Assembly (NCBI GenBank): GCA_034530615.2
Contig: JAVRCV020000015.1
Location: forward strand, 179,702-243,701
DNA from: Aulosira sp. ZfuVER01
GTDB taxonomy: Bacteria; Cyanobacteriota; Cyanobacteriia; Cyanobacteriales; Nostocaceae
Reading direction: 5' to 3'
Length of the DNA: 64,000 nucleotides
A model generated the notes under the pieces. It saw only the letters and a list, made by a program, of their open reading frames with translations. It was not told the DNA's origin and searched no databases. Numbering within the stretch: position 1 is the stretch's first letter; every line of letters begins with the position of its first letter. This document shows positions 1 to 64,000 of the stretch, in pieces. The translations under genes and the position numbers were made by a program.

Positions 1-670
1 CTGCACTAGGATCGAGGTCATGCCAACGGGCTAGCTGAATAGCTGCAAATAGTAAATCGCCTAATTCTGCTTGTTGGGCTTCCGGTGTTTCTTCAGCTAA
101 AGCCTGGCGAAATTCTTCTAACTCTTCATGGAACTTAGCCCACACTCCGTCGATGTTTTCCCACTCAAATCCCACCGCCGCCGCTTTTTCGGAAATCTTC
201 ATCGCCGCCATTAATGGGGGAAGGCTACGCCCATAGCGACTGAGTTTAACACTGAGTTTTTGATTTTCTGGAGATGGTTCGCCTTTTTCTGCGGCTTTGA
301 TTTCTTCCCAGTTTTGCCGCACTTCATCGACACTCGCAACTTCGACATCACCAAATACGTGGGGATGACGGCGAATCAACTTTTGGGAAATCCCTTCAGC
401 AATTTCTTTGAGAGAAAATTGTCCTGATTCACTAGCGATTTGGGCTTGCAGTACTACCTGTAATAATAAATCTCCCAACTCTTCTGCGATCGCCTTCCCG
501 TCGCCACTCTTAATCGCATCTACCACCTCATAGGCTTCCTCAATGACATAAGGTGTCAAACTCTCTGGAGTCTGCGCCAAATCCCAAGGACAACCACCAT
601 CAGGCGATCGCAACTTTGCGACCACCTCAATTAATTCCTGTAACGCCGCTAAAGTATTATTCATAGTCAT
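1..670 (-). CDS. mazG: Nucleoside triphosphate pyrophosphohydrolase MazG (3' end outside the window)
   Basis: Manual minus-strand translation: MTMNNTLAALQELIEVVAKLRSPDGGCPWDLAQTPESLTPYVIEEAYEVVDAI...EELGDLLLQVV...KLIRRHPHVF, the MazG signature. Start at 670 or 664; not in the ORF track because it runs off the edge. Confidence 0.93.
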   Translation of the reverse strand, partial: MTMNNTLAALQELIEVVAKLRSPDGGCPWDLAQTPESLTPYVIEEAYEVVDAIKSGDGKAIAEELGDLLLQVVLQAQIASESGQFSLKEIAEGISQKLIRRHPHVFGDVEVASVDEVRQNWEEIKAAEKGEPSPENQKLSVKLSRYGRSLPPLMAAMKISEKAAAVGFEWENIDGVWAKFHEELEEFRQALAEETPEAQQAELGDLLFAAIQLARWHDLDPSA

Positions 671-795
671 TTGTTATTAGTCCTTTGTCATTAGTTAAGA
701 GTCAATAGGCAAGAGTCATCATTCATTATTCTTCCTTGTCTTCCTCGTCCCCCTTGTCCCCACGTCCCCGCGTCCCCGCGTCTTCGCCCCCGTAA
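665..795. repeat. STRR-type short tandem repeats (heptamer TAGTCAT/TTGTCAT-like and 8-9-mer TCCCCGCG/TCCCCTTGT-like)
   Basis: tagtcatttgttattagtcctttgtcattag and cttccttgtcttcctcgtcccccttgtccccacgtccccgcgtccccgcgtc; overlaps the 3' end of the 719-1366 gene. Confidence 0.8.
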
Positions 796-1366
796 CCCGC
801 CGACTTGTTTTAGTAGATTTACGTTTCTTAATTTTGCCACTTGGAAGTAAGGCACGGATGCCTTGTTTTTTGACACGCTTGTATGCGGAACCGCCCCAAT
901 CGCTCAGAGAATGGCTCATCGCACCGAGTTCCATACCCAAGAATAAGGCAAGGAATTCAGTACCGTAACTCGTTAGCGATCGCCCGACTGTTCCACTGAC
1001 GTTTTGCCAAATAAAGGCGATATTCCACAGCTTTTCGGCAACTGCTAACACAACAATTGCCACAATAGCCAGTAAGCAACTCAGATAAAGTACTCGTAGC
1101 GTTGTGCCAATAATCGGCCCGTGGGATAAGAAAGAGCGATGACGTAAACTTTTTTGATAAGGTAGCCAAATCCAGCGCAAGAAACCCCAACGTTGGTATT
1201 GAACGGAGTAAATATCTAAATCCGGGCCGAACATCAACCCGCCAAACAGAAACCCGCCGGAAACCAATAAAGTCACATTGCTACTGCGAGTCTGCCAGAA
1301 AGTCACACCCGCCACAAACGGCAGAGCATACAGTGTAATGCTATCGTGGGTTCGACCAGAGGGCAT
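719..1366 (-). CDS. Putative metal-binding membrane protein (DUF2227 family)
   Basis: MPSGRTHD start, GPDLD and HRSFLSHGPIIGT motifs, SHSLSD near the C-terminus. Confidence 0.85.
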   Translation of the reverse strand: MPSGRTHDSITLYALPFVAGVTFWQTRSSNVTLLVSGGFLFGGLMFGPDLDIYSVQYQRWGFLRWIWLPYQKSLRHRSFLSHGPIIGTTLRVLYLSCLLAIVAIVVLAVAEKLWNIAFIWQNVSGTVGRSLTSYGTEFLALFLGMELGAMSHSLSDWGGSAYKRVKKQGIRALLPSGKIKKRKSTKTSRRVTGAKTRGRGDVGTRGTRKTRKNNE

Positions 1367-1448
1367 TTCAAGGTTCTCAAAAATTTTTTCTCAAAAATAC
1401 TAGCGCGATTAAAAATCTTTTGCTATATTGTTTAATTGTGAGTGCAAT

Positions 1449-1521
<73 letters not shown>

Positions 1522-1532
1522 TCAAGTTAAAT

Positions 1533-1571
1533 AAGGCTAGAGACAAGTTAAAATCTGTTTCTAGCCTTTTT
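1533..1571 (+). terminator. Intrinsic terminator after tRNA-Val
   Basis: AAGGCTAGA...TCTAGCCTT inverted repeat followed by a T-run. Confidence 0.7.
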
Positions 1572-1777
1572 AACTGTTTAAGAAATTGGTTAACATCGCA
1601 AAAGTACGGTGAGATTAAGTTTTTAAGTGCGATCGCGCTGATAGTGTAGTCCTGGTGTTGGTGCATCATCAGAGCTTGAAAAGCTTTACTCGCTTGTAAC
1701 AAGTTACAAGTTACAAGTTACCAATGACTAGAATAGAATTTGTTGGGTGCTATAGGATTTTTGCAGGACTCTCAATA

Positions 1778-2608
1778 ATGATGCTGACAGAAAAACTGGA
1801 GCAACTAAAAGCTATATTCGCAGAAATGGAGCAGGCGCTAATTGCCTACTCTGGGGGTGTTGATAGTACTTTGGTTGCCAAGATTGCTTATGATGTTTTA
1901 GGCGATCGGGCTTTGGCTGTGACTGCTGTTTCGCCGTCGCTATTGCCAGAAGAGTTGGAAGATGCGAAGATTCAAGCGGCAACTATTGGGATTCCCCATC
2001 AAATTGTCCAGACAAACGAAATGGACAATCCCAATTACACTTCCAACCCTGTCAACCGCTGCTATTTTTGCAAAAGCGAATTGCATGATACTCTCAAACC
2101 TTTAGCCAGGGAGTTGGGTTATCCCTATGTGGTGGATGGAGTGAATGCTGATGATTTACACGATTATCGCCCAGGAATTCAAGCAGCTAAAGAAAGAGGT
2201 GCGCGATCGCCTTTAGCTGAAGTTGGAGTTACTAAAATGGAAGTCCGCCAACTTTCACAACAACTAAGTTTACCTTGGTGGGATAAACCTGCTCAACCTT
2301 GTCTCAGTTCCCGCTTTCCCTACGGTGAAGAAATTACTGTTGCTAAGTTACAACGAGTTGGTAGGGCAGAAATTTACTTGCGAAAGCTGGGTTTAAATAA
2401 TTTGCGCGTGCGTTCCGAAGGAGATACAGCACGCATTGAATTACCGCCAGAAAAAATTAAAGAGTTTGTGTTGACAACAGATTTAGCGCAAGTAGTATCG
2501 GCTTTTCAAGATTTTGGGTTTATTTACGTAACACTAGATTTGGAAGGTTATCGTAGTGGTAAGTTGAATCAGGTTTTGCCACAAACAGCTTTAGGCGTTA
2601 AAGCATAA
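1778..2608 (+). CDS. larE: LarE-family ATP-dependent sulfur transferase (PP-loop)
   Basis: AYSGGVDS PP-loop, RCYFCK, DYRPG and PCLSSR motifs; start probably the ATGATG at 1778. Confidence 0.88.
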   Translation: MMLTEKLEQLKAIFAEMEQALIAYSGGVDSTLVAKIAYDVLGDRALAVTAVSPSLLPEELEDAKIQAATIGIPHQIVQTNEMDNPNYTSNPVNRCYFCKSELHDTLKPLARELGYPYVVDGVNADDLHDYRPGIQAAKERGARSPLAEVGVTKMEVRQLSQQLSLPWWDKPAQPCLSSRFPYGEEITVAKLQRVGRAEIYLRKLGLNNLRVRSEGDTARIELPPEKIKEFVLTTDLAQVVSAFQDFGFIYVTLDLEGYRSGKLNQVLPQTALGVKA

Positions 2609-2692
2609 AATTTTGTTGGAGAATTCATGAACTTTGAAAAGATAGTAAAGTCTACTTTACTTCCTTCTGCCACGCCAGTTGCCCTCTGCCTT

Positions 2693-3055
2693 CTAGTTTA
2701 TTTCCGCCTCCAGAGGAATCAGGACGCATCCGTTAATCTTCCAGGTGGTATCAGGCTGCTTTTCCATTAAATACAATGCTCTGACAGGAACTCCATCAGG
2801 CCCAAGCAGCAATACTAGTTGAGTAGTCTTGCTGTGGATGGTTGTGATTTTCTCAAAGAATACAGAACGAGGACGATACACGGCGGGATAACCGAGTCGC
2901 ACCATTTGGATAAAGTTTTCTGGGTTGCGAAATTGTATTTGGATTTCCGGGCTGGCAAGGGCAAAAGCAGCTGCGGTATCATCCTTTTGAAAGGCTTCTA
3001 ATTGACTTTCGATGACATAACGTATAGCGATGGCATCGCTATCAGTAATTTTCAT
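2693..3055 (-). CDS. DUF4864 domain protein
   Basis: VIESQLEAFQKDD..AAF..ASP.I...F..PENF..MVR.GYP.VYRP and W.INGC pattern. Confidence 0.8.
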   Translation of the reverse strand: MKITDSDAIAIRYVIESQLEAFQKDDTAAAFALASPEIQIQFRNPENFIQMVRLGYPAVYRPRSVFFEKITTIHSKTTQLVLLLGPDGVPVRALYLMEKQPDTTWKINGCVLIPLEAEIN

Positions 3056-3075
3056 AAATCTAAAATTGCGATCGC

Positions 3076-4143
3076 TCAATTATCGCGCTGAGTCGGCCTT
3101 AATTCTATCTGCTCTAGTGCTGCCCGCCAAACGTCATACCCATCTGGCGATAGATGTAACCCATCTGTGGTTAACTCTGGACGCAAATTCCCTTGAAAAT
3201 CTGTAAACCACCTATAAATATTTATATAAGTAACTTTTTCTTGTTTGGCAATTAGTTCAAGTTGTGTGTTGAGATTACGAATGCGCTGGTTAGAAATGGT
3301 TGGCAGGCGAGCAGGTAATATTGATTGGACAATTATCTGAGACTTGGGGTGAGCCTGCCGTAGGCTGCGCATAATCCGGCGATGATTGCGCAAAATTACT
3401 TGATCGCTAGTATTCTTGCGGATATCGTTAATCCCAGCCATAACATATATCGCATCGGGTTGCGTTTCGGAAAATGCTCCCAATCTTTTTAAGACACCAC
3501 TAGAGGTATCTCCAGATATTCCCTGATTTAACCACAATTTGCCAGCAGGCAGTTTTTCTTTAGGAAACCACATGCTCAAAGAATCACCTACTAAAACACT
3601 TAGATGATTTGCGCCTTTACCTTGAGCGATCGCTTTGGCTTCCAAAGCTAATAAACGTTTCCAATCTTCATAAGTTAGTTGGCGTTTGTTAGGTGAATCT
3701 GAAAATGATTCCAAGCTATCTTCATCTAGGCGTTTATTAATTTGGCCTGTTTTCAGCGCCGCTAATCTTTGGTAGTAAAGTTGACTATTTGAAGCCAGTA
3801 TCCGGTTAGCGCCTAGGGAGGTAGGATTACCTGATGACTCTACTGGTGCTGCTAAATCCTGATTAGTAAATTCTGGTAAAGCAGGCCCAAAGCTGGGAAT
3901 GAATTTCTCACCTACTATTGGCGGAGAACTATCTAAAGTTTGCAAAGCCTGACTAGTAAATTCTGGTAAGGAGACATCAACACTGGGGGTAGTTTTTTCA
4001 CCTCTTGTTGGCTGTGAACCCTGTCTTAAATCCCAATGAAATTTAGAATGTTCTGGCAGAATAATCGACATCTGTGGAAGAGCCGATGCTGGTATTGCCA
4101 ATACTGTTAACAAGCCTGCTGCCAACAGATAAGGGTCCCTCAT
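3076..4143 (-). CDS. SGNH/GDSL hydrolase (lipase/acylhydrolase), secreted
   Basis: Signal peptide; blocks GDSLS, NQGISGD, AGIND and DGLHLS. Confidence 0.9.
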   Translation of the reverse strand: MRDPYLLAAGLLTVLAIPASALPQMSIILPEHSKFHWDLRQGSQPTRGEKTTPSVDVSLPEFTSQALQTLDSSPPIVGEKFIPSFGPALPEFTNQDLAAPVESSGNPTSLGANRILASNSQLYYQRLAALKTGQINKRLDEDSLESFSDSPNKRQLTYEDWKRLLALEAKAIAQGKGANHLSVLVGDSLSMWFPKEKLPAGKLWLNQGISGDTSSGVLKRLGAFSETQPDAIYVMAGINDIRKNTSDQVILRNHRRIMRSLRQAHPKSQIIVQSILPARLPTISNQRIRNLNTQLELIAKQEKVTYINIYRWFTDFQGNLRPELTTDGLHLSPDGYDVWRAALEQIELRPTQRDN

Positions 4144-4688
4144 CGTTTTCTCTCTCCTATACTCATTGCTTTCTCTTATGACAGTGGTAACTGGTTAAAT
4201 TCAGGAAAATTTTACTTCGGTATAAGTTCTTATTTTGATTTACTAGGTCTATGTCTGTAAAGCAGGTTCACGGGGTTAAATTTCACAATTTACAATCTCT
4301 TTAAACCGAACTTTTACGGATCTTCAGCCAATTCTACCTGTTGAAATACTTTCAATACAAACATAGATTTTACTGACCCTAACGCTTTTCGTGATTAAAT
4401 TTAGGTGCTTACTGCTCTCTTAGCTTTATAGGAAAGTCAAAAACGGGCATTATATATGTCTTTTATTACACTAATATCCACTGTAATTACACTATATGCA
4501 ATTCGTAAATGGTTTTTGATTTTCTCATCAAGATGGCTGTTAGCTTTAATGTTGTTAGCATGGTAGATATCTAATTAACTTTAAGCTCGCTAATTTAGGG
4601 AATTTTACTGATTGCCTTGATTTTGCTAGAGCAAGAGGCTATCAATTTTAATTTTCTCATATAAAATTGGGTGATGCTAACGCATCAT

Positions 4689-4910
4689 ATGTCAAATATG
4701 GGATTAATCAGATTAAAGATTCGAGAACTAGCACAAGAGAAAGGATGGACACTAAAAGAGGTTTCCGATCGCTCTGGCGTGATTTACAGTACAGTGAGAA
4801 GCTATGCTCGCCGTTCTGGAATGACAACAGTAGATTTTACAGCTATCCACAAATTGGCTCGGACATTTGATGTGATGATTGAAGACTTAGTGGAAATTAT
4901 AGAGGAATAG
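4689..4910 (+). CDS. XRE/Cro-C1 helix-turn-helix regulator
   Basis: IRELAQEKGWTLKEVSDRSGVIYSTV...KLARTFDVMIEDLVE. Confidence 0.85.
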   Translation: MSNMGLIRLKIRELAQEKGWTLKEVSDRSGVIYSTVRSYARRSGMTTVDFTAIHKLARTFDVMIEDLVEIIEE

Positions 4911-5109
4911 CTCATTTTCAGAAGATTCTAACCTGAGGAATAGGAAATTTAGCTTTTTTTCTGCTAACAGTATTGTGCAAACATTGCTATTAATGCTTAG
5001 ATGTAAAATCTGTATTTAATCAATTTAAATTGATGACTATAGTTATATAGAAGAACCCCATTATAAATGCTAAGATTTAGGCGAAGTCATTAATATTTAC
5101 TATTATTTC

Positions 5110-5304
5110 GTGGCAAGAGCTAGTACTGCGATCGGTGTCAGTCCAATTATTAAGGAGATTGTGCAAAAACAGGCACATTCGACACGTTTGACTCTGAAAG
5201 AGGTGATACTTATGGGGATGTTAGCAATTGATAAACTCGACGATCAAAGTCGTCAAGAGCTAGCAGACGAAGTCCATAAAATGCAGGTGAATGGTGAAAT
5301 CTAA
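5110..5304 (+). CDS. Small hypothetical protein (64 aa)
   Basis: Isolated intergenic ORF with protein-like composition; GTG start. Confidence 0.65.
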   Translation: MARASTAIGVSPIIKEIVQKQAHSTRLTLKEVILMGMLAIDKLDDQSRQELADEVHKMQVNGEI

Positions 5305-5436
5305 ATCTGCTTTTTGGATTCTAAAATTAAAAGTTCAAAGCGAACATTTTAATTATTCAAAAAGTTATCACGTGATAGTTATCAAAGTTTGAATTAGAAT
5401 GTTATACCTCAGAATAGGTATCGTTGTTTGAGGTAA

Positions 5437-5552
5437 TATAGCGTTTCCTAATCTACTGAAGTACAAATTTATCTGCGTTTATCTGCGTCCATCTTCTTTT
5501 ATCGGCAGTTAATTCTTTCTTGCTGTACCTTACTAGTGTGAGAATTGCTATA
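5437..5552. mobile_element. MITE-like element with TATAGC...GCTATA termini and internal TTTATCTGCG-type decamer repeats
   Basis: Left end TATAGCGTTTCCTAATCTACTGAAGTACA versus reverse complement of right end TATAGCAATTCTCACACTAGTAAGGTACA (about 20/29 identical). Confidence 0.7.
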
Positions 5553-5592
5553 AACTCTGAGTTCAAATATAAAACTGGTCACAGTTTGTTGA

Positions 5593-6498
5593 TTATTGGC
5601 TAAAACGATAACGACTGCCCATAACATAATCCTCATCGATTTCAAAAGCTATCCATTGACGTTGCAAAGTCTCAGCAACAAACCCAGTAGTATTAGATCC
5701 TGCAAATGGATCTAATACTACATCACCTGCATCAGTCAAAAATTTAATAAAGAACTCCGCGAAAGCTTGAGGAAAACGTGCTGGATGGGACTTGATTCCT
5801 GCTGCTTTACAGCGACGCAAATAAGCACTATTTGATTCAGTATTGGCAATTTCTAGTAAGTTCGGTGGAATTGCACCTTGGTTATCCTTTTGGAATTTAT
5901 CAGAAATATCATGTCCGCTAGGACGAATTTTGGCTTGATAGCCATTTTTGAGTAATTGTTTCATACTCTGGCTATATGGCTTTAAAACTTTTCTATTATC
6001 TGCTTTAGGATTGGGTGTTTTCGATAACCACCAAACCATATTTACTGAATCTTTGACACGAATTCGCCTAATTGTCACCCACTCAGCAGGGGTAGGTAAT
6101 CTTGCCGGATTATAGTGATAAAATTCTTGCGCAAGAAAAAAGCCGACTTCTTTGCACAATCTTACTAAGAGTTCGTATTGGTAGATACTTCGCACAGGAT
6201 TCCCAGGAAGATAAGCACCACCTAAATCTAAAATAAATGAGCCATTATCAGCCAGTACTCGTTTAAATTCGTATGCGAAAGGTAGAAACCATTCTATATA
6301 TTTTTCTGCGTTTTCGTTACCATATTCTTTTTTGCGTGTAAGCGCAAATGGAGGCGAAGTCAGAATTAAATTAATAGTGTTGTCGTCAATAAATTTGAGC
6401 AGTTGTAGACTATCACCTAAATATATTGCTCCGTTATTTTGGGTGTAATAAGGAATAAAGATACTCTGTTCGTGTGTTTTTTGAGTTTTTGGTGTCAA
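5593..6498 (-). CDS. Site-specific DNA methyltransferase, beta class N4-cytosine type (M.PvuII-like)
   Basis: Catalytic TSPPF precedes SAM-binding DPFAGSNTT; KKEYGN, RPSGHDI, IPPNLL and HPARFP segments match M.PvuII as I recall it. Confidence 0.9.
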   Translation of the reverse strand: MTPKTQKTHEQSIFIPYYTQNNGAIYLGDSLQLLKFIDDNTINLILTSPPFALTRKKEYGNENAEKYIEWFLPFAYEFKRVLADNGSFILDLGGAYLPGNPVRSIYQYELLVRLCKEVGFFLAQEFYHYNPARLPTPAEWVTIRRIRVKDSVNMVWWLSKTPNPKADNRKVLKPYSQSMKQLLKNGYQAKIRPSGHDISDKFQKDNQGAIPPNLLEIANTESNSAYLRRCKAAGIKSHPARFPQAFAEFFIKFLTDAGDVVLDPFAGSNTTGFVAETLQRQWIAFEIDEDYVMGSRYRFSQ

Positions 6499-6595
6499 GA
6501 GTAGCTAATTTTTTACTTAAAAGTCTTCAGTTAAATAAAATAATATTTGCTGGCATCAGGATAGGGGTAAGCCCATCCCATGCAGTACTGAAAGC

Positions 6596-7036
6596 CTACC
6601 ATTTTTTGTAGGGAAGAAATTTTCCAGACATAGTAATTTTCACGCGATCGCCTTTAGGATCTTCTTCTTTTTCGATATCCAAGGTAAAGTCAATTGCACT
6701 CATAATCCCGTCGCCAAACTTTTCCTGAATGACATCTTTAATCGGGAAACCGTATACCTGCATAATCTCGTAAAAACGGTAAATTAGAGGATCGGTTGGA
6801 ACGACTGGGCCTAATCCTTTTAAAGGGTATGATGTGAGTTCGGGAATATAGCTAGTATCCAAGCCCAAAGCTTCAATTAGTAACTTAGCCTCATCTTCAG
6901 AAGCACTAGCTTGACGATAAAATACCGCAGCAATCCAGACTTCATCGCGTCCGAGAATTTTTTCTAAATCAGCAAAGCTCAGACCTTTGTCTTCCTTGGC
7001 TGCTAATAAGGCTTGCGTAATTTTGGGAATTGACAT
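6596..7036 (-). CDS. cynS: Cyanase (cyanate hydratase)
   Basis: [30 protein letters not shown]. Confidence 0.96.
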
Positions 7037-7099
7037 CTGATAAGTTCTTTAAGGAATTAATTTTGTAAGCAAAAATTTTATCACGATTATCGGAAATAG

Positions 7100-7134
7100 G
7101 CGATGTCTCACGACAAGTCGCTACGCGTCTACGC
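7100..7134. repeat. Short dispersed repeat inserted into a HIP1 site (SDR5-like)
   Basis: GCGAT + GTCTCACGACAAGTCGCTACGCGTCTA (27 nt) + CGC. Confidence 0.65.
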
Positions 7135-7147
7135 TTATTCGTTGAGA

Positions 7148-7495
7148 TTATGTCAGTTGAAAAGTTTGAATCATTAATGTATCCAATTGCTGAAGCTGAT
7201 TAGCTCCTAATTTACCTATCCGCCTGGTAATTAATCTTCGCTCAATTGTAACAATCCGAGAAACTCGAACTTTAGAAATAACTTTTAATCCTGTATTAGC
7301 AAACTCGGTATCTGAAGGGTCTAAAATAAATTCTTCGTTAGTCAAATTAGTGACATTTTGAGAAGAAATAAAACACAGAGTTATATCATTTCCTGTATTA
7401 TCAACCCATAAAATCAACCCAGGACGCAACTTTGTTCCTGTTAAATCTGTAAACGGTAATGGAACCAAGACAATATCTCCCTTTTTTAAAGGCAT
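7148..7495 (-). CDS. PemK/MazF-family toxin
   Basis: KGDIVLVPLPFTDL...KLRPGLI, TGLKVISKVR..RIVTI; start overlaps the stop of the upstream gene. Confidence 0.88.
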   Translation of the reverse strand: MPLKKGDIVLVPLPFTDLTGTKLRPGLILWVDNTGNDITLCFISSQNVTNLTNEEFILDPSDTEFANTGLKVISKVRVSRIVTIERRLITRRIGKLGANQLQQLDTLMIQTFQLT

Positions 7496-7701
7496 TAAAT
7501 AGCCTCCCCATCTTCCAGGGTATATAAATCTGGTTCATCATATAAAAAATTAAATGCTTTATTTATCTGTGCAAATTCCATAATGTCATGTGTAGATGGA
7601 TAGGAAGAATCAAAAAATAGCTTTTCTTCCAAAAGTGATCGTTCTTCTTCAGATAGAGACAAGATAACGTGTATTAGAGATTCTACGAGTTTAATGTTCA
7701 T
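7495..7701 (-). CDS. Putative antitoxin upstream of the PemK toxin
   Basis: MNIKLVESL...SLSEEER...AFNFLYDEPDLYTLEDGE acidic small protein, translationally coupled to the toxin. Confidence 0.75.
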   Translation of the reverse strand: MNIKLVESLIHVILSLSEEERSLLEEKLFFDSSYPSTHDIMEFAQINKAFNFLYDEPDLYTLEDGEAI

Positions 7702-7842
7702 TATTAATAAATATTCAAGCGAGGTATCCCATTTACCTATAGGAAGTATAGCCATTCATTGAGGTAATTTTTTTTCATGAAAATCACCTAAGCTATAGAG
7801 TTCCCAAAAAAATAGAAAAAGTAACCACAAGTAAAAGTATAA

Positions 7843-7873
7843 AAAATCCCCCAACCTTGCGGCGGGGGATTTT
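7843..7873 (-). terminator. Intrinsic terminator of psaAB
   Basis: AAAATCCCCC...GGGGGATTTT inverted repeat about 30 nt past the psaB stop, with a T-run on the minus strand. Confidence 0.8.
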
Positions 7874-7903
7874 GGTTAATTACCTACAAAACTCGCAACC
7901 GGA

Positions 7904-10129
7904 TCAACCGAACTTACCAGCCGTCGAGGCAATTAGGAATGCTGCGTAGGTTAGAACATAGCCCACAGCGAAGTGAGTTAGACCAACTAAACGAGCTTGA
8001 ACAATGGACAGAGCAACGGGCTTATCTTTCCAGCGAACCAAGTTAGCTAGAGGAGTGCGCTCGTGTGCCCAAACAAGGGTTTCAATCAACTCTTGCCAGT
8101 AACCTCTCCAAGAGATGAGGAACATGAAGCCTGTTGCCCAAACTAGGTGTCCGAACAGGAACATCCAAGCCCAAACAGACAAGTTATTCACGCCGTAGGG
8201 GTTGTATCCGTTAATCAACTGAGCAGAGTTAGCCCAGAGGTAATCACGGAACCAGCCCATGAGGTAGGTGGAGTTTTCGTTGAACTGAGCAACGTTACCT
8301 TGCCAAATACCCAGGTGTTTCCAGTGCCAGTAGAAGGTTAACCAACCTACTGTGTTTAACGCCCAGAACAGAGCTAGATAGAAAGCGTCCCAAGCAGAGA
8401 TGTCGCAAGTACCGCCACGACCAGGACCATCGCAAGGGAATGCATAACCGAAGTCCTTTTTATCGGGCATCAGCTTGGAACCACGGGCATCCAAAGCACC
8501 CTTAACGAGAATCAAAGTGGTGGTGTGCAGACCCAAAGCTATCGCATGGTGTACCAAGAAGTCGCCAGGGCCAATTGTTAAGAAGAGGGAATTAGTGCCA
8601 GAGTTAATGGCATCCAGCCAGCCACTCAACCATACGTTACCGTAGTTGGGGTAGGCTGTGTAAGCTACGCTATCGGGGTTAGAAAGTAGAGTATCTAAGC
8701 CGTAGAGTACCTTACCGTGAGCAGCTTGAATGAACTGAGCAAATACTGGCTCAATCAAGATTTGCTTTTCAGGAGTACCGAAAGCAACTACTACGTCGTT
8801 GTGAACGTATAAGCCTAGGGTGTGGAAACCTAAGAAGAGAGATACCCAACTGAGGTGGGAGATAATCGCTTCTTTGTGCTTCAGAACACGGTCTAGTACG
8901 TTGTCTTTGTTTTGTTCGGGGTCGTAGTCACGAACCCAGAAGATAGCGCCGTGGGCGAAAGCGCCAACCATCAAGAAGATGGCGATGTATTGGTGGTGGG
9001 TGTACAGAGCTGCCTGAGTTGTATAGTCCTTAGCGATAAACGCATAGGAAGGCATGGAGTACATGTGCTGTGCCACCAAAGAGGTGACAACACCCAAGCA
9101 AGCTAGGTGCCAACCCAATTGGAAGTGAAGAGAGTTGTTGTAGGTGTCATATATACCTTGGTGAGGCATATTGAACGGACCTTCAACAGGTTTGCCAAAG
9201 AAAGTTTTGGCATTCATCATCTCTTTGATGCTGTGACCAATACCAAAATTGGTACGGTACATATGACCAGCGACGATGAATAATACAGCGATCGCCAAGT
9301 GGTGGTGAGCAATGTCAGTCAGCCACAAAGCTTCTGTTTGGGGATGGAAACCACCTAAGAAAGTCAGGATTGCAGTACCTGCACCTTGGGATGTACCGAA
9401 CACATGACCTGCTGTGTCAGGGTTTTGAGCGTAAACTCCCCAGTTACCGGTAAAGAATGGTGTCAAACCTGCTGGGTGAGGTGCGGTACTTAAAAAGTTG
9501 TCCCAACCTACGTGCTGTCCGCGAGCTTCGGGGATAGCAACGTGAATTAAGTGACCAGCCCAAGCCAGAGAGCTAACGCCAAACAAACCTGCCAAGTGGT
9601 GGTTTAGGCGAGATTCAGCACTCTTAAACCAAGCCAGGCTAGGACGATACTTGGGTTGTAAGTGCAACCAACCAGCAAACAGTAACACTGCTGCAAACAG
9701 TAGGAGGAAAACGGAACCGGTGTACAGTTCGCTGTTTGTCCGCATACCTATGGTGTACCACCAGTGGTAAACACCAGAGTAAGCAATGTTTACAGGACCG
9801 TTAGCGCCAGCTTGGGTAAAAGCTTCGATCGCTGGTTTACCAAAGTGGGGGTCCCAAATCGCATGAGCAATTGGGCGGATGTGGATGGGATCTTTAATCC
9901 ACTGTTCAAAGTTACCTTGCCAGGCTACGTGGAACAGGAGGCTGGATGCCCACAGGAATATGATTGCCAAGTGACCGAAGTGAGTGGCGAAAATCTTTTG
10001 GTAAAGATTTTCTTCCGTCATGCCATCATGGCTTTCAAAGTCGTTGCCTGTAGCGATCGCATACCATATCCGACGAGTAGTCGGGTCCTGTGCGAGATCC
10101 TGGCTAAATTTTGGAAATTTTGTTGCCAT
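7904..10129 (-). CDS. psaB: Photosystem I core protein PsaB
   Basis: [34 protein letters not shown] motif; 741 aa. Confidence 0.99.
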
Positions 10130-10175
10130 AGGTTTGATAATTCCTCTGACCTTTAGCCATCAGGTTTCAGCATTT

Positions 10176-10238
10176 AGAGTTCTGAGTCCTGAGTTTTGAG
10201 CTTTAACTAGGCACTCAGCACCCAGTACTCAGTACTCT
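10176..10238. repeat. Inverted STRR heptamer arrays in the psaA-psaB spacer
   Basis: gagttctgagtcctgagttttgag facing actcagcacccagtactcagtactc. Confidence 0.7.
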
Positions 10239-10251
10239 ATTTGGCTGATTG

Positions 10252-12510
10252 CTACCCTACTGAAAGGATGTGTGCGTGGAAGAATGCCCAGGTAGTAGCA
10301 ATTCCTCCTAAGAGGTAGTGAGCTACACCTACTGCCCGACCTTGAGTGATGCTCAAAGCGCGAGGCTGAATTGATGGTGCTACCTTCAGTTTATTATGTG
10401 CCCAAACTATGGACTCAATCAGTTCTTGCCAGTAGCCACGACCACTGAACAGGAACATTAAGCTGAATGCCCATACAAAGTGAGCGCCCAAGAACATGAG
10501 TCCGTAAGCAGACAGCGCACTTCCGTAGGAGTTGATTACTTGTGAAGCTTGTGCCCACAAGAAGTCACGCAACCAACCGTTGATTGTGATGGCACTTTGG
10601 GCAAAGTTACCACCAGTAATGTGAGTCACATTACCTGCCGCGTCTACAGTTCCCCAAACATCAGATTGCATCTTCCAGCTGAAGTGGAAAATTACAATAG
10701 ACAGGGAGTTGTACATCCAGAATAATCCGAGGAACACATGATCCCAACCGGATACTTGGCAAGTACCGCCACGACCAGGACCGTCGCAGGGGAAACGGAA
10801 GCCTAAGTTTGCTTTGTCTGGAATCAGACGAGAACTACGCGCAAACAGTACACCCTTAAGCAGGATGAGAACGGTTACGTGAATGGTAAAGGCATGAATG
10901 TGGTGAATTAAGAAGTCTGCTGTACCCAAAGCAATAGGTGCAGCTGCTACTTTACCGCCTACAGCCAAAATACCGCCGCCAAAGACATAGCTAACCGGTT
11001 CTAAGGCATTGGGTGCAGTTGAACCAGGAGCTAAGGCATGGATATTTTGTACCCATTGCGCAAAAACTGGCTGTAACTGAATTGCCGTATCGGAGAACAT
11101 ATCTTGGGGACGACCCAATGCACGCATTGTGTCGTTGTGGATGTAAAGTCCAAAGCTATGGAAGCCGAGGAAAATACAAACCCAGTTTAAGTGAGAGATA
11201 ATCGCATCTCGGTGACGGATCACCCGATCCAGTACGTTGTTTTGGTTAACAACTGGATCGTAATCCCGAACCATGAAAATGGCAGCGTGAGCAGCCCCAC
11301 CAACAATCAGGAAGCCACCGATCCACATATGGTGTGTAAAGATACACAACTGCGTAGCGTAGTCAGTTGCCAAATATGGATAGGGAGGCATCGCGTACAT
11401 GTGGTGCGCGATGATGATGGTTAAGGAACCCAAGAAAGCTAGGTTAGTACCTAATTGAGCGTGCCAAGATGTGGTCAGGTTTTCGTAAAGACCTTTGTGA
11501 CCTTCACCAGTGAAGGGGCCTTTATGATTTTCGAGGATCTCTTTAATGCTGTGACCGATACCCCAGTTGGTGCGGTATTGGTGACCTGCAATGATAAACA
11601 GTACAGCGATCGCCAAGTGGTGATGGGAAATATCTGTCATCCACAAGCCGCCTGTTACTGGGTTGAGACCACCCTTAAAGGTGAGGAAGTCAGCGTACTG
11701 ACCCCAGTTCAAGGTAAAGAAAGGTGCCAAACCACTAGCAAAGCTGGGATAAAGCTCGGTCAACAAGTCTTTGTTCAGGATGAACTCGTGGGGCAAGGGG
11801 ATATCTTTAAGAGCTACCCCTGCATCCAACAGCTTGTTGGTCGGTGCGGACACGTGAATTAAGTGTCCAGCCCATCCCAAGGAACCACAACCCAGCAATA
11901 CTTGCAGGTGGTGATTCAGCATTGACTCCACATTCTGGAACCATTCCAGTTTGGGAGCACGCTTGTGGTAATGGAACCAACCGGCAAACAGGAACAAGCC
12001 TGCTAATACCAAGCCGCCAATGGCAGTACAGTACAGTTGGAATGAGTTTGTAATACCCCAGCCACGCCATACTTGGAACAAGCCAGAGGTGATTTGAATA
12101 CCGTGGAAGCCACCGCCAACATCACCATTTAAAATGTCTTGTCCGACTATGGGCCAAACGACTTGAGCACTAGGCTTTACGTTTAGAGGGTCGCTCAACC
12201 AAGCTTCGTAGTTGGAAAACTTAGCGCCGTGGAATATCATCCCGCTCAGCCAAATCGTCACTACAGCTAAGTGGCCGAAGTGGGCTGCAAATATCTTGCG
12301 GGATATTTCTTCTAGATCGCTGGTATGTGTATCAAAATCGTGGGCGAGGGCGTGCAGGTTCCAAATCCATGTGGTGGTTTTGGGACCTCTGGCTAAAGTT
12401 CTGTCGAAGTGACCGGGTGTTGCCCATCTCTCAAAAGAGGTAGGTACTGGATCGTTATCGACTATTACTCTTGCCTTTTTTTCCTCTCGCTCCGGAGGAC
12501 TAATCGTCAT
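10252..12510 (-). CDS. psaA: Photosystem I core protein PsaA
   Basis: [21 protein letters not shown]; 752 aa; AGAGGAGG RBS upstream. Confidence 0.99.
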
Positions 12511-12963
12511 TCGACCTCCTCTCTAGATAAGGAATGAGGAATCAGGAAACCACAAAGTTAACCATTATCGCATCCTCCAGAATTTTCCTGGGGAGCGATT
12601 CAGACCCGATGTGGAAGTTTGTTTCTGTTGAATTATAAAGTCTTAACTTGTACATTGTTGGCGATAATTTAACAATAATTCAAAATCACTGGAATAATTG
12701 GCCAATCTGCCTTTTAACTTCAAACTAACGGGCAAAAAGTCAATAGATTATTCATTTTATTTACAAAGGAACACAATTTGTAAAACTTATAGTTTACGCT
12801 TGTGTAGCAATTGTTTCGGCTGTTGCATTTGTTGCTTTAGAGTTTAAATTACAGTTCGCAAACAACTGTCAAAAAAATGACATCTTCATGCTATGTCTCC
12901 AAAAAGACAAAGTAAAAATTTTATGGAGTAAAGCAAATTTCACCTTTTGGGCTATAGTTCCCT

Positions 12964-14463
12964 ATGGACAGTTTGAGCCAAAATAATTTGGCAGTTGTTG
13001 CAGTTGTTAAAGACGATCGCTGGGTAGAAGGCATGAACTCTTGGCAAAAGACGGTAGAGAATCTCCTCCCCAGGAGGTTCGCTGTTTTGAAATGGCTGAT
13101 GACATTTTTAATAGTCTTGGGTTTGGTCAGCTGTGGCGAGAAAGCTGTCAGCCAAGATGTATCTGTTAGTTATGGAGCAAAACCACAACAGATATCCAAA
13201 GAATTTTCCGAAGTTTCTCCACCAGCGATAATTCAAGAACTGCGCCCAGCTTTGGAGGTTTATCAGCCGCAAGTTGCAATAGTTACACCTCAAGCTGATG
13301 AAGTCTTGCAAGAAAATAAAGTTACAGTCCGCTTTCAGGTTCAGGATCTACCCATATTTAAGAATCCGCAACTGGAATTAGGGACTCATCTCCACGTAAT
13401 TCTTGATAACCAACCATATATAGCTGTTTACGACTTAAATCAGCCTTTAACTTTCTCAGACTTAGCGCCAGGAACTCATACTTTGCGTGTCTTTGCTTCT
13501 CGTCCTTGGCACGAAAGCTTCAAAAATGAAGGTGCTTACGCCCAGACAAAGTTTCACATTGTCACCAAAACCGAAGATAACAACCCAGATCCATCTCTAC
13601 CTCTGCTAACCTACAGCCGTCCTAAAGGTGACTATGGGGCAGAACCAATTCTACTGGACTTTTACCTAACAAATGCTCCCCTCCACTTGGTTGCTCAAGA
13701 CAACGCTAACGACAATCTCAGTGATTGGCGGATTCGTTGCACAATTAATGGTGAAAGCTTCGTTCTCGATCGCTGGCAAGCAGTTTACCTCAAAGGCTTC
13801 AAACCTGGTAAGAATTGGGTAAAACTGGAATTTCTCGATAACCAGGGTAATCCTGTAAAAAATGTCTTCAATACTACAGTTGGACTGATTAACTACCAAC
13901 CCAAAGGTAAAGATACACTTTCGAGAATTGTCAGAGGAGAAGTTACAGCCGATGAGGTGCGTGGCATTGTAGATCCTAACTATACCGCCAAGATACCACC
14001 TACTGAACTAACCCCTACACCTAGCGGCACACCACAAATACAGCCAACACCGGAAATTGAGATTCCCGAAGTTCCTGTAACACCGCCAACTGAGTTGAAG
14101 CAGCCAGAGGAAACATTATCCAAGCCTGTACCATCGCCAGAACCACAGCCAGAGGTAACACCAACACCTTCTGCTACTGGGTTACCAGAAACAGTTTCTC
14201 CTAAACCAGAAAAACCAAAGTCTGGTGGATATTTCCAACGCCGTCCTCGTCCTACTGCTACACCATCTCCTAGTGTGTCGCCTACGCTACCAGAGATTAT
14301 TGAGTCTCCGCAACCAGAAGTAATACCAACACCGACTGCAACAGAACCGCCACAACTAGAAATAACACCAACACCTTCTGTTACTGAAACACCTCAACCA
14401 CAGGTAAACCAGACTGAAGAAAAATCCCCCAATTTGTTGCCTACACCAGTAGCGCCAGATTAG
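12964..14463 (+). CDS. Hypothetical lipoprotein-like protein with Pro/Thr/Glu-rich C-terminal tail
   Basis: Lipobox-like LVSC after a hydrophobic stretch; HLHVILDNQPY and GTHTLRVFASRPWHES core; true start may be 13033. Confidence 0.75.
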   Translation: MDSLSQNNLAVVAVVKDDRWVEGMNSWQKTVENLLPRRFAVLKWLMTFLIVLGLVSCGEKAVSQDVSVSYGAKPQQISKEFSEVSPPAIIQELRPALEVYQPQVAIVTPQADEVLQENKVTVRFQVQDLPIFKNPQLELGTHLHVILDNQPYIAVYDLNQPLTFSDLAPGTHTLRVFASRPWHESFKNEGAYAQTKFHIVTKTEDNNPDPSLPLLTYSRPKGDYGAEPILLDFYLTNAPLHLVAQDNANDNLSDWRIRCTINGESFVLDRWQAVYLKGFKPGKNWVKLEFLDNQGNPVKNVFNTTVGLINYQPKGKDTLSRIVRGEVTADEVRGIVDPNYTAKIPPTELTPTPSGTPQIQPTPEIEIPEVPVTPPTELKQPEETLSKPVPSPEPQPEVTPTPSATGLPETVSPKPEKPKSGGYFQRRPRPTATPSPSVSPTLPEIIESPQPEVIPTPTATEPPQLEITPTPSVTETPQPQVNQTEEKSPNLLPTPVAPD

Positions 14464-14498
14464 GAATCGTGTACCCTGGGTAAGGGTTTAGCATTGCT

Positions 14499-14702
14499 CA
14501 TACGTGTCAACTTAACGCAAAACCCTGTTACCCCAAGGAACTGAAGTTCCTTGCTAATAGCAAAAGTCATCTGAAGATGACTAAATATCCCCAAAATTTT
14601 GAGTCTACTAAAGTAGACTTGGGCTATTAGTCTGAGAATTCATTCTCAGGCGAGTGACAAAGCTACGAAAGAGGCTATTTTTAGCTTAAGTTGACACCAA
14701 TG
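14499..14702. mobile_element. MITE (204 bp) with about 17-bp TIRs and 9-bp target duplication AGCATTGCT
   Basis: Left CATACGTGTCAACTTAA; right reverse complement CATTGGTGTCAACTTAA; AGCATTGCT at 14490-14498 and 14703-14711. Confidence 0.88.
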
Positions 14703-14818
14703 AGCATTGCTAAACCTCTACAAAAAATATAGACATATCAGGATTTTTGTGAATTTGTCATACTGTTTTGAATCAGTAGAAATCTGCACATTGAGGCGAT
14801 AAAAGTGCAGAAAAGAGG

Positions 14819-15763
14819 TCAACCGAAAATACTTAACTCTAGCTGTTGTGCCAAATTTTCCACAAAGGCAAGTCCTGCTACTGGGTTTCCTACGGTATCT
14901 AAAGCAGGGCTGTAACAAGCGATCGCTCCTTCACCTGGTACGATCGCTAACAGTCCACCACCAATGCCCGATTTCATTGGTAAACCAATCCTGACAGCAA
15001 ACTCGGCAGATGCCTCATACAATCCACAAGTCAAGATCACCGCATTGACTATCCGGCGGTGTTTTACTGATATTAAACCATTTTCATAAGCTAAGAGTTT
15101 GCCGATCTGCGCTAAATCTTCGGCATTTCCCGATAAACAGCATATTTGCTCGTAAGTGTCAAGAGCTATGCCAAAATTTTCTACATACCCGGCTTCAGCA
15201 AGATAATTAGCGATCGCTTTATTCGCTGGAGAACGTGTCAGTTGTACTGAAGCAAGCATTAATTCATCTAACTTGAGTTTTGAGCCGGCTAATTGGTTTA
15301 GCCATTGACAAAATTGCTGAGTGCGATCGCTAGCATTTTCTCCTGGTAATTTATCAGCTAAGGTAATGGCTCCACTATTAATCATTGGATTGCGGGGGTG
15401 TCCGCGATCGGCAATTAGTTGATCTAGGGAATTGAATGGTGCTTGGGATGGTTCCACCCCTACCCACTGCAAAACCGTTTCTGCACCGAAATTTTCTAAG
15501 AGATAAAGTAGTGAAAAAGCTTTGATAACACTCATGAATGGGAACACACAACTTGTATCCCCGGCGCTGTAAGTTTGTCCAGTTGCACAACAGATGTGAA
15601 CTGCAAACCAATAAGGGTTAGCTATATTTAATCGTGGAGTGCGATCGGCAACTCGTCCGCGATCGGCATGGGATTTGGCTTGTTCTACCCAAGCTGATAA
15701 TTTAGTAGTGGTTATTGCTTGAAGTCTTGTCAAAATTTGTACAGATTTTAGAAAATGGCTCAA
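14819..15763 (-). CDS. glsA: Glutaminase
   Basis: FPFMSVIK (S-x-x-K), VGVEPS..PFNS, PRNPMINSGAI, CGLYEAS, GLPMKSGIGGG. Confidence 0.92.
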   Translation of the reverse strand: MSHFLKSVQILTRLQAITTTKLSAWVEQAKSHADRGRVADRTPRLNIANPYWFAVHICCATGQTYSAGDTSCVFPFMSVIKAFSLLYLLENFGAETVLQWVGVEPSQAPFNSLDQLIADRGHPRNPMINSGAITLADKLPGENASDRTQQFCQWLNQLAGSKLKLDELMLASVQLTRSPANKAIANYLAEAGYVENFGIALDTYEQICCLSGNAEDLAQIGKLLAYENGLISVKHRRIVNAVILTCGLYEASAEFAVRIGLPMKSGIGGGLLAIVPGEGAIACYSPALDTVGNPVAGLAFVENLAQQLELSIFG

Positions 15764-15860
15764 TAGGACAATTGTGAATTCTGTCTACTGACAAATTTCT
15801 GCGATTAGCCTTGTGAGCTTTCTGACAATAGCTAGCCGCTTTTAAAACATCCTCCCATAT

Positions 15861-18239
15861 CTAAAAAATATCCTTACGCTTTTGCAACCAAAAAGTAACA
15901 AGTAAATAAATTGCTGTATGCAACAATAAAATTCCCCAATTCAAATTTAAATTTCCCCAGGTAGCCCCGTAAACTGATGTTGGTTCAAATGGCTGAGGGA
16001 CAATACTACCATCTAGTAATATAGTTGGTTCTGGTACTAAGCTATTGACATTGACTAAAGAGCCATAAGCTCCTACTGACCAACGACTTAACATGAGCCA
16101 TGATAATAATTTATTCACACCTTCCTGGGTTTTAAACAAAACTCCAGAAAAGATGATTTGCGGTAATAATAGCAATGGTAAAGCACTATTTGCTTGGCTA
16201 CTGTTTTTAACAGTTGTAGATACAAGTAAACCTAAGCTAAAACTAGCTAATAAAGTCAGAAAGGTGGTGATTCCTAATCCGATATGCCAGGAAATTAATT
16301 CTGGACTGGGAGATTTAAAACCTATGAGAATCACAGCAACTATCAACAAAGTCTGTGCGATCGCCAAAATTGACAATATTGTAACTTTGGAACCAAGATA
16401 AGCTAACAATCCTAAATTAACTAAGCGTTCTCTTAAGTAAATTGCCGCTTCTTTAACAATTTCTTGTAAAGAACTAGAAAGACCTACCCATAATGCCGCA
16501 CAGGTAAAGACAAACAATACTTGCAAAGCTAAGGGTGCTAGTTTGGGATCTGGTTGGTTGCCTAAAACAAAGGGTGTTTTATCTTTAATTGCCAAAGTTA
16601 TCAGGCTAATACCAATAGGTGCTGTTAAAAGAGAGAGGAGAAGATTAACGCGATCGCGTAAAATTAATTGCCAATAACGTTGTGTCAATAACAACCATTG
16701 CTGCCAAAAAGAAACTTTCTTGCGTGTTGGCGTAAAAGATTTAGTTGGCTGTTGATTTCCTATACTTATTTGATTGCCAATATAACTTTGATAATAAGTA
16801 GATTGCTGAAATTGAGTCGCATATTTAATAACTTCTTGCTCTTGTTCGAGTTTGATGTAAATATCAGCAAAATCGTTGACACCAAAAAACTTCAAAGCTT
16901 CTTGGGATGTACCAAAATAGCACAATCTGCCACCTAGACCGAGAAACACAATGCGATCGCATTCGGTAATATTAGCTGTGGCATGAGTTACCAAAATAAT
17001 TGTTCTTCCCCCTTGATGCGCTAAATCTTTTAATAGCAGCATCATCTGTTTATCTAATCCAGGATCGAGTCCAGAAGTTGGTTCATCTAAAAAGAACAAT
17101 TTGGGATCGGCCAGCAATTCTACGCCAATACTGACTCTTTTGCGTTGTCCGCCGCTGAGATCGTTGACTAATGCATGACGGCGATGGCTCATTTTAATTG
17201 CTTCTAACGCCTGTTCTACCAAAGGTTGCAGATTAATATCTGGTGGTAATCGCAGTTTGGCTGCATAAGTAAGTACTTCTGCAACTGTCAATTCGCGGTG
17301 GATAATATCATCTTGCGGTACGTAACCAATGTGGGTGCGGTACAAATTGAAGTTTTTCTGCAAATCTTCGCCATTGATTTGCACTACACCTTTAGTAATT
17401 TTTTCAATTCCTAAAAGTGTCCGCATTAAAGTAGATTTACCCGCACCACTCCCCCCAACCAAAGCCACAAACTGTCCTGGTTCAATCGCAAAAGATAAAT
17501 CATCTAATCGCCGTTTACCTTTAGTTTCCAGTAACAAGTTGTGCGCATCTAGACGAATGCGATCGCCTTGATCGAGAATTTCTAAATTATCATCGCGCAC
17601 CACCAAAGTAAACGGCCCAATGCGAATTTTCGCACCATTGGAGAGTACGGCGCTTCCCGTCACTTGTTTACCGTCAATAAATACTCCATTGGTGCTGTAG
17701 TCCCGGAGAATGTAGCGTCCTTGAGCATCAGTATCAATTGTGGCATGACGCCGGGAAACAGTAGGAGCATCTAACTGCAAGTTAGCTTGGGGATCGCGTC
17801 CGAGTAAAATTGAACGTTGTTTTAACGAAATTGCACGGGTTGCCGGTGTAGTAAATGAATGTGCGTTGGAGGGATTAAAATATCTTACTTGAATGAGTTG
17901 ATTGGGGTTTTGGGCAATTTGAATTTCTACACCGTGGGTTAAGTAATGGCCTTCCGTGGGAGTAATCAGGGAATGATTGACATATAGCTTATTACTACTA
18001 GGTTTTTGTCCATCGCCGTCATAGATGCGGTAGTCTGCGCCATCCCGACGCAGTAGCCCTTGACAACGGGAAACAACTTCCCAATGTTGCGGAACGACTA
18101 AATCAGCAACATTTGGATCGCGTCCCAGAATATGCTGTGGCTTTTTGAGTTCAAAGTATAGAATTTCACCTTTATTGTTTAACTCTAAAAAGGGATTTGT
18201 ACTTAAAACAGTCCGACTTTGTAAAGGTGGCTGTACCAT
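15861..18239 (-). CDS. ABC transporter with two N-terminal FHA domains, ATPase and ABC-2 permease (Rv1747-like architecture)
   Basis: Two FHA motifs (LGRDP..VSR; LGRDP..VSRRHA..STNG), Walker A GGSGAGKST, LSGGQ, LDEPTSGLD, C-terminal TM helices. Confidence 0.92.
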   Translation of the reverse strand: MVQPPLQSRTVLSTNPFLELNNKGEILYFELKKPQHILGRDPNVADLVVPQHWEVVSRCQGLLRRDGADYRIYDGDGQKPSSNKLYVNHSLITPTEGHYLTHGVEIQIAQNPNQLIQVRYFNPSNAHSFTTPATRAISLKQRSILLGRDPQANLQLDAPTVSRRHATIDTDAQGRYILRDYSTNGVFIDGKQVTGSAVLSNGAKIRIGPFTLVVRDDNLEILDQGDRIRLDAHNLLLETKGKRRLDDLSFAIEPGQFVALVGGSGAGKSTLMRTLLGIEKITKGVVQINGEDLQKNFNLYRTHIGYVPQDDIIHRELTVAEVLTYAAKLRLPPDINLQPLVEQALEAIKMSHRRHALVNDLSGGQRKRVSIGVELLADPKLFFLDEPTSGLDPGLDKQMMLLLKDLAHQGGRTIILVTHATANITECDRIVFLGLGGRLCYFGTSQEALKFFGVNDFADIYIKLEQEQEVIKYATQFQQSTYYQSYIGNQISIGNQQPTKSFTPTRKKVSFWQQWLLLTQRYWQLILRDRVNLLLSLLTAPIGISLITLAIKDKTPFVLGNQPDPKLAPLALQVLFVFTCAALWVGLSSSLQEIVKEAAIYLRERLVNLGLLAYLGSKVTILSILAIAQTLLIVAVILIGFKSPSPELISWHIGLGITTFLTLLASFSLGLLVSTTVKNSSQANSALPLLLLPQIIFSGVLFKTQEGVNKLLSWLMLSRWSVGAYGSLVNVNSLVPEPTILLDGSIVPQPFEPTSVYGATWGNLNLNWGILLLHTAIYLLVTFWLQKRKDIF

Positions 18240-18591
18240 AAAGTGCTTTAAAACATTAAACGAGGTCTACTAACCCTGAAGTTTGAAATACTTATAAAAA
18301 ATTAATTTATTACCGAGAAACTATATTAATTAGAGGTAGCAGAAGTTTATGATATTGAACAGCTAAATACAAATTATACGTAAAAACTGAGTAACTAAAA
18401 TATGGAAATCCAGTTTGATTGTTGAAAAAACTTGGTAAACCTAAATCTTAACTACTATCAGGTTATTTGCTTATTACCTATTGCTCTTTGGGGAACAGCA
18501 GTTGCTCATGGGGAAACCCTCAAGACTGAACTGATTCACCTATTGGCTGCCTCTACGAGTAAGTTAACAAATCAAATAGGAGTGCTATATT

Positions 18592-20280
18592 ATGACCTTG
18601 GCATTATTAAATAATCGTTATCAAGTCCTACGTGTATTGGGAAGTGGGGGATTTGGGGAAACTTTTTTAGCAGAAGATACTCAAATGCCCTCTAATCGTC
18701 GTTGTGTCATTAAACAACTTAAACCTGTAGCTAATAATCCTCAAGTTTACCAATTAGTACAACAACGATTTCAGCAGGAAGCAGCAATTTTAGAAGAACT
18801 AGGCGATCGCAGTAATCAAATACCGAAGTTGTATGCTTATTTTATAGATAACGGGCAATTTTATTTAGTTCAAGAATATATTGAAGGTCACACATTGACT
18901 CAAAAAATGCAACAGCAAGGAGTGTTGCATGAAAGTACAGTTAAAGGAATTTTAATTGATATCTTGCCAGTTCTAGAATTTGTCCATAGCAAGCGCATAG
19001 TCCATCGAGATATTAAACCCGACAATATAATTTTGCGTTTTTCCGATGGCAAACCAATCTTAATTGATTTCGGTGCAGTTAAAGTATCAATGGGTACAAT
19101 AATAACTGCTTCTGGAAACTCCAACCAGTCCATTGTCATTGGTACGCCAGGGTTTATGCCAATGGAACAATCGATAGGTAGACCAGTATTTTCCAGTGAC
19201 TTGTATAGTTTAGGACTAACAGCAATTTATTTACTCACAGGTAAATTACCCGCAGACTTACCCACAGATCCAGAAACAGGCGATATTCTCTGGCGCAATT
19301 TTACTTTCAATATCAGCCCAGATTTAGGAGCTGTATTAGATAAAGCAATTCAACAATCACCACGCGATCGCTATCTCAGTGCTAGAGATATGCTAACAGC
19401 ATTGCAAACACCTTCAATTCCGACAGCAGTGACTGTACCTGTTTCTCAGCCGACATTAATTACTACACCCGTATCAGCAGGCTACGTCACCGCACCAACA
19501 GTCGCATCTCCAACACCCCTATATCAGCCGATTCCCACACCAACCCCAAATCCAGCAATATCTCCTAAAGGTTTAGCACCTTGGCAACAAGGTGTAATAA
19601 TTGGCGGTGCGATCGGGACATTAGTAGTAAGTGGTTTATGGTTAGTCAGAGGACAATTATCAAACCAGCCACAGCCATTAACAACTATAGCCTCATCTCC
19701 TTCACCAACTTTCAATAATCAGCAACCCTCACCTCCAAATACATCTAAATCATTAGATTCAACCTCGTATAATTCTGATCGTCAAGTAGAATATCCAGCA
19801 AAAATAACGCCAACAGAAAATCCAGTTATACCTAGTAATACTAATACAAGTACCACAGAAAAACCTTCAGCTTCAGCATCCACACTTACCGAAGCCGGAG
19901 CAAAAAATTTAATTAATCAATGGCTACAAGCCAAACAAGTCATGTTTGCGCCTCCCTACAATCCTCAGCCAGCTGCCGAGTTAACAACTGGTGAACAATA
20001 TGAGCAAGTTGCTGGCTATGATGGCTCAATTAACTCTCTCAAAACTGATGGGCATTCTTATAAATATGGTTTACAGCAAATTGATGGAATAGACGAATTT
20101 TCGGTTAATGGTAATCAAGCTGTTATTCAAGTAAAAGTTACCGAAGACCGGAAACTTCTTGATAAAAATGGCAATATTCTTCCTAAAGAAACTGACTTTA
20201 AAACTAGAACAGTACGCTATAATTTACAGTTTGTAGATCGGCGCTGGAAAATAGCTTCTACTCAAATACTTACCAAATAA
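18592..20280 (+). CDS. Membrane Ser/Thr protein kinase with C-terminal ARC6-IMS (DUF4101)-like domain
   Basis: LGSGGFG, VIK, HRDIKPDN, DFG, GTPGFMP; Pro-rich linker, TM helix, C-terminal NQWLQAK...VTEDR...VRYNL...WKIA. Confidence 0.9.
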   Translation: MTLALLNNRYQVLRVLGSGGFGETFLAEDTQMPSNRRCVIKQLKPVANNPQVYQLVQQRFQQEAAILEELGDRSNQIPKLYAYFIDNGQFYLVQEYIEGHTLTQKMQQQGVLHESTVKGILIDILPVLEFVHSKRIVHRDIKPDNIILRFSDGKPILIDFGAVKVSMGTIITASGNSNQSIVIGTPGFMPMEQSIGRPVFSSDLYSLGLTAIYLLTGKLPADLPTDPETGDILWRNFTFNISPDLGAVLDKAIQQSPRDRYLSARDMLTALQTPSIPTAVTVPVSQPTLITTPVSAGYVTAPTVASPTPLYQPIPTPTPNPAISPKGLAPWQQGVIIGGAIGTLVVSGLWLVRGQLSNQPQPLTTIASSPSPTFNNQQPSPPNTSKSLDSTSYNSDRQVEYPAKITPTENPVIPSNTNTSTTEKPSASASTLTEAGAKNLINQWLQAKQVMFAPPYNPQPAAELTTGEQYEQVAGYDGSINSLKTDGHSYKYGLQQIDGIDEFSVNGNQAVIQVKVTEDRKLLDKNGNILPKETDFKTRTVRYNLQFVDRRWKIASTQILTK

Positions 20281-20282
20281 CT

Positions 20283-21080
20283 ATGAGATTTTTCTCAAAA
20301 TTACCTTATCTTGTACGAATCTTAGTAATTGCCACAATTGTTGCAGTTAGCGTAGTCATTTGTGGTACTTTAGTGATGCGATTTTCAGCGTCAAATCCAC
20401 CCGTTCAGGCTAAAATTTCTCCAACTGCAACAACCACAGTTTCTGCTCAACCAAACTCAGTTTTAGCAGCGCTACCAACAGCAATTCCCACTAATTCCAC
20501 GCCTATCGAACTAAGTAAAATCACACAAGTTCAGAAAAAACCAACATCCAATCAACTTGCCTTTGGGCATTTTCCCTACACGCAAGCGAATCCAAACCAA
20601 ATGATGGTTGTTGGTAGCTATGCGAGTGGTGTAGATCAACGCTTTGAGTCATTGAATACTGAAGCAGTTAAAGCATTCATGAAAATGACTTATGCAGCCA
20701 GAGAAGTAGGTGTTTGGATTATTCCTGTTTCTGGCTTTCGCACCATAGAACAACAAGAAAAATTATTTCAAGAACAAATTAAGCGTCGAGGTTCTGTTAA
20801 AGAAGCGGCAAAAATTAGTGCCCCTGCTGGATATAGCGAACACCATACAGGCTTTGCTTTAGATTTAACAGATGGTAAATTTTCTAAAAAAGATATTACT
20901 TTAGAATTTGAAAATACTGATGCTTATCGTTGGTTAACTAGCCATGCTCAAGAATTCGGCTTTGAAATGTCTTTTCCCCGCAATAATAAGCAAGGAGTAA
21001 GTTTTGAGCCTTGGCACTGGCGATATGTAGGTTCATCAGATGCAGCCGCAGTATTTGCTAATGCTAAAAATCAGCGTTGA
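20283..21080 (+). CDS. D-alanyl-D-alanine carboxypeptidase (VanY / M15B family)
   Basis: SGFR, SEHHTG.ALD and EPWHWRY zinc-peptidase motifs; N-terminal membrane anchor. Confidence 0.9.
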   Translation: MRFFSKLPYLVRILVIATIVAVSVVICGTLVMRFSASNPPVQAKISPTATTTVSAQPNSVLAALPTAIPTNSTPIELSKITQVQKKPTSNQLAFGHFPYTQANPNQMMVVGSYASGVDQRFESLNTEAVKAFMKMTYAAREVGVWIIPVSGFRTIEQQEKLFQEQIKRRGSVKEAAKISAPAGYSEHHTGFALDLTDGKFSKKDITLEFENTDAYRWLTSHAQEFGFEMSFPRNNKQGVSFEPWHWRYVGSSDAAAVFANAKNQR

Positions 21081-21262
21081 GTAATCACAAATTATCCAAT
21101 GCCTTTACATCTAACCTGTAGAGGTTTTAACCTGCTTTTCTGAGCAAGGATATAACCCACCATTGGGTAAGCGTATTTCCAATCTGAAGGCGATTTTTTA
21201 CGCCCAATTAGCTATAAGCTAAGTTTTATGTCTATTTATAGTAGTCAGTAACACTCTATTAA

Positions 21263-21334
21263 AGCCGATGACGGGATTTGAACCCGTGACCTGCTGATTA
21301 CGAATCAGCTGCTCTACCACTGAGCCACATCGGC
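21263..21334 (-). tRNA. tRNA-Thr (anticodon CGT)
   Basis: Reverse complement GCCGATGTGGCTCAGTGGTAGAGCAGCTGA-TTCGTAA-TCAGCAGGTCACGGGTTCAAATCCCGTCATCGGCT. Confidence 0.97.
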
Positions 21335-21369
21335 GTACACGATCCAAGATTATAGCATAGTTTTTATTC

Positions 21370-21639
21370 ATGGTAGAACAAAATCCCAAAAGTAGCCTTC
21401 AGCCTGAACAATATGCCCGCCTCAAAGCTGAAATAGTAGCGCCTTATCGTGGCTTGCGAAAACTTATCTATGTTGCTTGTGGTGCTTCTGGCTTCATCGG
21501 CGCATTCATCTTTTTCTTTAAACTGCTTGCAGGGCGGGATGTTGATAGTGCTTTGCCTAACTTATTACTCCAGATAGGAATTGTGTTCCTGATGGTCTTT
21601 CTCTGGCGCTGGGAACAGAGCCGACAAAAACGTTCTTAA
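21370..21639 (+). CDS. DUF3493 domain membrane protein
   Basis: ARLKAE..APYRGLRK.IY...GASG.IG followed by two TM helices. Confidence 0.8.
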   Translation: MVEQNPKSSLQPEQYARLKAEIVAPYRGLRKLIYVACGASGFIGAFIFFFKLLAGRDVDSALPNLLLQIGIVFLMVFLWRWEQSRQKRS

Positions 21640-21881
21640 AAGCGCAAAAATAGCAACACCTCTTCACATTTTTTATATTAATAAACTTTTTTTCATCTTT
21701 TTAAATCTAAAAAGAGAAAAAATAAAAAAAATATTAGGAAATCTGAAAATGCAAAAATTTCTGAGAAACTAAAAATTGTTCAAACGGGATCAGCCAATAT
21801 AAAGACCCTGAATATAGACAAATCAAATTTAAATATGGGTCAGCTAAATTTTAAGACCCTGACATAAAAAAATCACATTTT

Positions 21882-21925
21882 TAGCAGCGCCAAACTACAA
21901 TTTGTTAGTTTGACGCTGCTATTTT
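21882..21925. terminator. Terminator-like hairpin (possibly bidirectional)
   Basis: TAGCAGCGCCAAACTA...TAGTTTGACGCTGCTA followed by TTTT. Confidence 0.6.
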
Positions 21926-22115
21926 GCCAACTATTACTGCTGGATGAAATTTAATTCAAATTCCTGTTCGGTTCCTAATGTTAGGTCTGTTTTATACTAT
22001 CAAGCTCACAATCACGCGATCGCAATCAAATGCTGAGTATGAAACTTTAGTGGGCGGAAAGTAGTTGAGATTCTGGGCTTTTGTCCAGTTGATTTCCGCC
22101 ACACTGTACTTTTGT

Positions 22116-23798
22116 TTACGGAACGTTCACTAAATAGGTTGATGGAATTGCTGGCGCACGTCCAGCATTTACCAGTGCTTGGTAAACAAAGGCAGCAACT
22201 TCTGCCCTAGTTGCATCACGATTAGGATTGAGTTGCTTAACTGTGGGATAGTTGATCACTAATTGCTTTGCAGTAGCAGCAGCAATTTGATTAAGTGCAT
22301 ATTTGGGAATTTGGGCAGCATCAGTATAAAAACTGAGGATATTTTGATTGTCTGTAGTTAAACCTAGACCACTAGCTAAAGCTACTAGAGCTTGGACTCT
22401 GGGAATCTGCTGCTGTGGTTTAAAGGTTCCATCAGGATAGCCAGAAACAAATTGACTTTGGTAAGCAGATTTAATTGCTGCATAAGCCCAAAAATCGCTT
22501 TTGACATCTTTAAATTCAATGGCTGGGCGTTTAGCAGGCGGTGTCAAAGCTTTAGTAATAATAGTGGCGAATTGAGCGCGTGTTACAGGATCGTTCGGTT
22601 TAAAGGTGCCATCTGGAAAGCCAGCAATAATTTTTTGGGAGGCTAAGGCTTCGATATAGGCTTTTGCCCAGTAACCTGTTGGTACGTCGTTAAAAGCTGT
22701 AGCACCGCCAACCTCGGCGGCAACAAAATCTACTAAACCAGCGATGCGCTTTTGATCGATATCATTACCAATAGCGACAATCCTATTAGTTTTAGTAGCA
22801 TTGTTCAGATCGTAACGAGTGTTGTTGCGGATGAGATTGCCACCAGGATCTTCAGTAGTACCCAAGTTTGGTAGGGCATCAATAGTTGCGACAACGCCAT
22901 CTCGTTTATTGTTCTGAATAATATTCTTACGTAGGATGGGTTTAGCAGTTTCGGAGATAAAAAGCCCATCTTGGTTTTGGATTATTTGGTTTTCTGCAAC
23001 TAAAGGTGTGGAAGAGCCACCAATTGCAATACCAAAACCAGTATCCTGAAACAAGTTACCACGAATTTCTCCTTGAGCAGTTTTAGCCACCGAAACCCCA
23101 TTACCTGTGTTCTGCACAAAGATGTTATTTTCAATTTTGGGATTTCCTGAACCTGTGACAAAAACTCCCTCTCTGAGACTTTTAGTAAAAGTGTTATTTG
23201 TAATCACGGGATTAGTGGATTCTACCCATACACCTGTACCCCGTTGATTTGGGTTTGTGACACTAACACCTGCGATTGTCGTACTATTCTCAGCCAAAAT
23301 TGTAATGTCTTGTCTGGCAAATGTTTTACTGGTGTAAAAGCCTCCACCCGTAATTGATATTGCCTGACCTTTGTTTGATTCATCACCTCGCAGTGTTACT
23401 CCTGGTTTTAGCAAGAGTGGGAAAGTTTCTCCACTTTGCTGATTATAAGTTCCAGGAGCTAGTTGTATGACTGTACCTGATTGAGCTTGACTTATAGCAA
23501 AGGTAATAGTTTTGTAAGGCGCAGCTTGTGTTGTACCACCACCAGTAGTATCTGCTCCCGTAGCTGGGTTAACGTAAATTACAGTTGCAGTTGCAGGAAC
23601 TTGGGCTGTCAGAGTTGGGTCGCTACTTTTCTGATGGATGGGATCGGCATTGGCTATACCAGGTAATACCGTGAAACTGCTGGAAACAACTAATGCAGTG
23701 GTGAGTCCGGCTCGTAGTGGTAGATGAGATCTGAGACTACTGCTAAAAACAGAGCGAAGATATTTCGCTGAAGAAATTTGAAAACCCCGATATTTCAT
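22116..23798 (-). CDS. DUF1565 parallel beta-helix protein with C-terminal SLH domains
   Basis: YVNPATG.D...G....PYKTIT.A, right-handed beta-helix repeats, SLH motifs FNDVP..YWA..YI..L...GFPDGTFKP...TRA. Confidence 0.9.
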   Translation of the reverse strand: MKYRGFQISSAKYLRSVFSSSLRSHLPLRAGLTTALVVSSSFTVLPGIANADPIHQKSSDPTLTAQVPATATVIYVNPATGADTTGGGTTQAAPYKTITFAISQAQSGTVIQLAPGTYNQQSGETFPLLLKPGVTLRGDESNKGQAISITGGGFYTSKTFARQDITILAENSTTIAGVSVTNPNQRGTGVWVESTNPVITNNTFTKSLREGVFVTGSGNPKIENNIFVQNTGNGVSVAKTAQGEIRGNLFQDTGFGIAIGGSSTPLVAENQIIQNQDGLFISETAKPILRKNIIQNNKRDGVVATIDALPNLGTTEDPGGNLIRNNTRYDLNNATKTNRIVAIGNDIDQKRIAGLVDFVAAEVGGATAFNDVPTGYWAKAYIEALASQKIIAGFPDGTFKPNDPVTRAQFATIITKALTPPAKRPAIEFKDVKSDFWAYAAIKSAYQSQFVSGYPDGTFKPQQQIPRVQALVALASGLGLTTDNQNILSFYTDAAQIPKYALNQIAAATAKQLVINYPTVKQLNPNRDATRAEVAAFVYQALVNAGRAPAIPSTYLVNVP

Positions 23799-23988
23799 TT
23801 TTTATGTCTGTGAAGTGCTGAATTATGTGACCTTTAAACAAGGTTACGGGTAGCAGCTATATAGATGCCAAACCCATGCAAAACTATACCGGATCGTTAG
23901 CGTTTGATCAGCTAAATTCTCAAATACCTAAATAAAAAACAGTTTTTATTTTGTTAAGTTTTAATAGTCTCAGAATTAATGCCATAAA

Positions 23989-24022
23989 TTAGGGTGCGTT
24001 AACGAAGTGTAACGCACCCTAA
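23989..24022. repeat. REP-like palindrome
   Basis: TTAGGGTGCGTTA-acgaagtg-TAACGCACCCTAA. Confidence 0.75.
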
Positions 24023-24173
24023 ATATAAATTTATACTTGGAAATCCCTATTGAAAAAGTATTAGGGTAGTGTAAATAATTTTAGATTTTCACAATATCTC
24101 AAGTGGAAGTTGAAGCAAAATACTACTGTCAACTTCATTATTTGCTAGCGACCTGGAAATAGTCACTTAATTT

Positions 24174-24371
24174 TTAGTAAGCTAGTGTTTCTAAAGTTTC
24201 TCGCAAATAACGTTGTACCTGCTGTTCTAAACGCAGCCCTTGTGATTGGATATCACGTTCTAGTTGCCAGCGTTGGAAACCGGAACTAGCGGCGATCGCG
24301 TATTTGAGGCTGTGCCAAATTTCACTATCATGAGTAAATTGGCGATCGCTGGAAGTTGGAATTTGAGCCAT
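24174..24371 (-). CDS. Small conserved hypothetical protein
   Basis: W.SLK.AIA.SSGFQRW...YLRETLETLAY pattern seen in small cyanobacterial proteins. Confidence 0.8.
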   Translation of the reverse strand: MAQIPTSSDRQFTHDSEIWHSLKYAIAASSGFQRWQLERDIQSQGLRLEQQVQRYLRETLETLAY

Positions 24372-24439
24372 AGTATCTCATTCCTCAGATTTAACTTCAA
24401 ATCTAATACGATTTTACCTACATAAGACAGTAGATTTAC

Positions 24440-25093
24440 TTAATCTTCATCAGAGTTTTGCTCTAGGGGCAATTGTGTACTTGTATTCCTCCCGATTAGG
24501 GATTGAACTAACTGGGGCAATATGTTATTGACCCGTACCCCTACGATTGTAAAATCTTGCTGAATCTTCTCTAAAGGTAATGGTTCTATGGCAGCAAATT
24601 CTGTGTCATTAGTCACTAAAATTCTGGCTATGCTCACGGGAATTTGCAAAAACAGATTGCTAGCGAAAAAAGCTAAAGCCGCCAGCAGCAATCCCACGCT
24701 GCGCCATTGAGGTAGAAAACTAGCCATGTTTGCTACTAGTGGTGCAGCTTGGTAGATCTGCCACAGTACCCCTAATAACAATATTGCTGCCAAAACGGTC
24801 AGCACGCGATTTAAATTTGTATTAATTAAACAAAGAATTTTTCGTTGCTGCTCAGTCAGATTTTCTGGCTTGAGTGCGACTCCCAAAATAGCAAATATGT
24901 AAAAAGGCCGACGGAATTGCATCCATAGGAGTGGCAACACTCCTATGGCAGCAACCAAAAATAACTCCATCCATACTGGTAAGAGTGGCTCACCTATGGA
25001 TAAGAAAAATAAACACAAAAACAAAAAAATTGGCAGCGTCGCTAAACCAGCGACGTGAATCCACAAGATAGGTTCGGAGCGAAATGAGGACAT
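24440..25093 (-). CDS. Low-complexity-tail membrane protein (cyanobacterial)
   Basis: SEPILWIH.AGLA start, four TM helices, NLFLQIPVS. Confidence 0.8.
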   Translation of the reverse strand: MSSFRSEPILWIHVAGLATLPIFLFLCLFFLSIGEPLLPVWMELFLVAAIGVLPLLWMQFRRPFYIFAILGVALKPENLTEQQRKILCLINTNLNRVLTVLAAILLLGVLWQIYQAAPLVANMASFLPQWRSVGLLLAALAFFASNLFLQIPVSIARILVTNDTEFAAIEPLPLEKIQQDFTIVGVRVNNILPQLVQSLIGRNTSTQLPLEQNSDED

Positions 25094-25213
25094 AGCTACA
25101 TTTTTCCCTTCTGAGTTATGGGTGCTGAGTTGTAAGTCTTAAGTTGCGAGTTTTGAGGATTAACTCAAGACTCAGAATCTTTTACTTAGAACTCAGCACT
25201 AGTAGACTCAGCA

Positions 25214-28200
25214 CTACTTTGTCAGTGTCAAGGTACGACGTTTAGTGACCATTTGGTAGGCTTCGATGATGTCACCTTCAGCCCAATCATGGAATTTATC
25301 AACACCAATACCGCATTCATAGCCTGCATTGACTTCGCGGGCATCTTCTTTCATCCGTTTTAGGGAATCAAGAACGCCTTCATAAATCACCTTACCGTTA
25401 CGACGTACCCGCAGTTTGCAGTTACGAACTAGCTTGCCAGATTGTACATAACAACCAGCAACCGCACCACGACCGACTGGGAAGACAGCACGGACTTCGG
25501 TTTGACCCAAAGATTCTTCCACCAATTCTGGTTCTAGCAGACCTTCCAAGGCTCCTTGAATATCTTCGAGGAGTTTGTAGATGATGTTGTATTCCCGCAC
25601 ATCTACACCAGCTTCATCAGCTGCTTGTCTAGCTCCACTAGCATAGGTAGTGTTAAACCCGATGATCACGGCGTTACTAGCTGCGGCTAAGTCGATATCT
25701 GTCTCCGTGATTTCCCCAGCAGTAGCTAACAGCATCCTGATTTGAACTTCGTTTTGCGGAATTTGTCTCAGCGATCCCACAATAGCTTCTACTGAACCTT
25801 GTACGTCTGCTTTCAGAATCAAGTTGAGTTCTTTCAACTCGCCTTCTTGTGCTTGAGCCGACAGGGTTGTTAGGGTAACACGTCCTTGTAAGAGTCGAGA
25901 TTGACGTTGTTTGTCGGCGCGATCGCTGGCTAGGGAGCGTGCTTCTTTTTCGTTCGCGAAGACCTCGAACTCATCACCTGCTGCCGGTACATCGCTTAAC
26001 CCTAATACCTCCACAGCAAACGAAGGACTAGCAACTTCTACTCTTCTGCCTCTGTCATCGACCATTGCCCGGACTTTACCGAATGCCGAGCCTGCTACTA
26101 ACATATCGCCTACATGGAGCGTACCATTTTGAATTAACAAGGTAGCAACTGCTCCCTTTGCCTTATCCAAATGAGCTTCAATCACAGTTCCTTTAGCAAC
26201 ACGGTCTGGGTTGGCAGATAGTTCGGCTACTTCTGCTACCAAGAGAATCATTTCTAGGAGTGTATCTAGGTTTTCGCCCTTGATCGCACTCACCGGAACC
26301 ATAATTGTCTCACCACCCCAGTCTTCTGCGGTTAGACCATAGTTAGTAAGTTCTTGTTTGACGCGCTCTGGTTGTGCCCCTTCTTTGTCAATCTTGTTAA
26401 TGGCAACGACAATTGGGACTCCAGCAGCCTGAGCATGACTAATCGCTTCAATGGTTTGCGGACGAACGCCATCATCAGCAGCGACTACCAAAACGGCAAT
26501 GTCTGTGACTCTTGCTCCCCGTGCCCGCATCGCGGTAAAAGCTTCGTGACCGGGGGTATCGAGGAATACTATTTGATGTGGCTGACCTTCATGTTCGATA
26601 TCAACATGGTATGCACCAATGTGCTGAGTAATACCACCAGCTTCGCCTGCTGCCACTTTGGTTTTGCGAATTGAATCCAGCAGCGTAGTTTTACCGTGGT
26701 CTACGTGACCCATAATTGTCACTACTGGCGGACGACGATGGAGATTTTCCATGTCTGCCAAATCCAGCATTTCTGTGACTTTGCGGGCTTCTGCTTCTGG
26801 TTCGGCAGTTTCTACTTCTACTTCTAGCTCTTTTGCTACCAAAGTAATTGTAGGAATATCTAGGTTTTGGGTGATACTCACTGCCATGCCTTTCATGAAC
26901 AGGATTTTTACAATCTCTGTATCAGCAACAGCTAGTAGGTCAGCTAGTTCTTGTACTGTCAGCGGGCCTGTAACCACCACTTTTTCTGGGCGCTCGCGCT
27001 TGGTCTCTACTTCTTGGCGACGATTTTGGTCTCGGCTGGAAGTTGACTTTTTACCTCTAGCTGTTGGGCTAGCAATAGCTATTGCTGGTTGCTGTGCAGG
27101 TCGAGCTGCCTTTGGTTTGGGCGGACGGGCAATAGAAAGACTGACCTGGACTGTAGCTGGAATTTCCAGACCTTCTTCATCCAGTAAATCTTCTTCCTCA
27201 AAATCATCATCTAAGACGGGTTTAACCCGCTTGCCTTTAACGCCTGCCTTGCCAGGCTTTTCTTTGATTTCATCAATAATTTCTTCTTCTTGCCACTTTT
27301 TACCACCTTTTGCTGGACGTGGTGGTGTAGGGCGTTTTAAATCAAGAATATCGGTAGGAATCGGCTCATCAACTGTCGCTGCTTTCCCTTGTCCACCTTG
27401 CATCGGTCTTGGTGGCGTAGCAATCGGCATGGCCGCTACGGCTTCACTCGGACGTACTGGTCTGCTAGGCCGTTGGGTGTCTCCAAATGGTGCTGGTGCA
27501 GAAGGAGGTCGATTTGTCCTGTGTTCTGGTTTGACTGGACCTGGAGTAGGACGAGCCTGTTTTTGTGGTACAGACTGTGGTGCAGTTTGGTCTGTAGTTG
27601 CTTTGCCAGATCTAGGTTTAACTTGTTCGCGTTCGTCTTCGACGCGCCTTTGGCGTTCACGCTTAAGGATCGGCTTATCTGCCTGACTGAGCTGCTCTGA
27701 TTCTAGCGCTGCTTCTGCCACAGGTCTTGAAGGTGGAGCAACTAATTGAGGTTTTTGCGGTTTTTCTGGTTTCTGTCTGGATGGAACTGTTTTTTCCGAT
27801 TTTTCCGCAACTACTTTTTCTTTTGGCTGTGGATTAGGCGTTTGCTCCGCCTCTGTGACAGCTGGTTGCTGTGGGGTCTCAGATAGATTCCGGGGTACGG
27901 GTCGAGTTGGTGCCGTCGGCTGCATGGGTGAGACTGGTGTAGCGAAGGGCCTTGGAGGTGAAAGAGGATTAACTTCAGACGAAGCAGTTTGGGTATTAGT
28001 AGCAACTGACGCCTCTGAGGCGTTTGGAGTAGTATTTCTCAATATTTTGGGTTTACGAATTTCCAAAATTTGTTGTTTGTGGGGTAGGGCAGGTCGGTTT
28101 CTTGAGCCAGCTTGTGGCGCGGTTGTTTGATGGGTGGTTATACTTGTTTCTTTTCTATGGGTTCCATTAGTAACTGCGAGTTTTTCCGCAGCTAAACGGA

Positions 28201-28342
28201 TGCGTTCTGCCTCCGAATCTGAAATTGTACTGCTATGGCTTTTGACCGCAATGTTGAGCTGGTCGCATATTGCTAATAGCTCTTTGTTATCCAAATTCAA
28301 TTCCTTTGATAATTCATAGATTCTAACTTTGCCGTTGTTCAT
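25214..28342 (-). CDS. infB: Translation initiation factor IF-2
   Basis: [18 protein letters not shown]; Pro-rich N-terminal region. Confidence 0.99.
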
Positions 28343-28764
28343 CCACTCTTCCCCTTTAATTTACAGTTTTAGCGGATGGTTGCCTGGTTTGTGACATCTC
28401 CATCCTTCGATTACTGTTTTTTGGTTGCCGTTTAGATTTTGTCGGTGCCTCCAATCAGGAAAGAGAGATGTCTCGGGTTAATTTTGGCATCCCCACCAGT
28501 AATGATGATGGATACCAAATCGCGCCTGAGCGCTACCAGGTTGCCATTTTGTAGTTTTTTGTTTTGCTGATTCTGAGTCTTCCACAACACAATCGAGTAA
28601 AACTTGTGGGGTATTGCTCCGCCTCTTCTAATTGTATGAGAGCCGTATGTCAACTACACCCCTTTACTATTTTGGCACTAACCCCAGCAATCAAGAGAGT
28701 ATGTCTTGCTAGCACTAGTTCGGCTATTGGCACATTTCCTCTAGGGATTACCGCCACAAATTTC

Positions 28765-29040
28765 TTAAACTAAAATTTGATTTTGGTTATTGCTTTTGGC
28801 TAGACGCTGCCACAATGTTTGATACAGTGTTTCTGGCACCGTTGCATGTAGCGATCGCCCTAGTCGATTTTTTTTCTGAGCCGCTTGTAAGCAGCTAGTT
28901 TCTGGGCAAATATAAGCAGAACGCCCCATGCCCTCATCTAATTGTACCGTTCCCGACGGAAAGACGCGGACAATCCGCCAAAACTCTTCTTTTAGTGATA
29001 CTTGGCGGCAACTAATACATCGCCGATAATTCGGTTTCAT
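28765..29040 (-). CDS. ylxR: YlxR (DUF448) RNA-binding protein
   Basis: RRCISCR, GRSAYIC; lies between nusA and infB. Confidence 0.92.
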   Translation of the reverse strand: MKPNYRRCISCRQVSLKEEFWRIVRVFPSGTVQLDEGMGRSAYICPETSCLQAAQKKNRLGRSLHATVPETLYQTLWQRLAKSNNQNQILV

Positions 29041-29187
29041 TGCTTTTGTGCTACCTCACCTCAGCAGTCTGGCTTAGAAAATAGTGGCTTTCCATCTATC
29101 TTTACTTGTACCAAGTTGCTAAATCCAAGGTAATTATCAATAAATTTCCTGTAAAAAACATTACCAAAACTGCATGAGATCCACAAA

Positions 29188-30486
29188 CTACTCGTCATCG
29201 TTATTGTCAAAAGAGTCATCCTCTAATTCTAATTCTTCCTGATTTTCTTCATTTTCTAACTCCGATAGATCTAATCCCTCTTCATCTTCTTCTTGTTCTT
29301 GTTCTGCTTGATATTTTGCACGAACTGCGACAAATTTAGCATCTTCTGCGGCATGGTCGTATTTAGCTTTATCTTTAATGTCAATCTTCCAACCAGTCAG
29401 ACGGGCTGCTAAACGGACATTCTGTCCTTCTTTACCAATTGCCAAGCTAAGTTGATCTTCAGCTACTAGTACGTGTGTCTGCCTAGTTTCTGGGTCCATA
29501 AGGCGTACTTCGTCCACCCTTGCTGGACTCAAAGCATTAGCAATGTAAGTTGCTGGGTCTGGCGACCAGCGGATGACATCAATTTTTTCACCACGTAATT
29601 CGTTAACTACCACTTGAATTCGCGATCCCCGCGCACCGATACAAGCTCCAACTGGGTCTACATCGCGATCTAGGGTATCAACAGCAATTTTAGTTCTAGG
29701 CCCTACGTAACGAGAAGGGGGATTGGCTTCTCGCGCTACGGCTACAATCCGCACTACTTCATCTTCTATTTCTGGGACTTCGTTAGCAAATAAATAAACT
29801 ACCAAACCAGCATCAGCCCGTGATACTAATAACTGCGGTCCTCTTTGCTGTCCTTGAGAAACTTTTTTGAGATACACCTTAAAGGTGGCATTTGCTCGAT
29901 AATTATCGTTAGGCAGTTGTTCCCGTTTTGGTAATTCCGCTTCTACTTCTGGTTGACCAAAACCACTGCTAACAGCCAAAATGACTGATTGCCGTTCAAA
30001 TCGCAGCACTCGTGCCTGTAAAACAGTACTTTCCAAATCTTGAAATTCTTCTTGCACCATCTGGCGTTGCTGATCCCGCAATTTTTGGGCAAGTACTTGC
30101 TTGGTTTGCATTGCTGCCATCCGACCAAATTCACCTTGGTCTGGGGTGACATCCAGCACTACAGAGTCTCCCAACTGAGCTTCGGGTGCTACTTGTTGCA
30201 CTTCATCTAGAGATATCTGATGGTCGGAGTTACTGACCTCTTCAACAATGGTTTTAGTGGAAAGAACGCGGAAACCTTCTCCTTCGATATCGAGTTCTAC
30301 CTCAAAATTATCAAAGTAATCTTCATCAAACTGTTTGCGCTCTAAATTTTGGGCACGACGATAACGTTCGTAACCTTTGAGCAATGCTTCTCTAATTGCT
30401 GATTGAACTGCAAGCCGAGGTAAATTACGCTCACGACTTATACTTTCAATTAAATCTTTTAATCCCGGTAAAGTAACCATTGACAT
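29188..30486 (-). CDS. nusA: Transcription termination factor NusA
   Basis: FGRMAAMQTKQV, DPVGACIGARGSR, LAIGKEGQNVRLAARLTGW; AAGGAG RBS before the ATG at 30486. Confidence 0.98.
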   Translation of the reverse strand: MSMVTLPGLKDLIESISRERNLPRLAVQSAIREALLKGYERYRRAQNLERKQFDEDYFDNFEVELDIEGEGFRVLSTKTIVEEVSNSDHQISLDEVQQVAPEAQLGDSVVLDVTPDQGEFGRMAAMQTKQVLAQKLRDQQRQMVQEEFQDLESTVLQARVLRFERQSVILAVSSGFGQPEVEAELPKREQLPNDNYRANATFKVYLKKVSQGQQRGPQLLVSRADAGLVVYLFANEVPEIEDEVVRIVAVAREANPPSRYVGPRTKIAVDTLDRDVDPVGACIGARGSRIQVVVNELRGEKIDVIRWSPDPATYIANALSPARVDEVRLMDPETRQTHVLVAEDQLSLAIGKEGQNVRLAARLTGWKIDIKDKAKYDHAAEDAKFVAVRAKYQAEQEQEEDEEGLDLSELENEENQEELELEDDSFDNNDDE

Positions 30487-30522
30487 AAGCAATCTCCTTA
30501 AATTTTATGTAAGCACCCAGCA

Positions 30523-30664
30523 CAATTTTGGATTTTAAATTTGGAAATTTAGATTAAATAATCAAGATTGGTGATGATAATTGGCTGGTAATAGTGCCTC
30601 AGCCCTACTACCAACTTCTTGCCCAGCCACCAATCCAAAATCTAAATCTAAAATCTAAAATCGA
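30523..30664. repeat. Inverted STRR arrays (TTTTGGA/TTTAGA versus TCCAAAA/TCTAAAA) in the rimP-nusA spacer
   Basis: caattttggattttaaatttggaaatttagatt ... aatccaaaatctaaatctaaaatctaaaatcg. Confidence 0.75.
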
Positions 30665-31126
30665 TTAACGGCGTTCATCCAACTGCACCCTAGTAATTAG
30701 GCTGCGGGGGATTTCAACTACACGACCTTTTTGGTTTAAGTAAACTGTTTTCTCATCCCGGCGAATCAACTGACCTATCCACTCTTGCTGTCCGTCGTAG
30801 GGTGGGGAAGTGGAGATGATTACAGCAAATCCTTTGAAGGAAATAAATTCCCTGTCTGTTACCAGTTGCCGCGAAATACCAGGACTAGACACTTCCAAGA
30901 CATAGGTATCTGGAATGATTTCCACCGCATCTAAAGAGGCTTCTAAAGCACGGCTCATTCGCTCACAATCATCTAATCCAGTGTCTTGCTGGGGATTACG
31001 AATATCTACCCGCAAAACTGGCGGACGTTGGTTAGTATGAAAAACCACGCCAACGACTTCTAACCCCAGTTCTTCTGCTACTGGTGTCGCCAATTCAATG
31101 ATTTGTGGGACTAAGGGATGAGTCAT
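30665..31126 (-). CDS. rimP: Ribosome maturation factor RimP
   Basis: MTHPL start; [18 protein letters not shown]; first gene of the nusA operon. Confidence 0.96.
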
Positions 31127-31137
31127 GCAAAAATCCA

Positions 31138-31166
31138 ATAAAAAAAGTGGGCATCGACCCACTTCC
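31138..31166 (-). promoter_or_regulatory. rimP leader hairpin (attenuator-like)
   Basis: Minus strand GGAAGTGGG-TCGATG-CCCACTT-TTTTTATT immediately upstream of the rimP start. Confidence 0.7.
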
Positions 31167-31385
31167 TGCGATAGGGATATCTTCCAAGAAGTCTTGTGAC
31201 GAGCCAAATAAGGCTCGACCTACTCTGAGTTTAGCGCATTTCTTTTGGAGGGAGTAGGAAGAAATTATTATATAGTCATTTGTCAACAGTCAATGGGCAA
31301 TGCGCATGGGGCATTGGGCAATAGTTATTTCTTTCCTCCCCTGTCTCCCTTGTCTTCCTTGTCTTCTCTATCCCCCTTATATCTC

Positions 31386-32828
31386 TTACTTGTCTCTCGT
31401 TGTCAGCGCACCACCACTTACCATTGGCTGAAATGGGACTTTTGTGCGTAACTGCCTGGTTTGTTCGACAATTTGGTCTATATCTTCTTGAGATAAGCGC
31501 TGAACATAGTTAAGTTTGACTTCTTCTAAGAAGTCGAAAAGCAAACTCTGAATTTCGGAAAGTACTTGTTTTTTCTGTACTTCTGCACCTAAAGCTTGGG
31601 TGAAGCGTTCTACTAGTTTGCTGGTGAGTTTTGCCGCTACGGGATCTTGGACTGCACTGACTACAGCATTGTAAAGGTTAGTTGTAATTTGGGTAGCCAG
31701 TTGCTCGCTAATCTGGGTTTGTGTTTGTCCTACACCAGGGAGCATTTGCAAGTTGCGATACATGGGCAATTGCTGAAAAACAGTGTCGATGTTGTGGCGC
31801 AAAATGGCGGTGAGTTCTGGTTGGATTTGCGGCAGTACTTGGTAGACGACGGTTTGCACTAAAATACTAGCGATCGCTTCTATTTCATTGACATTATTAA
31901 TATCTATATATTGGCGTACATTCTCTTGCTGCATTAACCAGCGTGTGAACTCTCCTTGCTGAATTGATCCCTGAATTTGGTTAATTACCCTCACCACCAC
32001 AATTTCAGTGATTTCTTCGGCAAAGTTGGCGACAATTCCTTGATTAATTTGCCGCCATACTGGACGTAAATTGAATAACCTTGCTCGATCGAGGCGAATG
32101 ACGACAGGAATAACTCGCAACCATCGCCAAAACGGCAACAATAATAATAAATCGTACCAACGCCACAATACCGCATCTAGCCAGCTAAAACCGGGATGGC
32201 TGCGTCTGATATAAAAGCACCGTACTAGTAACTCTAAAGCGAATAAACCGACAAAGGGTAAGTCAAGTAGCCAAAAATTATCCAGAAGTTCGCCATCTTC
32301 TCCGATACGGCGGTAATAGTTTGTGGAAATTTGGGGTCGGATTTTTTGGTTAAAAAAGCTAATTTCTTGATTCCAACCCTTTTGAGATAAATATGCTTGA
32401 CTCCAAAAAATTCTAAAAGCAAGCTTTGCAGATTCTTGATGGGTGCGATCGCGCATCCTGTTTTTGATTTTTTCTAAAGTCCCACTCTTACCCACGGCTG
32501 CAAAGGGATTGCTGTCAATCATCTCTGTGCTGAGTCGGCTAATTTCCTCCAGTTTGGTTTGTACCTGAGGCGACTGTAACCCTGTTTGGCTTACTTGTTC
32601 TTCTAATGCGGCTACTGTTTTTAGATAGTTATTTGTCTCTCGATGGGCTTCAATTCCCTTAATGGGGTCATAAATTTGGGTAATTTGCGGTAACCTCCGC
32701 CAATAAAAATCACGCCAAGGTACGTAACTTAAATTAAACAAAACTAAGCACAAATTTACTGTGGCAGTCATTGCCATCAATCTTTCAAAGTAAAGTTGCG
32801 ATCGCTTTAACGGTTTAAGATTAGCCAT
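31386..32828 (-). CDS. Hypothetical membrane protein with voltage-sensor-like TM motifs
   Basis: N-terminal TM helix, then LFALELLVR, RWYDLLLLLP, RWLRVIPVVIRL; helical C-terminus. Confidence 0.75.
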   Translation of the reverse strand: MANLKPLKRSQLYFERLMAMTATVNLCLVLFNLSYVPWRDFYWRRLPQITQIYDPIKGIEAHRETNNYLKTVAALEEQVSQTGLQSPQVQTKLEEISRLSTEMIDSNPFAAVGKSGTLEKIKNRMRDRTHQESAKLAFRIFWSQAYLSQKGWNQEISFFNQKIRPQISTNYYRRIGEDGELLDNFWLLDLPFVGLFALELLVRCFYIRRSHPGFSWLDAVLWRWYDLLLLLPFWRWLRVIPVVIRLDRARLFNLRPVWRQINQGIVANFAEEITEIVVVRVINQIQGSIQQGEFTRWLMQQENVRQYIDINNVNEIEAIASILVQTVVYQVLPQIQPELTAILRHNIDTVFQQLPMYRNLQMLPGVGQTQTQISEQLATQITTNLYNAVVSAVQDPVAAKLTSKLVERFTQALGAEVQKKQVLSEIQSLLFDFLEEVKLNYVQRLSQEDIDQIVEQTRQLRTKVPFQPMVSGGALTTRDK

Positions 32829-33089
32829 TTTTTAGTGTTGAATTATACAGTGAATGTATTTAATTCTTTAAATTATATAGTTTGAGAGCTTTCTAAAGTT
32901 CCCGGTTATTTATTAAAAATCTTTCTTTAGAAGGATGAAAAAATGTTAATTAAATATTAGTTAAATTAACCAATCAAACTATTTTTAATCAAAAATCATT
33001 AATAATTGCGAAAATCGATGTTAAAGAAACTTAAAATGCTCGTGTAAGCCTTTATATTCTGCTGATTTAACCCAAAGGAGTTTAATTTT

Positions 33090-33782
33090 ATGTGGTGTGG
33101 CTTTGGAAAATCAAGCGTTACCATTGCTACTGCTTGCCTAATAACAGCGAGCGTGGTAGCTTCAAATACTTCTTTTGCTGCTCGCCAGCGTAACTACTCG
33201 CCACAGCAGTTCCGTGCTGTGTTACATGGCTTGGGCTATAAAGTAACCGTAAACAATTCACCCTTGACGGATACCGAAACAAAAAAAGCAATTAGTGAAT
33301 TTCAAAAGGGATATAAGTTAAATGTAGATGGCATAGCAGGCCCAAAAACTCAAGATTGGGCGGCGCAGATAGTTCAAATTTTGCAGGCAAATTTGAATGC
33401 AGTAGTTAAGCCCAAAACTCCCTTACCCCGCGATCAATTTTATGGCCCGCAAACGGAGGCGTTGGTAAAGGAAGCTCAGAAAAAATTTCAGTTACAAGAA
33501 ACTGGCATTGCTGATTTAGCATTCCGCCAAAAGCTGAATCAAGAGGCTAAGTCAGCCATAGGCCAGCCGACAACCGAGCCAACACCTGCGCCGACGGCAA
33601 CACCAACATCATCACCTACACCGACACCTAAGCCGACAACTAAACCAACCACGAAGCCAACACCTAAGCCATCAGTTAGACCAACAGCTAAACCGACGGC
33701 GACACCAACAGCTAAACCGACGGCGACACCAACACCAACGCCTACATCGACGGCGACACCAACACCAACATCTACACCATAA
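33090..33782 (+). CDS. Peptidoglycan-binding domain protein with Pro/Thr tail
   Basis: Signal peptide; AISEFQK...L.VDGIAGPKT PG_binding_1 motif (two copies); PT repeats. Confidence 0.88.
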   Translation: MWCGFGKSSVTIATACLITASVVASNTSFAARQRNYSPQQFRAVLHGLGYKVTVNNSPLTDTETKKAISEFQKGYKLNVDGIAGPKTQDWAAQIVQILQANLNAVVKPKTPLPRDQFYGPQTEALVKEAQKKFQLQETGIADLAFRQKLNQEAKSAIGQPTTEPTPAPTATPTSSPTPTPKPTTKPTTKPTPKPSVRPTAKPTATPTAKPTATPTPTPTSTATPTPTSTP

Positions 33783-33813
33783 GAGTTCCCACTAAAATAA
33801 TGGCCTTAGAGTG

Positions 33814-34707
33814 TCAACGTGTTTGATTTGGTTCTTCTAAAGGCCTGCCTTTAGGTGTAGGTAAAATTGGACGGCGGTCATCGTAAGGCATAGGAATATA
33901 CTGAACGCTGGGTCTTCCTCCTTGTGGTTGAGGATATAAATCCATCAGTTCGTAAATAGAAAGGGGCAGTCCGACTGTTACGGGCAGCCCCATTTCTGTT
34001 GCTTCTTCCACAGTGATAGGATAGTCGTGAGTAACACGCCCAGTTGTTAAGGCTTCAATAATTGGTTCAATATTTTCTGGGCTGACTTTTTGTTTAGGGA
34101 TACTGTCTTTTAGCAAAGTCCGCACAAAGCGCTGTACCTGTTGAATTGCTTTGCCTGCAAGGTCTGCCATGATGAGGGTTTGGTCATCAACTTCGCCAAT
34201 TGGTTTATCTTGAACCACTTTCAGGATACTAGCTGCTGGGAAGTTACCTAATTGGGGATCGACTGGCCCTAAGACAGCGTTAGCATCCATCACAATTTCA
34301 TCAGCAGCCAGCGCCAGCATCGTACCGCCACTCATAGCGTAGTGGGGTACAAAAACGGTAACTTTTGACGGATGGCGAATTAATGCTCTAGCAATTTGTT
34401 CGGTAGCTAAGACTAAACCACCTGGAGTGTGCAAGATTAAATCAATTGGAATCTCCGGAGGGGTGAGGCGAATTGCCCGCAGTATTTGTTCTGAGTCTTC
34501 GATAGTAATGTAGCGCGACAAAGGTATGCCTAATAAGCTGATAGACTCTTGACGGTGAATTAGCAAAATCACCCGGCTGTTACGTCCTTGCTCGAATTCT
34601 TGTAAGGCGCGGACACGCCGATATTCTATTTGACGCTTTTGCCAGATTGGTTGCAGAGAAGAGAGGAGAAGAAAAATCCAGAATAAATCGCCAATACCAA
34701 AACCCAT
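33814..34707 (-). CDS. SDH-family ClpP-fold serine protease
   Basis: LILHTPGG, YAMSGGTMLALAADEI.M...AVLGPVDPQ, THDYPI. Confidence 0.88.
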   Translation of the reverse strand: MGFGIGDLFWIFLLLSSLQPIWQKRQIEYRRVRALQEFEQGRNSRVILLIHRQESISLLGIPLSRYITIEDSEQILRAIRLTPPEIPIDLILHTPGGLVLATEQIARALIRHPSKVTVFVPHYAMSGGTMLALAADEIVMDANAVLGPVDPQLGNFPAASILKVVQDKPIGEVDDQTLIMADLAGKAIQQVQRFVRTLLKDSIPKQKVSPENIEPIIEALTTGRVTHDYPITVEEATEMGLPVTVGLPLSIYELMDLYPQPQGGRPSVQYIPMPYDDRRPILPTPKGRPLEEPNQTR

Positions 34708-34812
34708 AGGATTGATTGTCTCAAAATAACGGATGTCGTCATTAATTGTGACAATTTTCAGGCGATCGCAATTCTATCTACAGGTCTATTAGCTTACATC
34801 AACAGAGAATAA

Positions 34813-35592
34813 TTAATCCAAATCATCAGGATTCACGCCTAATTGACGCAAACGTTCTGCTAATTGTGCTGCTTTTCTTTTTGCTTGTTCAGCTTCTTGT
34901 CTAGCTTCTCTGGCTTCTTCTGTAGGTTCGGGAATCAATTCTCCTGCTAAACTAAACCACCTTAACCACAACCTTTCAATATCTCGAAATGAGCCTTGCC
35001 ATAAGCCTAAACTTAATTCGATTTCTGGCATGAGTAAGCGCCCATCAGTTAAATTCATCGGTTCATAATGACCGCCTACTAACTGAAATGCTCTGAGTTC
35101 ATTTGTGTAACGGCTAAAAACAATGTAGTAGGGAATTCGCAAAATTCGTTCGTAAACTTCCCATTTAGTTGGAGGTTTATCTGTTGTATTTGCTTTGTTG
35201 CCTAAATCTTCATCTTCTGTACCAGGTGATAATAATTCCACAACTACAAAAGGATTTGCTGGTTCTTGCCAAGTGACATAACCTAAACGCAAATCTTCCC
35301 CTTTGTATTGTTTCTGCACTCCTACAACACCAAACCAATCTGGGCGTTTGTACCACAAAGGATGCTGAAGCTCATAGTAAAGATTCAGGTCAGCCGCACT
35401 GAAAACTAGTTCGGGATTCCAATTAGTTGGCTGAAAAGTTAAATATAAAAGTAAGGGTTGTAAAAAGTGAAAATAGTCTGGCAAACCTGGTTCCTCTGGA
35501 TTATCGCTGGGTAAATCATACATTGTGGGTAGGGTTTCCCAAGGAGGAAGGGGTGGATCGGATTGGGGGATGTATTTAGGGAAGGTAGTCAT
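34813..35592 (-). CDS. Uma2 family endonuclease (DUF820)
   Basis: LPTMYDLPS, RPDWFGV, VVVELLSP, KWEVYE.IL.IPYY, coiled tail ending LRQLGVNPD. Confidence 0.92.
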   Translation of the reverse strand: MTTFPKYIPQSDPPLPPWETLPTMYDLPSDNPEEPGLPDYFHFLQPLLLYLTFQPTNWNPELVFSAADLNLYYELQHPLWYKRPDWFGVVGVQKQYKGEDLRLGYVTWQEPANPFVVVELLSPGTEDEDLGNKANTTDKPPTKWEVYERILRIPYYIVFSRYTNELRAFQLVGGHYEPMNLTDGRLLMPEIELSLGLWQGSFRDIERLWLRWFSLAGELIPEPTEEAREARQEAEQAKRKAAQLAERLRQLGVNPDDLD

Positions 35593-35613
35593 AGTAAAGT
35601 TTAATAATTTGCT

Positions 35614-35685
35614 TCAAGATTGTTCATAAGCTGCCAAAAATTCTTCCCGCGAGATACCTGCTTGAGTACAGTGATTATTTGCAAG
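35614..35685 (-). pseudogene. C-terminal remnant of a HicA-family toxin
   Basis: Minus-strand translation ...LANNHCTQAGISREEFLAAYEQS*; resembles HicA C-termini; in-frame stop upstream and no start. Confidence 0.55.
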
Positions 35686-35731
35686 TCATAATACTATTTT
35701 GTCGCTATTATTCTACAACTAGCGGCGAAGT

Positions 35732-35760
35732 GCGATGTCTACGATGGGCTATCTCTACGT
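35732..35760. repeat. SDR5-like 21-nt insert in a degenerate HIP1 site
   Basis: GCGAT + GTCTACGATGGGCTATCTCTA + CGT; related to the element at 7100. Confidence 0.6.
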
Positions 35761-35999
35761 TCAGATCCGTTAACGCTAAATTCTGATATCTCCGCTACGA
35801 CTATTGTCTCTATCTGTTCGCCTTCACTACATCAAAAGCCATTTACCTGCTAGCGGGAAACTGTTCTCAGGCTGGTAATTCTCAGATACTACTTCTGTAT
35901 TGGTATAAAAAATCCTATCTTAATTACTAGTAAATGACTATGAATGCCTAAATAACTTGGGGAATACTGAAATTTAGTGCTTATCAAGGTGTATGAAAA

Positions 36000-36467
36000 A
36001 TGGCAGATACTCAAGTCAGCGCAAAACTTTCCGCAGCAGATAGAGAAGCGGTGATGCAAGCTATTAGTACTATTCGGCAAAAGTTACCGTTTTTGATTGA
36101 TTTGTCTACTGAGGAACGTAAAGCTTTACCCAAGCTGGGGGATAAGAGTCGGGCGTTTGTCAGTAAGGCGTTGGAAATAGCTGCACAAAATCCTGATTTC
36201 TTACCGCGTTCTTTTGATGTGGATGAAATGCGCCGAGATATTGAATTATTTGAAGCTTTGTATCCGATTTTGTTGTCGTTGACACAATTGCAAGAACTGG
36301 TGGATGATACTTCTGTGGCTGTTGGCAGTGAAGCTTATGCGGCGGGGTTGTTGGTATATAACTATGCCAAAGCTAGTGGTAAAGGCGCTGGTTTAGATTC
36401 AATGGTTGATGATTTGGGGCGAAGATTTGCCCGGAAAGCGAAAAAAGTGCAACCACAAACCTCGTAA
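36000..36467 (+). CDS. Hypothetical alpha-helical protein (155 aa) with basic C-terminus
   Basis: Clean ORF with AAGGTG RBS-like sequence; amphipathic helices; tail GRRFARKAKK; no catalytic motif recognised. Confidence 0.88.
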   Translation: MADTQVSAKLSAADREAVMQAISTIRQKLPFLIDLSTEERKALPKLGDKSRAFVSKALEIAAQNPDFLPRSFDVDEMRRDIELFEALYPILLSLTQLQELVDDTSVAVGSEAYAAGLLVYNYAKASGKGAGLDSMVDDLGRRFARKAKKVQPQTS

Positions 36468-36472
36468 TTTGA

Positions 36473-36706
36473 GAAATTAACTCGACGCTTTTAGATAAAA
36501 ACATAAATTTTGAGCTTCTGAGCTTGGGTGTTTCAGTTTTAAGTGAAAAACTCCGAGTCAGAAGCTTAAATTTTGCAGTTGTAAGTGAGAATGTTTTGGT
36601 TTGAAGTGAGAAGGTTTTCGTTTCAAACGAGAACATTTTTGTTTTTAGTAAGAACGTTCTGGTTTGAAATCACAATAGTTTCGTTTTAAGTTAAAAGCTT
36701 TTCGTT
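36473..36706. repeat. Degenerate 21-bp tandem array (11 units), consensus GTT-NNN-ARY-NNN-AAN-NTT-NNN
   Basis: Units start at 36473, 36494, ... 36683 with no indels; triplet 3 is ARY in 11/11, triplet 5 starts AA in 9/11, triplet 6 is NTT in 9/11, triplet 1 is GTT in 7/11. Confidence 0.85.
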
Positions 36707-36780
36707 TAATTGACTACCGTAAAGGTTTGACAAGAGAACACCGAGAATAATAGCGGTTATTACGGAGCTAATGAGCGAAT

Positions 36781-36813
36781 AGAACCCCGAATTTTTAGAG
36801 AAGTTGGGGTTCT
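36781..36813. repeat. REP-like palindrome
   Basis: AGAACCCCGAATT...AAGTTGGGGTTCT. Confidence 0.7.
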
Positions 36814-36925
36814 GAATCCTTATAAGTTTTTAAAAACAGAGAACTAAATCTTTTTGAATCCGAAATGTGTAAGGCTCACTGAGTAGTTATCTTATATGTA
36901 TTAGAGCTTACACCTGAATCTTTTC

Positions 36926-39900
36926 ATGAATCCTCAGAATAAGCCCAAGAGTTTACAGGATATTCTCAAACAACGTCAGCAATCAAGCTTTGTAGGTCGA
37001 GAGGAACAAGTTAATCTATTTCGCCAAAATCTAGAATTACCTTTAGACGACTCTCGCCGACACTTTTTATTTAATGTTTGGGGTCAAGGAGGAGTAGGTA
37101 AAAGTACACTGCTGCGTCAGTTTAGCCAAATTGCGTCTGGAGCGAAAATGATCGCGGCTCTTACTGATGAAGGTGAAAAAACTGTACCAGAAGTCATGGG
37201 TCGTCTGGCGGAACAGTTGGAACAGCAAGGTCATAAGCTGGCACAGTTTACAGAACGCTACAAAGTTTATCGTCAGAAGCGCCAGGAATTAGAAACCGAT
37301 CCCGAAGCACCGCAAGGTTTCTCGGCTTTTGTGGGCAAAACTGTAGCGAAAGCCGGAATGGGTATGGCTAAACAAGTTCCGGGTGCTGGTGCTGTATTTG
37401 GCTTAATCAATGAAGATGCTATTACTACCCAAGCCGGAGAATGGGCGGCTTATGTTGCGAAAAAATTAACCAATAAAGACGAAATTCTCTTAGTCCAAGA
37501 ACCTGTAGAAGTCCTGACTCCCTTATTTTTAGAAGATATTTCTAAAATTGCCCAAAAGTCTGGTCTTGGGTTGTTCTTTGATACTTATGAACGCAGCGCC
37601 GAATTTCTAGATAACTGGCTCAGGGAAATTATAGATGGTCGCCACGGTGAAGTACCTCTCAATATATTGATAATTATTGCCGGTCGGCAAGAATTAGATA
37701 AAAACCATTGGGCAATTTATGAGGGGTTAATAGTTCGTTTCCCTTTAGAACCATTTACAGAAGCAGAAGCCCAACAATATCTCACCCGTAAGGGAATTAC
37801 TAACAGTCGGGTGATTGAAGTAATTTTACGTCTTTCTGGAAATTTACCTTTGTTAGTTGCCACATTGGCGGCGGAAACTCCAAGTGACCCCAGTCAAGTA
37901 GGCGATCCTAGCGGTACAGCAGTAGAACGCTTCTTAAAATGGATTGATGACTCCAAGCGGCGACAATTAGCTGTAGATGCTGCACTTCCCTTGTCTTTAA
38001 ATCGGGATGTTTTGGCTAAATTGCGCGGAGAGGAAGACGCGGATGGTTTATTTAGCTGGCTGAAAGAAATGCCATTTATTGACGAACGCACTGATGGTTG
38101 GGCTTATCATGATGTCGTCAAAACGCAAATGCTACGCCACAAGCGGCTTTTGTCACCGCAAAGTTGGGCTGATTTGCATGGTAAGTTAGCCGACTACTAC
38201 GACAACTTGCGAAATAATTTACGCCTGGAAGAAGACAAAAAACAGCGCGATCCTGTTTGGCAAAGTTACACCCTCAATGTTTTGTATCACGGTTTATGTC
38301 AGTCACCACAGAGAAGCTTACCTGCTGCTTTAAATGAATTTCTCGCAGCACTGAAAAATCAATATTCTTTTGCTAAACGCTGGGCAGAAAGAATGATACA
38401 AGCAGGTAAAGATACAGATGTAGCTGAAATTCAGCGTTGGGGTGACAAGTTAGCCAATGGCTTAAAAGCTTATAACGAGAAACAGTATGAAGTTGCGGCT
38501 GAAATGTTCACAGCCTTGTTGAACAATACCTTTATTGAAGTCAAGTGGCGTGCAGTAGCTTTAGACTGGCGTGGTGAGGTTTACACCCAATCAAATCAAT
38601 ACTCTAAAGCTTTAGAAGATTTAACGGAAGCTATCAAGTTAGCTCCAGATGACGCTGAGTATTTATCAGATCGAGGTAAAACTTATCGCTTAATGGAGCG
38701 TTATGAGGAATCACTGCAAGATTATAACCGTGCTATTGAACTCAATCCTAAATACAACCGAGCGATAGCCAATCGCGGTCAAACTTACAAAGCAATGGAG
38801 CGTTATGAGGAATCACTGCAAGATTATAACCGTGCCATTGAACTTAACCCCAAATATGATTGGGCGATCGCCAATCGCGGTGAAACTTACCGCTTAATGA
38901 AGCAATATCAGGAAGCACTGCTGGATTTCGAGCGCGCTATTGAAATTAATCCCAAATCTGATTGGGTGATCGCACTTCGTGGTTAAACTTACCGCTTAAT
39001 GGAGCGATATCAGGAAGCACTGCTGGATTTCGAGCGCGCTATTGAAATTAATCCCAAATCTGATTGGGTGATCGCACTTCGTGGTTAAACTTACCGCTTA
39101 ATGGAGCGATATCAGGAAGCACTGCTGGATTTCGAGCGCGCTATTGAAATTAATCCCAAATCTGATTGGGCGATCGGACTTCGAGGTGAAACTTACCGCT
39201 TAATGCAGCAATATCAGGAAGCACTGCTGGATTTTGACCGTGCGATTGAACTTAATCCCAAATCTGATTGGGCGATCGCCAGTCGCGGTCAAACTTACAG
39301 AGCAATGAAGCGATATCCCGAAGCACTGCTGGATTTTGACCGAGCCATTGAACTTAATCCTAAATCCGATCGGGCGATCGCCAATCGAGGTGAAACTTAC
39401 CGCTTAATGAAGCAATATCAGGAAGCACTGCTGGATTTTGACCGTGCGATTGAACTTAATCCTAAATCCGATCGGGCGATCGCCAATCGAGGTGAAACTT
39501 ACCGCTTAATGAAGCAATATCAGGAAGCACTGCTGGATTTTGACCGTGCGATTGAACTTAATCCCAAATACGATTGGGCGATCGCACTTCGAGGTGAAAC
39601 TTACCGCTTAATGCAGCGATATCAGGAAGCACTGGTTGATTTCGACCGCGCTATTGAACTTGACCCCAACTATGATTGGGCGATCGCCAGTCGTGGTCAA
39701 ACTTACAGAGCAATGGAACGATATCAAGAAGCACTAGTTGATTTCGACTATGCAATTGAACTTAATCCCAAACTTGATTGGGCGATCGCACAACGCGGGC
39801 GAACTTACAGCGCAATGGCGCGATATGAAGAAGCACTGCTGGATTTTGACCGTGCTATTGAACTTGACCCCAAATATGATTGGGTGATCGCACAACGCGG

Positions 39901-40414
39901 TCAAACTTATGATTTGATGCAACTTTATACAGAAGCACTCCAGGATTTTGATCGCGCAATTGAACTTAATCCTAAATATGATTGGGCAATTTATAGAAGA
40001 GGTGAAATTTATTTGCTGTTGAAAGACTACAAGCAAGCTCTTGCAAATTTCAATCGTGCTATAGAGTTAGAACCTAATGATACTTGGTATTTTTATGATC
40101 GAGCTTTAGCTTACCAAGCTCTCCAGCAAGAACAAAAAGCAAAAGATGACTTTAATATTGCTATACAACTGGCTCAAGAAAAATATCAAAAAAATTCTCA
40201 AGACTGGCGCAATACTTTTAATCTGGCTCTTTACTATTTGACTTCTGGAGATATTGAACAATCTGAAAGTATTTATAAATATATTTTGTCAATGAGGCTT
40301 CCTGCTGATATTATTCGTGAGGCTATCCGTGATATAGATATTTTTCTAACTATTTTTCCAAATTACGAGTCAGCTATATCTATGCGTCAGTTATTACAAT
40401 CTTCCTTGACATGA
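36926..40414 (+). pseudogene. STAND/AAA-type ATPase plus about 16 TPRs (NLR-like), interrupted by two in-frame TAA codons (38984-38986, 39086-39088)
   Basis: FVGRE, Walker A GQGGVGKST, Walker B-like FFDTYE, IAGR, GNLPL; ORFs 36926-38986 and 39101-40414 share a frame; TAA replaces GAA/CAA in two near-identical 102-bp repeats. Confidence 0.85.
38660..40000 (+). repeat. 102-bp tandem TPR-coding repeats with very high nucleotide identity
   Basis: Recurring aaacttaccgcttaatg...caggaagcactgctggattt...attgaacttaatcccaaa at a 102-bp period. Confidence 0.92.
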
Positions 40415-40564
40415 ATATTTAGGAAATATATAATTTATAGCCATCCTAAAAAATCATCAAAAACTTGATACTAGATTTTTCAAATAAGTCAAATATCTAT
40501 TGTATTTTGGCTAAAAAAATACTAGATTAGCTAATCTAGCAAACCTAAATTATTTGCAAAAAGT

Positions 40565-41275
40565 CTAATCTTGCGGTTCAATTCCCGCCGCCCGCAATTG
40601 TGCTACTAGTCGTTCGGCGCGTTGTCTTTCTTGTTCGGCTAATTGTGTACCCCAAAGTAGTAAATTTCCTTGTTCATCCCACCACCGCAACCAATTTCCT
40701 GTTCGATTTTCACGAGTACCTTGCCATACACCCAAATAAAGATTCATTTGGGCTATCCAGTAACGCTGGTTGTCGTTGGGGGTTTGGATAACGTATCTAC
40801 CTGTATTACTATCTAAGCGATAAACTTCTAAATCTCCGCTATCAGGTTCAAAAATTGCATAATTTGGTACTTTTAAGACGCATTCGTAAAAAAAACATTT
40901 ACCTGGGGGGTAGGTGGGTTTGATGGAGTATTCTCCACCTTCTGTATCAGAAAGAAATTCTATGACAATTACGGGAATGTCTCCCTGTAGCTGGGGTGTG
41001 TAACTGCGGGTTACATCTTCTCGATTAACGCTAATTTTGGGAATATACGCCCAGTCTGGGGCTTTGACGACAATTTTGCCATTTAAGGTGGCGCAGATCC
41101 CGTAATTTGTTGGTGTAAGGGCGTTGGGTGGAAGTTTACCAGCAAGTTCTAAGCTTTGTGTTAGTGCAGCAGCTAAGGCTGGTTGGTTGATGTTGTCTAC
41201 TGGATCGTCTGGTAGCTTGTAATCGTCGGGTAGTTTTTCCCAAGTGATTTGGTAGCCTTGGGTAAAGGCTGTCAT
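40565..41275 (-). CDS. Uma2 family endonuclease (DUF820)
   Basis: WEKLPDDY.LPDDPV, KAPDWAY, VIEFLSDTEGGEY, WLRWWD, LRAAGIEP. Confidence 0.92.
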   Translation of the reverse strand: MTAFTQGYQITWEKLPDDYKLPDDPVDNINQPALAAALTQSLELAGKLPPNALTPTNYGICATLNGKIVVKAPDWAYIPKISVNREDVTRSYTPQLQGDIPVIVIEFLSDTEGGEYSIKPTYPPGKCFFYECVLKVPNYAIFEPDSGDLEVYRLDSNTGRYVIQTPNDNQRYWIAQMNLYLGVWQGTRENRTGNWLRWWDEQGNLLLWGTQLAEQERQRAERLVAQLRAAGIEPQD

Positions 41276-41305
41276 GGCAGTTTCCTTTGTTTGTGAGAGG
41301 AGATG

Positions 41306-42847
41306 TTACTCGTCTATGTCAGGTTCTAAATCGTCTTCTGTGAGTTCTTGATGGGGGATGGCGGCAATAATTGCATCTATTACTTTGGAAACTGGTAAAA
41401 TCTCGATATTAAGGTCGGGGAATTTTTGACCTTTGGGGACGATCGCTCTTTTAAATCCAAGTTTGGCAGCTTCTTTTAACCGCAGTTCCATCTGAGAAAC
41501 CGATCGCACTTGTCCGCCTAACCCGACTTCACCAATCAAAACTGTACCTGGATCGACTATGCGATCGCGGAAACTCGCCACAATGGCGATCGCTATTCCC
41601 AAATCTACGGCGGGTTCTTCGACGTTCAACCCACCCGCTGAAGCTACATAGGAATCTAGCTTTGACATCGGAATCCCTACCCGTTTTTCTAACACCGCCA
41701 GAATTTGCACGAGGCGGTTATAGTCTATACCCGTGGCTGCACGCCGGGGAGAGGGGTAGCTGGTAGGACTTACCAGAGCTTGCAATTCTACAACGATGGG
41801 GCGAGTTCCTTCACAAGCGACAACAATAGCCGTACCAGGCGCTGGATCGTCACGATTACCTAAAAATAGCTCTGAGGGGTTAGGAACTTCACGCAATCCG
41901 TGAGATACCATTTCAAAGATGCCGATTTCGTGAGTTGCACCGAAGCGATTTTTTACTGTCCGTAATAACCGATGGGAAGCAAAGCGATCGCCTTCAAAAT
42001 ACAGTACTGTATCAACTAAGTGTTCTAAGACTTTCGGCCCGGCGATCGCACCTTCTTTAGTTACGTGTCCCACAATTAACATTGTCACATCTTCATGCTT
42101 TGCCACTTTCATCAGTGCGGCGGTACATTCCCTAACTTGAGCTACGGAACCGGGTGCAGATGTCAGTGCTGGAAAGAACACAGTTTGGATACTATCAATT
42201 ACTGCTACATTTGGTTTGAGAGAGTCAATTTCCCGGAGAATTTCTTCTAAATCGGTTTCTGGCAATACATATAAATCTGCACCAATACTGTCAGGATCTA
42301 TACTGTTAGGTTCTATGGGAATGGGTGTCGCTTCTGCTACAACTGGGTTTTCATCGCCTACAACATTGACACTTTTTGATACTCCCAAGCGCGAAGCTCT
42401 TAATTTTACTTGTTGACCTGATTCTTCCCCAGTTACGTAAAGGATGCGGTATCTCTGCGCTAACTGATTTGATACTTGAAGCAGCAAAGTTGACTTACCA
42501 ATTCCCGGATCGCCGCCAATCAATACCATCGAACCAGGGACAACTCCACCACCCAATACCCGATCTAATTCTCCATAACCAGATTCCCAACGAGCGATTT
42601 GGCGATCGCTAATTTGGTCAAATGTTAAAGAAGAGCGCGGTTTTGCTGGTTTAGCATGAGATTTGCCATTGGTTTGCGCTGATTGCCAACCACTCACTCC
42701 CCCACGACTGGGTATATCAACTGATGACTGGATAGAAATCTGCTCTTCTAAGGAGTTATATGTGCCGCAAGCTGGACACTTACCAAACCACTGGGACGAT
42801 TCTGCTCCACAATCGTTACAAATGTAAAAAGTTTTGGGCTTCGCCAT
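41306..42847 (-). CDS. radA: DNA repair protein RadA/Sms
   Basis: Zn ribbon CNDCG...CPAC, GGDPGIGKST, KNRFG, Lon-like C-terminus. Confidence 0.98.
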   Translation of the reverse strand: MAKPKTFYICNDCGAESSQWFGKCPACGTYNSLEEQISIQSSVDIPSRGGVSGWQSAQTNGKSHAKPAKPRSSLTFDQISDRQIARWESGYGELDRVLGGGVVPGSMVLIGGDPGIGKSTLLLQVSNQLAQRYRILYVTGEESGQQVKLRASRLGVSKSVNVVGDENPVVAEATPIPIEPNSIDPDSIGADLYVLPETDLEEILREIDSLKPNVAVIDSIQTVFFPALTSAPGSVAQVRECTAALMKVAKHEDVTMLIVGHVTKEGAIAGPKVLEHLVDTVLYFEGDRFASHRLLRTVKNRFGATHEIGIFEMVSHGLREVPNPSELFLGNRDDPAPGTAIVVACEGTRPIVVELQALVSPTSYPSPRRAATGIDYNRLVQILAVLEKRVGIPMSKLDSYVASAGGLNVEEPAVDLGIAIAIVASFRDRIVDPGTVLIGEVGLGGQVRSVSQMELRLKEAAKLGFKRAIVPKGQKFPDLNIEILPVSKVIDAIIAAIPHQELTEDDLEPDIDE

Positions 42848-43017
42848 TCTTAAATCTTATTAAATATTCTTAATTTTTCCTTAATTCTTGGAGAAAAGAA
42901 AAGTTCAATAATAGTAGTAGTTACAGCTTTTTTTCACTTAATTCATGGAATGATATCTTAATATTATGGTATTAAAAATTAATCATGAAAAATTTTAGTT
43001 AAGGAGCGTTGAGAAAC

Positions 43018-43746
43018 TTGGAAAGTCATAAAGAAAAAATCCTGGTGGTAGACGACGAAGCCAGCATTCGCCGGATTTTGGAAACGCGCCTTTCCATGAT
43101 TGGCTACGATGTAGTAACGGCTGGCGATGGTGAAGAAGCTCTGGAAACTTTTCGCAAAGCTGACCCCGACCTAGTGGTTTTGGATGTAATGATGCCAAAA
43201 CTAGATGGCTACGGTGTGTGCCAAGAATTACGTAAGGAGTCAGATGTCCCTATCATTATGCTAACAGCTTTAGGGGACGTAGCCGATCGCATCACTGGTT
43301 TAGAATTAGGTGCTGATGACTATGTAGTTAAACCTTTTTCGCCAAAGGAGCTAGAAGCCCGCATTCGCTCTGTGCTAAGACGGGTTGATAAAACTAGTGC
43401 GTCTGGTATTCCCAGTTCTGGGGTAATTCATGTTGCTAATATCAAAATTGATACGAATAAGCGACAAGTTTACAAAGGCGATGAGCGCATTCGCTTAACG
43501 GGTATGGAGTTTAGCTTGCTAGAGCTATTAGTTAGCCGTTCTGGAGAAGCTTTTTCCCGTTCGGAAATTTTGCAAGAAGTATGGGGTTACACACCAGAAC
43601 GCCATGTAGATACCCGTGTAGTAGATGTGCATATCTCCCGTCTGCGAGCCAAATTGGAAGACGATCCCAGCAACCCTGAATTAATTCTCACAGCACGAGG
43701 TACTGGTTATTTATTCCAACGGATAATTGAACCTGGAGAGGAGTAA
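43018..43746 (+). CDS. rpaB: OmpR-family response regulator RpaB (Ycf27)
   Basis: ILVVDDEASIRRILETRLSMIGY...VWGYTPERHVDTRVVDVHISRLR; TTG start after AAGGAG. Confidence 0.96.
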   Translation: MESHKEKILVVDDEASIRRILETRLSMIGYDVVTAGDGEEALETFRKADPDLVVLDVMMPKLDGYGVCQELRKESDVPIIMLTALGDVADRITGLELGADDYVVKPFSPKELEARIRSVLRRVDKTSASGIPSSGVIHVANIKIDTNKRQVYKGDERIRLTGMEFSLLELLVSRSGEAFSRSEILQEVWGYTPERHVDTRVVDVHISRLRAKLEDDPSNPELILTARGTGYLFQRIIEPGEE

Positions 43747-43816
43747 AGAAGAGACAAGGGAGACAAGGAAGCAATTAATTAATCACTTTTGACTCTTGAC
43801 TCTTGACTTTTGACAA

Positions 43817-44479
43817 ATGACTAAACCCGATCCCAATCTAGTTTTACGGCGTCTACCGATAGTCGTTGGCTGTTTAGGCGCTGTACTTTTGCTGATTAAT
43901 CGTTTGTTGACACCAGAACTTACTGAATCCCAAGCACGTGGGGATGTGTTGGGTGTAATTTTAAGTGCGGTGTTAATTTTGACTGGTTTAATTTGGCAGC
44001 AAGTACAACCGCGATCGCCTGATACTGTACAACTGATTGGGGAGGAAGGTTTGGTGTTGGCTGCGGATTTACCAGAAGCCGTGAAAACAGAATTAGCCTG
44101 GGCATCGCATTTATTATTAACTAACACAGTCACGCGATCGCTGTTAGTTTTTTATCAAGGTAAGGTTTTGTTACGTCGCGGTATTCTGGCTCCTAAATCT
44201 GAGGTTGTACCAGGGCCAATTTTAAAAAGGGTTTTGGAAACACAAAAGCCAGTTTATTTAGTTGCGTTAAAAGTCTATCCAGGACGAATTGAATTTGATT
44301 ATTTACCAGAAAATACTCAAGGCGTAATTTGTCAACCTATTGGTAATCAAGGTGTATTGATTTTAGGTGCAAACGCACCTCGCAGTTACACCAAGCAAGA
44401 TGAAAATTGGATTGCCGGAATTGCTGATAAATTAGCTGTTACTCTCAGTTCTTATTTGCAAGTTGCATCAGACAATTAA
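43817..44479 (+). CDS. Cofactor assembly of complex C subunit B (CCB2/CCB4 family)
   Basis: Two TM helices, ELAWAS..LLTNT, YPGR.EF.YLP.NTQ.V..QP, GAF-like C-terminus. Confidence 0.82.
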   Translation: MTKPDPNLVLRRLPIVVGCLGAVLLLINRLLTPELTESQARGDVLGVILSAVLILTGLIWQQVQPRSPDTVQLIGEEGLVLAADLPEAVKTELAWASHLLLTNTVTRSLLVFYQGKVLLRRGILAPKSEVVPGPILKRVLETQKPVYLVALKVYPGRIEFDYLPENTQGVICQPIGNQGVLILGANAPRSYTKQDENWIAGIADKLAVTLSSYLQVASDN

Positions 44480-44485
44480 CAATTT

Positions 44486-45004
44486 ATGCAAATTATCTAT
44501 TGGTTACTGGTTGCTGTAATGGTTGTGGGTATTATTGGTGCTGTAGTTCCTGCCATTCCTGGAACCAGTTTAATATTAGTTGCAATTATTATCTGGGGAG
44601 TAGTTAGCAGTTCTTTTGTGGCGATAAAAATACCACTTATTGTCACAGTTGTGGTGTTGCTTCTGAGTATTGGCGTAGATTTCTTAGCTGGCTACATAGG
44701 AGCAAAACAAGCAGGTGCTAGTAAATGGGGACAAATTGGCGCGTTTGTTGGGTTGCTTTTGGGTTTTTTCGGATTATTACCAGCTTTACCTTTTGGCGGG
44801 CCGCTGTTAGGTATTTTAATCGGTCCATTGCTGGGAGCCATTATTGGTGAGTTCCTTTACCAACGTAAATTAGGAGTAGCAATTAAAGCTGGTATCGGAA
44901 TTGTGGTCGGAACAGTGGTTGGGAATTTACTTCAAGGAGTATTAGCGATCGCCGCAGTTATAGTTTTCCTAGTAACAACTTGGCCACAGGTTTTTGGTAG
45001 TTAG
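44486..45004 (+). CDS. DUF456 membrane protein
   Basis: VVPAIPG, GAKQAGASKWG, GPLLGAIIGE. Confidence 0.85.
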   Translation: MQIIYWLLVAVMVVGIIGAVVPAIPGTSLILVAIIIWGVVSSSFVAIKIPLIVTVVVLLLSIGVDFLAGYIGAKQAGASKWGQIGAFVGLLLGFFGLLPALPFGGPLLGILIGPLLGAIIGEFLYQRKLGVAIKAGIGIVVGTVVGNLLQGVLAIAAVIVFLVTTWPQVFGS

Positions 45005-45642
45005 ATTTTGATGTAGAGTTATCATCACCCTACCCAACGTGCTGGAAATATTGCTTGTAATGACTTCAGTAATTTGAAACCTGCCTACGCGGGTTTTATC
45101 TATTTTGAAATACAATTTCTTCAATTTCAATTTATAGCCTCTTCGCGTTGAGTTTATACAAAAATCAAATACAGTTTATCTAAAAATTAACATTTTGGTT
45201 TTCTATAATCAGTACGTAACCTCACCAGAAATGTGTAGTAATCTTTAAAAATAAAAATTCTCATTCTGCCAATTATACGGAGGCAAAACTGCTTTCTTTT
45301 AAGGAAATTTCCGTAAATTTCAATACTCTCAGATTAGAGTTATAAGAAAGAACACTATGCAGGTAATGAAGATTCTATCAAGTTACATAGGTAGATCTTG
45401 CGTATTAGGAAACAGCTATGTAATTCTGTAGAAGTAACAAACACATCATTAACTGATTACAAACAGGGCAATTATTCTACCTGAGTTTTAATACAGCAAT
45501 CTTACATAGATTATAAATACGAAATGCATTTATAGTCTATCTTCCCAATATTTTTTTTGCAATCATAACTACTTTTTGGATTGCTGCTAAGTAATTAGCA
45601 TACTTGGTCTCGTAAATTCTTTTATAGGAGCCTTAAATCGCA

Positions 45643-46281
45643 ATGTTTGATATTAAATCTAAAGTACTCAATGCAACTTTAGCTGCTACTTTTGCAATCC
45701 CCTTAGCTACTGCTGGGATGTTTACCTCTGCTGGTTCTGCTCAAGCGGCTGCATTGACTGGAGACTTTTCTTTGGCAGGTCTTGGCGCGGCAGAATTAAA
45801 ACAAAATTCTCTAACTTTTTTGAATCCACAAACATTCATAATTCCTTATGCTACTGGAACCTTCGGAAGTTTTAACTCAGGTTCAATAAACAACATTTTG
45901 AGCTTTGGTTCCCCTGCATCGGCTATTAATCCATTCCTTGACTTAGGTGCTAAAGATGGATTTGATATCTTTAATTTGACTTCTGCAAGCTATACAACGG
46001 AAGATGCTGGCAATTTCGTTGCTGTTAAAGTCACAACGGATGGCTTCTTCAAAAGTGCAACTGGAGAAATAACTCAAGGACAGGGCTTTTTCACTTTCCA
46101 AAAAGTAGGTACCAAAGCTGCTATTGACAAAGATCTTGCTGATGGTAAAACAGTTTCGGGACTAACTTATTCTGCTAGTTACTTCGCTACAGTTCCCGAA
46201 CCCACTACATTACTAGGTTTGGGTGCTGTAGGCGCAGTAATGGCTGTGTCTCGCCGCCGCAAAGCTCAAGTTACTTCTTGA
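45643..46281 (+). CDS. PEP-CTERM sorting-domain exoprotein
   Basis: Signal peptide ending AQAA; C-terminal VPEPTT + hydrophobic helix + RRRK. Confidence 0.92.
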   Translation: MFDIKSKVLNATLAATFAIPLATAGMFTSAGSAQAAALTGDFSLAGLGAAELKQNSLTFLNPQTFIIPYATGTFGSFNSGSINNILSFGSPASAINPFLDLGAKDGFDIFNLTSASYTTEDAGNFVAVKVTTDGFFKSATGEITQGQGFFTFQKVGTKAAIDKDLADGKTVSGLTYSASYFATVPEPTTLLGLGAVGAVMAVSRRRKAQVTS

Positions 46282-46398
46282 GCATTCCCTCAAAAATAAA
46301 TTGTGAGACATCAAGGAGGTAAAACTATTATCAAGAATACTAAGCTGTAAAAATTATCCAACTATATTCGGTTTGCATTAAGTGTTATAGCTGTAAGT

Positions 46399-46430
46399 TC
46401 GTAGTAATTATTTAAGCAATTACTACGAAT
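46399..46430. repeat. REP-like palindrome (TTCGTAGTAA...TTACTACGAA); relative at about 57065-57096
   Basis: TTCGTAGTAATT-atttaagc-AATTACTACGAA. Confidence 0.7.
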
Positions 46431-46541
46431 TTTCTTTTGTAGTGCTGTTCGGTTGAATGCACCTATAAAATAAGGGCACAAATTTTTGTACCCTTAAAGA
46501 CTTCTATTTCAAATTTCGCACAAGTTTATTGAAATAAGAAT

Positions 46542-47204
46542 TTATACTGATTGCAAAGATTTTTTAGCTTCATTTGCGATCGCTTCTACTTCATCGTCCG
46601 CCAGAGTTTCTAATAAAGCTTTGGCATCTGCACCACCTAAACTGCTTAAAGCGTGCAAAACTCTATAACGGACTTGCCAATCTGGATTGTTGGCGTAGGG
46701 AGCTAAAAGTGGAACTGCATTTGTATCTCCCAATTCGCCAAAAGAACTAATGGCAGCAGTTTTAATTAAATCATTTTCGGAAGTAAGTGCTTCTTTAAGT
46801 AGTTCAAAGCCTCGCGGATCTCCTAACTCTCCTAATGTGGCGATGATGCTAAATTTTACCAGCCATTCAGGAGTTGTATTGTAAAGTTGCTGCAAGTCTT
46901 CAAAAGCTGCTTCTAGTTTCAGCGCACCTAAACAATCGGCTGCGGCGGCTTGAACATCTGGTTCGGGGTCATTCAGCAGTTCGCGCAGTAGATTTAACGA
47001 TAACTCTAAATCTTGTGTACCGAGTGTATCCAGCTGACTCACTGCTGAGTAACGAACACGAGCATTGTCATCACCAACTGCACTTTGAATCAGTTCAAAA
47101 GCGATCGCTGGTTCTAAGTCGCGGATTTGATTCACAGCTCGCAAGCGATCGCCCAAATTTTCCGAACTGAGCAATTGCTGAACAGACTCAGGAGTAATAC
47201 TCAT
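46542..47204 (-). CDS. nblB: Phycobilisome degradation HEAT-repeat protein NblB
   Basis: MSITPESVQQLL.S...GDRLRAVNQ; PBS-lyase HEAT repeats; synteny with the CBS protein. Confidence 0.85.
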   Translation of the reverse strand: MSITPESVQQLLSSENLGDRLRAVNQIRDLEPAIAFELIQSAVGDDNARVRYSAVSQLDTLGTQDLELSLNLLRELLNDPEPDVQAAAADCLGALKLEAAFEDLQQLYNTTPEWLVKFSIIATLGELGDPRGFELLKEALTSENDLIKTAAISSFGELGDTNAVPLLAPYANNPDWQVRYRVLHALSSLGGADAKALLETLADDEVEAIANEAKKSLQSV

Positions 47205-47283
47205 TTACTTATCCTAAATTTTCCAAATGTTTAAAAACAGTCAAGGGTAATTTGTCATTTGTCATGGGACTTTTGACTGTTGC

Positions 47284-47748
47284 TTAATCTTGACTTGCTG
47301 CCATTGCCCGAACAATGTCACCACGGGTAAGGATACCAATTACTTGACCCGCGCTATCAAGTACAGGCAGACGGTGAACACTGCGATCGTGCATGATTCT
47401 GGCTGCTTCCTTTAAAGTTTTATCAGGGGAAATAGTAATCGGGTTCTTGCTCATCACATCCCCAACAGTCTGTCCTAAAGCTTTGTGCAAGTCCCGTTCA
47501 TAATCAGCAGGATTTTGTAAATAGATGACACTATCGAGAAACATGATGTAAGCCGGAGGAGTTACACCTGTTTCTTGCCACATCAAGTCAGTTTCTGAGA
47601 TAATGCCTACCAATTTACCAACATCATCTACAACAGGTAGTCCGCTAATACGTCGTTCTGCCAGAATTTGAATGGCTTCCTTTAGCGGAGTTTCAGAGCG
47701 AACTACAACTGGGTCATGGCTCATCACGTCGGCAACGGTTTTAGGCAT
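47284..47748 (-). CDS. CBS domain pair protein
   Basis: MPKTVADVM, ISGLPVVD...LVGIISETD, HRLPVLD...GILTRGD. Confidence 0.92.
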   Translation of the reverse strand: MPKTVADVMSHDPVVVRSETPLKEAIQILAERRISGLPVVDDVGKLVGIISETDLMWQETGVTPPAYIMFLDSVIYLQNPADYERDLHKALGQTVGDVMSKNPITISPDKTLKEAARIMHDRSVHRLPVLDSAGQVIGILTRGDIVRAMAASQD

Positions 47749-47902
47749 TTGTTTGCTGACACCTTTTATCAACGTCTTTGGGTTTATTTTAAAAAATTGC
47801 GGGTCGTAACCTGATGGATTTAATACATCGTTACTTGATATTGAGCATGGGGCATGGGGCATTGGGCATTGGGCAAGACTTATTAGTTACTTCTCCCTTG
47901 TC

Positions 47903-48018
47903 AACGCCACTTGCTACAACGCGACGGCACTTCCTTCAAGTCGGCGTTCGCCCTTGGCGTTGCCGAAGGCTAGCCGCCCAACGGAGTGCCTTGGGAACCC
48001 GCGCAACGCAGTGGCTCC
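47903..48018. repeat. Nested GC-rich short dispersed palindromic repeats
   Basis: Outer arms GCCACT/AGTGGC, middle arms GGCACTTCC/GGAGTGCC, inner 26-nt insert. Confidence 0.7.
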
Positions 48019-48039
48019 TCCTTGTCTCCCTTATCCCCC

Positions 48040-48462
48040 TCATCTCTTCCACACGCTTGTCTTCAGCGCTGAGATAATTTGCACATTTGCCTTGGGAAAA
48101 GCAAACTGTTCGAGATCGTCTAAACCTACCCAGCGAATTTCTTCACATTCCAGCGCTTGCGGAACACCTGTTAGGTGTCTACAGTGATGTACGGTTAAGG
48201 TAACACGTAACTCCGTATACGTATGATCGATGGTGATGAGATGTTCTTCTACTGCAATCTCTATTCCCAGTTCTTCATAAATTTCCCGTTGAATACACTC
48301 TTCAACAGTTTCACCAGGCTCGATTTTGCCACCAGGAAATTCCCACAAACCACCCATTGCTCCCCCCGCACGACGGCGATCGATTAATATTTGCTCTTGG
48401 TCGTTCCAAATTACGGCAACACCAATAATTTTGTGGGGTAGGAGAGAACTATTTTCACTCAT
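48040..48462 (-). CDS. mutT: 8-oxo-dGTP diphosphatase (Nudix)
   Basis: WEFPGGKIEPGETVEECIQREIYEELG Nudix box; FPKAN. Confidence 0.93.
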   Translation of the reverse strand: MSENSSLLPHKIIGVAVIWNDQEQILIDRRRAGGAMGGLWEFPGGKIEPGETVEECIQREIYEELGIEIAVEEHLITIDHTYTELRVTLTVHHCRHLTGVPQALECEEIRWVGLDDLEQFAFPKANVQIISALKTSVWKR

Positions 48463-48509
48463 GGTCTATGGGAAAAAAGAAGTTAGTATCGGCTCTTTAA
48501 TAATAGAAC

Positions 48510-48535
48510 TCGGCAAGTTAATTTATTTGCCGAGC
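48510..48535. terminator. Terminator-like hairpin
   Basis: CTCGGCAA-gttaatttat-TTGCCGAG. Confidence 0.55.
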
Positions 48536-48776
48536 CTAGATTTTATTACCTATCTAAAAATTAATTTCTTGGCCGAACTATTATTTTTTTATGAATCTTT
48601 GATTATGTGTAGATTACCTGAACCAGCGAGTTTTGGCTTTGCTGCTGCCCCAATCATAGTTTTTAGTTAATTCTAGATATTCAGAGTAAGCGATCGCGCG
48701 TCTGTGAGGATTTCGCAGAGAAAGACGATCGCTTGTGCCAGCGTGCCTACTTCAAAACATACAGCCAACAACATCG

Positions 48777-49121
48777 CTACTCGTTTTCACTATCGTTGAT
48801 TTCAGTGCCTTGTAAAGCGTGTTCAAAGTTCATTCTCTGTTCAGCGTTACGCAAGAAGTAACCACTAATCATGGCAGAGGCCAGAAGCCGACCTAGACTT
48901 TCTCTACTAGTAGTGATAGTAACGCCAAAATGTTCGGAAGGTAAGTTACCCAAAAGTCCCACAATATTGCGTTCCATCACCTGGAGCACTTCTGGAGAAT
49001 TAGGTTTAGATAGCTGGGTGACTGTTTCTGGACTCAAGGATTTAACATATTGCCAGAGTAAATCACTAGTTTCAGACTCACTGTTAAAAAATTCTGAGAC
49101 TCGATTGGATGGGTTACTCAC
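48777..49121 (-). CDS. DUF760 domain protein
   Basis: LWQYVKSL.PE...SPEV...NI.GLLG.LP...LASAM.SGYFLR..EQR. Confidence 0.88.
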   Translation of the reverse strand: MSNPSNRVSEFFNSESETSDLLWQYVKSLSPETVTQLSKPNSPEVLQVMERNIVGLLGNLPSEHFGVTITTSRESLGRLLASAMISGYFLRNAEQRMNFEHALQGTEINDSENE

Positions 49122-49343
49122 TTTTAACTCCTTGACTAATAGTACTAGCTACGGTGTTTGTGACTTTTCACAATCAATGCTTATTGTTGTATTGACCTGA
49201 GCTAGTTCTTTGGTGTTCCTGTCAACTAATGTAACAGGCGAGATACTATCAGGCAGTCGGTGTAACCGTACCAAAAGCAGAGTGTTTTCTCACCTAATGG
49301 TCATTGGTCATTAGTCCTTTGTAAATAACTAACAACAAAGCAA

Positions 49344-49380
49344 AAAGTTCAGATCGGATAAAACCTTCGATCTGAACTTT
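49344..49380 (-). terminator. Intrinsic terminator downstream of the sigma factor gene
   Basis: AAAGTTCAGATCG...CGATCTGAACTTT perfect 13-bp arms. Confidence 0.75.
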
Positions 49381-49398
49381 GTAAGAAAGGACAAATGA

Positions 49399-50355
49399 CT
49401 AGCTTGCCAAATATTCATCCATCTTGGCTTTAGACTTACGCAGTTTAGTTAAAGCTTCCCGTTCAATTTGCCGGACTCGTTCGCGGCTAATGTTGAGGAT
49501 GTCGCCAATTCTGGCCAATGTAAGAGCCTGTCCATCCATTAAGCCAAAACGGAGTGTAATTACTTCCTTCTGTTGGGGTGTAAGATCCCCCATTAGGCGT
49601 TCCAAGTCATTAGATAAGGAAGATTGCATGACAAACTCTTCTGGAGAAGCACCCGGATCTTCTAGCATTTCTCCTAGTTCGGTGTCGTAGTTGTCTCCCA
49701 ACCGCAAATCCAAGGATAGGGGTAGACGTGCTTTTTCGAGATACTCTCGCACCTGTTTGGGTGTCAATTCCAATTCTTGAGCTAGTTCGGATGCTGAAGG
49801 GGCACGTCCCAGTTTTTGCGATAATTGTCGCTGTGCTTTTTTAATCTTATTAAGTTTCTCGGTGATGTGGATAGGTAAGCGAATAGTACGAGCTTTTTCT
49901 GCGATCGCTCTTGTAATTGCTTGCCGAATCCACCAATAGGCATAAGTTGAAAATCTATAGCCTTTTGTGGGGTCAAACTTTTCTACACCCCGCTGCATAC
50001 CGATACTGCCTTCTTGGATCAAGTCCAGTAAATCGACATTGCGCTTAATATACTTTTTGGCAACGGATACTACTAGCCGCAAGTTGGCTTCTACCATTTT
50101 GCGCTTGGCATATTCACCTTCAGCGATCGCGTCGTTTAACTGAGCCAAGTCTAGCTGGGTTGCTGTTGCCCACTCTTCTAAAGTTGGTTGACGGCCTAAC
50201 TGGGTGACAAGCTCCTCCCTCAACTCATGCAAAGCAGTTGAACGTTGCACCTGTTTGCCATAAAAAATCTCTTCCTCGTGGGTTAAGAGTGGCACACGGC
50301 CAATCTCACGCAGGTAAGTCCGCACGAGGTCCGTGGCTGTCTGGGCGGTCTTCAT
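49399..50355 (-). CDS. sigD: Group 2 sigma factor (SigD type)
   Basis: [53 protein letters not shown]; no region 1.1; dpsA-carB-sigD synteny as in Anabaena. Confidence 0.85.
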
Positions 50356-51112
50356 GGCGCTACTCATTGGTAATGTTGGATTTGACAGTAGGGTCATTAA
50401 GTGATAGATGCTTTGCCAGGGTGCTACCCAGTCTAAAGGGGAACCCATGCTATGGTTAGCAATTTATGTGCCCGAAAAACTCGGCTGCTCATATTAATCT
50501 AGTTAGGTTCTTAACTGCTCTAGACGTTACAGTTATTTACCCGGTTTCACAAGTATCTAGAGTTAGATAAGGGGTAATGGGTTGAACATTTTTTGGATTA
50601 TTTCATAGTTAATAATTGTAACATTTATGAGAATGATCTGGACATTTAACAGCCTGAAATTTAAAAGCTGTTCGAGTTGGTGTAACGCAAGCATATTGCT
50701 CAATACCGTTTAGGAACTAAATAATAAATCTCTCTAGGCAGTAATGACTTACTCATATTTCTTAAAATAACTCAATGATAAGTATAAGTAATCGTCTATA
50801 ACAATTGCTTAATTTTTGCTGTACCCATATATGAGAACTGCTGTCGTGAAGTATTGAGGCATGGGGGACAAAGGGGGACAAGGAGGACAAGGAGGAGCAG
50901 GAAGAATGCATCCTTGTCTGCTCCTTAACTTTTATCTTTTTCTTTGGTTGGATAAAAGTACCTTTTGCCAGATATCTCAGGGGCTAACTTGAAAATAAGG
51001 TAGGAGGCAGAAGGAAGGATGAATATTTTCATCCTTGGTTGTGCCAAAACCTAGCGTGAATGGCTAACTTGAAAATAGGGAACGGGGAGAAAGGAGGGTA
51101 GCTAGTCATCGA

Positions 51113-51190
51113 TGCCCAATGCCCCATGACGTCAGTTGCCTCAAGTCGGGAAACCCGCCCACGGCACTGGCTCCCCCATGCCCCATGCCC
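51113..51190. repeat. Short dispersed palindromic repeat embedded in CCCCATG STRR
   Basis: gacgtcagttgcctcaagtcgggaaacccgcccacggcactggctcc flanked by gccccat/gcccaat heptamers. Confidence 0.7.
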
Positions 51191-54100
51191 TAATTCAACA
51201 TGCAGTAATCTTGGATGACTTTTACGTCCAAAGTAGTAGTTTGCAGAGAATGAATTGCTGCAACAGTGGCTTTTGCTCCTGCAATCGTGGTGATGATGGG
51301 AATTTTATAAGCCAAAGCTGTGCGCCGGATTAACCTAGCATCAGTCTGGGCTTCTTCTCCCGAAGGGGTGTTGATAATGAGTTGGATCTTCTGGTTTTTG
51401 ATGGCGTCTAGGACGTGAGGACGACCTTCGTGGAGCTTTAGCACTAACTCAACATCTAAGCCGTGTTCCTGAAGAACTTGGCGAGTGCCAAATGTAGCCA
51501 TCACCGTAAAGCCTAAGTCCATAAATTCTTTGACGACGTTAACCGCAGGTGCTTTATCGCGATCGCTCATCGATACAAAAACAGTTCCAGACAAGGGTAA
51601 TCTTTCCCCAGCACCGATTTCTGCCTTGGCAAAGGCGCGGCCAAAGTCGCTGTCAATCCCCATAACTTCCCCTGTGGAGCGCATTTCTGGCCCCAGTATG
51701 GTATCTGTACCGGGAAATTTATTAAATGGCAATACTGCTTCTTTGACGGCAATGTGGGAGGGAATGACTTCCTGAGTAAAGCCTAGCTCCTCTAAGGTTT
51801 TACCTGACATAATCAAAGAAGCAATTTTTGCCAACTGCACACCTGTTGCTTTAGAAACAAAGGGTACAGTCCGAGAAGCACGGGGGTTAGCTTCCAAGAT
51901 GTAAATTTGCGGAGAATAGCTACTAGCACCAACCACAGCAAACTGAATATTCATCAGCCCAATAACTGAAAGCGCCTGTGCTAGCTCTATCGTCCAAGTG
52001 CGAATTTGATTGAGGACTGCTGGTGGTAGAGAAATGGAAGGTAAAGTACAAGCTGAGTCACCAGAGTGAATCCCGGCTTGTTCGATGTGTTCCATAATAC
52101 CGCCAATTACTACCCGCCCAGTGTGGTCTGCGATCGCATCAACATCAACTTCGATGGCATTTTCCAAAAACTTATCAATCAAAATTGGATGATCTGGTTC
52201 TACCTGTACCGCAAAGGTCATGTAGCGTTCCAATTCTGCATCTGAATAGACGATTTCCATCGCCCTTCCTCCCAATACATAGCTAGGACGCACCACTACT
52301 GGATAGCCAATGCGTTTAGCAACAATCAGCGCGTCTTCGTAACTGCGGGCAATCCCATTCGGTGGTTGAGCAATATTCAATTGGTTGAGGATCTTTTCAA
52401 ACCGTTCTCGGTTTTCTGCCATATCTATAGAATCTGGCGATGTACCCCAAATTTTGGGGATGATAAATGGGGGATTTTCCCCAGTCTCTAGTCCCTGCAA
52501 ATACTGCTGTAAAGGTACTGCTAACTTCAGCGGTGTTTGTCCACCGAATTGGACAATTATGCCAACAGGATTTTCGGCTTCGATGATATTGAGTACGTCT
52601 TCTTTGGTTAACGGCTCAAAGTAAAGGCGATCGCTTGTGTCATAATCTGTGGAAACTGTCTCTGGGTTAGAGTTGACCATAATCGTCTCATAGCCTGCTC
52701 CTTTCAAAGCATAGGCAGCGTGACAACAGCAATAATCGAACTCAATCCCCTGGCCGATGCGGTTGGGACCACCACCCAAAATCATCACTTTTGGTTTGGT
52801 AGTGGGTAAAACCTCTGTTTCTTCTTCGTAGGTGGAATAGTAGTAAGGAGTAAATGCTTCAAATTCGGCGGCGCAGGTATCTACTGTTTTGTAAACAGGG
52901 ATGACTCCTAATTGTTTGCGGTAAGCTCGAACTTCGTCTTCGGTGGTTTTGGTAGCAAACGCAATTTGGCGATCGCTATATCCATCGCGTTTTACCTCAT
53001 ACATTTGCTCTTTTGTCAACTGCTTTAAAGGAGTGCGTTTTAGGAATTTCTCGACTTCTAGCAGTTGTTGCAATTTATCAAGGAACCAAGGGTCAATACC
53101 TGTAAGTTCATAAATTTCATCAGTAGTTAGCCCTGCTTGCATAGCATGACGCACTGCAAAAATGCGCTCTGGATTGGGTGTCCGCAACTGAGCGCGAATT
53201 TGTTCGCCACTGGGTAATTTCTCTGCTTTGTCGCAGCCCCAGCCTGCGCGTCCAGTTTCCAAAGAACGCAGTGCTTTTTGGAAGGATTCGTTAAATGTCC
53301 TACCAATCGACATCGCTTCCCCGACGGATTTCATCTGCGTTGTCAAAACTGGTTCGGAACCAGGAAATTTTTCAAAGGCGAAGCGGGGAACTTTGGTAAC
53401 TACGTAGTCAATTGTCGGTTCAAAGGATGCTGGAGTTTTCTTGGTAATATCGTTTTTAATTTCATCCAAGGTATAGCCGACAGCTAACTTAGCCGCCATC
53501 TTGGCGATTGGGAAACCAGTAGCTTTAGAAGCCAAGGCAGAACTGCGAGATACACGGGGGTTCATTTCAATCACAACCACATCCCCTGTGACCGGATTGA
53601 CGGCAAACTGAATATTAGAACCGCCAGTTTCCACACCAATCTCGCGGATGATTTTAATTGCCATATCCCGCAGCCGTTGATACTCTTTATCGGTGAGGGT
53701 TTGGGCAGGAGCAACAGTAATTGAGTCTCCGGTGTGGATGCCCATTGGGTCGAGGTTTTCGATGGAGCAGATAATGACCACGTTATCTGCTAGGTCGCGC
53801 ATGACTTCTAATTCGTACTCTTTCCAGCCGAGTAGAGATTGGTCGATGAGAATTTGGGAAACGGGGCTAGCATCGATACCCACCTGTGCCATTTCTTCAA
53901 ATTCTTCTTGGTTGTAGGCAATACCGCCGCCCGTACCACCCATTGTAAAAGCAGGACGAATAATTAGGGGATAGGTACCAATTTGGCGAGCGATCGCTCT
54001 AGATTCTTCTAAAGATGAGGCTGTACCACTAGGGCAAACATTCACCCCAATCTTGGCCATTGCATCATTGAAGAGTTTTCTGTCTTCAGCTTTTTCAATA

Positions 54101-54465
54101 GCTGGGAGTTTAGCACCAATTAGCTCAACGCCATACTGCTCTAAAACACCATTTTTCGCTAGAGCAACAGCAAGGTTGAGGGCGGTTTGTCCACCCATTG
54201 TTGGTAGTAGAGCATCAGGACGCTCTTTAGCGATGACTTTTGCGACCAATTCCGGTGTTAGCGGCTCAATATAAGTGCGATCGGCTGTCTCTGGGTCGGT
54301 CATGATGGTAGCTGGGTTGGAGTTCACCAACACCACTTCATAGCCTTCTTCCCGCAAAGCTTTACAGGCTTGAGTGCCAGAGTAGTCAAACTCACAGGCT
54401 TGTCCAATTACAATTGGGCCTGAGCCTAACAGCAGTATCTTCCGGAGGTCTTGACGGCGCGGCAT
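51190..54465 (-). CDS. carB: Carbamoyl-phosphate synthase large subunit
   Basis: [17 protein letters not shown], two ATP-grasp halves, MGS C-terminal domain. Confidence 0.99.
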
Positions 54466-54961
54466 AGTCTTTGGGATGGAGTAAGAGAATACAAATCCTG
54501 ATTATTTTAAGATTCTTTCTCCCTAGTCACGCTGTTTATTATTAAGTTTTCTAGGTTTGATGACAGGGAAGGGAGACAAGCAACTGAAGCGATACAAGAA
54601 TTACTTGGCGACTTTTTGATTTTTCTTACGTGCCAATTCTCTGCAATTTTCATCGGAGAATATGTAATTTTTTTGCAAATATGTGTTATTCAAGCAATTA
54701 TTTTTGCAAGTTTCTATCAATTTTGTACATAATATATAATCCAACGCTAACCTTAGATAGATAAAATTAGATAGAAATAATTCCTAATTAATTTATTGCC
54801 AAAAATTCTTAATATTAATTATTGTAGAAAATTATATACATTAATTAAAAATTGCAGAGATGTAGTAATACTACTCTCTGCTAAATTTTATATTTTTTTA
54901 AGACTAACTTCTGCTTACTTTTTATCCAGTCGAGAGCGACTTCATCTAAATGATGAGAAAG

Positions 54962-55516
54962 TTAGTTTTGAGCAGGTTGGACAAAACCTAAGGTTAAGCT
55001 ATCTTTAGCGAGGAAGTGAGACAAATGATAAGCTCGTTCTTCAGTTTTTAACAGGATTTTTTCGTAGAGATAGCGTGTACCACGGTCTCCCAAACTCTCT
55101 GCCTGAGCAGCTTGGCGACGAATCACGCCAATAATAGCTTGCTCTGCTGCTAAGTCATTTTCTACCATCTGGCGGGAAGAATATACGCCATCAGGCTCTT
55201 GTGTAAAACAAGTTAATTCGGCCAACTTGCTAAAGGTAGCTACTGGAACGCCACCCAGTCCATCCAAGCGCTCGCCAATGTCATGGATATGCTCTTGCAC
55301 TTCTTTGTAGCTGGCATTAAAAAACTCATGTAATGAGTAAAATTCTGCACCTTCAACTACAAAATGATGTTTTTGATACTGCAAAGAAAGTGCTTGAAAA
55401 CTAGCTAAAACAACGTTAAATCCTTCGGTAACTGGTGCGGTTACACTGTGATCTAACAACACAGGATTGTCATAAACATGACCAAAATTCCGTAACACAG
55501 TTGTGGTTTCAGACAT
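54962..55516 (-). CDS. dpsA: Dps family ferritin-like protein
   Basis: [27 protein letters not shown]; cyanobacterial DpsA type. Confidence 0.93.
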
Positions 55517-55796
55517 TGTTCTCCTCGCTTTTTCTCAGTTAGGGTTTTAACTGCTGAGTCTCTACATATTAACATTCTAAAAATGAAACGCAATTCTAAT
55601 TAATTTCACTACTTTTAATTTTTTAGACATTAAAATTATTCAATTTAATTCTTATACTGAAGGGTTGCGTCCGGTGAGAAATCTGGACATCGGGCAATGG
55701 TCACTTGTCATGAGTTATTTTCCGCCTCATCTCCCTCATCTCCTTCATCTCGCTTGTCCTCCCCTGCCCCCTTTCGCCCTGTTAATGGAAGATGAT

Positions 55797-55856
55797 GGCA
55801 AATATTTGAGATTTTTATGCAAAATAAATGAGAATTCTTTGCACTTAGGTTATGCT
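55797..55856 (+). promoter_or_regulatory. Putative Fur-box-like array and -10 (TATGCT) between dpsA and the divergent operon
   Basis: GCAAATATTTGAGATTTTTATGCAAAATAAATGAGAATTCTTTGCA; TGAGA/TGCAA AT-rich motifs resembling cyanobacterial FurA sites. Confidence 0.5.
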
Positions 55857-55949
55857 GGTTTAAGAGGCTGAACTCCCAACAATGGGAAACAGCAAGTATT
55901 AAAAGCGTGGTAGTTACTGCAAGTTTGTTGCACTTTGAGGGTACATCTC

Positions 55950-56201
55950 TTGAAACCGTCTAGTTCAGAAGTAGAAAGCAAGCACATTTTAGAAGTTAAT
56001 TGGGCAGACCGCTGGCAAGTCTATCAACGCTTGCGGGAGTTAGAGATTCCCTGTTGGTGTGAGTCTAATCAGCCATTAAAAGTTGAAATTAGCAGTCCTA
56101 TGGCAGCTATTCAACTTTGGGGTTTGATGCGGCAATTTACACATACTCGTCAAGACCTAATTTGGAGTCTTGAGAAATGCTGGCAAAGTCGCTACCGCTG
56201 A
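55950..56201 (+). CDS. Asr1405/Asl0597-family small protein
   Basis: V.WADRWQVYQRL.ELEIPCWC...PL.V......IQLW; TTG start after GAGG. Confidence 0.8.
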   Translation: MKPSSSEVESKHILEVNWADRWQVYQRLRELEIPCWCESNQPLKVEISSPMAAIQLWGLMRQFTHTRQDLIWSLEKCWQSRYR

Positions 56202-56249
56202 GGCTATCTCGCTTAATAGTGTGTCCCAATAAACATATAGGTAAAAAAG

Positions 56250-56930
56250 ATGAGTGAATCCCACACTAAGGAAGTATCCGATTTTTGCCTTGAAGGCAGG
56301 TTTATGGACTTTGTCATCAAAGATGGTTATAAGCTCAAAGGCTTGCAGATATGGACTGCTGAAGGTGAATGCTATGTGAAACTGGCTAAACATTTACGGT
56401 TTGCTTTTGATTTACGCTTACCGCCAGGTACTTGGCTACAAGTTGTAGGTAAAAAGAAACATGAAGTCGCAACAGGTAAAGTGTCACTGAAGGCTGAACG
56501 TGTAATGGCAGCACGGGCAGATGTAGATAATGAAAGAATTACACAGATGGGTATCCCTTCACCTTTATCTCAACCACAGCAACCATCATCAATTAGTAAA
56601 GGTAATGCAAAATCAACTAAGGCTAAAAGCACGATTTTGGTGTGTCAAAAGTCTGATTGCATGAAACGCGGTGGTAAAGCAGTTTGTCAGGCCTTAGAAG
56701 CAGCTTTAAGCGATCACGGTTTAGAAGACCAAGTTACCATCAAAGGTACTGGTTGCATGAAAAACTGCAAAGCTGGCCCTAACCTAGTAATGCCAGATAA
56801 AACCCGCTACAGCCGCATTCAAGCTGGACAAGTTCCCGCACTCATGGATAAACATTTTGCAGACAACAGCGAAAAACACCACCCAGATCATCACAAGGAA
56901 ATAGTTATACCTTTAGCGATCAATAGCTAA
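56250..56930 (+). CDS. (2Fe-2S) thioredoxin-like ferredoxin domain protein
   Basis: ILVCQKSDC..RGG and TGCMKNCKAGPN; OB-like N-terminal half. Confidence 0.85.
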   Translation: MSESHTKEVSDFCLEGRFMDFVIKDGYKLKGLQIWTAEGECYVKLAKHLRFAFDLRLPPGTWLQVVGKKKHEVATGKVSLKAERVMAARADVDNERITQMGIPSPLSQPQQPSSISKGNAKSTKAKSTILVCQKSDCMKRGGKAVCQALEAALSDHGLEDQVTIKGTGCMKNCKAGPNLVMPDKTRYSRIQAGQVPALMDKHFADNSEKHHPDHHKEIVIPLAINS

Positions 56931-57340
56931 TTAAATAGCGACTCTTTAATGAGAAAATATAATAAGAAATTTTTTGTGTTCCCTTTTGATTCTCTGCTGT
57001 CAGTTTTTGCAAGATATTTGCAAAAATAATTGTTGACCGAGATTAATCATCATCGGCGAAGAAGTTCGTAGTCAAGACTTGAGTACTTACTACGTAATTT
57101 GCAAAATAGCTGAGGTAAAATTTTTAACAACTAATAAATAGAAATGCACACGATGAATCACCTGTGAGCATTTTTAGTTGCAAATCATGCCTAATCTTGA
57201 ACATCTCTCTTTTCCCAGAGTGATGGACAAGGAGTATAGCAATCAGATTTGATTTTGCTACGTGAACATCGCCTGCATGAAGTACAAAAAATGCAAGTGC
57301 GTTAATGTTCCTCAGTATTTTTCGGCATTTTTCTGATAAT

Positions 57341-58960
57341 TTATGGTTTTAACTTCCATAGAGATAGATTTTTCTTGAAAACTGAAGCTATCTCCCAGTT
57401 GTGTTCTTTTTTCAGGCTAGCTTGTAATTTTTCAGAAGCATTGAGGAAAAATAGATCACTAAAAGTATCCGGAATTTGTTGAATATTGGTTCCGGGAAAT
57501 AATTGAAATTTTGTTTGCGGTTCTAGAAGGTAACTTATAGATAATACATTTCCCCAACCCCAATCTTGATTGCATTCCGCACAAATAATTAACGAATTAG
57601 GAGATTGCTTAATAATGTTTACTATAGAAATATTATCTGTGTTATAAGCTTTATTCCACCAAGCTTTTTTGGGCAAAATAATCACAGATGATATTATTTG
57701 CATAAAAATTAAACCAACCAGCAATAGCCTCCACAAGTGCTTACGTATTGTTATATCTGGAGATAAGATAGTTTTTTGAGCAAATAAATAAGCTATGGCT
57801 AAATGGCATCCTAAATAAACGGGAATTGAGTATCTGGGATTAATGGAACGAATACCCCCAAAAATTATATCGGGTATGGCTTGAGTTAGTGCTGTCAATA
57901 AAATTAATATTAAAATAAAAGACCAAGTTGACTTAGGAGTTTTCCGATACAGGAAATAAATTGCATAAAATAATAAAATTACTAAGAGTCTAATGATTAA
58001 AAACCAGAGATTATTTTGTAGCTTGTTTGGGTAACTATACTCGGCTGTGATATCAAAAAAAATCCGCGCCCAGTGAATCTGCCATGCATCTACTAGATCA
58101 TGTAGCGGTAGGGTGTATTTTGCCCATTCTATCGTCTCTTGAACTTTTTCTGATTGAGTAATTATTAAAAATAACCAAGGAAGAAAAGATATTATTCCAG
58201 CTAATAATGCGCTCAGATAAGCAATCAATGTTTTCCTGGTTAGTATTCCTTGATTGACAGCTAGATAAATCCCTTGTCCAATTGCTACCACACTAAACAA
58301 TAAATGTGTGTAGAATCCCAGCACTAAACTTACAGAGTAAGTACTCCAACTTAGTTTTGTATTCAACCTCATTGCTCTAAGCAATGCAGCACTTGATAGC
58401 AAGATAGTTAGTGTATACAAACTATACATTCTTGCTTCTTGAGCATACACAAGATGAAATGGTGATACAGCTATAAAAGCAATTGCTACTAACCCGACAA
58501 TTTTTGATTGAAATAATTCCTGGCATAGCCAATAGAGAGTAGGAAAAATTAATAAACTTATAAAGGCAGAAAAACTTCTTGTGGCTGCAACTGTACTTCC
58601 AAAGCACTGCACCCACAAATTTGTAATCACAAAATATAGCGGTGGATGCTTTGGATCTTCTAGTGCTAAACCTTTAACAGTATCTATGATAGTTTTGCTA
58701 ACGCCAGGGCTTTGATATTTTTCTAATAAAGTTCCAGCAGTTAATATTTGACTCTTAACTACTTCCTGCATTAAATCTGCTTTTGTATGGCCATAAATTC
58801 TTAAATAAGTAAATGTTTCATCTGCCCAAGATATTTTTCCATCAAGATTAATAAATCTCAGAATAATACCTATGATTATCAAAAGGATAGTTAGCAGCTT
58901 GAAACTATTCAAGAATAAACGATCATTTTTTATTTGAATCGTTTTAGATGAGTTAGGCAT
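57341..58960 (-). CDS. GT-C / glycosyltransferase family 39 membrane protein
   Basis: W.DE, HPPLYF, SPFHL.YAQEARMYSL, multiple TM helices. Confidence 0.88.
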   Translation of the reverse strand: MPNSSKTIQIKNDRLFLNSFKLLTILLIIIGIILRFINLDGKISWADETFTYLRIYGHTKADLMQEVVKSQILTAGTLLEKYQSPGVSKTIIDTVKGLALEDPKHPPLYFVITNLWVQCFGSTVAATRSFSAFISLLIFPTLYWLCQELFQSKIVGLVAIAFIAVSPFHLVYAQEARMYSLYTLTILLSSAALLRAMRLNTKLSWSTYSVSLVLGFYTHLLFSVVAIGQGIYLAVNQGILTRKTLIAYLSALLAGIISFLPWLFLIITQSEKVQETIEWAKYTLPLHDLVDAWQIHWARIFFDITAEYSYPNKLQNNLWFLIIRLLVILLFYAIYFLYRKTPKSTWSFILILILLTALTQAIPDIIFGGIRSINPRYSIPVYLGCHLAIAYLFAQKTILSPDITIRKHLWRLLLVGLIFMQIISSVIILPKKAWWNKAYNTDNISIVNIIKQSPNSLIICAECNQDWGWGNVLSISYLLEPQTKFQLFPGTNIQQIPDTFSDLFFLNASEKLQASLKKEHNWEIASVFKKNLSLWKLKP

Positions 58961-59071
58961 GGAAGCAGAATATCATCATAAAATAATGATTTTCAGCTTA
59001 TCAGTTCTTGGAACCAAAGAGTAATGGAGATTGTCTACTTTACTAAAAAATCAAACTGTATATTTGCGTAA

Positions 59072-59866
59072 CTACATCGAATCGAGGCGACGACGTAGTT
59101 GGCTACTAAAAGCATCAATTACTGTTACAACTACCAGCAACACCAGCATCATGGTTGTAGCTTTGTTGTACTCAAAACCATCAATGTAACTTTTCAATTG
59201 AAAGCCAATTCCACCTGCGCCCACGACACCTAAGACAGAAGCAGCACGGATATTGTACTCAAACATCCATAAGGTATAACCTAATCCCAATGGCAGCACT
59301 TGGGGTAAAATTCCGTATTGGGCAATTTGCAACTTGGATGCTCCCATTACTTCTAAAGATTCTAGGGAACGAGCGTCAACTGCTTCAATCGCTTGTTGAT
59401 AGAATTTAGCCAAGTAACCAATGGTATAAATTCCCAAAGCTAAGGTTCCTGCGGGTGCGCCTAGTCCAGTGGCGGCGACAAAAATTAGACCAAGAATAAT
59501 CGAAGGAACAGAACGCACAGCGTTTTGCAGTAAATTTGCTAACCATTGCAACCATTTAGGCGCAACGTTGTTGGCGCTAGCAACTGCTATTGGCAAAGAA
59601 AGAATTGCGCCGATAGTGGTTCCCCAAAGGGACATCTGTACAGTTTCAATTAGTGCTTTAATTGCTATATCTAAAACCGCAGGATCTGGAGGGAACAACC
59701 TGGAGATGAAATCAGTGATGTAGGGCCAGCTGTTAGTAATTAAATTAAAATCGACTTTGAGTCCTTGTAACGCCCAACTATAAATTACAACTGTAATCAA
59801 TAGGATGATGAGAGGACTCACCCAAGGGTAGCGCCGGAAGAGATTTGAATTTAAAAAGCAATTCAT
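59072..59866 (-). CDS. phnE: Phosphonate-type ABC transporter permease
   Basis: RSVPS, FEYNIRAASVLGVVGAGGIG. Confidence 0.9.
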   Translation of the reverse strand: MNCFLNSNLFRRYPWVSPLIILLITVVIYSWALQGLKVDFNLITNSWPYITDFISRLFPPDPAVLDIAIKALIETVQMSLWGTTIGAILSLPIAVASANNVAPKWLQWLANLLQNAVRSVPSIILGLIFVAATGLGAPAGTLALGIYTIGYLAKFYQQAIEAVDARSLESLEVMGASKLQIAQYGILPQVLPLGLGYTLWMFEYNIRAASVLGVVGAGGIGFQLKSYIDGFEYNKATTMMLVLLVVVTVIDAFSSQLRRRLDSM

Positions 59867-59889
59867 CGTTTGTATTTGCGCTCAAAAGT

Positions 59890-60618
59890 TTACACTTGGG
59901 AAAATTTGGCTTGCAAGTTTTCACAAGGGCCATCGTAAACAATGTGTCCCTCATCAACAACGATCGCTCTTTGGGCATATTCTGCTGCTATTCCCAAATC
60001 ATGCAAAACTGCGATAATTGTCATGCCTTGCTGGGAGTGCAATTCTGATAAAGTCTGCATTACCTGTTGACACGCGATCACATCCAAACCGGTGATCGGT
60101 TCATCAGCTAAGAGAATTTGTGGTGATTGAATTAAAGCACGGGCGATCGCCACTCGCTGTTGTTGTCCACCGCTGAGTAGGCTGGTTTTTTGGTATGCTA
60201 GCTCCTTTAAACCCAACTGTTGCAACAACTCTAACGCCAAAAGGCGATCGCGTTTCGGAAATCCCAATAGAGTTTGCCAAGTTTTCTTACTACCAAGGCG
60301 TCCACATAGAACATTTTCGATGGCGGATAATTGCCGAATTAACCCGCCACCTTGAAACAACATCCCCACATCACGCCGTATTGCTGGTAGTGTGCGGGGA
60401 GCCAGTTTTACACCATTAATCTGAATTTCGCCTTTGACTAACGGTACTAATCCCACAAGCGATCGCAGTAGGGTAGATTTACCAGCACCATTGAGTCCCA
60501 GCAACACGACGAATTCACCTTGCTTAATCTGGCAATTTATGCCGTTGAGTATGGGGCGATTTAGAGAAGCAGCATAAGCTGTTTCTAAGTTGTGACACTC
60601 AATTAAGTAATCTCTCAT
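59890..60618 (-). CDS. phnC: Phosphonate-type ABC transporter ATPase
   Basis: GLNGAGKST, ENVL.GRLG, LSGGQQQRVAIARAL, LADEP. Confidence 0.88.
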   Translation of the reverse strand: MRDYLIECHNLETAYAASLNRPILNGINCQIKQGEFVVLLGLNGAGKSTLLRSLVGLVPLVKGEIQINGVKLAPRTLPAIRRDVGMLFQGGGLIRQLSAIENVLCGRLGSKKTWQTLLGFPKRDRLLALELLQQLGLKELAYQKTSLLSGGQQQRVAIARALIQSPQILLADEPITGLDVIACQQVMQTLSELHSQQGMTIIAVLHDLGIAAEYAQRAIVVDEGHIVYDGPCENLQAKFSQV

Positions 60619-60693
60619 CCCTACAATTCCAGTAACAGTTAACAGTTCTCAGTTAACAGTTCTCAGCTTGACTACTGACAACTGTCAACTTAA

Positions 60694-61668
60694 CTAAGGT
60701 GCAATACCAACACGTGTCAGTGCATCCCGGATGGGTGCTAAGTGACGATTGTGATCTACTCTTACCAACTCTGTGGAGTTATACAAGTTACGTAGCAGTT
60801 GGTTGTTCTGTGATTGATTTAACTTGAGTAGGGCGTTAATAATTTTTTCACGATCTTGTGCTGGAACGTCATCATCAATGGCGATACCGTGGGCTGGTAC
60901 GCCAGAAATTCTATGCAGCACCCGTAACTTGCTTTTTTCTTCAGAGGTAATATACGGTGGATTAAGTGCATATTCTGATACGACCGCTACATCTGCCTGA
61001 CCGCGGACAACAGCTTGCAATGCTTTCGCGTAATTGCCACCGTAGCTAATTTGTCCGAAGAAACCATCCAAGCGATCTTTATTCTGTACAAATCCTTGTT
61101 TTACCAATTCACCCACCGGGAAAATAAACCCTGAACCAGAAGTAGGAGAAGTAAACGCCATTCTCTTACCCCGCAGTTGTTCTAGAGTTGCTTTGGCGTT
61201 ATTTCTACTTTTTAAAGGGCTATTGCTGGGGACAACAAATACTGAGCTATACGTATATCTCCCCGAATAATTGTCACGCACTTCGGCTAGATGCAAGCGG
61301 GCATTTGCCAATTGTTCAGCTTTTAATGCTGGACGGCTACTCAAGAAAGCTACATCAGCTCTATTTGCTCTTAATGCTTCTACCGCAGCGGTATCATCGC
61401 CTACCTGTGCTTTGACTGGCATTCCTAGTTCTTTCGACAAAAATGCTGCTACAGCATTAGCCTTATTTTGCAAATCTGTAGAATCAGATCTAGTAGGAAG
61501 AATTATTGTTAAACTTGTCAGCTTTTTGGCAAGCAAAATCGGTGCTTGTTGATTAATCGGGGAATTAGCGCTTGTCGGCTGCATTTGCCCAAATGAACTC
61601 ACTGCCAAACCTGCGAGTGCTGCAAATGCAGCCCCAGCACTCAATAAGCCCTTTTTACTCACACTCAT
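60694..61668 (-). CDS. phnD: Phosphate/phosphite/phosphonate ABC transporter substrate-binding protein
   Basis: Signal peptide; AVEALR...ADVAF, Y.S.FVV, AFTSPTSGSGFIFP. Confidence 0.85.
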   Translation of the reverse strand: MSVSKKGLLSAGAAFAALAGLAVSSFGQMQPTSANSPINQQAPILLAKKLTSLTIILPTRSDSTDLQNKANAVAAFLSKELGMPVKAQVGDDTAAVEALRANRADVAFLSSRPALKAEQLANARLHLAEVRDNYSGRYTYSSVFVVPSNSPLKSRNNAKATLEQLRGKRMAFTSPTSGSGFIFPVGELVKQGFVQNKDRLDGFFGQISYGGNYAKALQAVVRGQADVAVVSEYALNPPYITSEEKSKLRVLHRISGVPAHGIAIDDDVPAQDREKIINALLKLNQSQNNQLLRNLYNSTELVRVDHNRHLAPIRDALTRVGIAP

Positions 61669-61988
61669 TGCTTACTCTCCATTGGGAACTATTCTCAAGA
61701 TTTTTGCAAATTAGTTGCAACTAGCTTGATATAAAAATCTAGAGCTTTTAAAAACAAAAGTCAATATGAGTTGCTTGAGAACTCGTTACACAAGCTATTA
61801 ATTGATTGGTGTGCAAGAAAATCGAGAAAATAATTGCAGTAGAGCCACTGCATATCATTAAGTCGTTAATTTTATATAAAAATAAATATAAAAATTAGGG
61901 CAGGCGATCGCTTTATTGCTTCTTTTAAGTGTGGTGTTTTAGGGTGAGTGCGATCGCTCTTAGCTAAAGTTTGAATACTTAAAAATAA

Positions 61989-62414
61989 ATGTCAAACAAT
62001 ACTCATTGGATATATGTAGCTTCTTTCTTCGCACTTAACTTTGTCGGCATGATTCTACTATTTCGCCATGACTGGAATCGCCTTGCCCAACTCTACCGCA
62101 CCCACGAATCACCACCAGCAAATATCTCATGGATGGAAAGTGGTTCTGTGGGTTTTATATATTACAAAGGAACTTTAAATGTAGGTATAACTCGTCAAGG
62201 ACTTTACTTGAGTATCTTTCCTTTGTTTCGCTTTGGGCTTCCGCCGTTGCTGATTCCTTGGAGTGCGATTAGGAAAATTGAACCAGCCAACCGTATGTTT
62301 GTGGAACGCTTTCGTTTGTATCTCAGTTCGCCAGAAATCAAGTTAATTCTGCGGAAAGATGTTTTGGAACCAGCTAAGGAATATCTAGCAGCACAGGGGT
62401 TTGAGTGGATTTAG
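61989..62414 (+). CDS. Hypothetical membrane-anchored protein
   Basis: N-terminal TM helix, W..LA..YR, GLYLS.FPLFR...PPLLIPW. Confidence 0.8.
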   Translation: MSNNTHWIYVASFFALNFVGMILLFRHDWNRLAQLYRTHESPPANISWMESGSVGFIYYKGTLNVGITRQGLYLSIFPLFRFGLPPLLIPWSAIRKIEPANRMFVERFRLYLSSPEIKLILRKDVLEPAKEYLAAQGFEWI

Positions 62415-62508
62415 CAGAATGAAGGTAAGAGAGCGATCGCATTTAATATAATTCGCATAGCGATCGCTCCCCTTGTTTATGGTGCTGACTGCAACTAATT
62501 CTGCGTTG

Positions 62509-62991
62509 CTAGAAGGCAAACTGTACGCCATACTTTGTGATGGCAATTTCAATGGCTTTTTCAATATCAGCAGGATTGGGTGGAGTTAAAAGACTGCGTT
62601 CTGCTTCACTCAATGGCAGGTTGACTGGCTGTCCGACTTCTGCAAAAAATAGCTCAGGGCCGGAGGGTGTAATCCAAGCCAAAATTTTTGCTGGTGTTGA
62701 GCTGATGTTCTTAAAAGCGTGGTTTTGATTTTTGTGAAAGTGGAGATACATTCCGGGAGTGGCGATGATAGTTTGGTCGTCAAGTTGGTACTCAACCTCA
62801 CCCTCAACAATATAGTGCGCTTCATCCGCTTCAGCATGATTGTGGGGTGGTGTAGAGCTTTGCGGTTGCAATACCATTTCCACTAGTCCATACTTTCCAT
62901 CTGTATCTTTCCCGGTATCGAGAAAGCTGTAGAAGTCACCCAGCACCAAATATGTGGAACCTTTACCTGGCTGAACTATTGTGGTTGTCAT
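62509..62991 (-). CDS. Cupin domain protein (quercetinase-like)
   Basis: PPHNH...DE.HYIVEGEV, H.FKN, P.G.E.FF. Confidence 0.88.
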   Translation of the reverse strand: MTTTIVQPGKGSTYLVLGDFYSFLDTGKDTDGKYGLVEMVLQPQSSTPPHNHAEADEAHYIVEGEVEYQLDDQTIIATPGMYLHFHKNQNHAFKNISSTPAKILAWITPSGPELFFAEVGQPVNLPLSEAERSLLTPPNPADIEKAIEIAITKYGVQFAF

Positions 62992-63254
62992 TATGATTCT
63001 CCTGTTTTTTGTTAAACAGTACTCATCCTTGATAGGCTTACTTTTATTCAACTGATGTATTCTTCAGGTGGTTTTAAGACAATTATGCTTAAAGCAAGTT
63101 TAATCAGGTTGATGTATGGAGCTTAGCTAGTTGCAAAATTAAATTTGATAGAGATTACTCATTCGTGTCTAAAGCTAAATCTTCGTTTAAATCAGTTAAA
63201 TCTTGACCTTCAAAATTCGCTTGTACAAGCTTTGGCCATTCAAGAATTGCCCCT

Positions 63255-63930
63255 TCAAATTTTTCCGCAGAGGTGGGAGCACCTGCAAAATCATTTCGGA
63301 TGGCATTAGGGGCATTAATAATCAAAGAAAAGCTAGGGATAAACGACAGATAAACAGTAGAACAAATTAAAGAAAACCCTTATCTACAGTACTTTATAGG
63401 GATGTCATCTTATAGTAATGAAACTCCATTTAATGCATCAGTTAGATAAAAAGCCACGAACTTATCGCCAAATCGCTAGACGTGACTATTTAGAAGTAGC
63501 GAAAAAACGCCGTATCTTCCAGAAACAAAGAAGTAAAGCGATAAAAAAACAGCTCCAATATATTAAAAGAAACCTATCACATATTGAACAGCTAACTCTG
63601 AACGGGGCAACTATACTAAGTCTAACCAATAGGCAATATAAAATGTTGCTAGTAGTTACAGAAGTCTATCGTCAACAACTATGGTTGTCTGAAAATAAAA
63701 AGCAGAGCATTGATGACCACATTGGAGTTCCTTTAGGAAGACCACCAGCCAATATTAGTAAAGAAAAAAAGCAACAAGCTAAAGAAGATGAAAGGATTCG
63801 TAATTCTATTGAGGGAAAGTTTGGTGCGCCGGTGCGTTGGGCGGGTTCCCCAACTTGAAGCAACTGGCAAACCCGTAAGGGACAAGTTAAAAGAAGATTC
63901 AGCCTCAATAGAGTGATGGCTAAACTAAAT
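63255..63930 (+). pseudogene. Fragmented IS5-family transposase remnant
   Basis: GAPAKSFRMALGALIIKEKLGINDR*TVEQIKENPYLQYFIG (stop at 63351-63353), KKPRTYRQIAR, GRPP, RNSIEGKFG...KRRFSL; internal deletions. Confidence 0.85.
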
Positions 63931-64000
63931 CATATAGCCATAGCTAGCTTAGTTAGGACGCTGCTTGCTTGAGAACAGTTTCCATTGCATCACGTAGATT

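Follow-up and report, generated by a model that had tools for sequence, protein, structure and literature searches.

Behind a small hypothetical gene in the cyanobacterium Aulosira sp. ZfuVER01 lies an exactly phased array of degenerate 21-bp units, and the locus raises the question of whether gene and array belong together and, if so, whether the array acts as DNA, as RNA or as a remnant of coding sequence. Both lie in the window, the whole stretch of 64,000 nucleotides of contig JAVRCV020000015.1 that was analysed. A preliminary description of this stretch had proposed a protein-plus-array system in which the protein polymerises on or wraps the array, or binds a repetitive RNA made from it. 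Calothrix, Tolypothrix, and Nostoc are the closest named relatives.

The gene, the adjoining array and the encoded protein

The 155-aa open reading frame (ORF) was present in the ORF list at 36000-36467 on the plus strand, and eleven contiguous 21-bp units begin at 36473, five bases past its stop codon, just as had been claimed; together with the 4-base start of a twelfth unit, they form a non-coding lattice that extends over 36473-36707. The triplet counts given for these units (ARY in 11/11, AAN in 9/11, and NTT in 9/11) were correct on recount. The identity of the array with itself at lag 21 is 0.54, compared with 0.29 ± 0.03 in 2000 shuffles (maximum 0.39), and at lag 7 it is just 0.33 (shuffle mean 0.29). 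TRF detects the array only at 36583-36668, with a period of 21, and the layout is one of fixed first units, a variable middle, and a conserved last unit. The best reverse-complement register places dyad centres at unit positions 5 and 15.5, in agreement with the preliminary description. Its further point, that a dyad recurs every 10.5 bp, held in that the dyads are present, but it amounts to one observation and not two, because a period of 21 with one dyad automatically puts a second dyad 10.5 bp away, and the spacing adds nothing of its own to the evidence. Helical phasing is independently supported by the period that is fixed across phyla and by the phase of AA/TT steps, both given below.

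Upstream of the gene, a motif conserved in sequence, TTGGG(G)AA(T/C)ACTG, was located at 35957-35969 on the plus strand, ~30-45 nt 5' of the start codon. It was found in 5 of the 16 upstream regions compared (L001, L002, L014, L021, and L030), all of them cyanobacterial. A scan for sigma-70 promoters gave no match at this motif, and a promoter and terminator scan of the locus was at chance level; the motif is a possible promoter element. Among the four window ORFs scanned with Pfam, the immediate neighbours of the gene and array are a Uma2 nuclease-family gene and an AAA-TPR gene. The AAA-TPR gene (36926-40414), which lies downstream, is interrupted by a pair of in-frame TGA codons (38984-38986 and 39086-39088); they fall at equivalent positions in two successive 102-bp TPR repeats, a position occupied by Glu in other repeats. 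A separate, REP-like palindromic repeat 3' of the array (36780-36819) has similar copies on 10 other contigs of this genome according to blastn and probably lies outside the module. An 87-aa ORF on the minus strand (36373-36636), open over units 1-8 of the array, was rejected as a gene as it is not kept in relatives.

Compared with 11 orthologues, the gene has dN/dS values of 0.02-0.12, which indicate purifying selection. A search for homologues returned 2677 representative proteins at 50% identity (E ≤ 0.001), hereafter family A. The protein matched nothing in the family libraries Pfam, NCBIfam, PADLOC, and PHROGs, and 119 family members lacked any Pfam or NCBIfam transposase match. The sequences of solved structures provided no match of note, the Atlas provided no named cluster, and neither viral contigs nor 50,697 phage records contained a relative at the sensitivities used. 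Some database entries carry the label "methyl-accepting chemotaxis protein", which was set aside as it has no domain support.

The helices of the 155-aa protein span residues 12-28, 37-42, 48-63, 74-125, and 133-140 and are followed by a basic C-terminal tail, and the AlphaFold2 model (pLDDT 92.6) is an extended all-helical chain with a 52-residue helix and no beta-strand. Foldseek gave no match at E ≤ 0.001 for this model. The best VIA-align hit (Z 6.2, rmsd 4.0, 65 aligned residues) represents generic helical hairpins, from which novelty of the fold does not follow. Coat proteins of the SIRV2/AFV1/SFV1 type were not among the fold-search matches listed, and no known DNA-binding fold was matched. 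The protein has no recognisable catalytic motif and is not basic overall (21 Lys and Arg versus 22 Asp and Glu), and the conserved basic residues are R40, K45, K49, K124, R142, and R145. A four-copy complex model scored 0.75, whereas the best of three controls scored 0.00; 20 of 30 solved homodimers attain this mark, as against 1 of 23 single chains, a calibration that is rough here given the custom alignment and the four copies. The complex runs agree in at least 70% of contacts with pLDDT values of at least 73, and the best contacts between copies cross a two-fold axis. The protein is thus predicted to be an intertwined homo-oligomer, and the modelled two-fold contact geometry would suit a palindromic site.

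Linkage, register and grammar of the arrays across genomes

Homologous loci were collected from this genome and 40 relatives, from the GTDB (the best 80 of 84 matches), from 300 genomes sampled in the phylum to which one Verrucomicrobiia genome belongs, from a plasmid, and from metagenomes (the best 80 of 431 matches). When the count was confined to non-identical loci whose gene is near-full and which continue for 400 nt or more downstream, an array, defined by periodicity at lag 21 or 42, was present downstream of the gene in 143 of 159 cases, compared with 3/141 in the upstream control; after clustering of the proteins, the proportion was ~50/62. Of the 16 loci lacking a downstream array, two (L099 and L128) have an array upstream. 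The preliminary description had put forward a search for 21-bp periodicity downstream of homologues across phyla, and such periodicity was found in Cyanobacteria, Acidobacteriota, and Verrucomicrobiota, the named hosts of family A, as well as in metagenomes. The link between gene and array is therefore real and general. At the protein level, the Atlas adds family A clusters dominated by Bacteroidota and Pseudomonadota.

For 139 of 145 loci, the best lag fell on a multiple of 21. The other six consisted of lags of 43, 64, 83, and 85, none divisible by 3 and equivalent to 10.4-10.75 bp per turn, and of two unrelated neighbouring repeats. Arrays contain 9-16 units (10th-90th percentile) and begin at a median of 53 nt past the stop codon, with distances that range from a few to several hundred nt; nine Nostocaceae loci have ~100-370 nt inserted between the stop codon and the array. 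The neighbouring ORFs across loci (292 ORFs in 175 clusters) include no constant neighbour. In a relative, a second copy of the 3' end of the gene with its array lies ~3 kb downstream of the intact copy (G013:C1:8670235-8673953), and two metagenomic loci (L149 and L158) have a separate 71/72-bp tandem repeat 3' of the 21-bp array.

The family A gene is patchily distributed, being found in 62 of 151 genomes of the host's own taxonomic family and in 7/301 genomes of the other phylum sample. One type of family A array was detected in 44 of the 62 gene-bearing genomes and in 5 of the 89 genomes in which the gene was not found, a count in which four candidates were scored per genome and which includes related genomes and gene-linked arrays; one of the five array-bearing genomes without a detected gene is 79% complete. 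A single match was obtained in 72,556 plasmids, and no clear array is present there.

The sequences of the arrays differ between loci, and a self-complementary grammar is common to 47 non-redundant arrays: pyrimidines at positions 2-4, purines at 6-8, AA at 13-14, and TY at 17-18. The information in this grammar is 5.57, compared with 2.44 ± 0.09 in column-permuted profiles (maximum 2.73 of 200), and the best dyad falls at centres 5 and 15.5 in 34/47 arrays. In the mean profile, 54% of the power of AA/TT steps lies in the 10.5-bp harmonic, and 23 of the 47 single arrays have their AA/TT peak there, versus 17% of column-permuted controls. The purine/pyrimidine signal of the cross-phylum profile is dominated by a 7-nt sub-period (58% of power).

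In 36 orthologous Nostocaceae loci, 486 units contain just 2 inserted and 5 deleted bases, a register nearly free of indels and in line with the earlier statement that it is exact. In these arrays the first five units and the last are position-specific, and the middle grows and shrinks; units 3-5 diverge by 0.03-0.25, compared with 0.14-0.50 at synonymous sites. Any given reading frame is open in at most 16 of the 47 diverse arrays and in at most 2 of 35 orthologous arrays (in the latter comparison, indel-bearing units were left out and one array-less locus was dropped), and at least one of the six frames is open in 32/47 arrays. The arrays are non-coding, because no single frame is kept open and some of the periods (43, 64, 83, and 85) are not divisible by 3, in line with what had been argued for the window array from its stop codons. 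The preliminary description had also named dN/dS<1 in one reading frame in relatives as the mark of a decayed coiled-coil gene; no frame is kept open there, and its reading was not refuted.

Gene-less arrays and two further protein families

A scan of the genome returned 102 tracts of period 21 or 42, of which 73 were kept by eye as non-coding-looking and 29 were dropped; 73 is a lower bound, as one of the dropped tracts later proved to be a true array. Of these at least 73 arrays, four lie behind family A genes, one of which is broken, and 13/73 are within 900 nt of a contig end. A partner gene was assigned to 12/73 arrays, and the remaining 61 have no detected partner. By lag, the genome has 74 tandem tracts at 21 and 73 at 42; in the range from 15 to 45, lags not divisible by 3 have 4 tracts or fewer each, and smaller peaks were observed at lags 15, 30, and 45 (27, 26, and 23 tracts). 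One paralogue of the gene (G000:C22:150-611, L003) has an internal TAA and retains a homogeneous array, and of another (C79:85588-85857, L005) only a fragment is left, flanked upstream by an array that belongs to a different type.

Common 12-mers connect seven gene-less arrays with the window array, directly or via one another. Three window-type gene-less arrays (G000:C37:21808, C77:138, and C4:99789) begin at, or a short way past, the stop codon of a long TPR-like gene, and two of these begin alike, as though the gene end had been copied with them. Five gene-less sites were compared with the orthologous sites of five congeners, of which 4/5, 2/5, 0/5, 4/5, and 0/5 were filled, so that presence is polymorphic at 5/5 sites among the six congeners including this genome; the 2/5 site carries a different array family, and at one 4/5 site the flank of the fifth congener is truncated. 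The site with different families (G000:C16:86893, L222-L226) is occupied by one 21-bp array family here and by another in two congeners; two further congeners have heptamer repeats alone there, and one has an unrelated gene. At these five sites, the flanks of filled and empty alleles are hypervariable heptamer tracts with no clear duplication or terminal inverted repeats by eye. The copy number of one array family ranges from 0 to 22 matches among 15 congeners. The gene-less arrays either move or, at the least, are quickly acquired and lost.

Searches that started from two other array types uncovered two further families of uncharacterised small helical proteins, in which the array lies upstream. 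Family B is represented by 14 matches in this genome, at G000:C79:161027-161446 and in 13 further places (L312-L321), encoding helical proteins of 120-145 aa without a Pfam family. An upstream array with a period of 21, 42, 63, 62, or 20/21 was present in 11/14, and a downstream array in none. Family C (124-128 aa, helical) has an upstream 21-bp array in 2/2 cases (G000:C8:143452-143820 and C34:2462-2830, L322 and L323) and at least 661 homologues; roughly a dozen gene-less arrays in the genome resemble its arrays in type. By profile comparison, B and C share a C-terminal part (E 5.9e-5), and A shows no detectable relation to either (E 0.11 for B and 0.23 for C). The family B model is laid out like that of A, with a short helix, a 54-residue helix, a short helix, and a basic tail; its fold search returned generic helical hairpins only, and again novelty of the fold does not follow. 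The original proposal of one protein with one array thus held as regards the link and needed revision in its scope, as most arrays are gene-less and polymorphic between congeners and those of families B and C are upstream.

A proposed DNA lattice, its rivals and known systems

We favour, with a probability of roughly 0.55, an explanation in which the array serves as a lattice of double-stranded DNA that carries one symmetric dimer of the protein on each helical turn, within a dispersed element. The 155-aa protein would be the cognate binder of the array, with a two-fold symmetric, intertwined dimer seated on each dyad, one per turn, and hence all on one face of the DNA. Neighbouring dimers may assemble into a short nucleoprotein tract, in which ~20-30 dimers would coat or bend a stretch of 200-350 bp. 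Selection would then hold the pitch and the loose palindromic grammar while the letters drift. The placement of a dimer on each dyad is suggested by the fixed pitch, the strand neutrality, the free position and orientation of the arrays, and the two-fold model of the protein. Gene plus array may be the complete form of the element and the gene-less arrays its copies in variable intergenic sites, usually just past a stop codon, onto which protein made in trans could load as well. Local chromosome organisation, a roadblock, or selfish spread are conceivable cellular roles, and we infer that the protein may take part in spreading the arrays. The period, the non-coding nature, the linkage, the grammar, and the polymorphic gene-less copies are direct observations, whereas self-association is modelled.

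The flexible position of the arrays (inserts of 100-370 nt; upstream location in L099, L128, and families B and C) counts in favour of the DNA lattice, as do the linkage, the fixed period, the shared grammar, the AA/TT phase, the conserved basic residues, and the co-occurrence of gene and array type (44 of 62 genomes versus 5 of 89). Against it count the 7-nt purine sub-period, which one dimer per turn does not explain; the nearly invariable 3' position of family A arrays, as expected of a co-transcribed RNA; a G-U-tolerant sense-strand hairpin in Nostocaceae; the 16/159 loci without an array downstream; the five genomes with arrays in which the gene was not found; and the neutral charge of the protein together with the lack of a match to a known DNA-binding fold. 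As the protein has no recognisable catalytic motif, the reading also leaves the spread of gene-less arrays unexplained. A bolder and distinctly more tentative version would make this a new class of element defined by geometry, in which a lattice with a pitch of two turns is paired with a polymerising, non-catalytic dimer from at least three families (A, B, and C). Its coat would fix the 21-bp period and, with host recombination, seed gene-less lattices, giving dozens of nucleosome-like loading sites that vary between strains.

The array may instead act as RNA, either as a structured 3' extension or as a processed non-coding RNA whose duplexes are coated by the protein or regulate it; we consider this unlikely. 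The downstream position in 143/159 loci would fit such a role, and the sense RNA of the window array folds at z -6.5 relative to dinucleotide shuffles, a value that was rejected as evidence of RNA structure because column-permuted arrays fold equally well (z 0.1 for the window array against its own permuted copies). Five of the 47 arrays were left out for shortness or uniformity; among the other 42, sense out-folds antisense in 26 and the z-score for unit order is below -2 in three, so that antisense folds as well as sense. In the best hairpins, G-T oppositions outnumber A-C oppositions by 161 to 114 (20 arrays versus 12). In favour of RNA stands a leader hairpin of ~20 bp formed by units 2-5 on the sense strand (36509-36570), supported by folding and pair changes and conserved in Nostocaceae orthologues. 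It has 11 consensus pairs in 32 sequences, with 40 one-sided changes that preserve pairing by tolerating G-U, 2 compensatory changes, and 13 broken pairs, and matching length variants occur in both arms; the sequences compared are related, and three loci were left out as their anchor failed or was wrong. One contig from the RNA-seq library of a relative spans gene and array, from which neither strand nor transcription can be read, DNA being a possible source. Gene-less arrays of one family occur in both orientations with respect to the adjoining gene end (3 the same, 4 opposite), arrays are upstream in families B and C and in two family A loci, and an Rfam scan returned chance miRNA matches only, with no family above chance. 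An A-form duplex has ~11 bp per turn and would favour a period of 22, whereas 21 is observed. The type III-like RNA option raised in the preliminary description receives little support: neither a strand bias in folding nor a hairpin specific to unit order was found across arrays, though the Nostocaceae sense-strand hairpin stands in its favour.

A selfish or mutational class of repeats, spread by host slippage and recombination, with a gene that accompanies or generates the arrays and no lasting complex that matters to the cell, seems to us rather improbable. At least 61 of the 73 arrays have no detected partner gene, presence varies between congeners at all five sites (one with different array families), the copy number of one family varies from 0 to 22, the 7-nt purine sub-period is accommodated, and the arrays lie amid heptamer repeats past stop codons, a position reported for such repeats (PMC4692102). 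Left unexplained are the occurrence of one period and one dyad grammar in unrelated arrays from several phyla beside one protein family, the nearly indel-free register, first units more conserved than synonymous sites, and a dN/dS near 0.1 for the gene. That the array is decayed or read-through coding sequence for a heptad-repeat coiled coil has been largely refuted and is very improbable: 21 nt do equal seven codons, a minus-strand ORF covers units 1-8, and some frame is open in 32/47 arrays, but any one frame is open in so few diverse (16/47) or orthologous (2/35) arrays, the distance from stop codon to array is so variable, and periods of 43, 64, 83, 85, and 62 and mixtures of 20/21 break the frame.

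In full-text searches of a library with few subscription journals, none of the titles or abstract openings returned described such an element. A real and widespread protein-plus-lattice element is apparently undescribed, and its mechanism, in which binding is an inferred step, is probable. New here are the at least 73 arrays in this genome, mostly gene-less, and families B and C with their upstream arrays. Should the protein read the lattice, bacteria would possess a widespread protein-DNA assembly in which recognition relies on helical phase and a loosely palindromic grammar in place of a fixed sequence. A large unnamed family and at least two others would be involved, and a genome of a heterocyst-forming cyanobacterium would have dozens of sites. 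A common class of hypothetical genes would thereby gain a function, and a conspicuous class of 21-bp repeats (the 74 lag-21 tracts here) would be accounted for.

The preliminary description had set the array apart from CRISPR, heptamer STRR, and REP, and the comparison with the defining features of each supports this. In its proposed action the element comes nearest to a centromere or iteron array with its dimeric binder or to the DNA-wrapping dimers of SIRV2 and SFV1, and its spread resembles that of REPINs or MITEs, at sites shared with heptamer repeats. In contrast to a CRISPR, the array consists of contiguous 21-mers in which fixed and variable positions are interleaved without spacers, no CRISPR family was returned by the Rfam scan, and the neighbours among the four ORFs in the Pfam scan are Uma2 nuclease-family and AAA-TPR genes with no cas gene. 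In type III toxin-antitoxin systems (ToxIN, CptIN, TenpIN), the array is upstream, has longer units, and folds into an RNA pseudoknot specific to one strand. The present system likewise pairs a single small protein gene with a short array of repeats, but here the array is mostly downstream (143/159) and strand-neutral and the protein matches no such family.

RAYTs are HUH (Y1) transposases associated with REP, from which family A differs in its all-helical model and in having no transposase match (Pfam and NCBIfam, 119 members). The present system resembles REP/REPIN with RAYT and cyanobacterial MITEs such as Nezha (PMC3184786) in having few gene-linked and many gene-less intergenic copies and, like MITEs and REPINs, filled and empty orthologous sites among relatives, at 5/5 sites here. 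It differs from MITEs in being a tandem lattice of variable length; comparison of five sites by eye, amid hypervariable heptamer tracts, showed neither a clear target duplication nor terminal inverted repeats. The heptamer repeats (STRR) of Nostoc are G-rich, intergenic, near stop codons, and variable in copy number (PMC4692102), and the arrays share with them the intergenic location near stops, the variable copy number, and the same hot spots. Unlike STRR, the arrays have a degenerate, self-complementary 21-bp unit (lag-7 identity 0.33 versus lag-21 identity 0.54) and are tied to specific protein families.

The coat proteins of SIRV2, AFV1, and SFV1 are described as (pseudo-)symmetric helical dimers with a long helix that wrap DNA, hold it at 10.8-11.3 bp per turn, and coat whole genomes (PMC6105669). 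A helical dimer with a long helix may serve as a working model for family A, with the differences that the pitch is ~10.5, the target is a short lattice, and a viral context was not detected. Type Ib plasmid centromeres and iterons consist of phased repeats, direct or inverted, that are coated by a small dimer encoded next to them, as in parH/ParG and parS/omega. The present system differs from type Ib centromeres in having no beta-strand in its model for a ribbon-helix-helix fold and in its one match in 72,556 plasmids and many gene-less chromosomal copies, and from both centromeres and iterons in having no ParA ATPase or Rep gene as a constant partner among its neighbours. With both it shares a small protein, dimer-forming in our models, beside a helically phased array, and by analogy cooperative coating of that array is likely.
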